The notes: generated by a model not told the origin, from the sequence alone. A stretch of DNA of 63,944 nt, filler included, from Octopus bimaculoides (GCF_001194135.2; 5 parts of 4 records of this genome joined end to end with filler, not necessarily neighbours in it); one strand, 5' to 3'. Positions 1 to 63,944 are shown, numbered from the whole stretch's first letter. Made by a program: numbers and translations.

Positions 1-400
1 GCTTCATGGCAGTGAAACATGGGATGTGACTGCTGAGTACATGCGTAGGCTCGCAAGGAATGAAGCCAGTATGCGCCGATGGATGTGTAATGTCAGTGTG
101 CATACGAGACAGAGTATTAGTACCTTGAGAGAAAAGTTGAACTTACGAAGCATCAGTTGTGGTGTGCAAGAGAGACGACTGCGCTGGTATGGTCATGTAG
201 CGAGAATGGATGAGGATAGCTGTGTGAAAAAGTGCCACACCCTAGCAGTTGAGGGAACTTGTGGAAGAAATAGGCCCAGGAAGACCTGGGATGAGGTGGT
301 GAGGCATGACCTTCGAACTTTGGACCTCACCGAGGCGATGACTTCTGACCAAGACCTTCGGAAATATGCTGTGCGTGAGAAGACCCGGCAAGCCAAGTGA
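1..400 (+). mobile_element. RTE-clade LINE, 3' end of ORF
   Basis: Open frame LHGSETW...RLRWYGHVARMDED...GRNRPRKTWDEVVRHDL, typical of the RTE ORF2 C-terminus. Confidence 0.9.
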
Positions 401-458
401 GACCTAAATCTAAGGCCTCAGCCAGTCCACTTATGTGTACCTTCCTTCATTGGACACC

Positions 459-669
459 AAACTCCACTTGTGAAGACCTGTTGAAGCAAGTGAAATCGAA
501 ATCAAGTTAAATTGGACGCTAAACTCCACTTGCGAAGACCTGTTGAGGCAAGTGAAATCGAAATCGAGTTAAATTGGATACTAAACTCCACTTGCGAAGA
601 CCTGTTGAGGCAAGTGAAATCGAAATCAAGTTAAATTGGACACTAAACTCCACTTGCAAAGACCTGTTG
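459..669 (+). repeat. 62-bp tandem repeat in RTE 3' UTR (runs into gap; recurs at 1526-1690 and 2514-2580)
   Basis: Unit ctaaactccacttgcgaagacctgttgaggcaagtgaaatcgaaatcgagttaaattggaca, repeated with a 62-nt period. Confidence 0.9.
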
Positions 670-1224
670 NNNNNNNNNNNNNNNNNNNNNNNNNNNNNNN
701 NNNNNNNNNNNNNNNNNNNNNNNNNNNNNNNNNNNNNNNNNNNNNNNNNNNNNNNNNNNNNNNNNNNNNNNNNNNNNNNNNNNNNNNNNNNNNNNNNNNN
801 NNNNNNNNNNNNNNNNNNNNNNNNNNNNNNNNNNNNNNNNNNNNNNNNNNNNNNNNNNNNNNNNNNNNNNNNNNNNNNNNNNNNNNNNNNNNNNNNNNNN
901 NNNNNNNNNNNNNNNNNNNNNNNNNNNNNNNNNNNNNNNNNNNNNNNNNNNNNNNNNNNNNNNNNNNNNNNNNNNNNNNNNNNNNNNNNNNNNNNNNNNN
1001 NNNNNNNNNNNNNNNNNNNNNNNNNNNNNNNNNNNNNNNNNNNNNNNNNNNNNNNNNNNNNNNNNNNNNNNNNNNNNNNNNNNNNNNNNNNNNNNNNNNN
1101 NNNNNNNNNNNNNNNNNNNNNNNNNNNNNNNNNNNNNNNNNNNNNNNNNNNNNNNNNNNNNNNNNNNNNNNNNNNNNNNNNNNNNNNNNNNNNNNNNNNN
1201 NNNNNNNNNNNNNNNNNNNNNNNN

Positions 1225-2835
1225 CGCGGCATGTGTAAGGATTTCGAGCGAGATCGTTGCCAGTGCCCCTAGACTGGCTCTTGTGTGGGTGACACATAAA
1301 ATACACCATTTTGAGCGTGGCCGTTGCCAGTACCGCCTGACTGGCCTTCATGCCGATGGCATGTAAATGTACCCACTACACTCTCTGAGTGGTTGGTGTT
1401 TAGGAAGGGCATCCAGCTGTAGATACTCTGCCAAATGATGTGCTTGAGGAAACCCAGCAAGCCAAATGAGATCTAAATCTAAGGCCTCAGCCAGTCCACT
1501 TAGGCGTACCTTCCTTCATTGGACACTAAACTCCACTTGCGAAGACCTGTTGAGGCAAGTGAAATCGAAATTGAGTTAAATTGGACACTAAACTCCACTT
1601 GCAAAGACCTGTTGAGGCAAGTGAAATCGAAATCGAGTTAAATTGGACACGAAACTCAGCTTGCGAAGACTTATTGTGGCAAGTGAAAGCCAATTTGTGA
1701 TGGCACCTGTGCCCAGCAATGCCTTTCTGGCACTTGTGCCCGCGGCATGTCTAAGGACTTTCGAGCGAGATCGTTGCCAGTGCCCCTAGACTGGCTCTTG
1801 TGCGAGTGGCACATAAAATACACCATTTTGAGCGTGGCCGTTGCCAGTACCGCTTGACTGGCCTTCGTGTGGGTGACACGTAAAAGCACCCACTACACTC
1901 TCTGAGTGGTTGGCGTTAGGAAAGGCATCCAGCCNNNNNNNNNNNNNNNNNNNNNNNNNNNNNNNNNNNNNNNNNNNNNNNNNNNNNNNNNNNNNNNNNN
2001 NNNNNNNNNNNNNNNNNNNNNNNNNNNNNNNNNNNNNNNNNNNNNNNNNNNNNNNNNNNNNNNNNNNNNNNNNNNNNNNNNNNNNNNNNNNNNNNNNNNN
2101 NNNNNNNNNNNNNNNNNNNNNNNNNNNNNNNNNNNNNNNNNNNNNNNNNNNNNNNNNNNNNNNNNNNNNNNNNNNNNNNNNNNNNNNNNNNNNNNNNNNN
2201 NNNNNNNNNNNNNNNNNNNNNNNNNNNNNNNNNNNNNNNNNNNNNNNNNNNNNNNNNNNNNNNNNNNNNNNNNNNNNNNNNNNNNNNNNNNNNNNNNNNN
2301 NNNNNNNNNNNNNNNNNNNNNNNNNNNNNNNNNNNNNNNNNNNNNNNNNNNNNNNNNNNNNNNNNNNNNNNNNNNNNNNNNNNNNNNNNNNNNNNNNNNN
2401 NNNNNNNNNNNNNNNNNNNNNNNNNNNNNNNNNNNNNNNNNNNNNNNNNNNNNNNNNNNNNNNNNNNNNNNNNNNNNNNNNNNNNNNNNNNNNNNNNNNN
2501 NNNNNNNNNNNNNTCGAAATCGAGTTAAATTGGACACGAAACTCAGCTTGCGAAGACTTATTGTGGCAAGTGAAAGCCAATTTGTGATGGCACCTGTGCC
2601 CAGCAATGCCTTTCTGGCACTTGTGCCCGCGGCATGTCTAAGGACTTTCGAGCGAGATCGTTGCCAGTGCCCCTAGACTGGCTCTTGTGCGAGTGGCACA
2701 TAAAATACACCATTTTGAGCGTGGCCGTTGCCAGTACCGCTTGACTGGCCTTCGTGTGGGTGACACGTAAAAGCACCCACTACACTCTCTGAGTGGTTGG
2801 CGTTAGGAAAGGCATCCAGCCGTAGAAACTCTGCT
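1225..2835 (+). mobile_element. RTE LINE 3' UTR/tails, tandem copies
   Basis: Repeated 3' terminal block ...cacccactacactctctgagtggttggcgttaggaagggcatccagc. 1445-1525 repeats 382-460, and 2514-2821 is identical to 1627-1934. Confidence 0.8.
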
Positions 2836-3189
2836 TAAATTTTTGTAATGCAAATATGTAAATGAAAATAAAGTTTATTTGGTAGTCATAAGATTACTGA
2901 ATTTTTTGATACCCCATACATCAAAATTGGCAGCTCAGTTTTTGAATGCATAAGGAAGATACACACACACACACATATAAAAACTCTCTTTTATATATAT
3001 GGGAGATGTCCTTGTCTGTTGTTCTCTCTGTCTATCTCTCACATTTCCTGTGTGTCTATCTCTTCCTGTCTCCTCCCCTTCCCTGATATCAGCCACCCTC
3101 ATTATGCCATATTTTTCTGAACTTAACACTTTTGCACCTTCTCATTTTATCATGTAATAGCCCAACCCCCATAATCAGTCCATTATTGA

Positions 3190-3353
3190 TTTTTATTGAA
3201 ATTCAATAAGCTTATAATTGAACTGGATGTTAGTTCAACATGTATGCAAAGTTTGGTGAAGATTGGTTCCCTGGTTTGGGCAGCAAGATGATAACAGACA
3301 GATGACAGACGACAGACAGACAGACAGACAGAAATTGTCATTTATATACAAGA
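3190..3353 (-). mobile_element. Non-autonomous Helitron-like 5' end fragment
   Basis: Minus strand reads A|TCTTGTATATAAAT...(CTGT)n...ccaatcttcaccaaactttgcatacatg, a layout typical of non-autonomous Helitrons. Confidence 0.4.
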
Positions 3354-3793
3354 TTAATTAAAAATAGCAATACCACTAAATGTGTTAAATACCACTGAAT
3401 CGACGTGTATGACAAAAGTATTACCATTTTCAGCTATCAACTTCAATATTGCCAAAATATGATCAGTCTAGTGAGAATGCATACAATCTCTAATTGAAGA
3501 ACAAACAGTTTTAAACGAAGAGACATTTTCAGTGGCAGTTTATATATTTTTTAAAAGTCAAAATTCTAATAAAAATTATAATAAAAAAGAAACTAAATTA
3601 GAGAGTTTGTTGAGAGTAGGAAACCTCTCTTCAAAAAAAATGAAGGACACTTCGGAAAATGTCGTCCTAAATGTACAATGTCTGAAAATAAAATAAGAAT
3701 GTCATGGCTGAGATGTCTCTGACATTAAATCTATTGATCAGAATAAAACAAAAAATTGTTTTCATTTTCTTTTTTTCTTTTATCCCTCCACAG

Positions 3794-3842
3794 GTCCATC
3801 TTCAGCGACATGAGCATGGATACAATAATAATAAAGATTATG
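3794..3842 (+). CDS. PDE10A: PDE10A-like phosphodiesterase, internal exon (start of GAF-B)
   Basis: Acceptor tccctccacag and donor gtaagt. 49 nt: G + SIFSDMSMDTIIIKIM, ending in phase 0 and joining in frame to the exon at 14107. Resembles the helix preceding GAF-B in PDE10-family proteins. Confidence 0.8.
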
Positions 3843-4240
3843 GTAAGTTCTTATTATTCTACTTTGTAAATAGCAAATATATTTTTAGTGTTCAACAAGA
3901 CTTTTTTTAAGTGCTGTTAAATTCTATCTATTTTTGATACAATATGTAATCATTTATGCTGTTTCAGTGAGGAATCCATTCTGAGGGATATATTTTAGAA
4001 ATTAAAATAAAACCTTTTTATCTTTAAATAACATCTTTACTTTCAGATTTGTTATAAATAAAAATGCACAAATGAATAATTAAAATATATTAACTTGTAC
4101 AAATATCAAGAAATAAAATTCCAAATTAAAAGTGAAATGATTAACTCTCAATATATTGATTTCTAACTTAGTTCAAATTAATAAGATCAATTCTAATAAA
4201 CACACACACATATATACAGACACATGCATATATATACAGA

Positions 4241-4317
<77 letters not shown>

Positions 4318-4539
4318 GATGGACTCTCCCGTCAATTTCAATGTATGAGGATCTGACAACCCACTCTTTCTTTGTCAGTCACAATGCTTGTTAAATATGA
4401 CATTTAAGTCTCATCAATGATTCGCAAAGAAGCCTATAGATGCTGAAAGTATGAAGGTTACAGGTCAGTGCAGGTGGTATATTTGCAGCCACTTTTCTCT
4501 TTTGCCTTGCACCCTTAAACCTGTTAATGCTGGTTGCAA

Positions 4540-4830
4540 TACAGTTTCTTATACCATTTTGACATGAAGATCTCCATTTTGTTCACTCAAAGATGTTGTG
4601 AGCTATCTTCACTGCTGAGAGGTTACTCTTAAGCTTGTTCTTATATCTGAGCCATGGTTGACCAGCATTCCTATACCCACTATCAAGCTGGCTGTACAGA
4701 AGGACTTTGGGTATTCTTTCGTCACTCATTCTGATGACATGGCCAGCCCAGCACAGTTGTGACTGCATGGAGAAGCTCTCGATTCCACCAATCGTACACT
4801 TGCTAAACAGGTTGGCACTAGAAATGCTGT
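4540..4830 (-). mobile_element. RTE (BovB-like) LINE 3' fragment
   Basis: QLCWAGHVIRMSDERIPKVLLYSQL...GQPWLRYKNKLK. Confidence 0.8.
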
Positions 4831-6249
4831 CTTTTAGTGAATAACCACAGATATGTCCTGAGACAGCCTTTATGGAAGATGTCTAGTTGGTTAATGTGTC
4901 ATCTATAGGGTACCCATGATCAAAGCCATACAAGAGAGTAGTAAGGATGATATATCATATATCATACATCATATTATAGCATATGTGTTTAAATTAAAGA
5001 TTTTTGATGGGCAAAATGTCTAAGTTGAATCCAGAAAAACAACTCAGTGATCAGAGAAAGAAGTCTTAAAATCAGTGATATAAAAAACCTCTGTTGCTAA
5101 GAGTAAGTACATTCAATGGGTCTATGAAATCCAGACAGCCTGACAACGCAGAGTCCATACAGTATTATATATCTTTATGGAATCCAATAAACTATGTCAT
5201 CATTTATATTCTTTGAAAATTGTCTCTGGTTATAACAATTTATATTTGGCAAACTTTTTCCTATAATATTGATGTCAAGCATATATCTAGAAAACCACCT
5301 GTATAGTGATTGACATAATTTTTTGAAACAAATATTACAACTTAATAGTTAAACATTTATTACAAATATACAAATGAGGAATGTTTTAAATATTTTTAAC
5401 TATTAGTATTCATTTAAATTATTTTGTATCAGTCCCATGAAATTTTAAAATGTAATTGAATGTAGCAATGTAACATTACCTGATATTCTCCATATTATCC
5501 ATCATATGATGGATAAACATTAGTTATTTGTCACCACTGAACATCGTCTAATAATTTTTATTTCTTAACAATTGTCTCTCTGATAACAACTTTTAGTTCC
5601 AAAGGTATGACCTCAAAAGTCATATACTCTCTAAATTAGCACAAATACCTTATAGTTGCATCATAATTAGGTATCAGTGTTATTGGTTTCTGTCAATAGC
5701 ATCGTAAATTCTAAAAGTCTTTTCATAGTTCGTCACCAGAAAGGCTACAATTGTTTGTTGGGTAATAGTTTTGCTGTTTTAGAAACAAGGAAATCAATCA
5801 CTAGGTCCATCCCCAAAACATTCCAACATCTCCACTGGTTTTGGATATTCAAGTAGCTTATCCAGATATTCTAATACCACTAACTGAGTCTGATACTAAA
5901 TAATGTTGTATGCTGGTCTCCAATGAAAAAAGGGAATTATGTTTTATATCCTAGTCACATGACACATTCATTAGAAGAACATCCAATTAGTGTCAGCACC
6001 CTAACAAGAAGCATATGAACACCTATTGCTAAAAATAAGTCAAATTTAGAGTATTAAGCTTCAAGCAATTCACCATTAAAAGTTTAGTGTGTAGACAGGA
6101 AGATCTGGTTTGTAGAGGGGAACATGAAGCAAAAACAAAAAAGCTAAAAGAGATAAAGTTGAAGAGAAAATTCTAATTTAATGGGAATCAATATAAAGAA
6201 TTTTATGGAAAATCTGTTAAATTAATCCTTATTATTAACTCACTGAGCT

Positions 6250-7500
6250 ATTCAACAAATGCTTTAAAAGAAGGCAAAGTCCCTAACAGCTGGAAAAATC
6301 CAGTAGTAGTCTTGCTTTAAAAGAAAGGTGACAAAACAGACTTGAGCAACTACTATCCCATCACTCTCCTGCCTATCATCTATAAGGTGTTCTCCAACAC
6401 TATGCTTAGAAGGATACTCAGCACCTTGGACTTTTATCAACCAAAGGAACAAAATGGATTCAGGACAGAATTCTCTACTAATGATCACATTCAGATTGTC
6501 AGGTTGCAATAGAAGGCAAACAAATACAGCGTTCAGCTTTGCTTTGCCTTTGTTGACTATGAGAAGACTTCTGACTCCATAGGATTCAAACCACTTCTTA
6601 CAGCACTGAAGAACCAGGAAGTGGACCTTGCCTACATTGCAATGTTGAAAGATCTTTACAGCAGTGCAACATCGATCCTCAGGCTACACCAAGACAGTTG
6701 TTTACACGTGTCAGCAAGATGCTGTCTTCATAAAAATTCAATGAGACAAGAAAGGCATCAACACTGATGGAGAATAACTATGCCACCTAGACTTCACAGA
6801 TGATATTACCTTGACAGTGCATACAACTAAGGAACTGGAGGAAAGGCTCACTGATATCCACACTACTCAACATGAATCTTGAAAAGACTAAGATCATGTT
6901 CAACAGGCCTGTCACTGTAAATGGCAAGACCATAGAAAACAGATGACTACATCTACTTGGGAAAGATGGTAATGAAAGACAGAAATCTCCTCCTAGAAAT
7001 CAAGAGAAGAATGGCATCTGAGTGGCCTTTGCAGAATAATGGTGGAAAAGCTCATGAGAAGTCCCAATCTTCCATGAAAATTAATGCAAAGATCTTCAAC
7101 TAGTACATCTTGCCAGTGATGATTTACTGCAATGAAACATGGGCTCTCAACACTACTATCATGGACGACCTCATTGTAGCCCAATAGAAAAGAAAACAAA
7201 TCATGCTTGGCATCACACTGTGAGACAAGAAAACCAACACTTTGATTCAACTACACATGAGAGTCAATGGCATTATAAAAATCATCAAGGAGAACAAATA
7301 TAGATGGGCTGGTCACATCACATGTCCGAAGGACAACAGGTGAACAATCAGAGTGACAGAATGGATATCAAGACAATGGACGAGATCAAGAGGCCAACCA
7401 AAGACAAAATGATCTCATCCACGGTCTGAGGCCTACATGGCCACAACTGGCCAGAGACAAATAGTAGTGAAAGGACTCCAAGAAGTGTTTTCTCCTCCAT
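6250..7500 (+). mobile_element. Degenerate RTE-clade LINE (RT and C-terminus)
   Basis: KGDKTDLSNYYPITLLPIIYKVF, QNGFRTEFSTNDHI, AFVDYEKTSDSI, RWAGHI; contains stops and frameshifts. Confidence 0.85.
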
Positions 7501-8319
7501 GAGCACTGGATATTGGTAGGATCTAAACTATTGAAACTTTTCAGGAAACAATGAGGCATAAAATGATAAAGTTTGAAAATTTTACTTAAAAACTAATTTC
7601 ATATAAATGTACTTGTAATGAAATTATACATATTAAAAAATAAAAGCAATTTAAAATATGATTTCAACATAACAAAAATTTAAATGAACACCACCACCAC
7701 TGAGTGAGGGCCATAGTTGGCAGTCAAAGTAACATCACTTCAGTCTTGAAATATTTAATGAAGCTAAAAGCATGCAGCTGCTTAGATTTCATAAAATCTG
7801 AATCTTATCAAAATGTTTTATGGTGTGACTGATAATAATATAAATTGTTATAAACTTTAAAATACAGCAAGTATATGTAGTCTGATATATTAGCACATGA
7901 AATTGGTTATAATATCTGGGAATACCCTTTGAAATAATGGGACTTTAGTCACCAGGCACATATTCTCTATAGGAAATTTAATTAGAATTTACAAAACTGT
8001 GTGTATATGAATTTTCTCAAGGCAAAGGTTGACAGTGACTTCAAAGTTTTGGCTCACTTATCATCTGACAATCTGATGATGGCTAGTACGCAGTCACTGT
8101 TGACCTCTTGCTTTCAAAACTTGGTATTTACTCTACAAAAAAGCAATGAAGGATCCTTCAATTTGATGTTAAATTGTTTTTACATACAACTTTACATAAA
8201 AGTGTTAATATCCATGCTTGTGTGTATATGCCTGTGTATGTATGTGTGTGTATGCATATATGCACATATGATTATTAAAATGATAATATTCAAAAGCTTT
8301 TACATGCTGATTTAATTTG

Positions 8320-11300
8320 CAGGGATGTTATCCTGATGTTTAATAATAAGTCTCCAGAATCTTTGTTAGAATTCTTGCCAAATACAATATGGCACTTTTC
8401 TTCTGGTTGACAATGTGTGTCAATTCTAATATTCTTCAGCTTCTTAAGTAAAAGTTTGGGTGTTATGTCAAGTGCACTGATTATCACAAGAACAATTTTC
8501 ACTCTGGATATTTTTTTCTCTTTGGTAATCCACTCATATGATATTACAAAGTTTATATCTGATTTTTTTTTTCTTTGTTGTACTCTACAATCATATGCGG
8601 TCGTTTTGCTTCAGTAGTTTGGTCACTCTTTATGGAGAAATCCCAGAATTAGATATATTCTCATTCACAGCTTCTAGCTCATATCACTTTTCTGCTACTT
8701 TTAATCCACACACTTGGCTAACATCTCAATGCACTCTTTTATCAACACAGTCCCGTCTGCACTCTTTTTGTGTTATCTTCCTGCATGCACTTAAGAAATA
8801 TTTAATACTTTCATATCCTTATGTACAGATTTTACATTTGCTGTCTTAGTTTTATAACTTTGTATGTATTTATCAAGTACATCCCAATGGCTTGTTCAGT
8901 GATTCAGTTTCTCATTTCAGGTTTTCATGTCAGCTGCAAGCAACATTCTTCACTTTCAACTTCATTTGTTGTATGAAAAGATCATATAATTCCTTCTATT
9001 TTCAGCTATTTGTCCTATCAATCTTCCTTCTATTCTTGAAACTTCTCACAATTCTAGTGATTTTTTTTTGGGGGGGGGGGGGTATTTCTAGCCCAAGATT
9101 ATATTCTTTCATCATTATGTACAACATAGTTTTTAAACTCAATCACGATACTAATGGTGTCATTTGATTCCTTTCTTTCTTAGTAAAGTGGAGACTGTTG
9201 ATATTACTTTTAGAATAAAGGCGGTGCTCCAGCATGGCCGCAATCAAATGACTGAAACAAGTAAAAGAAAAAAAAACAAAAAAACTGTGAATTGAATAGC
9301 TTCTGAGTTTTTCCAATTCTTGTAGCTGTCTTGGTCCATTTTAGAAAAAGAGCAGGGTATCCTAGCAATGGTAAGGCCTATGTATTCAATGCTTTGATAA
9401 TATTCCATCTATTTACTTTTGTTTCAAGCACCTTTCTAAGCCTTCTTTTCTTCTAGAGACTTTCTCATTTCACTATCCATTACCTTTCCCTCCTGGGTAC
9501 TTGTATCCGTTATTTCTCAGTGATCTAGTACCATCTTGCATCTACATCAGATTTAATCTTTCAGCATCTCCTCATGATTAACACTGCACACTTATTCACC
9601 CCAATCTTTGCTGTTGGATCAGAGAATCCATTTCTTTTTGCATTTTTCATGTACAGTTCGATGTCATCCATATATAGCAGGTGATATATTTTCACTCTGG
9701 TCTTAGCAAACTTATAGACGGGCCTGGATTTTCTGAGTATGCTTGTCAGAAGGATTAACACTAAGATAAAAACCAATGGAGAGAGTGTATTTTCCTGAAA
9801 TATTCCCCTCTGCATTTCCACATTTCCAAATGATTCACTTCCACATATTAGTTTTACTAACCCTGATCTCTTTGCTTATTCTAAAAAAAGAACCTTTTCA
9901 TTGACCAAGTGTTCTCAGGCACTCTAAAAGCCAACAGTGTGGAACATTAGAATATATTTTCTTGTAGTCTATCCAGCCAACAGTAAAATGTTTTATTTGT
10001 ACCTTAATATCATGCTATCAACATAAGACCAGTAGTTCCTCTTCACTGGTAATAGATTCTCTCTTTCCTAAAGGCTATATAATTCATCTGCTATTGGGTC
10101 AATTTGTAATTTGCAGAGTAAGGGTAAGTATCTAATAGGCCTATAATTACAGAGTTACCCTTGCTTTTCTTCTTTTTTATTGATGTTGCCTCAATTTTTA
10201 TCTTCTTTCTTCTTCAACTACCAGTAATCCTGTCTCTAACACTTTCTTTGGAGCTCGTTTGTGTCTTTCCTTCACCATCTTTTAATTATTGCATTTATTC
10301 TTCCAAGATCACTGTTCAACTATATTCTCAAGTCTCCATTTCCAGTTTTTTTGTTTTTTTTTTGCTTGACATTTAACATCTGAAATTTCTAAGGTAATAG
10401 AAGTTGTCCAGTGTATGAAGATGTTTAAGTCTGTTACATTCTCAACATTGATTTTCATTAATATGAGGGGTGTTCATTAAAGATTTCCTCTGACCCACTT
10501 CCGGTTATTGCAAGAAACTGAACTTGTACAGGTATAATCATATATGTCTCTACATGTCATAGTGTAAATTGCAGCTCTCCACTAGTATTCGTTTGTCTTT
10601 TACAGCTGCTGAAGTGGACTAAGGTGTTATAATGGAGGTAGTTGAATGCAGATCAGTGATCAGGTTCTTACATTTGAAAGGCTGTACACCAAAAAAGACT
10701 TTTGATGAGATGAAAAAAGTTTATGGTGATGATGCACCATCAAACAACGTAGTCAAGCATTGGCATCATCAGTTCAAATGTGGTCGGATATGGGTGGAAA
10801 CTGCTCCTATTCCTGGATGACCACATTCTGCCATTGATGACAACACCATCCATAAAGTGGAAGCCACCATTTTGAAGAATCACCACATAACTATTCAGCA
10901 ACTAGCCCAAAAAGTAAAGATAAGTGTAGGGTCCATGGAAAAATCATGACCATTTGGACATGTGGGAGTTGTCTGCATGATGGATTCCCTGGATGCTCAC
11001 ACCTTTTCAGAAGTAGGAATGAGTCAGTTGCTCCCAGGCATTTTTGTCAACATGCCAAGAAAACAAGGACATTTTTGGCAGACTTATCACACAGGATGAA
11101 ACATGGGTCCATCACTATGATCCTGAGACTGAAGTTCAGTTGAAACAATGGAAGCATGGTAACTCATCACCTCCAAAGAAGGCTCATGTCCAACCTTCAG
11201 CAGGAAAGGTGATGTTCACAGTCTTTTGGGACCAGCACAGAGTAGTGATGATAGATTTTCTGGCAAAGGGCACCACAATAGGGCATATTATGCTTCTCTG

Positions 11301-11950
11301 CTGCAGAAATTGTGGGATGCCATCAAAGCAGAGAAGCATAGCATGCTGACCACAGGAATCCACCTCCTCCAAGGCAATACCCCAGTTCACAATGTGCATG
11401 TTGCCCAGATGAAAGCACACTCTTGTGGCTATGAAATCCTTTCTCATCCCCCTTACTTTCCTAACCTTGCACCTTGCACCTAAACTTCCACCTCTTTCCA
11501 ACCATGAAGTCTTTTTTGAAGGGGAAGCGCTTTTTGGATGAGGATGAACTTATTTCTGAAGCTCCAGACACAACCTACTGACTTCTAGAGATGAAGTCTT
11601 CACAGCTGCATAAAGCAATGGGAAAAGTGTGTTACCATTGGTGGTGGTTATGTAGAGAGGGACTAATAATTATGCCAAGTTTCATTTATTCCAGTCCTTG
11701 GGAAGTGGGTCAGGGGAAATCTTTAATGAACACCCCTCATAACTAGTCCAACCTCTTCACAACTTAGTTTTCCCCTTGATTCCACTCAAAGCTGGTAGCC
11801 TCATTTTTTCACTAGTTCATATCTCATTTAGCCATTGTAGTAAAAAGTTAAACTTGATTTGACCTTGGTGAATATTTCTCTCCTTTCTGTTGTTTCTTGT
11901 TCAATACATTTTTTTTACAGGCTTGTTTGTGTAGCAATATTTTGAATTCT
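8320..11950 (-). mobile_element. Degenerate RLE-type non-LTR retrotransposon (R4/HERO/NeSL-like), interrupted by a SINE and a mariner
   Basis: RT: RGIFQENTLSPLVFILVL...HLLYMDDIELY (9561-9821). C-terminus: IVLVIISALDITPK...QKSAILYLARILTKILE (8350-8500). WKWRLEN-like segment near 10330. Confidence 0.75.
10464..11739 (+). mobile_element. Full-length mariner (Tc1/mariner DD34D-type) transposon with disrupted transposase
   Basis: 39-bp TIRs (tgaggggtgttcattaaagatttcc(t/c)ctgacccacttcc, 1 mismatch), TA TSDs at 10462-3 and 11740-1, length 1276 bp. Transposase motifs ITQDETWVHHY, WKH, KVMFTVFWD, HPPYFPNLAP; stops and frameshifts present. Confidence 0.95.
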
Positions 11951-12294
11951 GTTATCATTAAGACCCTTTTTCCTAACTAGCAGGACCCATGAATATTTCA
12001 CAGAATTAATGGTAAACCTATTGGGTTATTTCTGGAAACATTATCCAAAAAACCTGAAAGTGTAGCCTGTATTGTGTCTGTATAGAAAGATAATCGCTCA
12101 TTTGCTACTCACTGAAAAGTGAAGGAAACTGGAATACAATGATTGCTTAATGCACCTTACATACTTTATGCACAATTTTATAGACTTCATGCACAACACT
12201 CATAAAATAAATATTCACTCTTATTTATCCATTTCCCCCGTAGACAAAGAAAAATATTCCGTACATGATACAACTTTTAGTTAAATTGCATATA

Positions 12295-13073
12295 CCATAA
12301 ATCCTCGAGTATAATCCGCATTTTTTTCCCAAAATTTAAAGGTCAAAATCCCTAGTGCATACTATATACGAGGTTAAAAATGAAAAATATTTTCTATGCA
12401 ATGTCCGAGTCTCTATTTGCTCTATTGTGATGTCGGGCACGAAAATACCTTAAGCTAAGCCTAAAAGCAATGAAGTCATAAAAGAATCATCCATAACTTC
12501 CAGTAAGCAACATTTATTATAATAAAAGTGTTGTATATCGTCTGCACTGGATGGTACTCAGGATGACGTTGTATGGAAAGATGAAATAAATGAAAGTGAA
12601 TCCTCTGATGTTGACTATGAATCTGACGATGACAGAGATTTACTCTACAATGATGCTGACATGTTTACAGAGGAACAAATGGAACAGTTATTTGATGCTG
12701 AAAGTGACGTTGAATTTGAAGGATTTGAATAAATGTTTTTGCTTTTGCTTTTGTAACTGATAGTAATAGTTATATGTAAAAGCAACTCACTTAATATTTA
12801 TTTTTCACTGACGTTATTACTGTTATTTCTTTATTTTCTGCTAACAAAGTGCACAAAAAAGCTACACGTTTGCATTATGTTATATACACAATAATAATAA
12901 AGGATATTACCGTTATATACGTTTACAAACCAAGGACGTTATATAGACCTCTTTGACTCAAGTTAGAGAAGGGGTGCGTATTATACACAAGGTTTAGGTT
13001 TTTCAGAGGTACAGCCCCCTAAAAATCCCCTGCATATTATATTCAAGGGCGGACTATACTCGAGGATTTACGG
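12295..13073 (+). mobile_element. Non-autonomous pogo/Tc2-like DNA transposon (internal deletion derivative)
   Basis: TIRs cc(a/g)taaatcctcgagtata(a/g)tccgc with TA TSDs. Internal 12526-12732 encodes KCCISSALDGTQDD...LFDAESDVEFEGFE*, the acidic C-terminus of pogo-family transposases. Confidence 0.85.
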
Positions 13074-14106
13074 TATTCGCCATGTAAATAAGCGTGAACA
13101 TTTCATGGAATTGCACTTAAGTGCATGTGTTAAGTGATATAAAAAATTTGGTTCATTAAAAAACAAAAAAAAATACACTTTTCACTACTCATGCACCACC
13201 ACCACCTCATCTTCCCCTCTCTCTGCCTCTCTTTAACCTCACCATCAGAACATCACCTGCTAAAATTATATTTCTAACTCTTTCACTACATCAATACCTA
13301 CAACCAACTTTTTTAACCACATAATAAATATTACACTCCCCCTACCACACATCATGGATGCTCTTTTTCTCTCTCCTTTCTGCCTCACTCTTCACCTTAT
13401 CCTCTTTTTCTCTCCTTATTCTTTCACCTCTCTTTCCCTTCAATTAATCACTTGAAAGTATTACAATTACATTCATGGATGCTTCTCTCTTTCTCTAGCC
13501 CACTTTTCATTCTCCCTCTTTTTCTCTAATCACGTGAAAGCTAAGTAACGTAATGACAAGCAAAATTATTATAAGATCTTTGCAGCTGTAATTGAATAAT
13601 GACCAGACCAAGCTTGTGTCATAGTAAGACTTGCTGTCAGAGAACTTTACTTGAGGATTAGTTTCATTAATGCAGTTGCAATAACACTTTATTTGGCATT
13701 GAACCCAGGGCTGTAGCATTACGATGTCAAACACCAATGTTTTTGTCAAGAACCACATCTGGGAGCCTGCCAGCCAAGGCTAAAGAGACCCTGCTTCTCT
13801 TTGTGGTAGGTCTAACCCTGCCAAGGGCAACCTTAGTGTATGGTCTCAGGCTACTGGTTACTCTCATGAATTGGTAGTATAGTGTATGATACTAACAACA
13901 AAAAATGCTGTTTAAATAGTTTCTGAGCAAGCTCATCCACTCTTTAACAGGTTTATTACTCTCCACCTTTGATAGATTTATTACTGTTATTATGGAGAAT
14001 TAAATTACATACAATATAAATTTAAGTGTTATAGTTTCAGTAGTAGAAGATAAGCATCTCAATGTGACTTTGTTTCATAATTTAACTTGTTCTTGTCTAA
14101 TTTTAG

Positions 14107-14237
14107 AGCTCTGCCAAGACCTTAACAAATGCTGATCGTGCATCTCTATTTTTGGTGGACATGCAACGTAAAGAATTATTTTCCCGAATATTTGATGCTG
14201 GTTCAGATCCAGAAAAATACATGTTAAATGATATCAG
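14107..14237 (+). CDS. PDE10A: PDE10A-like phosphodiesterase, internal exon (GAF-B)
   Basis: Acceptor ttttag and donor gttatt. 131 nt: SSAKTLTNADRASLFLVDMQRKELFSRIFDAGSDPEKYMLNDI(R), matching the PDE10 GAF-B motif AKxLVNADRxxLFxVD...IFD...EIR. Not in the ORF track (no start codon). Confidence 0.9.
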
Positions 14238-14789
14238 GTTATTTGCAAGTTGTATTTGTTTGATAATTGTATTGAATCTAAAATCATATGAAGAAATGAA
14301 AATTGTATCATCATGAATCACTGAGGGCATTTAAAACCCATATTGTCACTTTTGTATTTCTTGATGGTATTGTACACTATAAAGTGACAAGTTTCGAGGT
14401 ATTTCTACAACCTGATCACTGACAAGATTCCACTGCAGTTGAACTGTCAGCAACCAGGTCATAGAGGGATGACAAAACTTGATGCTTTAGTTGCCAATAC
14501 TATCAAGAAATATGGAACAGTTTAAGTGTGTGTTTTAGATATAACTGCGTTTGTACTTTAAATGACTTCTATGGTGTAATTGATGTCAAGTAAATACTGA
14601 AAAAAGAATAAAAGAATTAGAGAGTAAATGGATAATGGGTTGATAACTGAGTAATCTGTGAATAATTGAAGAGATTGACAGCAGAATGGTGGTGAGTAAT
14701 GTCTAGAGTAATGAGAGAGTAATGGTATGAGAGTTCTGTAGTGTCCTAGTCTATAATGTGTCTGATTCTCATTTGTGTCTACCCTTCAA

Positions 14790-15125
14790 CCTTGTACCTG
14801 CAAGTCTCACTTCATTCTTGGGAGAGATGGTATCTGACTTCACATATGAGTAGAAGCCTAAAGCAGCAATTCATTCACAAAAAGGACAGACCCTGCCAGA
14901 ATGGATATTTACAAGTATCAACCACAGTGCTTAAAGTTGTATTTCAAATTCTACCAGTCAATACATTCCCCTTTACGTGATAAGATGGGTTGACCAAACC
15001 ACTCATCAAAGAGCTACTTTGACCCAAGATATTCTCTGATGTTTGTTTCAGGGCTAAAGGTCCAATTGTATCCAATCTTAACAGTTTTAAGCAGATTAAT
15101 GGCATTGACCTCAAAAAACCATTTT
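14790..15125 (+). mobile_element. Highly decayed CR1/Jockey-group RT fragment
   Basis: FIHKKDRPCQNGYLQVSTTVLKVVFQIL resembles PIHKKGDR..NYRPISLTSVLCKVFE, followed by IDLKKPF resembling DLKKAFD. Confidence 0.4.
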
Positions 15126-15469
15126 AGTTGACAGATAGGTACCAAATAATGGGAAAGAGTTAACCACAGTTGAAAAATAAATTAAAAATACATTTAAATA
15201 AAATGGCTAAATTAAGAGTTAAATAAAAAGTATTTTAATAACGCTTTCTAAAATAACATAAGTCACATTTCAGAAGGAGATGGTATTTCATTATGCCACC
15301 ATATTATACTATACTACTCATGTAAATTTTAAAAAATGCTAATAGTTAGAGACAATGTTTCAAAACTCTTACCATAGTAGAATAAAATGAAAGCAAAACA
15401 GTTTCAAGATTTTGTAATCAAGTTAGTTAGAAAAACCTGTTGTTACATAACACTTTTGATTAAGTGAAA

Positions 15470-17775
15470 AAATATCGTCATCAACTGAAATAGACATGTA
15501 GGAGTAAGTTGGCAGTTGAATTTTTTGGATTTGGTTTTCACAATGAAAACGGAACCAAGCTGCTGAAGTTCTGTGATGCAAATTATCTTATGATCTGCAA
15601 TAGTAACTTCAGGAAATCTGCCAACTACCTGTTCACCTACCAATCCAGTGATAGGAAATGGGAAAGATAGCTAAATGCCAAAATTTTCCCAGTTAAGAAT
15701 GCACCCCACCAACATAGGTCAGTTGTTAGTGACGTCAGGATCAGGGATAAATGGTTGCCCAGAAGATGATCATTGTGGAAAAGAAAGGTGTGGAAGCTTA
15801 AGGATCTTCTAAATGGACAGAGATTTAAAGACGTATTACATGAAGATTTTGACGGAAACGAGGACAACTGGAGGTTCCTATGGGACAACCTGTTGAAGGC
15901 AACTGACCAGATCTGTGGCTAGTGCAAAGTCCCCTCTTGACCTGAGGTAACATAGTGGTGGAACAATGTAGTTGACAGGGTCATTAGAGAAAAGAAACAG
16001 GCCTGGAAATATGGTAGTTGGGAACTGTATCAGATATCCAGAAGGAAAGGTAGGAAACAGGTATAGTTAGCCAGAGGGGAAGTAGAAAAGAAGAGGTTTG
16101 TTATTGTTCTGCATCATGAGTACCAGAGACTTGAAGTGTTTCAAATTGCAAGACAATGTGCGAGAGAAAATCACGATGTCATAGGAGAGAAATGTATCCA
16201 CATGGATGATGGCTCACTGGAATTTAACGATGCAGCAAAGAAAGAGGCTTGAAAACACCACTATGAAGAGAATGATTGGGAGAAAGAGAGTCTGCCAAAT
16301 GTTGACCGAACTAAGGAACCAGCTATCCGAATCAACAGTACTTCGGTAGATAAAGTAATTAAGGATATGAAAACAGGGAAAGCCCCCAGCCCTTCAGGAA
16401 TCACTGTTGAGATGCTTAAAATATCTGATGATGTAGGCTATGGTCTAGTCACCTGTATAGTTAACCATGTGGTACATGAAGGAGTCATACCCAATGACTG
16501 GTGTAGCAACAACCATGGCAAATGTTACAAAGGTAAAGAGATGCCTTAGAAATAATTACAGGAAGAATCAAATTGTTGGATCAGGTGATGAAAGTTATAG
16601 AGAGAGTCATAAGCCCAACTTATTAGGGAAATAGTTAGCTTAGATGTAGTTTGGTTTTGTGCCAGAGAGAAGCACCACTGATGCTATATTTCTGGTAAGA
16701 CAGCTGCAGGAGAAATGCCTAGCCAAAGAAATCTCTGTTCTTGGCTTTTCTTGACATGGAGAAAGCCTTTGATAGGGTCCTCCTGATCCTTTATCTAGTG
16801 GTCAATGCAGAAATTAGGGATTAAGTGGTTGGTGACAGCTATACAAGCCATATACAGGAATGTTGTCAGTAAGGTGAGGGTTGGCAACAAGTATAGTGAA
16901 GAATTTGGGGTACAAATAGGGGTTCACCAAGGATGATTCCTCAGCCCCCTCTTGTTCATCATAGTCCTCCAAACAATAACAGAGGAATTCATGACAGGCT
17001 GCCCGTGAGAGCTCCTCTGTGCTGATGATCTTGCTCTTATAGATGAATCACTACCAGAACTAGAAGAGGTTTCAGGTGTGGAAGTAAGGTCTAGAATCGA
17101 AGGGCCGTAGAGTTAACCTAGTAAAAACCAAAGTCTTAGTTAGTAGGAAGGCAGACAAATCACAAATCCCTTCAGGTAGATGGCCCTGCTTGATCTGTAG
17201 AAAATGCATAGGTAAAAACTCCATAAGATGTACTTGGTGTAAGCTATGGCCACATAAGAGGGGCAGTAATATCAGAAGGTTATCATGGAAGATAGTCTTT
17301 TTTGTGTGGAAAGTGCACAGATACAATTAACACTAAAAATGTACAGAGAATAGATTCCATCATGTGCCAGTGGGGAAAACTAGTAGTAGTCGATAACTTC
17401 TGTTACCTAAGGTGACTAGGTCAGCAGTGGGGGGGGGGGTATGCTCTAAGAGCATAGCTGCTAGAATACAAATAGGCTGGGCAAAGTTGAGAGAGCTCCT
17501 TCCTCTGTTGATAGTAAAGGGCATCTCGCTCAGAGTGAAAAGATGTCTGTACAAACAGCCATATTACATAGCAGTGAAACATGGGCTGTGACTGCCAAGG
17601 ACATGCAGAGATTTGTAAGAAATGAAGCTAGTATGCTTATGGATGTTAAATGTCAATGTGCATGCACAACTGAGTGTAAGCATCCTGAGAGAAAAGTTGG
17701 GCATAAGAGATATCAGATGTGGTGAGCAAGAGAGACAACTGTGCTGGTATGGTCATGTGATGCATATGGATGAAT
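15470..17775 (+). mobile_element. Degenerate RTE-clade LINE (APE endonuclease end, RT, C-terminus); same family as 1-400
   Basis: NGTKLLKFCDANYLMICNSNFRK, KTGKAPSPSGITVEMLK, FLDMEKAFDRV, GVHQG, LLCADDLAL, ILHSSETWAVTAKDMQR, WYGHVMHMDE. Confidence 0.9.
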
Positions 17776-18270
17776 ACAGGTTTCCTTGATGCTGCTGGTT
17801 TTCAATGATTATCTTTACTTCCCAGCAGCTTTAATTGAGCTGACCTGAATCAAATGTATTCCAGCTGGGACATACTGTCTTGTTTTGTGGTGACCACAAT
17901 ATCTAGGACTATATTATCCTGCATGTCCTCCTGTACATAGACAGACAGATGAACTTTTAGAGATTTGACTGCAATTTATAGCAGATCAAGTAGCCAAGTA
18001 GGTTCCCTTCCTTGTCTCATGAAGTCTAGGATTTTTAGATGGCAAGGTGTATTGTATTGGGTATATTTTGAAATATATTTGTGACACACATGAAGTCCCT
18101 TCAGCTGAAACTGAACCCACTATTAAACAATGCTGTTCTTAATGACTTGTAGGTTCATGGTATTATGTTATGTGGAGATAACATAATAATGTAAAAGTGC
18201 ACTACTAACACAGGAATGTAAATTGGTGTATCCAATGACTATACACTATATATAGTGGCTATTTAAGCAA

Positions 18271-19099
18271 TGTGTTTGAGAATGATTAATGGCTTAGATG
18301 TGTGCTGATGAAGGGGCAAAATCTCCTGAAATATGGCAGATATGCCCATTTTCCACTTTTCATCTTTGATCTTATTGTTGACATTTGAGGTTTCATATAC
18401 AGAACATGGTAACAAAAATCAGTGTTGGCTATAGAATATCTGCACAGATAACCATTCTTGTCATAAATTTACATATTTCTTCAATAAAAGGATAGAGTCC
18501 AGATAGGAAAGGAATCAATAAGGTATCAGACAGCCAGCAAGAAGTTTGACAGGATTGGCCAGGAGGTTGCAGACATAAATCAGAGAAGATAACTGTATAC
18601 TGGCACTACTATTATTTCTGTGTTGTGTCCTATGGTAAAGACATAGGTACTGAAATGGAGTACAGTTCATTGTGTTTCAATAGCTTTTCAATATTAAGTT
18701 CAATTCTTTTGAAGGGACAGGAGAAAGTAGTGGCTAGTCATACTAGTCTGAGACAAGAAGAAACTAAATCTTTAGTGAGACACAATAACCCACTCAATAG
18801 CATCATGTACTAGTCAAAACTCTTCATTAGATTTGTAGGAAATATTTAGGCCTTCACAGAGGAAGTGAATTAGCAATAAATTGCTAAGATTAAAAACAAA
18901 TGAAATATCAGTTCCTGGGACAGCATTCTATCCTGTGGCATTTATAAACGCGAGTCTTTTGGATGGAGCCAACTGATGTAGTGAAGCCAATCATAGTGTT
19001 TCGAAGATGAAAAGTGGGCAATGGGTACATCTGCCATATTTCAGGGGATTTTGCCCCTTCATCAGCACCCATTTAACCCATTAATCATTCTCAAACACA
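18271..19099. repeat. ~99-bp inverted repeat pair (18271-18369 / 19001-19099), each containing a hammerhead-like core
   Basis: tgtgtttgagaatgattaatgg...ctgatgaaggggcaaaatc(t/c)cctgaaatatggcagat...acttttcatctt(t/c)ga present in both orientations. Confidence 0.85.
19020..19073 (-). ncRNA. Candidate type I hammerhead ribozyme
   Basis: AAUGGGUG-CUGAUGA-AGGGG(CAAAAU)CCCCU-GAA-AUAU(GGCAG)AUGU-A-CCCAUU, GUA cleavage triplet. Stem I requires a bulge. Confidence 0.4.
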
Positions 19100-19904
19100 C
19101 TGGTTTTAATACAGACAAGAAATGAATGATTCAAATTCAGACATTAGAAAGATGAAACTATGATGGTCTTCACAAAACATCACTATAAACACAAATTGAT
19201 AAAATAACAGACAGAATGCCTTCTGGTATCATATCTCTTTACATTGTGAGGTCATTAGTATAAATGGGAGGATGAGAAAATAAGTACCAGTAAGGGTAGG
19301 CAATCAGTATAATCAACTATCTCCATCCCCTAAAGCAACACTTCAGAGATTATAGTATCTATTTCATAGAATCTGCCCCCACCCCACCACCCTCCACTCA
19401 CAAACTTCACAATGTAAGAATTTGAAATTATGTTCAAAGCTGCAGGAATGAAAGAAATTGATTATAGTAGCTTTCTGTATTTAGTTCAAATCAATATTGA
19501 CCTTGTCTTTCAATTCTTTGACGATTCATAAAATTAGTCACTTACTGGAGGTTGATTTGTTACCAACAAAGGTGTCTTGTAAAAGAAGTAAAAATGTTAG
19601 AAGCCAATAGTATATCAGTATGTACATACTTGTACACTTATTTTCAATGTGAGAAAAGGTATTCCAGGCATATCACTGGTCTGATGAACCTTTATGTCTA
19701 GAATTTGTCTCAGCAGTTCAAGTTTTTGGTAGATCAATTAGTCTCTGCAGCAGTAGAAATATTTAAAATTTAATCTTAAAATTAAATGATTTGTTAAAGG
19801 TTATACAATTAGTTTATTAAACATTGTTAGATAAATATTTACACTTGAACTTCAAAAGACATTATGGAACTGTATAAAGTTTGAACAAATTATGCTCATT
19901 TCAG

Positions 19905-19997
19905 ATTTTCTATCAATAAAGGTGTTGCAGGATATGTTGCCTCAACTGGGGAAATATTAAATATACCAAATGCTTACCAAGATTCAAGATTTAACAG
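19905..19997 (+). CDS. PDE10A: PDE10A-like phosphodiesterase, internal exon (GAF-B)
   Basis: Acceptor catttcag and donor gtaaat. 93 nt, phase 2/2: (R)[30 protein letters not shown](R), cf. PDE10A [31 protein letters not shown]. Confidence 0.92.
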
Positions 19998-21133
19998 GTA
20001 AATAATTCAAAGTTCATTAGAATTTAGTATACAGCTCTCTTCCTTACATAATGCAATTAATATCTCAATGCTAATCAAATTAATCAATGGGAATAATTGT
20101 AACACTCCTGGAAAAAAATGGAATTACAGTTATTTTTTTTCAGAGACATTTGTTACCAAGAAATTTTGTTAAAACTCAAGTATATCTTTCAATATCAAAT
20201 CAATGTCTTAAAGACAAAAAAGAAAAAAAAAATAGAAATCAAGGTTTTGTAGACTTTATAACCCAAGAATATTCAAGTTTTTGGATAAGCACCCCCTCTT
20301 AAAACAGACTTCTTTTTTTTTTAATCAAGCAATTTTTTCCAATTTATACTTTGAAGCATTAGAGATATTTTATTGTGTCCAAGGAGAGTCATCCTCTTTT
20401 AGTGCCTTGTTAATTTAACACACTCACTGGTCTGATTTCCACTCATTTATTTAAAAAGTTTTCGTGGTTTCATGCAACCTTTTCAATAGTCGTTGACTGC
20501 CCATTATCAGAACTGCGTTTTGTGAGCGTGTGTGTGCATGCACATGTATGTATATGCATGTGCACACGTTTGTATACATGTATTCTGCATATCCATGTGC
20601 TTGTGTGTTCATATTTGTATGTGTACGTGACTATATAAACTGAGGGTATTGGGGTACAACACCTATATATATTTCCTATTTAGTACTGGGGGCATTTCAT
20701 TAATGAAGATGTACAAGTAGGAAACAGGTGTTATATCCCAATTCCAACAGCTTATATAGTCACACAAACCCAGACAGACACGCAAGCACATGCAGAACAC
20801 ACACACATACGTGCACACGTACGTACGTGCGTGTACACACACACACGTGTATGCGCACGCACACCACGCATGCACACACAAAAAAACGCAATTCCGATAA
20901 CGGGCAGGGTCAACAACTATTGAAAAGGTTGCAAGATGTAATGAAAATTTTAGCAAAAATAAATGAGTGGAAATCAGACCGTTGTGTTAAACTTATAAAA
21001 GCACTAAAAGAGAATGACTCCCCAGACACAAAATATGCTTCGAGACACGAATTCCCATAAAGAATCTTGCAAACGAAATAAAATAAGCACTAGAGGTATT
21101 CTGTAAAAAAAAAAAAAGAAAAAAAAAATGTTG

Positions 21134-21912
21134 GGCGCTGTCATGGTATTAGCTGTCAGAATTGAAAGTAGAACTGACAAGGAACGTTACTGCTGGTTTG
21201 AGTTGATTCTTTGGCTACTGACTAGCCGGAGCTATCTATCTGTCTGTCTGTCTCTCTCTCTCTATATCTATCTATCTATCACTCGTTCACCTCTGTTCGT
21301 GTCCGTAGAATTTATCAAATTAGAAAACGCAAATTTAATATAAAAATATATTTTCTGAAATTGCAAATTATTTAAAATATAAANNNNNNNNNNNNNNNNN
21401 NNNNNNNNNNNNNNNNNNNNNNNNNNNNNNNNNNNNNNNNNNNNNNNNNNNNNNNNNNNNNNNNNNNNNNNNNNNNNNNNNNNNNNNNNNNNNNNNNNNN
21501 NNNNNNNNNNNNNNNNNNNNNNNNNNNNNNNNNNNNNNNNNNNNNNNNNNNNNNNNNNNNNNNNNNNNNNNNNNNNNNNNNNNNNNNNNNNNNNNNNNNN
21601 NNNNNNNNNNNNNNNNNNNNNNNNNNNNNNNNNNNNNNNNNNNNNNNNNNNNNNNNNNNNNNNNNNNNNNNNNNNNNNNNNNNNNNNNNNNNNNNNNNNN
21701 NNNNNNNNNNNNNNNNNNNNNNNNNNNNNNNNNNNNNNNNNNNNNNNNNNNNNNNNNNNNNNNNNNNNNNNNNNNNNNNNNNNNNNNGAGAGAGAGAGAG
21801 AGCGAGAGCTCCGGCCAGTCATGGTTTGGAGTTGATTCTTTGGCTACTGACAGCAGTAACGTTCCTTGTCAGTTCTACTTTCAATTCTGACAGCTAATAC
21901 CATGACAGTGCC
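21134..21912. mobile_element. MITE with long TIRs and 8-bp TSD (superfamily uncertain: Merlin/hAT/MULE-like), spanning a gap
   Basis: TIR ggc(g/a)ctgtcatggtattagctgtcagaattgaaagtagaactgacaaggaacgttactgctg at both ends. TSD aaatgttg at 21126-33 and 21913-20. Confidence 0.85.
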
Positions 21913-21992
21913 AAATGTTGCTACTGGAGCAGAGACAAGCGGGGTGGGATTGAAATTCTTCCCATCAGAATCATAGACCTTGATTTAAAAAA

Positions 21993-22340
21993 ACATGGAT
22001 GTGTGGTGAGAAGTTTGCTTCCCAACTACATGGTTCCAATTTTAGTCCCACTGCGTGGCGTGGCATGGCACCTTAGGCAAGTATCTGCTGCTATAACCTC
22101 AAGCCGAGCAAAGCCTTGTAATAGGATTTGGTAGATGGAAACTGAAAGAAGGTTGTGAGTGTGTAACCACCACTTTACATGTGATGGTGTGTTTATGCCT
22201 CCGTAACTTAGCGGTTCGGCAAAAGTATCTGATAAGAATAAGTAACAGTAAAAAGTACTGGAGTCATTTCATTCGACTAAAAATTTAAGACGGTGCCCTA
22301 GCATGATCGCAGTCTAATGACTGAAATAAGTAAAATAAAA
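21993..22340 (+). mobile_element. tRNA-derived SINE family B
   Basis: gtgtggtgagaagtttgcttcccaac...ccactgcgtggc...gtaacttagcggttcggcaaaag...ctgaaataagtaaaa. Related copies at 34637-35040, 36715-36860, 43085-43221, 49755-49895, 55152-55680 and partial reverse copies. Confidence 0.8.
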
Positions 22341-23715
22341 AAATGGCATGAACCGTTTGCTGTTAAACACTAGAAAGACAAGACTTCAGAACCAACTTTA
22401 ATTCTAAATTTGAATGCCTCATGTCTGATGATAAATTTTCCAGTCAATAAATAAGTACTCTATTTGAATCGTTATAGAACTTCAATTCCTAGAGCATTTC
22501 TTACTTAATGTTGATGTCATTTTACTTCGATTTCGATACTCATTTGCTTTGTCCAAAAATTCAAATTTAAGGTCTCTTGTAAAAACTTTTTAAAAAATGT
22601 TCTTAAACAATTGCATCGCTTTAATCGATACAGTTACATAGTGATTTTTTAAATTTCAAAAGCCTGAAGTAAATTTGCAAATAAAAACAACACATCCATT
22701 TATATTGGTGACCGGAAGGGAAACTCGATGAGCGATCAGATGGCAAGAAAAAAAAACATAAGAAAAGGCTTATATATATATATATATATATACACTTAAA
22801 CATAACTGAAGCTACGTCAATAAAACTGGTAATAAAATGGACTTACATCAATATAAAACAAATGGGCTTCCTCACTTCTAGTTAAAGCTTAGTTACGAGA
22901 AGAATCAGAGGAAACCGACATGGCAGGAACCAGTTTACATAACCGAGTAGCTTAATGAACTACCAAAACATTTGTATAAAATTTTAATAAAAATTTAAAT
23001 AGGTAGCATTGAAACTCCAGTTTTACCTAAAATTTAATTTTGGAATAAAGTTTTGAAATATATTTATACAATAATTAAAAAAAAAAATAAGGAAAAAACT
23101 TCATAGATAATTCGTTCCACTTTACATAAAGTTTTATATACAAATTGTGGATTCAGTCAATTTAAATTGCATTAGAAAGGTTAACTGTTTATATAGAAAT
23201 CATGAATTAATAAAATATTAAATCTACAACAAAAGCTGCTAACAAAGTTAAATTAAAATTTAATGATCGGATCTCCCGATGTCAAACTTAAGGTTGTAGC
23301 AGAAGTTGTAAAACCCGGTTAACCAACCTGCATTTTTTTTTTCTTTTTTAATGACAAAATATATTTGAAACCTGTCCAAGGTGAAGAAAAGTGGATATTT
23401 GGTAAAGATATTTATAAATGTAAGTGTTGAAGTGTGTAAAGTTTATAAATTCAAGTGGGACAACGTGATACGTTTGACATTAGTAGTCATTGAGATGGTG
23501 ATTCAGTCTATCGATTTTTAGCGTTAAACAATGGTCATTTCCAACAGTTGTCAAGTGATCTTTCATCAATTACAAAATCTGAGAGAAATCTCCAGGATTA
23601 TTGTAATTATTTTCAACGTTGCAAAACAAGTGTTTCAAAGAAATAAGTTTAGATTATTAGGATTGATAATTGAATTTTAAATCTCGTATGTTAAGCGTGC
23701 TATAAATCGACCCAA

Positions 23716-24648
23716 CTATAAATAACCACCGGGTAACCGGCGAAAAAACGTATCGTTCCAATTCATAGGGTAATGGTCAATCGCAGAATATTCCTGCTGC
23801 TCAGTTAAATAATCGAGGTTACTGTCATGACTTTGATTACTATAAGGGGTAGCGACAAATGGAATCTTTGGAGTTAAGTAATGAAAATTTTGCGGATAAA
23901 ACAGTGGTAGATAAGAGGGATTAATCTGTATATTATCTGTTTGCGGGCTATAATTATCTCCTGGTGGAGCCTGATACTGAAAACTAGGGTTGCTTTCATC
24001 TCCAGGATTCACATAGGAACCAGATTTATATGGAAGATGTGGCTGGTAAGTAGTACGAAGAAAACTTGACGGAAGGAGCGTGGGATTTTTAAGTGTAGTA
24101 TTTTTAGAATACAACTTTTTTCTTGTTGCACGAGTTACAACAATTTGTCTTCCATTTACTTGAATTTTACTGTGTAAAACACATTTGTCCACAGAATCGA
24201 TGTCGTCAAAGCAGAGAAAGACAAAGCCCGTGTATTTACCAGCATGGTTTATTACCCACTCCAGTTTTTGTACAGAGCCGTAATTGGAGAAAACTTTCCA
24301 AATCTCTTCTTCCCGAATGTCTTTCCTAAATCTTCCAGCATAAATTTCCATAATATTCCGTAATTCACCAGGGTTCTTATAATACGGCATGGCTCGCCTA
24401 GTTTCTACACATCGATTATCTATGATGTGAGGCCGACTGGATTGTATTTCGTCTAAAGTGGAAGCTTCCTTAAATACCAGAAAACTGAAACCTTTTGATA
24501 CCCCCGTTGCTGGATTTCTTACGACAACACAGTCAATCACTTTACCCCATTGTTCGAAGTAAGTCTTCAATGAAATTTCATTTGTTTCTCGACTTAGACC
24601 TCCAACGAATAATTTGCGGTATTTCTTTGCCTCCATACTGACCTCCAT
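23716..24648 (-). CDS. Intronless hnRNP A1/A2-family two-RRM RNA-binding protein (likely retrogene), ~310 aa
   Basis: Uninterrupted ORF (first ATG 24648, second ATG 24636). RRM1: RKLFVGGLSRETNEISLKTYFEQWGKVIDCVVVRNPATGVSKGFSFLVF...RPHIIDNRCVETRRAMP. RRM2: ...GKYTGFVFLCFDDIDSVDKCVL...VNGRQIVVTRA. Both align to the hnRNP A1 UP1 motifs. Low-complexity P/Y/S/Q/N tail. Confidence 0.9.
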   Translation of the reverse strand: MEVSMEAKKYRKLFVGGLSRETNEISLKTYFEQWGKVIDCVVVRNPATGVSKGFSFLVFKEASTLDEIQSSRPHIIDNRCVETRRAMPYYKNPGELRNIMEIYAGRFRKDIREEEIWKVFSNYGSVQKLEWVINHAGKYTGFVFLCFDDIDSVDKCVLHSKIQVNGRQIVVTRATRKKLYSKNTTLKNPTLLPSSFLRTTYQPHLPYKSGSYVNPGDESNPSFQYQAPPGDNYSPQTDNIQINPSYLPLFYPQNFHYLTPKIPFVATPYSNQSHDSNLDYLTEQQEYSAIDHYPMNWNDTFFRRLPGGYL

Positions 24649-25584
24649 CACAGACAAAATAAAAAAAAGACTACACCCAGTTTCTTATTCACAGGTTTGC
24701 ACTACCTTGATTATATCCCCGTTTATGACTTCATATATGACCATTTCTTAAAAGAAATAATCTGGATTAGTCAATTATTCTTTGATTAATCAAAAGTCTA
24801 ATTGAATGATATTTTCTATCTACAATCCAGTGGTTGTGGTTTCGATTCTGACCTGCGTCAACAACATGGATTTAACGTTTAAAACAAGAAAGAAAAGAGG
24901 TCGATGCAATGACGAACGCGAACGAAATATGAACGACTGAAAGTTGATCTAATGTTATACTAACTTGATATAATATCACAGAGGAGTTAATTTTCAGATG
25001 ATCGCCATCCCTTGGTTACACGAATCTGCAACTAATTTCGCTCATTCCACAAAAGAAAATATATATATGAAAGTCACATAAGCTCATTCCTGCTCTTATT
25101 GAAATACATAGAGTAAAAGACTGTGAAAGACTTCATTTATCAAAGAAAAAGGTATGTAGAGTAGTAGAAATAGTAGAAATGGTACAGCTTTCTATTTTGT
25201 TTGTATTTAGTCGCCAGGTCAGTTCTGATTGCGTACAGCTATGACCATTCAGAGCAATGTAGGACACTATTATCTGATGTGGCTTTCACGACATTAGATT
25301 ACAGATATTTGGTTACAATTTCTAATAGATTAAGCGGTCGCATAGAGGCTCCACAGTCTTAGTTTTGACTATATTCTGAAGTTCTGAGTTCAGATCTTTC
25401 GAGGGTTAAGTGTGTGTGTGCGTGCGTGCGTGCGTGCGTGTGTGTGTGTGTGTATTTTTCTTCCCTCGTAATGATTTAGGAGTTGAAGTAGCTGTTATAT
25501 GGACTGTTAGATATGTAATTCGTCTGACGTTCCGTGTGTCATGTGGTTCGTCTGAGTTCATTGTTTCATTGTTGTTGTCTTGTG

Positions 25585-25832
25585 GGACTACTAGCAAGAA
25601 CTGCTGTTTATTGGCCTGGTATCGATGCTGCTATAGAGATAGCCAGTCGACGATGTGATTCATGTAACGAACATCAAAGGCAGCCATCTAAGCCTCCAGT
25701 TCACCCATGGATGTTACCAGAAAAGCCGTGGAGCCGCTTACATCTGGACCATGCAATAAATTTTATGGGTAGAGATTGGCTGGTGATCACAGATGCTTAT
25801 TCCAAGTACCCATGCATTCATCCTACTTCCTC
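25585..25832 (+). mobile_element. Ty3/Gypsy LTR retrotransposon integrase fragment
   Basis: LARTAVYWPGIDAAIE...CDSCNEHQRQPSKPPVHPWMLPEKPWSRLHLDHAINFMGRDWLVITDAYSKYP (zinc-binding region plus start of RVE); truncated by a gap. Confidence 0.9.
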
Positions 25833-25876
25833 NNNNNNNNNNNNNNNNNNNNNNNNNNNNNNNNNNNNNNNNNNNN

Positions 25877-25888
25877 TTAATTAATTAA
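25877..25888. other. Assembly linker TTAATTAATTAA between N runs (also 46835, 61415, 62865)
   Basis: Identical palindromic six-frame-stop 12-mer embedded in ~100-nt N spacers four times. Confidence 0.9.
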
Positions 25889-26672
25889 NNNNNNNNNNNN
25901 NNNNNNNNNNNNNNNNNNNNNNNNNNNNNNNNTATATATATATATATACATGTATTATTATTATATTATATTATATTATATTATATTATGTTATATTATA
26001 TGACACGAACACAACATATAAACATCAAAAAATGCAGAGCACTTAGTATTTCGTAGATGCACCAATGCTGGTGCCATCAGCATCACTATCATTTGTCATA
26101 TGCTCTCTTTATTTTTTTATCATCTCTGAAGCTTTTGTCATACCCTGCAAATTTTACCAACCAGAATTTTAATAGCAGTGTGGGTCGGTCGGCATCGTTC
26201 TAAAATCAAGTTAGTGTATTTCTGCTGCATCCCGATATTTTCGAAATGCACTGACTGTCTTTGCCTCAGGCATAATTTAATTGCATTATATTAGTTTAAC
26301 TACAAAGTGGAAATTAGAATTGCCGAAAGATGGATAAAGAACATAACTCTGGACAGACTTGTACACATTTGTTCCTTCTTTGCATTTTTTTTTTTATTTT
26401 GCTTTGTTCTCCACATTTTTTTTTCTTTTTCTCTGAAATCTCAATGATTGGACAGAAATTTGCTAGCTACTGTTATTGTTGTTGTTACTGCTGGTTTTGT
26501 ATTTTTTGTCAAGGTTTTATTGTTCTTGCCACTATTGCACATGTTGTTGGTAATCTTGTTGTTGCTTGTTATTGTTACTGATATATATTTTTATTGCATT
26601 TATTGTGGTTGCTATTATTGCCGTTTTATGAGGATGTTTTTTTGCTGTCATCATTATTGTATTTCTTCTTCT

Positions 26673-26673
26673 A

Positions 26674-26754
<81 letters not shown>

Positions 26755-26785
26755 TATTATTATTATTATTATTATTTATATTACT

Positions 26786-26841
<56 letters not shown>

Positions 26842-26852
26842 CATTATTATTA
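26673..26852. repeat. (ATT)n microsatellite (another at 27090-27177)
   Basis: Direct inspection; source of the poly-Y/L/I/N ORFs in the track. Confidence 0.95.
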
Positions 26853-26855
26853 GTA

Positions 26856-27066
26856 AGGCAGAAAGCTGGCACATGTTAGCACACCAGACTAAATGCATAG
26901 TGGCATTTTGTCTCCTTGCATTCTGAGTTCAAATTCTGCTGAGGTTGACTTTGCATCTCGTCATTTCGAGGTTGATGAAATAACCACCAGTCAAATGCTG
27001 GGTTCTGTAGAATCAACTGGTTCCCTCTCCCAAAAATTTGAGGCCTTGTGCCAATAATAGAAAGAA
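26856..27066 (+). mobile_element. tRNA-derived SINE family A
   Basis: gctggca...gttagcac...ttctgagttcaaattc...gaggttgactttgc...catttcgaggttgatgaaat. The family recurs at 32578-32790, 32805-33010, 33380-33603(-), 42345-42560, 45820-46000(-), 53030-53245, 53268-53480, 54965-55132(-) and 62675-62770. Confidence 0.8.
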
Positions 27067-27108
27067 TTATTATCATTATTTTTATTGTCATTATTATTAT
27101 TGTTATTA

Positions 27109-27151
<43 letters not shown>

Positions 27152-27302
27152 TATTACTATTATTATTACTATTATTGAGTGAGAGAGCAGTACATGAAAG
27201 TGACACTGGGGTACAAATTTATTCAACACAAATATATTCAGCACTGGGGTACAAAACGATTCAACACCAATTGTCAAGCAGTGATGAAGGACAAACACAA
27301 CA

Positions 27303-27372
<70 letters not shown>

Positions 27373-27707
27373 TATATATATAAATATGTATGTGTATGTA
27401 TATATATATATATATACATATACATTCGTACATATATATCTATATATACATACACACACACACACACACACACACACGCATGTATGTATGTATTTATAAT
27501 TGAACTGCACTCTTCAAAACTTGCACTAAGAATGAATACAAAGTAAAATTGCTAACTGCTTTTATAGAAAGTTGATGAAGGTAGTTTATCCCACCCCATT
27601 CTGACTTTTCAAGCAATTGAGAAAAACCACTTTATTTATGGGATGGCACAATATGAATATAACACTTACTGTTAATATAAGCCAGAGTGTGCTGCATTCC
27701 ATTACTT

Positions 27708-28507
27708 AATAAATGAAAAAATGTATTGTAAAAAAGGGTAAAAAAGTACAGTGTATACTGAGTGTACAACAAGATGGGATACAGACACAGAAGGTCCCTA
27801 ATTCTTCATCAGTTATCAACCATATGGTAATACTCAGTTTTGGACCTTCAATCATAAGACAGAACTTCCCATGCTGGTGTTGTTCCGAAAGTTGTGGAGA
27901 ATATAGGACCGAATGCAGGCTGGCCATGGGTCCCGTGTTACCAGCAGGCAGATATACATAGGGATGAGAGCAAACAAAAGAATACAGAGTAGACATACGA
28001 AAGTGAATAAATGTAATTTAAGACAACAGATGAAGATGAAGGCCCACCTTCTTTCTCTCCCTCTTTCATACTGGTTGTGTAGTTGACTGGTCATGAATTT
28101 TGTGCCCCACTGACTTGCTAGTTGTTGTTTTCTAATCCTTCAGGATGCTTTCTAAGTGTTACCCACCATTCTTGTCCTTTTGGCCCTAAGGCTATATTTT
28201 ACTCATTTCTTGTTTGTTTTGTCTTTGTCCATCATCTTAAATTACATTTATTCACTTTCGTATCTTCACTCTGTATTGTTTTGTTTGCTCTTGGCCCTAT
28301 ATTCCCCACAACTTTTTTGAGCACTGCCATCATAGGAAGTTCTCTGTCTTATCATTGAAGGTATGAAACTGAGTAACATCATCTGGTTGATAACTGAAGA
28401 AGAATTAGGGACCTTCTGTGTCTGTCTCAGATATGGTTTCACTCTCAGTATACATTGTACATTTTTTACTCTGTCATTGTTTATTTACAAGACATTATTC
28501 ATTTATT
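27708..28507. repeat. Long inverted repeat pair (~27708-28030 / ~28230-28507)
   Basis: Reverse complement of the left arm matches the right arm (tcttaaattacatttattcactttcgtat...gataactga(t/a)gaagaattagggaccttctgtgtctgt...ctcagtataca), with a ~50-nt indel. Confidence 0.85.
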
Positions 28508-28519
28508 ATTTAAATATAT

Positions 28520-28730
28520 ATATATTTGACCGTTGACTGAACACTATTTAATTTTTTTTCTCTGTGTTTTTCTCCTTGTCTCCGTATTCTTTCTGTTGAA
28601 GAGTGTAGCTCGAAACGTCAAAGACTTTCCGTATTCCCGAGCATCATACTAATACATCCTTTTGTTATTTACATCACCTGTCCTCGTCTGTTGTTGTTTT
28701 TTCATACATTCTCCCATATATATATATATT
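28520..28730 (+). mobile_element. Short repeat with Penelope pLTR-like hammerhead motif and (TA)n tail
   Basis: TCTTT-CTGTTGA-A-GAGT gta GCTC-GAAA-CGTC-AAAGA at 28588-28624. Confidence 0.55.
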
Positions 28731-28737
28731 ATATATA

Positions 28738-29694
28738 TTGGGTCATCCCATAAATAACGCGGTTTTTCAATTGCATTGCATGAATTAAAAGTTGGAGGTG
28801 GATGGGATAAACTACCTGCATCAATTTGCTATAAAAGTGAAGTATACCAACAGTTCAAAAAAGAAAGCAGTGAACTTAGGCTTTTATTTGCTTACAATTC
28901 GACCAGCTCTGAGTGCTTTATGAAACTTTTGAAATACTTGTCTTCATAACCAACAAAGTGGATGGTAAGAGACAATAAATGCATCTGTACAGTATTTCTA
29001 GTCTTTGTTTCCTATTTATGTTATACACAATTTAATTTATACTTATTCAGCAAGATACAAATATACACTATTAATATCCAGCACAAGTCCACATACTCAA
29101 AAGAAGAGTCTACATATTTAAACAAATGAACCAATATATCCACCTGATTAATATTGAATTCACTTAATTTTTACTTTTCACTTAATATTCTAATAACTTT
29201 ATAATGATTTAAATGCACAAAGTCAGATGAAACAGGTTCAAATTCTCTGGCTATTTTAGGAAATCAACGGCTCTATCTGAGAACTATAAAATACATCAGA
29301 AAGCCTTTCTACAATCTACATAATTTCATAAAATCACAACAAAAAGCAGGTAGTAATTTTACCTTGTCCTTATTCTTTGAGCAAGTTTTGAAAAGTGCAG
29401 CTTGATTTTAACAGTTATTTTTGCAAAGCTATGATGGAAGCGACATAGTAGCACGTTCGGCATGTTTTGCTTTATGAGCTCAATAAAGGCAACAACAGAA
29501 TGGAAAGTGCAATGAATATTAATGCAGTATATGGAGATTGGGACAATAAGCATAAGCCAGTGAAACTACAGCCTAGAAGACGATCCTCGTCCTGGAAGAT
29601 CTGTAGAGCTCAATGAGAGGATGTCCTGCAAACCCTTGTGGCGAAAAATCCCATTGTAACTGTTGAGGAACTAGCAGAGAAGCTTCAGTTTGGT
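28738..29694 (+). mobile_element. 5' fragment of a second mariner element with an internal insertion
   Basis: ta|ttgggtcatcccataaataacgcgg terminus. 29434-29694 encodes HVRHVLLYELNKGNN...INAVYG...SLEDDPRPGRSVELNE...KNPIVTVEELAEKL (mariner HTH). Confidence 0.75.
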
Positions 29695-30652
29695 AGTGAC
29701 TTTGAAGTTTTAGTCACCTAAGCCATCATCAGACTAGTGTATTTGAATTCAAGTAGCTTTATATAGTCTCTGTTAAGTTAAAAGTTACATATACTTTTAA
29801 GTTATAACATATATATACATATACAATAGGCTTGTTTTAGTTTCTGTCCCCCAAATCCACAAGGTTTTGGTGGTCAACCTGGGTTTACAAAAACACCTGT
29901 TCAATGCTTCTCAACCTCACTTCCAAGTAAAATCACAGTAGTATAAATGTATTTCAATGGCGAAAAAAATTTTAAATCAAGAATTTGACTGCATTTAATG
30001 AAATAACATTTCCAGTAATTTTTGTATGAAACCTGTGTCTAGATAACACCTTTACAAAATTATAGTGGAAAATTTTAAACCTAAGAAACAGTGATTAGAT
30101 AAATTAAAAAGTGGTCACAATGTAGACCTTGATATACAAAAATGATAGGATGGGTACAGCAGGAATACTTTTGATAAAAACTTTGCTCAATCAGGACTGA
30201 TCTAGAGATCAGCAATAACAAGCAAGAATCCCAGAAAATATTTCATGGCACCGACATAAATAGTATTCTGATTCCAAGAATTCTGACAACTCCTTGAACT
30301 CCACCTCGTATATCCACCACCGTTTTCTGGAAGAAATCAAAAATATTAGCATAGGCTTAAATATGATGGCCCTTCTTTTCTGCACCCTCTCTCTCACCAT
30401 ATGAGACCATTCTTATTTTCTTGAAGGTTCCAATCAAACCAGAGAAAGACATTTGTTAGGGAAAAATCTCTGCAAGACATGTCATAAATCCTTGTATGTG
30501 AAACTCTGTTGACTAAAGGAAGTTTTTGGTATTTGTCATATTCCTCATTTTCGGTAGAAATAACTCTCTAGTTACTAATACTGGATCAAAACAAAAACAA
30601 AGACATAAGCAAACAAATATACACATGTGTGTTTATGTGCATTGTATGTGTG

Positions 30653-30692
<40 letters not shown>

Positions 30693-30818
30693 TTTATATA
30701 TATCACATATATAAATGTATATATTTGTGTGTGTACAGATGTGTGTGTGTGTATGTATATATATATATGCACATATACATATATATGTATATATGTATAT
30801 ATATAGAGAGAGAGCGAG

Positions 30819-30888
<70 letters not shown>

Positions 30889-31237
30889 ATGTATGTATGT
30901 GTAAATATATATGAACATATATATATGTATGTGCATGTATGTGTATATGCACATACATACATATATATATGTATAAGTATGTATGAGTGTGTATATGTAG
31001 GGAGAAAGATGTAGAGGTGGAGTAGATGAATCATCAGTGACAAATCAACTTTAACGACATAAAAAAAAACACATACACACACAAACACTGTATCACTCTC
31101 ACCAGTTTGTTAGCAGTAAACAAATAGTTCAGTGCCAATTGTATTAACCTATTTGTATTGCTTTGTTTCTTTCTCCTTTATTTTATTTTCATTTTTCATT
31201 ATATTTTCTTTGTTTTCTCCCGTTTTCTCATAGGTTT

Positions 31238-31304
<67 letters not shown>

Positions 31305-33638
31305 ATCTGTCTTTCTTTCTTTCTCTCTCGTTTTGTTGCCATATGTACATTCCCACATACATATATATTCACATATGTCCCTTAGTCTTCCTTCATTTTC
31401 TCTCATCCCTCTACTTCTCTCTGGCATGCACACGCATTCATACTTATATATATATACATAACTGCTTTCATACATATATACAAGCATACATACATGTATG
31501 CATACATGCAAGCTTGCATGCATTCATACATACATGGGAAGAGTTCTTGAAAGGAGAGAAATTACAAGATATCTGTGCATAATATATGCATAAATATACA
31601 CAAGACGCATGCACAAATGAACATATTTACATGCAGATAAACACACAGACATATTTATCTAGAGAAAATGTAATACCGAAATAGTGACAATCAGAGATAT
31701 AAGTATGCATAATATAATCATAAATATAAAAGCAATAGATGTATAAACATGTTTATAGACATATAGACACATTTTTGCTCAGTTACATTAATTGCATATG
31801 TGTATGAAGATATGTATATATTATATATACACATACACACACATGTATATATAAATATATATACATGTGTGTGTATGTATTTGTATTTGTATATGTGCAT
31901 GTGTTCTATATACATATATATGTATGTCTGTATATACATATGTATAAGCAAGTATAGAAATATATGTATTTGCACATCCAGACATATACACATGCATACA
32001 CATACACACACATGCATGCACATATACGTGTATGCTCATGCACACATATACACGCTCATGTGTACATTGCATCACCCTCCCCTTCCATCAACACATGCAC
32101 ACATATGTACAAACACAGCGCGTTGAACCCAAATTAAAAATAAGCCAAGAAACAAAAGACGATAATTGTCTGCTTTTCTGAGATTGACATTAACAGCTAA
32201 GTTCTCAGTGACAACACTCTAATGAAAACATCTCAGAACATTCTAGAAAGACTTCTAATCTACAAATAAAAAGCATTAATCTTTGCAGTGATGAAGTCTC
32301 AGAACATTTCTGTAGAATGATGGCTCATTCCAGCACAGCTCATCTGTTGATGTCAATAAAGGACATCAGGGATGACTATCTATGTTTTTATCTGTTAATT
32401 AATGGCGTACTCTGCTTTGGGTTTAGATTGATGGCTGTGGTTTTGTATATTGTTGTTATCTATATTACAGTACATCTTGCTTTATATTATGCTGTACTCT
32501 AAATAACAGAGGTTGTTGTTATTGTTCTGGTGGCGGTGGTGGTGGTATTGATGGTAATATCATTATCATTATTATTAAGGCAGTGAACTGGCAGAATTGT
32601 TAGAATGCAGGGTAAAATGCTTATCAGCATTTCTGCCTTTACTGGGTTCAAATCCTGCCAAGGTTGACTTTGCCTTTCATCCTTTCAGGAGTCGATAAAT
32701 TAAGTACCAGCTGTATACTGAGGTCAATGTAATCAACTAGCACCCTCCCCCAAACTTACTGGCCTTGTACCAAAATTTGAAACCAATATTATTATTATTG
32801 TTGATGAGCTGGTAGAATCACTACCATGCTGGATAAAATGCTCAGCAGTATTTTTGGCCATCTTTATGTTCTGAGTCCAAATTTCATTGAGCTTGAGTTT
32901 TCATTGTATCCTTTCGGGGTTGATAATACTTACCAGTCAAGCACTGGGGTTGATGTAATTGACTAACCTCTTCCCCAAAATGTTAGGCCTTGTACCGATG
33001 GTGGAAAGAAAGAAAAAAATTGTTGCCATTTATCTTTAGCAGACCTTCCAGCAGTGACCATCTCTTCTATTACTCAAATGCAAAGAACCTACAGCCACAT
33101 TATCCAACAATTTTTAACTTTTTTAAGTGGTACAATTTGAGGCAATTTGGCTGTTATTTCTGGCAGATCAAGCCACCAAGCAAAAGCTCCCTTATATCTG
33201 ATCCACATTAATTTTGTCATACTCAAACATCCTGCATCAATAGTTGGCCTCTCGTATTGAAACACTTCCTACAGAAGACTTGCATGCCCACCAAATCAAA
33301 GATAATTTTTCTTTAAAATACACACTTGGACCAAATATCAGCTATCAAGTTATATTAATATATTAGTTTTCAAATATGAGAATAAGGTCAGCAAATTCAG
33401 GGAGGGAGTAAGTCGATTACATCACCCCCCCCCCCNNNNNNNNNNCCCCCCCCCCCGTTCTCAACTGGTACTTAGTTTATCGACCCTGAAAAGATGAAAG
33501 GTAAAGTCAACCTTGGTGGAATTTGAACTCAGAACGTAAAAATGGACGAAATGCCACAAACATTTTTGCCAATGGTACTTACAATTCTGTCAGCTTGCTG
33601 CCTTAAGTAATATAAATATATTATTATTACTATTTCTT

Positions 33639-33986
33639 TTATTACCTCTGCCTTAGTGAAGGTGGAGGTATTGTTTCCAGTCATGTTTGTTTGTTAGTTT
33701 GTCCATGGACAAGATATCACAAGAACTGCTGGATGGATTCTTGGCCTCGTAACTGACACAAACTGATTAGATTTTGGGATCGATCTGGTACCAGACAAGA
33801 ATTCTGGATTATTATTCATGTTTTTTTACTTAATTTTTGAGAGCAGTAGGGTTCATTTTTAGTATTCTTGTTTGTGAGAGCAGTTGTGTTTATTTGAGAT
33901 ATTCTCATTTGAAAAGTCATCTCTGGCTAATCATTGAGATGACATTGGTTTTGCCTTGGCAGAGGTTTGTATTCTCGGAGGGTTTC
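33639..33986 (+). mobile_element. Non-autonomous Helentron/DINE-1-like element (HINE)
   Basis: ttattacctctgcc...gaaggtggaggtattgttt...(gttt)n...ccttggcagaggtttgtattctcggagggttt: subterminal inverted repeats and T-rich ends. Second copy at 54257. Confidence 0.7.
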
Positions 33987-35077
33987 TTGTTCTTATTGCT
34001 ATCCTATTTATTGCTTCGTTATTTTAATTTTTTTTATTGTATTTATTATTTTCATTTATTACATCCATTATTTTCTTTTTCTTTTTTGTAAATATCATTT
34101 TCATTAATAAAAAAAAAACTTTTCTTTTTATTTCTATTTTTGATAAAATTTCATCTTCATATATGTTTTTTTAAATTTTCTTTTTTCTTTTCATAGTTGT
34201 CATACCTTTGCAAAAACTTTGCATGTCAAATCCATTGATTTAGTCCGTTACATATGTGCCTGTATTCTTACGTAGCCGTGGGTATATACATGTGTACCTG
34301 TTGGTATATATATATATATATACCTATGTGCATGGAAGGTACATTTCTTTTTTTAAATGTGAAGACAGGGTAAAAAAACAAGCAGGGTATGTTAGATTTA
34401 CACTCAGGAAAATTAGGTATCTTTAATGTTTCAAATGTATGCTCTTCTATGGAAAAGCTAGATGAAGAGGGAAAAAAAATAAAGAGAAAAGAACAAATAA
34501 GAGAAAAGAACAATAAAAAGAAAAGAACAAATTGAGACACAAAATGTGTCTCAATTAGACACTCACCACATCAAGTATGTATATACTCTTATGTAGGTTT
34601 ATGTATGTGTGTATATATATATGTCTATATATATAAGGAATGGCTGTGTTGTAAGTAGCTTGCTTACCAACCACATGGTTCTGGGTTCAGTCCCACTGCG
34701 TGGCACCTTGGGCAAGTGTCTTCTACTATAGCCTCAGGCTGACCAAAACCTTGTGAGTGGATTTGGTAGACGGAAACTGAAAGAATTTTGTCGTATATAT
34801 ATGTATATATGTATATATATGTGTGTGTGTGTTTGTGTGTCTGTGTTTATCCCCACGACATCGCTTGACAACCGATGCTGGTGTGTTTACATCCCCATAA
34901 CTTAGCGGTTCGGCAAAAGAGACCGATAGAATAAGTAGTAGGCTTACAAAGAATAAGTCCTGGGGTTTATTTGCTTGACTAAAGGTGGTGCTCCAGCATG
35001 GCCACAGTCAAATGACTGAAACAAGTAAAAGAGTAAAAGAGTGTATATATANNNNNNNNNNNNNNNNNNNNNNNNNN

Positions 35078-35137
<60 letters not shown>

Positions 35138-36034
35138 GTATATTTTCCTTTTGTTTCTTCTTAAATAGAATTTCACATTCACACATATCAGTCAGTGAGT
35201 AGATGTTGAGAATTTCTGTTATGAAATCACTCCCTACTGCCTTAAGAAATAGGTTACATCAAACAATGGAAAACCCTGATGTACAAATACATGTGATGGT
35301 CGTTACTAGAATATTTTGATCATAGTTCTACTCAATTACAGCTGACTTGCTAATTAAACAATAACAACAAAATCAACATTTGTGAACCTGCCTTCTCCTG
35401 CTTTCAGAGTTATCCATCTACTTTTCCATCCACTTCAACCTTCTATCAGTCTGAATAATTTAGGTGTCTCTGAACATTAAACAAAAATGATGAATTGTCG
35501 TCAGAGAGGCTGACAGAATGACTTGTAACTCACAGTGTTCTGCATTCGAATATTACCAAGGTCAACTTTGCCCTTCATCCTTTCAGGTTTGATTTAAAAA
35601 TACTAATCCAGGTTGTGGGGTGGAGGAACTCATAGAACATCAGATGTTTGTCTTGAAATGTCTCTTTCTGCTATCAACAATTTAACAGTGATACCTTTGT
35701 TGATATTGGTGCCAAGTAGCATAAACCTTACCTTTTCTGTGGACACTAATAGGGGCATAGATAGGGGAGACTTGCATGTACAGACATCTACAAAAACCTT
35801 GCTTAAGTTTTCCTTAGCCTTTTAGCATTCAGACTACTCTGTCAAATGTAATGCTTATCTATTTACACTGTATTGAATTAATCATGTCTTAGCTTGTACT
35901 GCTAAGTATTAAATGATGTGATCGTTTATTTTTAGAATGACACCATGTATTAACTATAGAAAATAGTCTAATATTGGGACATATAAGCTCTCAATGGAAA
36001 GAATGTGTATTAGTATGTTATTATTTTATTTATG

Positions 36035-36322
36035 TGCCCTTCTAAAGCCTAGCCAGGCTCATGGGCCCGATTTCCCAGTTTCTATGGCATATGTATTCCC
36101 CCTAGCTGGACGGAACGCCAGTCCGTCACAGCGTTACTCAAGAAACAGGAAGAAAGAGTGAGAGAAAGTTGGGGCGAAAGTGTACCAACCGCTGCTGGAG
36201 TCTTGTGGAGCTTTAGGTGTTTTCGTTCAATAAACACTCACAACACCTGGTCTGGGAATCGAAACTGCGATCTTCCGACCATGAGTCTTCTGCCCTAATC
36301 ACTGCCCATTGCACCTCCACGT
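36035..36322 (-). mobile_element. tRNA-derived SINE family C
   Basis: Reverse-complement match to 41884-42201. Confidence 0.8.
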
Positions 36323-36856
36323 ATTAGTATGTGTGGGAATCAAAAATAAAAGGTGTGGGTTTGATTCTTATGCATACTAATACCCATTTTTTTCTCATTG
36401 AGGGCTTATATACCTCAATATTAGATTATTTTTTGTAGCTAATATGCCATGAACACTTGTAAGCTTAAAGCTTATAGCTTTTATTTACAGAATTTTCATT
36501 CATCATTGTTTCTTAATTTTAGAATGACATTGTAGGGTAGGTGTGAGAAGCTGGATTTGGCTGGTTTGATCATAAAATAGGTGGAATATTTGGCCCAGAT
36601 ATGGCCAGTTTAGATGCTAAAAGGTTAAAGAGTAACTTTTCAAGTTTAGATACTGAGATTATCTGTAACAGATGACAAATGATATCATGAATGCAAATAA
36701 TATTTACAGCAGATGTGGCTGTGTTACTAAGAAGCATGTTTTTCCAAATACATAGTCTCAGGTTCAGTCCTGCTGTGTAGAACCTTGGGCAAATGTCTTT
36801 TCTTATAGCCAAGACTAACCAAAGCTTTGTGAATGGATTTGGTTGACTGGTTGTAC

Positions 36857-36916
<60 letters not shown>

Positions 36917-37559
36917 ATGTGTGTGTTGTGTATGTACGTGTTGTGTGTGCATGTGTTTGTGTGTGTGTGCATGTGTGTGAATATGTGTATGTATGTATAT
37001 ATATATTATTAAGACAAGGAACCCAATTCCCTTAAGGGATGCGAGCATCCTAGTTCTCCAGTTTCGAATATGGGAATTTGAACTAAATTTCATTTCTGTG
37101 ATTGACTTGATTGGGTGTGGAAACAGCTGTAGGCAGGAATATCTCTGTAGGAGTTTGAATGTCTTTAAATAAATAACATCTGTATGTCAATTTTATCCAT
37201 TTTCTCATATATATATTTTGTTAATTAGATATGAAAGATGGGAGGTATGAGAGATTTTATTAATCCCCACAATTGTTTCGACCCATCTAGCAATTGATCC
37301 CTCACACACACACACATGTATATAATAAGATAATATGAGGGAACTTGTTGCTGGTGGGGAAGGCAGAAGAAGCGCATCAAAATATGTCACATTTTGCTTT
37401 CTATTCAACTGATCCATGTTGAAGTAGATCACCTGTATATATAGTCTGCTGGATTTCAAGTGATTAGCATAAGGAGAGAGAGAATGATAGGAGTTTGAAG
37501 GCAAAATGAAATGACAAAAAAAGGAGAAAATTGAAAAGCAGAGAAACAACTGTAGAAGT

Positions 37560-38240
<681 letters not shown>

Positions 38241-38409
38241 TGTGAAGAGATTCAAACAAAGTTATGTGACTAGAAGTAACGTTTGCCAATTGTTGACATC
38301 TCAAGATTTACTACAGATGGTGAAGACATTAGTTTCCTGTGTAGACTGATTGTACCACTGAAACATAAATTATTAGTGATGTAGTTGTGTACAGATTGTC
38401 TATGCACTT

Positions 38410-38597
38410 CTCACCACCACTACCACCCCCACCACCACTACCACCCCCACCACCAGTGTCATTATCATTGCTGCTGCTGCTGCTACTACTACTACTACTA
38501 TCACCTTAGTTACCACCATCACTGTAACAACCACTTCCATTAGCATTGTCACTTCAACCACCAGCACAAAAGCCACCACCACTACCACCACTGTCAA

Positions 38598-38639
<42 letters not shown>

Positions 38640-38724
38640 AATCACCACCAACAACAACTCCACTTCTACCAACAAACTGAAACAACTACCACCACCACCA
38701 CCTCCACCACCACCACCACTACTG

Positions 38725-38786
<62 letters not shown>

Positions 38787-38965
38787 ATAATCGTCACCAT
38801 CATCATCAATACAGTCAATTCAACCATTACTCNNNNNNNNNNTACAATCACCACCAACAACAACTCCACTTCTACCAACAAACTGAAACAACTACCACCA
38901 CCACCACCTCCACCACCACCACCACTACCACCACCAACACCACTACTGCCACCGTTGACACCACC
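38410..38965. repeat. (ACC/ACT/GCT)n trinucleotide tract
   Basis: Direct inspection; source of the poly-V/G/A ORFs. Confidence 0.9.
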
Positions 38966-39059
38966 ACGGAAAACAAGCCAATAAGGGAACCTCCAACTAC
39001 TCACTTTTGCTTGTTCGCTTGCTTATGAGGACCCATCAAAGGAGATGACAGCGCTGATC

Positions 39060-39400
39060 CAGGACATTCATCCTCCTCCAACCCCAGCACATTGTTTCTA
39101 ATGGGAGCAGACATGGTTGACAAAATTGTTATGAGATAGACAGATTCTGTGGCATAGAGGGCACTGAAAGTGACTCTTAAACAACAGCCACAGGGGTTCT
39201 GAAGATGACGTCTCCTACCGTCTTTATTGCAGTCTCCTGTGTTTGCTTTCAAAGCACTCTTCTTTCTCCGACATCACATGCAGGCTGCCATGGCTTCTGA
39301 TTAACAGCCAGGGCCTCCAACTGACTGGGAGGGACACCGCATAAAATGAGCGACCACTTCAGAGGATCAAGAAAATGAAGGACATCTGAAACTTCACTTT
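39060..39400 (-). mobile_element. RTE LINE 3' end with C-terminal Cys/His motif
   Basis: LKWSLILCGVPPSQLEALAVNQKPW...FQCPLCHRICLSHNNFVNHV. Confidence 0.7.
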
Positions 39401-41883
39401 TATGATCATTTAACTATTCATGCAATTTGTTAAATGTAGCAACTAAATCCCTCATAAACCACACACTATCATCTTAAAAACAAAGAAAGAAGAGTACACT
39501 GGATAGTGCCATGGATATATTATTTGAATAAGATGGAATGGTCGTGACTGGAATGTCTTTGATTGTATAACTATGATCATCTTTTATTTACAGGCATCTA
39601 AGACTACATGACCTAATATGTTAGGCCCTTATATATACAGGTTGTCGTCGACTTAGAATCTATCTGACTTATGATCGATCAACTTAATGACGATTGGCAC
39701 ACCAGCTCCGGGCAGCAATAATAAATAGTCCAATTGAAATCTAATGGGTTTAATTTCTTAGAGATTAACCTTTCTATGGATGATGTCAGCTGACAAATGC
39801 TTCATCTAACAAAGTGTTGGATGAGTATCCTGTCGTGGAGACATCGAGGTAACCTTGTATTTGTTTATAAAAATGACTGCTTGAGATTCTGAAATTTTTG
39901 ACTAACGCCAGTATAATACAGAATGCTGTGTGTGTCTTTTACCTGAGAATGTACCTTAAGACTGTAAAAAAAAAAAAGCAATGCTATGTATAGGCCTACA
40001 GGCTGACTTACGACCNNNNNNNNNNNNNNNNNNNNNNNNNNNNNNNNNNNNNNNNNNNNNNNNNNNNNNNNNNNNNNNNNNNNNNNNNNNNNNNNNNNNN
40101 NNNNNNNNNNNNNNNNNNNNNNNNNNNNNNNNNNNNNNNNNNNNNNNNNTATATATATATATACATATATATACATGAATGTATACATATATATAGATAT
40201 ATGTATACACATATATATCTTTAAGAAGAGGATATTGATATTGATAAAGTCACACTATTTGAATGTTTTTATTGTTAAAAATGATCTAAAACAAATTTTA
40301 AAGAAAGAGATATGGGCTTGATATAGAAGATGTAAAGAAGACTTTTGTAAGTGACGCACAACAATCATCTCCACATCTTTTATCAGGCCTGTTTTAATTT
40401 CATGGACTAAAGATTATTTTGATACAAATTATTTTGAATAACACACTCAGACACAGACACACACACACACACACACACACACATTCTTTTTTTCACACAT
40501 AGACACATTCAAATGAAATTTTTTAAATAATTGAGAGAAGAGTACTAAATACATAGTAGTGAGTATACTAATAGCTTAAAGTAAATCTTTTTTTTTTTAC
40601 AACTCAAGTTTCATGTCAAATGTTCATGGAAGCAGTATCCATGATTGTTGTAGCAATTTATTCCCCAATTCATTGGTTATTCTGCTTGCATTGGTTGATT
40701 TTGCTTGCATATTATATCCGGCTTCTCAGGGTTGCTACTTTTTACATTACATGTCTTTTTTTATTATTTTTAGGATGTTACTTATTAGTAAAGTCTTTAT
40801 GGATCGATTTCATCATTATATCTTGTTTCACTAAATTCTGTTTATTTCATCATTTTATCCTGCTTTACCAAATTGTTGAGTCTTAATATGTTTTTTATTC
40901 TTTGATTTCTGTATTTACTCTGTTGGGAGTTTGTGTGTGTATATTGTATCTGGTGTCTCTAAATTGTCATTGTATTTAATAGGTTAATTTGTTAGCCACT
41001 TTCTTCTCCTGTTCCACTGGGGCTGGCATTGTTATATTTCCACTGTCCTTTCTGCTGTTATCACATTATCTTACTGGTATCTTTTATCTTGTTTCTTTTA
41101 TCTCTTATGCTTGTTTCTGTCATTGGACTGTGGGCATGCTGGGACTCTGCCTTGAAGGGTTTTAGTCAACCAAATCAGCCCCCAGTACTTATTCTATTGG
41201 TTGCAAATGCTGAATCACTAAGTTGTCAAGTAATAGTGGGAAGGAAACACACACACACACGAGGAGCTTTCAGTTTCTGTTTACCAAACTCACTCACAAG
41301 GTTTGGGTTGGCCTGATGCTATAGCAGAAGATACTTGCTCAAGGTGTCATGATCTGCCTTGAAAGGAGAAACCACCCCTGTTATAGACATGTGTTTTGTA
41401 TAGTAGTTTGTAATGTTATACACACTTTATATTATGAATTACAATTTTATTGGGTGGAACCCTGGAAAGTGTTCTGCCTAACAACATATTTTATTGTTTT
41501 GAAATGTGACAAGTCTGGCATTGGTGTTTATAGTTACCACGGCAAGTTTATGATTACACTATGTTATTATATCACTTATATGATAAACTGTTAGCTGTTG
41601 TGATTGCTTTTTGATAGAGATTTAAGAGTGGATGCCAATAAGTCAGACATTATTTAGCTTTCTAAGGTTTTGTAGTGTCACGTCTGCTTGTCAAGCCAAG
41701 TAGCAAAGTCTTCTTTCTTTTTTGCCATATGAATTTCCTTTTACCAGGATTTAATGATGGCTGAATTTAGTTTAATATTGGTTTCAAAGTTTGGCACAGC
41801 AATTTTGGGGGAGGGGATAAGACAATTACATTGACTTCAGTGCTCAGCTGGTGCTTATTTCATCAACCCCAAAAGGATGAAAG

Positions 41884-42201
41884 GAGGTGCAATGACCCAG
41901 TGGTTAGGGCAGCGAACTCGCGGTCGGAGGATCGTGGTTTCGTTTCCCAGACCAGATGTTGTGTGTGTTTATTGAGCGAAAACACCTAAAGCTCCACGAG
42001 GCTCTGGCAGGTTGGGTGGGGGGGGGGTGACCCCTGTTGTACTCTTTCGCCCCAACTTTCTCTCACTCTTTCTTCCTATTTCTTGAGTAACGCTGCGATG
42101 GACTGGCATCCCGTCCAGCTGGGGGGCGGCACTTATGCCATAGAAACCGGGAAACCAGACCCATGAGCCTGACTAGGCTTTAAAAAGGCGGGAAAAAAAA
42201 A
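41884..42201 (+). mobile_element. tRNA-derived SINE family C inserted into a family A SINE
   Basis: Head gaggtgcaatgacccagtggttagggcagcg...gtttcgtttccc and A-tail. TSD atgaaag at 41877-83 and 42202-08; the host SINE A continues on both sides. Confidence 0.85.
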
Positions 42202-42700
42202 ATGAAAGCAAAGTCGACCTTGGCGGAATTTGAACTCAGAATGTAATGACAGATGTAATGCCACTAAGCATTTTTCCCAGCATGCTAATGATTCTACCAG
42301 CTCACCACCTTTGAATTTAGTTTAGTATTAATTATGAACATAAGGTGGTGAGCTGGCAGAATCGTTAGCACACGGGGCAAAATGCTTAGAGACAGTTTGT
42401 CTGTCTTTCCTTTCTGGGTTCAATTGCCACTGGGGTCAGCTTTGTCTTTTATCCTTTCGGGAGTTGATAAAATAAGTACCAGTTAAACACTGGGGTTAGT
42501 CTAATCGACTTAGCCTCTCCCCTGAAATTGCTGGCATTGTGCCAAAAGTCGAAACCAATGTTAATTATGGGAATTTTGCCAGTTAAATTTTTTATCTTTT
42601 ATCTTTTCCTTGTTTCAGTCATTAGACTGTGGCCATGCTGGGGCACCACTTTGAAAAATTTTAGTTGAATGACTTAATCCCAGTACTTAATATTCTTTAA

Positions 42701-42918
42701 CCCTTTAACATCCAGATTACTTTTTCAAGTGTAATGTTTATGCATTCATTATTTGGAATTAACAAGGCATTACCTTATAGCTTAGAGATTTTGACGATGT
42801 GGTTGTTAATTTTTAGAATGACATTGTAAGGGAAATATGAGAGGTCAGATCTAGCTGGTTTGAACATAAAGCAAGTAGAATATTTGTGTTGAGTATGGCC
42901 AGTTTAAATGCTAACGGG
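42701..42918. mobile_element. piggyBac-like MITE
   Basis: TTAA|cccttta(a/g)cat...atgcta(a)cggg|TTAA. Partial copies at ~35815-35945 and ~36515-36628. Confidence 0.75.
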
Positions 42919-44842
42919 TTAAAGTCTGGTACTTGTTCCATCTGTCCCTTTTACCAAACTGCTAAATTTCGGGGACATGCACAAACCAACACCATTTGTA
43001 AAGTGATGGTGGGTAACAAGCACATGCACGCAGACACTCATTCACTCACACATACACACACACACAAATACATATATAAATATATTACCAACCACATGGT
43101 TCCAGGTTCAGTCCTACTGTGTGGCACTTTGGGCAAATGTCTTCTACTATAGCTTAGGGCCGACCAAAGCCTTGTGAGTGAATTTGGTAGACAGAAACTG
43201 AAAGAAGCCAATCGTATACATANNNNNNNNNNNNNNNNNNNNNNNNNNNNNNNNNNNNNNNNNNNNNNNNNNNNNNNNNNNNNNNNNNNNNNNNNNNNNN
43301 NNNNNNNNNNNNNNNNNNNNNNNNNNNNNNNNNNNNNNNNNNATATATGCTGGTATTCTATTTCAGATAATGCAAAAAAATAACCTAATGAGTGTATCTG
43401 AAAGTAAACTCATGGTATCCGTTTGCACATCATGAAATAATACTTTAAAGAACATAACCAGTATATCAGCAGGGTATATAATATACTTCGTTAATTATCT
43501 CCTACTTAAGTTAACACTTAGATTTATTAATTATGACAGAACTACATGTGTTTCAGTATTGGAAGATTACAGTCAAATGTCTTATATAAACTTTGTTTAT
43601 TCCATGTCAGACCATGCCTTCTCTGATAGATAGGCCCCTTGATCAGGACAGATTTGTGGAATTTTTTTCAAAGAAACTTCGTTGAGAATATTTTCCTTTT
43701 TAAATTATTTACATGTCTGTTCAACTGTTTTACATGACTTTATTCATTAAAGCTTATTAAAATTTCAGAAGTTCTTACAACTTTGGTCGTAGCAATGCTT
43801 TGCTTTCATTTGTTTAATAAAAATTCCTCCTCGTAATGATTTTGCTTTCATTTTGTGATAGGCAACTATCATATCAGAAAATGCCAGCTTCCAAACCCTG
43901 TTTTCTGACTGGGAAAAAAACGATTAAACTTTAAACCTCAGTAGCATTTTTGTGCAATGTTTCTAAAACAAATAAATAACAAAATCAGATTTTACATAGA
44001 AAATACCAAATTTGAAAATTTTGACGTAATTTTAATCTCACAATATGTGACAGCAACAGGGAAGACCCTACAAATATAGGGAGACAGACAGTAATAGGAC
44101 ATGACAGACAGACAGACAGACACTCACACACACACATATTTAGAAATGTACACACAGATAATCATGTGTTTAAAATGGTGTATAGTAGACATATGCATGC
44201 ATGTATGTACATATGGATGCACATATATATGTATGTATGTTTGTATGCATGTGTCTGTGAGTGAGTGTTCCTTTGTGATGGACAGCAGAAAAGCCACATA
44301 CCCCGCTCTTTCCTTAACGCTATTTATTCCTCACACCCACCTATTGCCCCTTCCTGGGCATTTTAAAAGTTACTTATGTGATTGTGTGTGTACTTGTGTG
44401 TGTATATGTGTGTGTGTTGTATGTATGCATGAATGTATGTATTTGGAAAAGTATGTATGCACCAGAGATCAGTGTAGTCAACTAACCGCTCAGACTCAAA
44501 AACAGCTGGACTTGTGCCGAAATTTGAAGGCATTATTTCTGAAAATTAATAAGAAACTACAAGTGGTTTAATTTATATATTTGTAGCCAACCAAATGCTT
44601 TCATTTGGTGAATAACATGTGTCACTGCTGTGGAGTTCAGCATACAAAAACCTTTGCATTCTCTTGCCCTGCTAGAAATGGCTGCTTTCTGTAATGTTTA
44701 AAGAAAAAAACAATAAGGACAAAACATTGTCACAGCACCATTTATTTGCTCGTATAAGGCAGACCCAAGTAGTTTACACTTGTTGAGTTCCATTTTAATA
44801 ACATCGAATTTAAAGTGATTTTTGGATGAAAATCTTTCATTG

Positions 44843-45066
44843 AATTCATGACCCTTGAAAAATGTAAAAAAAAAAATGTTTAAACATCAAACTTTGTTTA
44901 CAATTGTTTCATATGCAAAGAAAGGGTGTATTTAATATCGGTCTGTGGAGTCCAGTAAATGTTTTGAGGGTTGTAAGTTCGATCAAAGATTACGTCTGTA
45001 GAAAAATGTTTCATGCTTTTTGTTTGATGATTAAACTTTGTTCACAATTTTTGAGGGTCATGAGTT
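44843..45066. repeat. ~224-bp MITE-like element with ~45-bp imperfect TIRs
   Basis: aattcatgacccttgaaaaatgt...gtttaaacatcaaac versus gtttgatgattaaac...acaatttttgagggtcatgagtt. Confidence 0.65.
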
Positions 45067-46000
45067 TGATAAAAGATTTACATCCATGGAAATTCTCTTT
45101 AATTTAAATGTTATTTAATAACTCTCAACACATAGAAAGCGTTTGAATCAGCCTCAAGTAAGGAAATACATGGTACTGTGTCACAGTATTTTGTCCTTCT
45201 TGATTCTTAGACATTATGGTGTAGTATAAAGAAAATTTGGCAGCTATTTCTAGCAGGTCGACAGAGCATATAAAGGTTTCCATAGAGATCATCATATATA
45301 ATATGCCACCAAATGAAGGCTTTTGGCTGGCTGAAAATGCATAACATTAAATGCTTGTAAGTTCAGAACTACATGTTTTGAAAATAATCTGATAAAAATT
45401 TGAAAAACTTCAAGTGGTTGGAAGAAATTTAACATGACTCCACTGACTTAGATTTCAACTCATTCCTACTTCGAGCTGCATCTGTTCTGGTTTTAACTGG
45501 TGTTTCCCTCATACTAATGTTGTCTAAGGTCATCAGGCCATATACTTCAGCAAACTGCATTCTTGTGTTCTTGACTGGTTCATGTAATCTTCAATGTTAA
45601 ATAAATGTAATTCGGTTAAATTGATATTTACTAAATGTTTCACATTATCGTGTTAATCATGTTAGAGAAGAAAATGTGTGAGAACAGAACAAGTCAAAGG
45701 AAAAGAAATAAAAGATATTGATACATAAGAAACTTTTCAATAAATCTTCAAACATACTTTATCTTGAGTTAAAAGGCAAAGCAGTAGCAGAACAGTAAAC
45801 AGAGGTTTGAACAATAATTTTCAAATTTTGACACAATACTAGCAATTTCAGGAGAGAATGCGAGTCAATTAAATTGACTCCAGTGGTCAACTGGTGCTTA
45901 TTTTATTGACCTTGAAATGTTGAAAAGCAAAGTCAGCCTCAGCAGAATTTGAACTTAAAATGTAAAAACAGACAAAATGCTGCTAAGCATTTTGCCCTGC

Positions 46001-46039
<39 letters not shown>

Positions 46040-46049
46040 NNNNNNNNNN

Positions 46050-46082
<33 letters not shown>

Positions 46083-46113
46083 CTGAAATGTATAGTATTG
46101 AATATGCATTGTG

Positions 46114-46307
46114 GCTGTTCTTACCAATCAGTTTCATGTAAAGAATACAATGGAGTGTTAGGTAACAAACTGATTATATAACTTTACACTCATCAGAGCA
46201 GTCACCATATTCACTTCCATATTGGTTACACTGATGAGTGTAAAGTTATATAATTGGTTTGTTATCTCCATTGTATTCTTTATGCAAAACTGATTGGTAA
46301 AACCAGC
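46114..46307. repeat. Foldback hairpin (~80-bp arms)
   Basis: taccaatcagttt...aaagaatacaatggag...attatataactttacactcatcag is mirrored on the right arm. Confidence 0.85.
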
Positions 46308-46889
46308 TGTGATGGATATTTGGTACTATGCATTTCAGATAGTATACTCACTTTACTGACATATATGAGTGCATCTCTTCTCTAACTTATGGTCTCTAAG
46401 ATGACACATGCATGTGTACACACACACACACACACATACATATATAATGCATCCATCATTCAATAATGTTAAGCTTTAGCCTGTAAAGTCCAATGTGGAA
46501 CAACTCCAATATAGTTTATTTGGTTTTAATGATATAGTGGAACAATCAAGCTGTTAAATGCATGTGTGTGAGTCTATCTGTATATGCAGGCTTATATATA
46601 CATAAACGCAAACATATGAACACATATGTTCATGCATATATTCAAAGTTTTTGTATATTAATATAATTTACATGGGTGTGTTTATCAAAACATACATGAG
46701 GTATGGGCTTTGAGTTTATATCTCTACATGTTAAGATGTTTAAGTGATCCATAACATGGAGTATGTAGCATATATATATATATATATATANNNNNNNNNN
46801 NNNNNNNNNNNNNNNNNNNNNNNNNNNNNNNNNNTTAATTAATTAANNNNNNNNNNNNNNNNNNNNNNNNNNNNNNNNNNNNNNNNNNN

Positions 46890-46890
46890 N

Positions 46891-46929
<39 letters not shown>

Positions 46930-47074
46930 GTGTGTATTTCCGCGTGTGTGTAATGTGTAGTTACATATTTCTGGGCTCGTTGTTAGATGTGTCTGTTTAC
47001 ATGCTTGCATGCGTGTATGTGTATATGTATGTATGTATGCATATATGTATGTGTAGTTGCATGCAGTTACATAC

Positions 47075-47105
<31 letters not shown>

Positions 47106-47213
47106 TATATACGGATATGTGTGTGTGTGTGTGTGTGTACGTATATATGTATGCATGTATGTGGATATATATATATGCATATATATATTTATATAGTTAT
47201 GTATGTATGCATG

Positions 47214-47272
<59 letters not shown>

Positions 47273-47924
47273 TGTATGCATATGTGTGTGAATGAACGTC
47301 ATTATATGGTGCGTAGGGATGTGTGTGTGAATGTGCGCGTGTTTATGTAATGATGTCAATGTGTGTTTATGCATGTGCATCAATATATATAGGCCTTTGT
47401 TGTCAATGTGCATGCATATATGTATGTATGTATGTATGTATGTGTGTGTATATATGTGTACGTTCGTATTTCTCCTTATGTATGTCACTACGTGTGACCC
47501 TATGCACATGAGCGCATTACTTGTTCTGTGCATGTATGTGGGTATATATATGTGTGTGTGTGTATGTGTATGAATGTGTGTGTGAGTGTGTCTGTGTCTG
47601 CGTGCGTATGTCTGAGTCCACTTGTGCCTGAATGACTATAAGTGTGTGTATGTATGTAAGCCCTTTACCTATTTGTGTATGCGTGTATGAATGCACGCAC
47701 GCATGTATGTGTGTGTGATAGTGGGAGAGAGCGTGTATTTCTACGTATGTATGTCAGTAAGGTCAATGTGTGTATGTGTATGTGTTTAGCCACTTGAGCC
47801 TATGTGAGTCAGTTGTGTATGTATATGCGTGTATCAATTTGCATGTATGCATTACGTAAGCATGTATTTGAATATCTGTGTATGAATGTGTCACATATGA
47901 GTATGTGTGTAGATTTTGGCACAC

Positions 47925-47983
<59 letters not shown>

Positions 47984-48224
47984 CACCCACATATATATAT
48001 ATACATACATACACACACACACACACACATATATGTATATATAAATATATATACATACATATAGGTGCATGATCATGTATATACATGTACATATGTACAT
48101 ATATACATATGAACACGCACGTACCAACACATACACACAAGTATATACATCACAAATACAGGCATATGTATATTTGTGCATGTGTGTATATATATGTATC
48201 CTTACATATGTGTGTCAGCGTACG

Positions 48225-48255
<31 letters not shown>

Positions 48256-48984
48256 CATTATATGAATATATACACACACATACATACATATATATATATA
48301 TCATTATATGAATNNNNNNNNNNNNNNNNNNNNNNNNNNNNNNNNNNNNNNNNNNNNNNNNNNNNNNNNNNNNNNNNNNNNNNNNNNNNNNNNNNNNNNN
48401 NNNNNNNNNNNNNNNNNNNNNNNNNNNNNNNNNNNNNNNNNNNNNNNNNNNNNNNNNNNNNNNNNNNNNNNNNNNNNNNNNNNNNNNNNNNNNNNNNNNN
48501 NNNNNNNNNNNNNNNNNNNNNNNNNNNNNNNNNNNNNNNNNNNNNNNNNNNNNNNNNNNNNNNNNNNNNNNNNNNNNNNNNNNNNNNNNNNNNNNNNNNN
48601 NNNNNNNNNNNNNNNNNNNNNNNNNNNNNNNNNNNNNNNNNNNNNNNNNNNNNNNNNNNNNNNNNNNNNNNNNNNNNNNNNNNNNNNNNNNNNNNNNNNN
48701 NNNNNNNNNNNNNNNNNNNNNNNNNNNNNNNNNNNNNNNNNNNNNNNNNNNNNNNNNNNNNNNNNNNNNNNNNNNNNNNNNNNNNNNNNNNNNNNNNNNN
48801 NNNNNNNNNNNNNNNNNNNNNNNNNNNNNNNNNNNNNNNNNNNNNNNNNNNNNNNNNNNNNNNNNNNNNNNNNNNNNNNNNNNNNNNNNNNNNNNNNNNN
48901 NNNNNNNNNNNNNNNNNNNNNNNGAGAGAGAGAGAGAAAGTGGCGCAGCAACATGCATGCATGCCGAATAGAAACACATCAAAC

Positions 48985-49036
<52 letters not shown>

Positions 49037-49252
49037 ATGTGTGTGTGTGTGTGTGTATATGCACACATCGTCGTGCATATGTATTAATATATATTTATAT
49101 ATATGTGTGTGTGTATAGATATATATATACATGTATATATATTAGTGTGTACATATGTGTACATATGTATATATATTAGTGTGTACAAGTGTGTACATAT
49201 GTTTGTATATGTATGCATATATATCTACATCTATCTATCTATCTATCTATCG

Positions 49253-49308
<56 letters not shown>

Positions 49309-50216
49309 ACATTCATAAATATGAATCGCACAGACATATGGGCGCATGCACATAACGACATGCACACATATATATATATATATTGTCACTTACACATTCA
49401 CTTTCAAGTGAAAACGCCCATGAAGCGCATAAACACATCACCGATCCCGCACGACTCACCCCTGCACACGGAAGTACACGGAAGCTCACGGAAGCATACG
49501 CGCGTGCGATGCAAGCTTACGTTTAAAGACACACTGAAATACCTTTAAAGATACGCCCGTTCGCATATTCATACATATCCACTCGGACGGATACACGCAT
49601 AAAGGGAGAGAGAAATATAAAACCAAGTTATGCATATACACACACATATGCGCGCGATTACGCACGCACTTTTACACGAACAAAAATATGCGAACGTAAG
49701 CACGTAGAAATCGTAACTCGGTATGCGTTCATACATGCATATAAGTGCAGGCGTAGGCGTAAGTGTGTGCTGAAGAAGGTTGCTTCCCAGTCACATGAAT
49801 CTAGGTTCATTCCCACTGCGTGGCACCTTGGGTAGATGTGTTTTGCTACACCCTCGGGCTGACCAAAATCTTTTGAGTGGATTTTGTAGAGGGGAAACTT
49901 TTAAGCATCACAAGTCCCTATAAGAGGTCCTCTCAAGTTGAATAACGCACTATTCTCTGTTCTAATACATTTACATTAAGTTAGATATAGTGATTGCCTT
50001 TTTGCATTAATACTGCTTCTGTCACCATTAATGATATATATGCGCAAACACATACACACACGTGCACCCACGTACGCACATACACACACACATACACACA
50101 CAAATATACGCACATAAATATACTGACAATAAATAAACAACGAAAGAGATGAAGAGACATCTTAGAAGGCATTGTTTAATAGTACCAAACCGATGGAACA
50201 TCAATGAAAATAATTG

Positions 50217-50251
<35 letters not shown>

Positions 50252-50504
50252 TTTATATATGTGCATACGTATTACATACATAGATAATACATACATAATA
50301 CGTACATACATATATACATACAACATACATATGTACGTTCATACTTGCACACACACATGTACACATATTTATGTGTGCATATGTGTGTATATATATATGC
50401 GTTATGTTTGTGTGTGTATGTGTGCGTACATATTAATACATACAGAAATATATTAATACAAGCACACACATACACACACAAACGTAGATGCTTATATCCC
50501 TACA

Positions 50505-50562
<58 letters not shown>

Positions 50563-50869
50563 TGCATATCTATATGTATTTATAGATGTACTTTCCAACT
50601 TATAATTATTTAGAAATCTCCCCCCGAGGAAGGAGCTGGTTTCTAAAGAGATTACAAAACTTTATCGTTGTAGTGTAAATAACTAAAACAATTTCACATT
50701 TTCAACTTCAGAAATGTCTTGTATATTTTTACTGATGTACTTACAGATCGTATTTGCAATGATTTTGAAGTACAGACTGTCGCGAGGCTTTCGGAAGGAA
50801 GTTTGCGTATTGTGTTAATCGCTTTCGTTATTTGCATCTTTTCAGACACCCGTGTTATGGAGTAGCGTA

Positions 50870-50919
<50 letters not shown>

Positions 50920-51030
50920 CACATACATACACTCATGCACACACACACATACATTCATAGATACATACATACATACATACATACATGTATACATACAAAC
51001 ACACAAACATACATACATACATACATACAT
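46890..51030. repeat. Compound (TA)n/(TG)n/(CA)n microsatellite field with gaps
   Basis: Direct inspection; all ORFs here are YI/CV/HT repeats. Confidence 0.9.
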
Positions 51031-51270
51031 GCCTCATCTTCGAAACGCCTAGTTTAGAATAGAAGCAACTGATGAAGGAATAATTCCACAAGTAGCCCGT
51101 CTGTTTTTCTATGTGTTCGTTCTGTTGCCTGTAAAGAAAGTCCGTTTTTGTGCTTTATGTTCCCGTTCATTTTTCTGACGTCCTGTACCCGGATATGCAT
51201 CTATATATACATGTAGATGTAGGTATGTACATATATGTATGTATACATGCATATGCTCATATATCATTTG

Positions 51271-51309
<39 letters not shown>

Positions 51310-51538
51310 TAATGCACAATATCTGGATTTAACTAATCCAGTGGTGTCCACAAAAAGCTCCTTTAGTAGATCAGGCTACAAACCACATAGGAAACCAATA
51401 CGTAGGAATATAATGTATAGTCCGATACAATTGATATCCAATAAATCCAATTACTAATGATTATTTCGTTAAGAGCTCCTAAAGAAACGAAAGGAAAATT
51501 CACACAAATGACACAGACGTCTTCTTTCCTCGTCATAG

Positions 51539-51570
<32 letters not shown>

Positions 51571-51754
51571 AATATCTGGTATGGACCAGGATGAAAAGTA
51601 GAGCTAGAGATGGCCCAGAATTATTCTTAATGGAACAACACTATCTTTCGAATAATTGTCTTTCCTATAAGAAATGAAATTGTTTTCTAGTATGTGTGCG
51701 CAGTCTGATGTCTAAAGCACTGTCCTTCATCTAGCATTCAATACTAATTGCTGG

Positions 51755-52322
51755 TAGGCGGCGAGCTGGCAGAAACGTTAGCGCGCCTGGAGAAATGCTT
51801 AGCGGTATTTAGTCTACCGTTGCGTTCTGAGTTCAAATTCCGCCGAGGTCGAATTTGCCTTTCATCCTTTCGGGGTTGATTAAATAAGTACCAGTTACGC
51901 ACTAGGGTCGATATAATCGACTTAATCCGTTTGTCTGTCCTTGTTTGTCCCCTCTATGTTTAGCCCCTTGTAGGCAATAAAGAAATAAGAAACGTTAGCA
52001 CACCGGGAGAAATGCTTAGCGGTATTTCGTCTGCCGTTACGTTCTGAGTTCAAATTATACCGAGGTTGAATTTGCCTTTCATCCTTTCGGGGTCGATTAA
52101 ATAAGTACCAGTTACGCACTGGGGTCGATGTAATCGACTTAATCCCTTTCTCTGTCCATGTTTGTCCCCTCTATGATCTGAGTTCAAATTCCACCGAGGT
52201 CGACTTTGCCTTTCATCCTTTCGGAGTCGATAAATTAAGTACTAGTTGCGTACTGGGGTCGATCTAATCGACTGGCGCCCTCCCCCAAAATTTCGGGCCT
52301 TGTGCCTAGAGTAGAAAAGAAT
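51755..52322 (+). mobile_element. Three head-to-tail copies of SINE family A
   Basis: Core ttctgagttcaaatt...gaggtcga..ttgcctttcatcctttcgg..tcga.taaataagtac recurs at ~51825, ~52043 and ~52177. Confidence 0.85.
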
Positions 52323-54256
52323 GTTAATTGCTGGCTCCATCGCTTAAGCGTTTAGATGTCATATATAAAAATTAAAATATGAAAATAAGTATAAATATGG
52401 GATTAATTCAATGCAGATATAGTTTTATTTCATTTGAAGCTTTACTTGAAACTCTTTATTACTTAACGTTTACTTCAAAACAATTGCTGCGGACGATGTG
52501 TTCGATTAAAATCCTTCAAGATGGTGCCCCAGCTTGGCGGCAGTCTAATGATTGATATAAGTAAAAGATAAAATATGCTGTGATGTCATATTGTTCGGAG
52601 TTCAGATTGTCTGTAGGTTGCGTGTATTTTATAGAATGGTTTTATTGCAACAATCTGTTCCCTGTAGTGATTGCCTCAGTTCAATTATTATTTGATAAGT
52701 AGGAGCTTAACAGGCACTCTCTGATACATGCCCAAGTAATTAATTCTCAGCTCTACACTGTGAGAGGTGGTGATGGGTGTAATGGCGGGGGTGCTGGTGG
52801 TGATTTGATCGTGGTGGTGGAGTGTGTAGCGGCGGTATTGATAGATGGTGCCTGTCGTTAGAAGAACGACTGGTTTACAGTCTTTGCGCTGTGTTTCTGT
52901 GATCGCTGAGCGAAGTCAATTTCCGATTGCATTAATCGGGATTCATAAGCTAAAACCAATTGAACTCATACCTGGTTAATATTAGCACATATACAAGCAA
53001 AATAGTTGTTTAATAGCTGAAAAGAATGTCAGGCGGCGCGCTGGCAGAAGCGTAAACACGCAGGACAAAATGCTTAGTCTTATTTCGCCCGTCTTTACTA
53101 TTTGAGTTCAAATTCCGCTGTGGTTGCATTTGTTTTTCATCCATTCGGGATTGATAAAAAAAAAGGTACTAGTTGAACATTAGGACCGAGGTTATCGACT
53201 TATCCCTTGCTCCTTAATTGCTGGCCTTGTGCCAAAATTTGAAATAATTTTCTTGGAAATAACTGAAGGTGATGCAATGGCAGAATCGTTAGCATGTTGG
53301 CCAAAATGCTTAACGGTATTTCACGTCTTTACGTCTTGAGTTCTAATTCCGCCGAGGTCGAATTTGTCTTTCATACTTTCAGGCGTTGATAAAATAAGTA
53401 CCAGTTACATACTGGTTCGATATAATTGACTTACCCTTTCCTCGAAATTGCTGGTCTTGTGTCAAAATTTGAAACCGATATCTTGGAAAGAATATCCTGA
53501 GTGTGACTTTAAACTACACCCAGCTTTGGTTTCGGAGTTCCTGGGATTTGAGAAATCTGGAACCAACTCTTTGCCACTATTCATCCCAGATCTACCCTGA
53601 CCCAGAGAATTGGCATTTGTCGGGGTCCCCGCTTTGGGTTAATTAGCATATCATGGAACTGCATCCTAAAGAAAGTATCAAACACCCTAACGAACTCCAT
53701 AAAATCCTGCATCCTAATAATTACTGGTACCGGGCCATTTGTTGCACCAGACTAATACAAGTTTGAATCATGAGGGAACGGAATTGGTTCATCATAAACC
53801 AAGCCCACTATAATAATAAACTCCTATATTGTTGGTTAATTTACTCAGCGTTAAAAATAGGCTAAGGTAATAAACCCCTACACAAAAATCTAGGTAAAAG
53901 AGACCCTAAGATGTGTACGGTTATATTTAATCAATATCTGCCGTCTCTTGCGGATCCATGGATGCTGTGAATGTATGACATGTCTTACCTCTGTGGTGTA
54001 TCCATGAGTGGAGAGGTGGTAAGTGTATTTGGGGCCAGAGACTTGCTTCTAAAAACATCTCAGGCTCAAAAATGGTTGTTTAAGTAACCGTCTCTGAGAT
54101 ACCATGAACCAACGACGAAAAAGTGGTTTTCAAACATATTTTGCCTGTAGACTCCTTTGAGTACTATTCTAATCTGATAAACTATGTTGTGTCTGAGAAG
54201 AGTTATTGTGTCTTAAGGCCTTATCTAATACACTCACGGGTTCGATTTCCACTAAT

Positions 54257-54626
54257 TTATTACCTCTGCCTTAGCGAAGGCGGAGGTATTATTTTCAGTC
54301 ATGTTTGTTTGTTTGTCGGGGGACACGATATCTCAAGAACCGCTGGATGGATTCGAATGAAACTTTCAGGGATGTTTGGCCTCGTGACTAGCACAAACTG
54401 ACTTGCTTTTGGGATCGATCCGGCACCGGACAAAGATTCTGGATTACTTTTCGTTTTTTTTTTTAAACTTAATTTTTGAGAGTAGTCGGGTTCATTTTTA
54501 GTATTCTCGTTTGTGAGAACAGTCGAGTTAATTTCAGATATTCTTATTTTTAAAATCGGCTCCGGCTAATCGTTGAGAGGACGTTGGTGTTACCTTGGTG
54601 GAGGTTTCCGCTTTATGAGTGCTCTT
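54257..54626 (+). mobile_element. Non-autonomous Helentron/DINE-1-like element (HINE), second copy
   Basis: Same family as 33639-33986 but with CpGs retained. Confidence 0.7.
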
Positions 54627-55307
54627 CGTATTTATAGCTTTGCTTCCAACATTTCCATTGTTTTTTGCAAACATACCAATGGATGTTGATTCTCTTAAAG
54701 ACTAGTTTTACAAATACTTCTTTCAAAATTCCTATTTTGTTTATCACACATTCATTAGAGAAAGAAACGTCGCTGTTTCTTACAATGAATTCATTTAAAG
54801 CAAAATTCTTCATGGATTATTAATGAACAACTGTGGACCCTTAATTTACTGTTTAATTACTATTCTATACCTGTGGAGCCCCATAACCATTCGATACTTA
54901 AAAACTAGTTTTACAGATGCTACTTTCAAAATTCCTATTTTGCTTATCACACATTCACTTGTATAGGTTGAACTATGTAAAAATATCCTTTTCTACTCTA
55001 GGCACAAGGCCCGAAATTTTGGGTAGGGGGCTAGTCGATTACATCGACCCCAGTACGCAACTGGTAATTAATTTATCGATCTCGAAAGGATGAAAGGCAA
55101 AATCGACCTCGGCGGAATTTGAACTCAGAACGACTGTGTAAAAATATTAGACAGGCGCGGGCGTGGCTGTGTGGTAAGAAGCTTGCTTCTCAACCACATG
55201 CTTCAGGGTCCAGTTCCACTGCGTGACATATTGTCTTCTACTATAGCCTCGGGCCGACCATAGCCTTGTGAGTGGATTTGGTAGACGGAAACAGTAAGAA
55301 GCCCGTC

Positions 55308-55339
<32 letters not shown>

Positions 55340-55450
55340 NNNNNNNNNNNNNNNNNNNNNNNNNNNNNNNNNNNNNNNNNNNNNNNNNNNNNNNNNNNNN
55401 NNNNNNNNNNNNNNNNATGTACGACGGGCTTCTTTCATATATATATTATA

Positions 55451-55482
<32 letters not shown>

Positions 55483-56149
55483 AGTATGCGTGTATGTATA
55501 TGTTTGTGTGTCTGTGTTTGTCACCCACCATCGCTTGACAACCGATGTTGGTGTGTTTATCTCCCAGTAACTTAGAGGTTCGGCAAAAAAAGACTGATAT
55601 ACTAAGCTCTGAGCGCGATTCGTTCGACTAAAAGCGGTGCTCCAGGTTGGCCGCAGTCAAATCATTGAAACAAGTCAAAGTGTAAAAGTCTCTTGCGATG
55701 AAGAATACAATCTGAAGCAAACCCTTTTCAGGGATACTTAATGAACTGCTACTGATCACCAAAGCATTGCATGCACCACCAGGGTTTACATGGACCCTGG
55801 TTGAGAACCACTGATGTAAGTAGATAGTTTCTTGTCTCAAAGTTTATGTCTTGTCGTCTAAAAGAACCCGTCACGTGTTAAATTGTCGTCGATTCGCCTC
55901 CATTGTCTGAATGTTTCTTTTCCTGGTTCTGGCTTGTTCTATTTGTGTTGATGATGATGGTGGCTGTGGTTGTGATTGCGGTCGGTTTGTATACGAGTTG
56001 TGTGTCAGTCCTGATCGCTGGTTGAGTGGTTGTGAGCTGAAGATATGAGATTGCGAACACATGTTAATGGTTTTTGGTATCTGGGCTGTGAACTACGGCA
56101 GTGGGGACGCTAGCGGAAGCCATTTCATTACGTTTTATACCTTTATGAG

Positions 56150-56193
56150 GACGGTGACGACAACGACGAGGACGACAACGAAAGCGACAATGG

Positions 56194-56248
<55 letters not shown>

Positions 56249-56279
56249 AACGGGGATGACAACGACCACGGCTGCAATA

Positions 56280-56340
<61 letters not shown>

Positions 56341-56560
56341 CTGTCATCATGATTATTGCGATGCTGATAATGAAGACGGCATCGTTCAAGATAATAAAAT
56401 GATGGGGATGATGATGATGATGATGATGATGATGTTGAGGATGGTGGTGGTGGTGTTGTTGTTGCTGTTGTTGACGTTGTTGTTGTTGTTGTTGTTGTTG
56501 TTGTTGCTGTGGTTGTTGTTGTTGGAGGTGGTAGTGCTGGAGGTGGTGGCGACGGCGGCG
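56150..56560. repeat. (GAT)n/(GTT)n trinucleotide tract
   Basis: Direct inspection. Confidence 0.9.
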
Positions 56561-56599
56561 CTGCATATTTATGCATTAGAATCGGTGCTTAGTGGTGTC

Positions 56600-56963
56600 A
56601 GATATTGCGTGCATGTATGTATGTATGTATGTATGTATGTATGCATGCATGCATGTATGTATGCATGAATGTATGTATGTATATGTGTCTGTGTCTCTTT
56701 GTGCGCGTGCATGTGTGCATGCGAATAGGCAGCATCGAATTTAACATCGATAGATGCTAGCGGCTATAAATTAAACGATTGAACTCGATCACATGCAATA
56801 TGCAATTTACAACTGCACAAATGCATCATTCGTCCCATTTTCTGCACACGGCAGTTTGATATTAACAGAAAAAGCACAGTCTTCACATATGAGTGTGCAA
56901 AATACAACCACACACGCACGCATACACACACACGCGCGCACGCACGCACCCACACATACATAC

Positions 56964-57029
<66 letters not shown>

Positions 57030-57480
57030 ACATGCTTGTACACATATGTACTAACGCTTGTATATCTCTGTCATGTTTATACGCCCTTCATATATACATA
57101 CACGTATATATATGCATATATATATATACACACACACACACATATATATATACACATATATATGTATATATATATATGTATATATATATATGCATACATA
57201 TATAAACATATGTGTTTGTATGTGTGTTTGTCTATATTTGCATATACGTACATACGTACACACACACACACGTATACATGTATGCATGTTCGTATATATA
57301 TATATATATATATATATATGCATATATATGCATATATGTGTATATGTATATATATATACATGCATATATATAGATATATGCATATATGTATATATGTATT
57401 TATAAGCACTCACACATACGTGCGCACGCGCACACACGCACACGCGCACACATATATACACGCACGCACACACAACATAC
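56600..57480. repeat. (TA)/(CA)/(TATG) microsatellite field
   Basis: Direct inspection. Confidence 0.9.
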
Positions 57481-58264
57481 TAGTATACTGTTTAGAAAAA
57501 AATGGCCGCTATTTCAATCGGATTCTTTAAATGTTTAAATGGATTCTCTGCTTCTCCGTATAATTATAAAATTTCAACATCCCTCTGATTTCTATCTTGG
57601 TTTATTCTGTTTAATCTACCACTATTTCCACACCCACTGTATCACGACTCTGTGGAATATGCGGTGGTTATGGATGCGAGATCAAATGGAAGCTAGTTTA
57701 TTATAACCTTTATATATTTATTTATTTATTGCATTTTGTTTTTGTTTGTAATCTTCTTTATTTGATTTGAGAATTATAGCATTTAGTTCTAAGTTCATTA
57801 ACAAATATAAAAAAAAGAATATGGTATATAGGAAGAACAAAAGAAAGTTTCCTATTTGAGAAAAAAGAAAAACGTTAAATAACAACAAAGAATTGCTGAA
57901 CAAACTCCAACCGATTTCATGTTAGATTATCAGTCACTCAATCTCTCTCTCTCACTCTGTGTGCCTTTCTCTGTGTCTCTGTCTATTTCTCTCTCTGTTT
58001 CTCTGTCTATTTCTCTCTCTGTTTCTCTTCCCCTCTCTCTGTCTTTGTCTCTGACTCTCTCTCTCTCTAACACACACACATACGCACAAACATAAACACA
58101 CATACACTACACGCACAAACATCATTTACCGTGTAAGGTTATAAGGTTATAAAGAGCTTGTGATGCTAAAAATGGTATGTAAGAATTAAAAAAACAAATA
58201 AGCAAAAAAGCATAAGTCGACGAACGTTACGTTTTATATCATCATCCTCATCGTCATCGTCGTG

Positions 58265-59110
58265 TTTTTTTTTCTTCTTCTTCTTCTTCTTCTTCTTCCT
58301 CCTCCTCCTCCCCCTTCTTCTTCTTCTTCTTCTTCTTCTCCTCCTCCTCCTTCCCCTCGTCTTCCTCCTCCTCCTCCTCCTCCTCCTCCTCCTTCTTCTT
58401 CTTCTTCTTCTTCTTCTTCTTCTCCTCCTCCTTCTTCTTCTTCTTCTTCTTCTTCTTCTCCTCCTCCCCTTCTTCTTCTTCTTCTTCTTCTNNNNNNNNN
58501 NNNNNNNNNNNNNNNNNNNNNNNNNNNNNNNNNNNNNNNNNNNNNNNNNNNNNNNNNNNNNNNNNNNNNNNNNNNNNNNNNNNNNNNNNNNNNNNNNNNN
58601 NNNNNNNNNNNNNNNNNNNNNNNNNNNNNNNNNNNNNNNNNNNNNNNNNNNNNNNNNNNNNNNNNNNNNNNNNNNNNNNNNNNNNNNNNNNNNNNNNNNN
58701 NNNNNNNNNNNNNNNNNNNNNNNNNNNNNNNNNNNNNNNNNNNNNNNNNNNNNNNNNNNNNNNNNNNNNNNNNNNNNNNNNNNNNNNNNNNNNNNNNNNN
58801 NNNNNNNNNNNNNNNNNNNNNNNNNNNNNNNNNNNNNNNNNNNNNNNNNNNNNNNNNNNNNNNNNNNNNNNNNNNNNNNNNNNNNNNNNNNNNNNNNNNN
58901 NNNNNNNNNNNNNNNNNNNNNNNNNNNNNNNNNNNNNNNNNNNNNNNNNNNNNNNNNNNNNNNNNNNNNNNNNNNNNNNNCCCCCCTCCCCGCCCCACCT
59001 CCTTCTTCTTCTCTCCTCCTCCTCCTCCTCCTCTCCTTCTTATCCTTCTTCACCATCTCTTCATTCCTTTTCTTCTCTACCTCCGCCTTCTCTACCTCCT
59101 CCTTCCTCTC
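58265..59110. repeat. (CTT/CCT)n polypyrimidine tract spanning a gap
   Basis: Direct inspection. Confidence 0.9.
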
Positions 59111-59559
59111 TCTTTAAATTCAAGGCTTGTGCTTCTATTAGCAGTTACCATTTAAGGGAGGAGTTGAAGGTTGAGGGTTGAATAGACATCAGTAGCATCG
59201 TAAGAGCGTCGAACAAAATGCTTTATGGAATTTGTGCTTACTTTTTGCATTTCAAGTTCAAATCCCATCGAGGTATGTTTGCGTCCCTGTAACTTAGCAG
59301 TTCAGCAAAAAGAGACTGGTATAATAAGTAACAGGCTTAAAAAATACAAGTACTGGGGCTGATTTATTCGACTAAAAATTCTCCAAGATTGAACACCTTG
59401 CACCTTGATTGTAGTCAGGTACTAACACCTCTGGAATCGAATGATGCGATCGATGGAATTTTCACGTTGGCGTTCTGTAGAGGACTAATAAGGCGGAAAA
59501 GTAATGACTCTCTCGGGGAAGCTCGAAGCATCGAGGAGAAACAACTGTATAGACTTTTC

Positions 59560-59705
59560 TATATTCAAGAGATGAGGAATTATGTACGTTATTTACATTA
59601 TTTACATTTGATGGATGTTTGTCCTCGGGCATATGGCGTAGTAGTTAAGAGCGCGGGCTACTAACACCAAGATTCCGAGTTCGATTCCAGGCAGTGACCT
59701 TAATG

Positions 59706-59780
<75 letters not shown>

Positions 59781-59931
59781 GCAACAACATCGAAAAATAC
59801 CTTAGGAGAACCCAGGTTCGAAATTAGCCCAAGACATCTGATGAAGGCTGGGGTGTATATCAGCCGAAACGTTGTGTTAACAACAAAGAAGATGAGGACA
59901 AATATCTGTCGAATGTAAATAATGTAAATAA
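59560..59931 (+). mobile_element. Composite tRNA-headed short element with (AAT)n, hammerhead motif and inverted terminal repeat; 13-bp TSD
   Basis: TSD gtatagacttttc (59547-59 / 59932-44). A-box TGGCGTAGTAG and B-box GAGTTCGATTCC at 59627-59700. Hammerhead-like motif 59833-59878. IR 59589-59626 vs 59894-59931. Confidence 0.8.
59833..59878 (+). ncRNA. Candidate minimal type I hammerhead ribozyme (Penelope-type)
   Basis: GACAU-CUGAUGA-A-GGCUG(10-nt loop)CAGCC-GAAA-CGUU-GUGUU. Confidence 0.5.
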
Positions 59932-60849
59932 GTATAGACTTTTCCGGAGGCTTTTCAGCCTAAGGACTATCTAAGTTTCCAGTAATTCCTCGGTTTGGAG
60001 GCAATGCAAGATGGGCTTTACCGGTTGGAGATGAAAGTGCCGCCAACGGGATTTATTTGCAAATGCGTGCAAAACGGTGAGATTGTTCTGCACTCAACCT
60101 TTCAGCGTCTAAATAATTACTGAGTTTTGGAGTTATATTGAAGAGCTGTTGTCACGCGTAAGAAGAATCTGGCCACTGGTCAAGACTATCGTGAAGGTTA
60201 CCGAGCCGCGTTTTTATGGTCAGAAAAGGCTGGCAGTTTTCCTCTTCCTAGTGACTATGATGAATGAGGCTATGTTGGGAACAAGACTCAAAAACCCGAA
60301 GAAATTATAACTTTCCGCTGCTTTTCTAGCTGTTTGAGCATTGTGCTCTGTGTGCCTCACTTCTTACAAGAACAATTTTTACCTTTGTGTTGTACAATCT
60401 CTTATTCTCTCAATATTCTTGGAATCCATTCTACTATCATATGGTATTTCAAACACAATGATCTGGAAACCCCGTATTACAGTTCCCTATGCGAGACTCT
60501 GACTCGTGTTCAAGCTTTCCCATTACTTTAAACTAGAAATTGCTTACAATTGCAATGATATTCCTTTAACAATGCAATGCAATGCATCTGCAGTTATACC
60601 CAACATCTATTTTTGCCATCTTACGGCATTCGCTTAAATGATAGTTAATACGTTTCTCCGCTTTTCCACACATTTTACGTTTGCTGTCTGACTGAATTCT
60701 ATCAGTCCTTTTTCTTTACGAAATAATTTTTTACTGCTGAAAATCGTCCCTCAACTATTATGATTGGTGATTCCGTTTCTCTTTCAGATATTCATTTCTC
60801 ACACGGCATTCTTCACTTACAATATCAACGGTTTGTTGCATGAATTGGC

Positions 60850-61230
60850 TGTTTAGCTATTCCTTTTCCCACCTACTTGTCGTTCATTTTATACTCGAAA
60901 TCTTTTTAATGTTTCAGTGATTCTTATGTATTTCCAAACGCAGATAGTAATATTCCTTCACTGTGCACAACATTGCTTTTCAAATGCAGTCGTCTGTATT
61001 GAACACAATTCTACTCCAGTTCTTTCTTGATAAACAAACCCTGCCGATACTATTTTCATGGCATTGTGCGATATGCTTTCCCAGCAGCTTCCTAACCCTT
61101 CTATCTAATTCATATCCTTCTGAATTTGTCCGGAAAGAAACAAAAATAGGAACAGAACCTCTCAACGAATGCATGGTCCATATTTTTATCACTTTAAAGA
61201 CAGTTTTGCTTTTGGCAGCTTCCTAAGCAT
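60850..61230 (-). mobile_element. Decayed RLE-type (R4/HERO-like) LINE fragment
   Basis: ELDRRVRKLLGKHIAQCHENSIGRVCLSRKNWSR resembles LDRKTRKLLTMH...HPKSDVDRLYLPRKEGGRG. Confidence 0.5.
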
Positions 61231-61470
61231 GTTTTGTATTCAGCAGTGGAAGAATTCACCTTCTCATTTTCATTTTCATTTACTTTATCATTTTATTATT
61301 ACTGTAGTTATCATTGCCCTGATTCTTGCTACTTTCATGTATAGGTAGGAAGGTATATATATATATATATNNNNNNNNNNNNNNNNNNNNNNNNNNNNNN
61401 NNNNNNNNNNNNNNTTAATTAATTAANNNNNNNNNNNNNNNNNNNNNNNNNNNNNNNNNNNNNNNNNNNN

Positions 61471-61506
<36 letters not shown>

Positions 61507-62396
61507 TACATAAATATATATATACATATATATATATATACATGCATACATATATACATACATGCATATATATATATATATATATACATACATACATATA
61601 TATGTGCATATATATATATGTATATATATATATACACACACATATATATGTATGTATATATATATATATACACACATATATATGTATGTATATATATATA
61701 TATGCACACACACATATTCACACACACACACACACACACACATATAAGTTTATACATGTGTGTGCGTGTGTGAGACAGAGAGAGGGAGAGAGAGGGGGGA
61801 GAGCAAGAATAATCTTTCGTGCATCATACTTAACATTAATATATCATTATAGGCAAATTTATTGCCGCACTCGTCCGCTCATAATATCTGTTATGGACGA
61901 GCTGTGTTTAAAAACAAAATATATATCGGAAGGAGACGCATATCATCTGAAGAATGTTGAATGAGAACGTAAGATTCAGTTCACCTTCGTTGGGCGTTTT
62001 CTGTAGCCTATACTCACAGGTAACCGCATGCATAAACGAAATTTATCACCACCGATATTGGATAACAATAATTAGAGTATTTTCTTATTGATCGGCGCGC
62101 AGACGAACAGACGGAGAGACAGACAGACTAGACATCGTTGGATTGAATTTGTAAAACCGGAAAGAAATGGATCGACTCGAACTGTACTCTGATTGCAGTG
62201 CAACCACTCTGTATTTTAAATGGCTATAAGGAAACAATAAGAGTCCCATAACTTGGCTGCAAAGTAATGCAACGCTCTAACTAGTTTCAACTTGAGAGTT
62301 TCAGCCATGCTGGTGCATTGCCGGTTGATCGACTTTCATCATGATGAGATAAGATATAATACTTATATTTCAGGGAACGAATGTGCATATGTATGC

Positions 62397-62436
<40 letters not shown>

Positions 62437-62782
62437 ACAAGGGAGATAACTTGTAAGTGTATACAAATTAGTGTTTATGAAGCTTTAAGGTGTTTACTTC
62501 TTATTTCTAGCAACACAGTTGCTATTTCGCACCCTCCATCACGGTTAGTGATGATTAAATATGGTTTTATATTGTGTTTATCTTCTTGTATTATTCAATG
62601 AAACTCCTACTAAGTCTGATTTTCACGTTTTATTATTTTCAATTTTTATAATTTTACAAAGCTGAAATACTTTCAAGTGGGTGAACTGGCTGAAACGTTA
62701 GCAACGCCGGGAGAAATGCTTAGCGTTATTTCGTCTGTCTTTACGCTCTCGGTTCAAATTCCGTCGAGGTGTGTGTGTGTGT

Positions 62783-62820
<38 letters not shown>

Positions 62821-62920
62821 NNNNNNNNNNNNNNNNNNNNNNNNNNNNNNNNNNNNNNNNNNNNTTAATTAATTAANNNNNNNNNNNNNNNNNNNNNNNN
62901 NNNNNNNNNNNNNNNNNNNN

Positions 62921-63490
62921 GATGCAGTACCAGGCAGTGGCTCTCATGGCTTCTGATCTTAATTGATTGGAAGTGTTATCACGTACATTGTTTTGTCTTG
63001 GTATAAAAAGATGGGCTACAGCAAATATTCTGCTTACTACCACAGATTTGCTTGTCAGTTGTTTGACCTTAAACCAGTTGAGCATGTCCCTTGGTGGCTG
63101 ACGATATGTGCATCTATGATCATGAGCAGAAGTAGTGGGGGAGCATCATAGCCATGTGCTGAGAGGTATTCTTTGGGGTTTGCATAATTCACCTTTGGAA
63201 ACATGGGTGTTTTGCTCAACATCCTTAAACAACCCTTATTCAGGGACCATTTGAATGAGATAGGCTACTTGACCTGAAGGAAATTCTAACTGGGTCCCAC
63301 CTACAAGGTCATGCGCTGTTTGTCTTGATATGAGATCACCATGTCGCGCACATATAGTTATATTGTATGTGCCTGGTGTACCCTTATCAGACGGGTAGTC
63401 ATGATGGGTATATTGGGCTTCGTATATTTGTACCCCAGTGTCACTTTGATGGCATGCGCTGCTCTCTCGCTCTATAATAATAATAATGAT
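62921..63490 (+). repeat. Interspersed repeat 3' portion ending in (AAT)n, family unassigned
   Basis: Non-coding block ending ...ctgctctctcgctct(ata)ataataat, tail-to-tail with the LINE at 63495. Repeat status rests on the tail and on my recollection of similar octopus sequence. Confidence 0.4.
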
Positions 63491-63494
63491 ATTA

Positions 63495-63944
63495 TTATTG
63501 CCTTTGCACAGCTTCTAACGCTGAAGTTGTACTACAGTGTCAGCTGTTCACTACCAGTGAACTAAGGTAACACCTCTTATTTTTCGAGCACCTTCCGGAG
63601 TGTTCGAGCGGTTCCTAGCAGTGCTGTTTTCTGCAAGTGCTCCACCTTTATTGCAGCCCGTATTTGTTCCACGTACTTCTCGAGATTTTTGCTCACTGTT
63701 CCCAGGGCTCCGACAATTATTGGTAATACTGCTACTTTTTTCATCGACCACAACTACTTAACTTCTCAAGCTAACCTGTCATATCTCTCGACTTTTCTTT
63801 CTTCCTAATCGCATACAATGTTGTCAGCTGGGCATGCTATACCTGTAATAATAATAGGTAATATCTAACGCTTTATACTCCTCCTACTCTCTCCATTCTG
63901 AATGAGAAAGTTGCTTAAAGTTTGACCAAAGGGGAAAAATCTGT
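63495..63944 (-). mobile_element. RLE-type (R4/HERO-like) non-LTR retrotransposon 3' end
   Basis: KVERYDRLA*EVK*LWSMKKVAVLPIIVGALGTVSKNLEKYVEQI...HLQKTALLGTARTLRKVLE, followed by a short UTR and AAT tail. Confidence 0.9.

What the first reader, a model, noticed from the sequence alone, without database searches (positions are those of the whole stretch)
23716..24648. Intact, intronless, fast-diverged hnRNP A1-like gene nested antisense in a PDE10A-like intron
Seen: a 310-codon ORF with two RRMs and no stops or frameshifts, in a region where every recognised TE-derived coding sequence of comparable length is broken. It lies opposite to, and ~3.7 kb downstream of, PDE exon 19905-19997. Known: canonical hnRNP A/B genes are multi-exonic and highly conserved, and PDE10 needs the rest of GAF-B plus the catalytic domain 3' of that exon. 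Inference: this is a retrocopy that kept an open frame despite heavy divergence, i.e. a probable lineage-specific, selected RNA-binding protein, possibly germline- or neuron-restricted. The only gap between the PDE exon and this gene is bridged by one MITE's matching TIRs and TSD, which supports the adjacency.
Basis: partly seen in the sequence, partly recalled or inferred. Interest (0 to 1): 0.78.

Follow-up and report, generated by a model that had tools for sequence, protein, structure and literature searches.

The report
Ancient nested cephalopod hnRNP A paralogue
The open reading frame is a real, selectively maintained, intronless RNA-binding gene of the hnRNP A type. It has sat antisense inside the same PDE10A-like intron since before octopuses and cuttlefish diverged, so it is an old, already annotated but unstudied gene, not a young octopus-specific retrocopy.

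Summary
Window 23716-24648 (-) is an uninterrupted 310-codon ORF with two RRMs, and its best matches are human hnRNP A1 and A2/B1 (UP1). It lies 3.7 kb from a genuine PDE10A GAF-B exon on the other strand.

- The gene is not lineage-restricted to octopus. Intact, intronless orthologues exist in O. sinensis, another octopodid, Argonauta, a cuttlefish (Acanthosepion esculentum) and a second decapodiform.
- In that second decapodiform it lies next to the same PDE10A exon in the same antisense orientation.
- Purifying selection is strong: omega is 0.05-0.15 in the RRMs and 0.2-0.6 in the tail, and dS is saturated between octopus and decapodiforms.
- The RRMs carry 37 family-specific fixed replacements. 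The glycine-rich tail is replaced by a Pro/Tyr/Asn/Ser-rich disordered tail found nowhere else among 1.84 billion representative proteins.
- The retrocopy inference is weakened. A gastropod hnRNP A gene has at least 8 coding exons, but the closest canonical cephalopod paralogue (cuttlefish HNRNPA1_3) is itself intronless.

Gene models for it already exist (XP_029638910.2, GAB1608630.1, and the window's own protein). Expression and function remain untested.

The parts
23716..24648 (-). Single-exon CDS of the hnRNP A-like gene: 310 codons plus the TAG stop at 23716-23718.
   Evidence: The exact protein is already a gene model in UniRef/EukProt (P0135). It is 95% identical to O. sinensis XP_029638910.2.
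24388..24618 (-). RRM1 (about residues 11-87). RNP2 reads KLFVGGL and RNP1 reads KGFSFLVF. The aromatic residues F14, F54 and F56 are kept.
   Evidence: F14, F54 and F56 are invariant over 98 hnRNP A sequences; pLDDT above 90.
24124..24351 (-). RRM2 (about residues 100-175). RNP2 is changed to IYAGRF and RNP1 to TGFVFLCF: Phe to Tyr at 103, Gly to Arg at 106, Arg to Thr at 140. All three changes are fixed within the family. D149 and D151, which pair with R72 and R85 (the UP1 inter-RRM salt bridges), are kept.
   Evidence: Foldseek to UP1/hnRNP A2B1, target-normalised TM-score 0.86-0.92 over both RRMs.
23719..24120 (-). C-terminal tail (residues 177-310). It is rich in Pro, Tyr, Asn, Ser, Leu and Gln, with only 2-4% Gly, no RGG repeats and no Pfam M9 domain. 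It is predicted disordered. Scattered residues are invariant (LPS..L at 192-197, D217, Y225, P235, Y251, N254, Y257, P260).
   Evidence: pLDDT 32-41. In one search only one representative in 1.84 billion matches beyond profile position about 190 over the full length. Tail omega is 0.2-0.6.
24649..25380 (-). Upstream block, a candidate promoter and 5'UTR. It is 93-96% identical to O. sinensis over most of its length (91% in the bin next to the ATG). That is close to the CDS (93-98% per bin) and above the 87-90% of the 3' flank. It contains a TATA-like GATATAAT about 60 nt before the ATG.
   Evidence: The promoter function is inferred, not shown.
19905..19997 (+). Exon of the host gene (PDE10A-like, GAF-B domain), on the opposite strand and 3.7 kb beyond the 3' end of the nested gene.
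   Evidence: The same exon is 97% identical in O. sinensis L001 12734-12826. It is 84% identical in decapodiform contig L003 13351-13443, antisense and 3.0 kb 3' of the orthologue.
20070..21950 (.). Insertion absent from O. sinensis, lying between the PDE exon and the nested gene. It holds the assembly gap and a MITE-like element with 65-nt terminal inverted repeats (21131-21195 / 21851-21915).
   Evidence: (the flanks are 25 nt apart in L001).

Best explanation
This is a functional, protein-coding, single-exon paralogue of hnRNP A. It was inserted antisense into the intron that follows a GAF-B exon of the PDE10A-like gene, and this happened before the last common ancestor of octopuses and cuttlefish/squid.

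The source was most simply a processed mRNA, or an already intronless hnRNP A gene, of the cephalopod lineage.

On the stem branch the copy changed quickly. It fixed 37 replacements in 169 RRM columns and altered the RNP motifs of RRM2. Its Gly/RGG/M9 tail was replaced by a Pro/Tyr/Asn/Ser-rich disordered tail. It has been held under purifying selection ever since.

Inferred mechanism: the two RRMs keep the UP1 architecture, the stacking aromatic residues and both inter-RRM salt bridges. The protein should therefore bind single-stranded RNA (or DNA) as hnRNP A1/A2B1 do. Specificity at RRM2 is probably altered. The new tail probably brings different partners, localisation signals or condensation behaviour.

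Shown here: the ORF, the domain identity, orthology, conserved nesting and selection. Inferred: RNA binding, the role of the tail, transcription from its own promoter, and retroposition as the duplication route.
For: - ORF and domains.
- Six intact single-ORF orthologues: O. sinensis, an unnamed octopodid, Argonauta (full ORF 307 aa), an ENA decapodiform contig, and two alleles or species of cuttlefish. Run ERR12945500, which carries the cuttlefish protein, is Acanthosepion esculentum according to bioRxiv 10.1101/2025.04.22.649952.
- Conserved position and orientation beside the same PDE10A exon in O. sinensis and in the decapodiform contig.
- Selection: omega is 0.05-0.15 in the RRMs, 0.2-0.6 in the tail and 0.12-0.37 overall. 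Bootstrapped pN/pS stays below 1. dS is saturated between octopus and decapodiforms.
- Phylogeny: the family is monophyletic (100% bootstrap) inside mollusc hnRNP A. Its nearest group in the point tree is the cephalopod canonical group, and 3 of 4 singly shared derived states are with that group.
- Structure: residues 10-175 have pLDDT above 90. Foldseek gives target-normalised TM-scores of 0.86-0.92 to UP1/hnRNP A2B1, against about 0.46 to other tandem-RRM proteins.
- Key residues F14, F54, F56, F144, R72, R85, D149 and D151 are invariant across 98 hnRNP A sequences.
- The tail is unique and glycine-poor.
- A gastropod hnRNP A gene has introns at three places inside the RRM region, all absent here.
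Against: - No direct evidence of transcription or protein was obtained. The cuttlefish contigs that end in long A runs may be RNA-seq or genomic.
- The sister relation to the cephalopod canonical group has only 25% bootstrap support on a long branch.
- Retroposition is not demonstrated. No poly(A) relic or target-site duplication is recognisable, and the nearest canonical paralogue is itself intronless. A DNA-level duplication of an intronless gene is therefore equally compatible.
- The RRM2 RNP changes (R140T, G106R) could weaken RNA binding rather than retune it.
- The AF2 inter-domain geometry may be inherited from an alignment made mostly of canonical hnRNP A sequences.
Confidence: 0.8

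Rival explanations
1. One reading: a young, octopod-lineage-specific retrocopy of a multi-exon hnRNP A parent that has happened to keep its frame and is newly under selection.
For: The CDS is intronless. The sequence is heavily diverged. A gastropod hnRNP A gene is multi-exonic.
Against: Orthologues with the same tail exist in Argonauta, a cuttlefish and a second decapodiform. In that second decapodiform (L003) and in O. sinensis the gene lies beside the same PDE10A exon. dS is saturated between the two sides. The closest cephalopod canonical gene is intronless.
Confidence: 0.03
2. A DNA-level (segmental or transposon-mediated) duplication of an already intronless cephalopod hnRNP A gene landed in the PDE10A intron. 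The retroposition that removed the introns happened earlier, in the ancestor of all cephalopod hnRNP A genes.
For: The cuttlefish canonical gene HNRNPA1_3 is a single exon collinear with its 1.6-kb transcripts. A second canonical-like cuttlefish paralogue (P0156) also sits uninterrupted on contigs that look genomic. No poly(A) or target-site-duplication relic is found at the nested copy. The surrounding intron is full of transposons and MITEs.
Against: Only the transcribed unit was copied; no flanking homology to L029 was seen. Insertion of a gene-sized piece about 1-1.5 kb long into an unrelated intron is the typical footprint of L1/RTE-type retroposition. After more than 200 million years the hallmarks of either route would be erased, so the two cannot be told apart.
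Confidence: 0.3
3. A decaying retropseudogene, or a chance or annotation-driven ORF with no protein function. Conservation would then be due to a role as non-coding or regulatory DNA of PDE10A.
For: No expression data were obtained here. The gene lies in an intron whose other coding remnants are broken. The upstream block is also conserved, so some conservation could be regulatory.
Against: Synonymous sites are saturated while the frame is intact in six lineages. pN/pS is 0.06-0.17 in the RRMs, and no bootstrap replicate reaches 1. Structural and RNA-contact residues are retained. Constraint acts in a codon-periodic way, which non-coding function does not explain.
Confidence: 0.03

Closest known systems
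hnRNP A1 / A2B1 / A3 (vertebrates), Hrb87F/Hrb98DE (insects), and mollusc hnRNP A homologues
   Same: Two tandem RRMs with the UP1 arrangement. The RNP aromatic residues and both inter-RRM salt bridges are kept. These proteins are the best sequence and fold matches. The family is placed inside mollusc hnRNP A in the tree.
   Different: RRM identity is only 40-52%, with 37 fixed family-specific replacements. RRM2 has the RNP1 Arg changed to Thr and the RNP2 Gly changed to Arg. There is no Gly-rich, RGG or M9 tail; a unique Pro/Tyr/Asn/Ser-rich tail stands in its place. The gene is a single exon nested in another gene.
Canonical cephalopod hnRNP A (cuttlefish HNRNPA1_3, CAE1164079.1/CAE1164076.1; proteins P0153, P0154 and P0156)
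   Same: It belongs to the same lineage and is also intronless. It shares the derived states K9, N45 and K128 and is the nearest group in the point tree.
   Different: Its tail is 53% glycine with RGG repeats. Its RRMs are 66-72% identical to gastropod and bivalve proteins, so it evolves slowly. It sits at a different locus, not in PDE10A.
Functional retrogenes of RNA-binding proteins in mammals (for example HNRNPA1L2, RBMXL2/hnRNP G-T, PABPC3, CSTF2T); cited from general knowledge, not tested here
   Same: They are intronless copies of multi-exon RNA-binding protein genes, kept by selection and often lying inside introns of unrelated host genes.
   Different: The mammalian cases are mostly young, close in sequence to their parents, and testis-biased. 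This gene is shared across coleoid cephalopods, is strongly remodelled, and has unknown expression. Its immediate parent may itself have been intronless.

Membership tests
hnRNP A/B (UP1-type 2xRRM) proteins | Two tandem RRMs with conserved RNP1/RNP2 aromatic residues | tested here: met
   Pfam RRM_1 twice. F14, F54, F56 and F144 are invariant, F142 is nearly invariant, and Y103 replaces Phe.
hnRNP A/B (UP1-type 2xRRM) proteins | UP1 inter-RRM geometry fixed by two Arg-Asp salt bridges (A1 R75-D155 and R88-D157; the A1 numbering is from general knowledge) | tested here: met
   R72, R85, D149 and D151 are invariant over 98 sequences. Foldseek gives a target-normalised TM-score of 0.86-0.92 and rmsd 1.7-2.5 A to UP1/A2B1 over both RRMs, against about 0.46 for Hrp1, Sxl and HuR. 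Caveat: the alignment used for the model is dominated by canonical hnRNP A sequences.
hnRNP A/B (UP1-type 2xRRM) proteins | Closer to hnRNP A than to hnRNP D, Musashi, DAZAP1 or TDP-43 | tested here: met
   PDB ranking: A2B1/A1 at E 1e-39, hnRNP D-like at 5e-24, Musashi at 1e-14. The NJ tree puts the family inside mollusc hnRNP A, with hnRNP D as outgroup.
hnRNP A/B (UP1-type 2xRRM) proteins | Glycine-rich C-terminal low-complexity domain with RGG box and M9/PY-NLS | tested here: not met
   The tail has 2-4% Gly, against 30-53% in the human-type, gastropod and cuttlefish canonical proteins. Pfam PF11627 (HnRNPA1) does not hit. No other protein matches the tail.
Processed retrogene | Lacks all introns present in the parental gene family | tested here: met
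   The Candidula hnRNP A gene spans 8.6 kb with at least 8 coding exons. It has introns after aa 89, 129 and 198 inside the RRM region. All six orthologues here are uninterrupted.
Processed retrogene | A multi-exon parent exists in the same lineage | tested here: not met
   The closest cephalopod canonical gene (L029, Sepia/Acanthosepion pharaonis) encodes 341 aa in one exon. It is 99.9-100% collinear with four RNA contigs. Other cephalopod paralogues and Nautilus were not examined.
Processed retrogene | Poly(A) tail relic and flanking target-site duplication | tested here: inconclusive
   In Octopus an ATTAAA followed closely by a 10-A run lies 364-383 nt after the stop. In cuttlefish an ATTAAA followed by a 14-24-A run lies 30 nt after the stop. 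Sequence beyond the cuttlefish A run is conserved with the other decapodiform, and no target-site duplication was found. These marks are expected to be erased at this age.
Nested antisense intronic gene | Lies wholly within an intron of a host gene, on the opposite strand | tested here: met
   The O. sinensis annotation shows a 774-aa GAF+PDEase_I gene on the opposite strand running over both ends of the 20.9-kb locus. The window is collinear with that locus. The same neighbouring exon is present in the decapodiform contig.
Functional (non-pseudogene) coding sequence | Intact frame across species and dN/dS well below 1 | tested here: met
Functional (non-pseudogene) coding sequence | Transcribed and translated | not testable with these tools
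   The only hints are gene models in RefSeq, GenBank and EukProt and cuttlefish contigs of uncertain library type that end in A runs.

The most novel reading that the evidence does not exclude
Coleoid cephalopods may have replaced the ancestral multi-exon hnRNP A gene entirely with retrogenes. One further copy would then have been captured in the PDE10A intron and remodelled into a new RNA-binding protein with altered RRM2 and a novel Tyr/Pro-rich disordered tail. That would make it a coleoid-specific addition to the RNA-processing machinery, kept for the whole history of the group and possibly co-regulated with PDE10A in neurons or germline.
Probability: 0.2. Interest if true: 0.6.

Novelty: new member of a known kind. 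Interest (0 to 1): 0.4.

Why it matters
hnRNP A proteins are core regulators of splicing, mRNA transport and stress-granule biology, and they evolve very slowly. This is a strongly remodelled paralogue that has kept the UP1 nucleic-acid-binding core but swapped the glycine-rich, prion-like tail for an unrelated disordered tail. It has also stayed nested in the same host intron since before octopuses and cuttlefish separated.

That makes it a natural experiment in how low-complexity tails determine the behaviour of an RNA-binding protein. It is also a candidate lineage-specific component of cephalopod RNA biology.

The side finding that the canonical cuttlefish hnRNP A gene is itself intronless hints at retrogene replacement of a housekeeping gene. 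None of this changes a known paradigm. The gene is already annotated, and nothing about its function is yet known.

Tried and rejected
- **Chance ORF:** rejected by shuffles and stop-codon frequency.
- **tRNA or structured RNA in or around the gene:** none found (ARAGORN; Rfam at E<=1).
- **Young octopus-specific origin:** rejected by the Argonauta and decapodiform orthologues.
- **Organisms of the Logan/ENA samples:** four accession searches were run. Only ERR12945500 could be tied to a species. The organisms of SRR11869385/91, ERZ21867824 and SRR8281xxx remain unnamed.
- **Cephalopod parent by searching with a gastropod protein:** no cephalopod appeared in the 120 rows listed. It was recovered instead through the family profile and a cluster look-up.
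- **Pomacea gene structure:** the look-up found no record.
- **AF2 with only the 8 family sequences:** the model was unusable, mean pLDDT 44.6. It was repeated with 98 sequences.
- **Poly(A) or target-site-duplication relics:** nothing diagnostic.
- **Upstream motif conservation between octopods and decapodiforms:** the MAFFT alignment shows only short patchy matches and blastn found none, so no claim is made.
- **YN00 estimates:** these failed for saturated pairs. NG86 and uncorrected pN/pS with bootstrap were used instead.
- **Literature on this gene:** none found.

Full report

Yes. On the minus strand an ATG at 24648 opens a 310-codon frame that ends with TAG at 23718-23716. The stop-free stretch is 322 codons; the next longest in the 24.3 kb of non-N sequence is 139. 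In 200 mononucleotide shuffles the maximum was 179. With a stop-codon frequency of 0.07, the chance of 310 open codons at one place is about 1.7e-10.

Pfam finds two RRM_1 domains at E 3.6e-21. Against PDB sequences the best matches are the two-RRM fragments of human hnRNP A2/B1 and A1 (UP1). They reach E 2.5e-39 to 1e-37 over residues 5-178, far ahead of hnRNP D-like (5e-24), Musashi (1e-14) or TDP-43 (8e-15).

Positions 19905-19997 on the plus strand are bounded by ag and gt, and in phase they encode [31 protein letters not shown]. The best PDB match is human PDE10A GAF-B (2ZMF residues 86-116), with 23 of 31 residues identical and 38 bits, against 25 bits for PDE5.

Adjacency does not depend on them. 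The window is collinear with O. sinensis chromosome CM016865.1 from 11283 to 25492. In that species the two sides of window 20070-21950 lie 25 nt apart, so this stretch is an insertion private to the window's species.

**2. Orthologues and nesting**

The word-indexed protein search returned five clusters with full-length similarity:
- O. sinensis XP_029638910.2 (95% identity, 309 aa).
- An unnamed octopodid from Logan runs SRR11869385/91 (83%).
- Argonauta hians GAB1608630.1 (67%; annotated as partial, but the genomic ORF runs to 307 aa).
- An ENA contig of 17.7 kb (54%).
- A Logan cluster (53-55%).

The exact window protein is itself already in UniRef, EukProt and MetaClust. The last cluster occurs in run ERR12945500, which the Sepia officinalis genome preprint identifies as Acanthosepion esculentum, a cuttlefish. 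The ENA sequence groups with the cuttlefish sequence (100% bootstrap, RRM identity 92%), so it too lies on the decapodiform side.

A profile of the family was searched against every one of 1.84 billion 50%-identity representatives. Only one representative matched over the full length. Apart from two long multi-domain proteins that were not examined (P0283, P0302), every other listed hit matched the RRM part only. In the word-indexed search the score drops from 527 bits for the weakest family member to 224 bits for the next protein.

In every genomic locus the CDS is one uninterrupted ORF. In O. sinensis the annotation places the gene on the strand opposite a 774-aa GAF + PDEase_I gene that runs over both ends of the 20.9-kb locus. 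In the decapodiform ENA contig the same GAF-B exon (84% protein identity, 82.5% nucleotide identity) lies 3.0 kb beyond the 3' end of the orthologue, again on the opposite strand. The nested arrangement is therefore older than the split between octopuses and cuttlefish/squid. From general knowledge that split is a few hundred million years old; the saturation of synonymous sites reported below is consistent with this.

**3. Selection**

On a codon alignment of the six orthologues, Nei-Gojobori omega takes these ranges:

| Region | omega |
|---|---|
| RRM region | 0.05-0.15 |
| Tail | 0.2-0.6 |
| Whole gene | 0.12-0.37 |

Bootstrapping codons, uncorrected pN/pS never reached 1 for the RRM region in any pair. 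For the whole gene it reached 1 in only 1 of 1000 replicates, in the closest pair. For the tail the comparisons over longer distances are also clearly below 1: Win-Arg 0.42-0.76 and ENA-cuttlefish 0.25-0.49. Only the two closest pairs have intervals that touch 1. Between octopus and decapodiforms pS is 0.84-0.91, which is saturated, yet the frame is intact on both sides.

**4. What the protein looks like**

Across an alignment of 98 hnRNP A-type sequences the window protein keeps every invariant residue. These include the RNP aromatics F14, F54, F56 and F144. They also include R72, R85, D149 and D151, which correspond to the two Arg-Asp bridges that lock the UP1 RRMs together (the A1 numbering is from general knowledge).

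AlphaFold2 with that alignment gives pLDDT above 90 for residues 10-175 and 32-41 for residues 179-310. Foldseek against the PDB returns UP1 and hnRNP A2/B1 two-RRM structures with target-normalised TM-scores of 0.86-0.92 and rmsd 1.7-2.5 A over about 175 columns. Other tandem-RRM proteins reach about 0.46. The alignment is dominated by canonical sequences, so the domain arrangement is partly borrowed from them.

The family differs from all canonical proteins at 37 of 169 RRM columns by replacements that are fixed within the family. Examples:
- G55S in RNP1 of RRM1.
- F103Y and G106R in RNP2 of RRM2.
- R140T at the first position of RNP1 of RRM2.

The tail is the larger change. It has 2-4% glycine, against 53% in the cuttlefish canonical protein, 43% in a gastropod and 30% in an A1-like primate protein. 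It is rich in Pro, Tyr, Asn and Ser, and has no RGG repeats and no Pfam M9 domain. Some tail positions are invariant from octopus to cuttlefish: LPS..L at 192-197, D217, Y225, P235, Y251, N254, Y257 and P260.

I infer a single-stranded nucleic-acid-binding protein of the UP1 type with retuned RRM2 and new interaction or localisation properties. None of this was measured.

**5. Origin: is it a retrocopy?**

A gastropod hnRNP A gene (Candidula, 344 aa) spans 8.6 kb with at least eight coding exons. It has introns after residues 89, 129 and 198 within the RRM region. The cephalopod gene has none of them. Somewhere in its ancestry the introns were removed, most simply through an RNA intermediate.

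However, the closest canonical relatives recovered by the family profile (P0153, P0154, P0155, P0117, P0156) turned out to be cephalopod proteins. The P0153 cluster contains 'HNRNPA1_3' of Acanthosepion (Sepia) pharaonis. Its genomic locus encodes the whole 341-aa Gly-rich protein in one exon. Four RNA contigs of 1.56-1.65 kb from three projects are 99.9-100% collinear with the genome, from about 125 nt upstream of the ATG to about 500 nt downstream of the stop. The deposited model CAE1164076.1 splices out of this ORF into what look like spurious 3' exons.

A second canonical-like paralogue (P0156, 299 aa) occurs in the same A. esculentum runs. It sits uninterrupted on contigs that end in microsatellites and therefore look genomic.

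The nested copy may still have arrived by retroposition, since a 1-1.5 kb transcribed unit dropped into an unrelated intron is the usual footprint. A DNA-level copy of an intronless gene cannot be excluded, and no poly(A) or target-site-duplication relic survives to decide.

A neighbour-joining tree of the RRM region places the family inside mollusc hnRNP A and next to the cephalopod canonical group in the point estimate, but with only 25% bootstrap support on a very long stem. Three of the four derived states shared with exactly one group are shared with the cephalopod canonical group.

**6. Surroundings**

The 730 nt upstream of the ATG (24649-25380) are 93-96% identical between the window and O. 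sinensis over most of their length (91% in the bin next to the ATG). That is close to the CDS (93-98% per bin) and above the 3' flank (87-90%) and most of the intron (84-90%). This suggests a promoter and 5'UTR; there is a TATA-like GATATAAT about 60 nt before the ATG. This is inference. Similarity to decapodiform upstream sequence is too patchy to use. No tRNA or Rfam family lies in 22000-25832.

**7. Comparison with what is known, and novelty**

The protein works like an hnRNP A/UP1 RNA-binding core. It fails the family's C-terminal definition (the Gly-rich, RGG, M9 tail). It is best described as a divergent, coleoid-wide paralogue of hnRNP A.

As a genomic object it resembles functional retrogenes of RNA-binding proteins known from mammals (general knowledge). 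It differs in being far older, much more remodelled, and possibly derived from a parent that had already lost its introns.

Gene models for it exist in at least three species, so its existence is not new. I found no paper that discusses it. I rate it a new member of a known kind, of moderate interest (0.4). The more novel reading is retrogene replacement of hnRNP A in coleoids plus neofunctionalisation of a captured copy. That reading is open but unproven.

**8. Verdict**

Nested, intronless, diverged and selected all hold.
- 'Lineage-specific to octopods' is wrong.
- 'Retrocopy of a multi-exon parent' is not established.
- The proposed expression pattern is untested.

Noticed in passing
L029 (Acanthosepion/Sepia pharaonis CAHIKZ030000256.1) 876-2527; CDS 1001-2026: The canonical Gly-rich cuttlefish hnRNP A gene (HNRNPA1_3) is a single exon. 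Its 341-aa ORF and its UTRs are collinear with four RNA contigs (L007-L010). The deposited model CAE1164076.1 (406 aa) leaves the ORF at aa 309 for apparently spurious downstream exons. Two CCAAT-type CATTGGCTGA motifs lie just upstream. This may be retrogene replacement of a housekeeping gene in cephalopods.
   Followed up: partly
L002 (Argonauta hians BAAFZT010000068.1) 13321-13379, strand opposite the RRM gene: The PDE10A GAF-B exon has good ag/gt borders but is 59 nt instead of 93. An internal deletion of about 34 nt shifts the frame and creates an in-frame TAG. No PDE gene is called in this locus, while the nested RRM gene is intact. This is either an assembly error or decay or skipping of the host exon in Argonauta.
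   Followed up: no
L030-L034 (Acanthosepion esculentum runs ERR12921336/40, ERR12945498/500, ERR14857108): A second canonical-like hnRNP A paralogue (P0156, 299 aa, 81% RRM identity to P0153) sits as one uninterrupted ORF on 2.0-2.6-kb contigs, four of which end in (AT)n microsatellites and look genomic. Cuttlefish therefore have at least three intronless hnRNP A-type genes.
   Followed up: partly
window 20070-21950: This stretch is absent from O. sinensis, where the flanks are 25 nt apart. It contains the N gap, a MITE-like element with 65-nt inverted repeats (21131-21195 / 21851-21915) and a 26-nt direct repeat, and a separate long imperfect palindrome at 20371-21035 around a CA/GT-rich microsatellite.
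   Followed up: partly
window 24649-25380: The upstream block is 93-96% identical to O. sinensis over most of its length, close to the coding sequence and above the 3' flank and the rest of the intron. Similarity collapses beyond 25400, where a CA-rich microsatellite and an integrase fragment begin.
   Followed up: partly
L006 1046-1064; 3' ends of L018-L027; window about 23334-23353: In cuttlefish a genome-encoded ATTAAA followed by a run of 14-24 A lies 30 nt after the stop codon, and its length differs between runs. In Octopus species an ATTAAA followed closely by a 10-A run lies about 330-375 nt after the stop. These could be a polyadenylation site, a slippage-prone run or a remnant of a retrocopy tail. 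The data do not distinguish these.
   Followed up: partly
window 26-400 (+), 9561-9821 (-), 11044-11483 (+), 25534-25830 (+): Broken transposon coding remnants: a mariner-type transposase fragment (Pfam Transposase_1, E 5e-11), weak reverse-transcriptase and integrase H2C2 fragments, and an ORF at 26-400 with no Pfam hit. The first 505 nt of the window match O. sinensis locus L001 over 520 columns (85%), and part of that stretch matches L001 a second time (77%).
   Followed up: partly
L004/L005 (unnamed octopodid) 276-296: The codon homologous to the window's first ATG is not ATG in this species. The only in-frame Met is the one aligned with residue 5 of the window protein. The first four to seven residues are therefore variable, and the start codon used may differ between species.
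   Followed up: no
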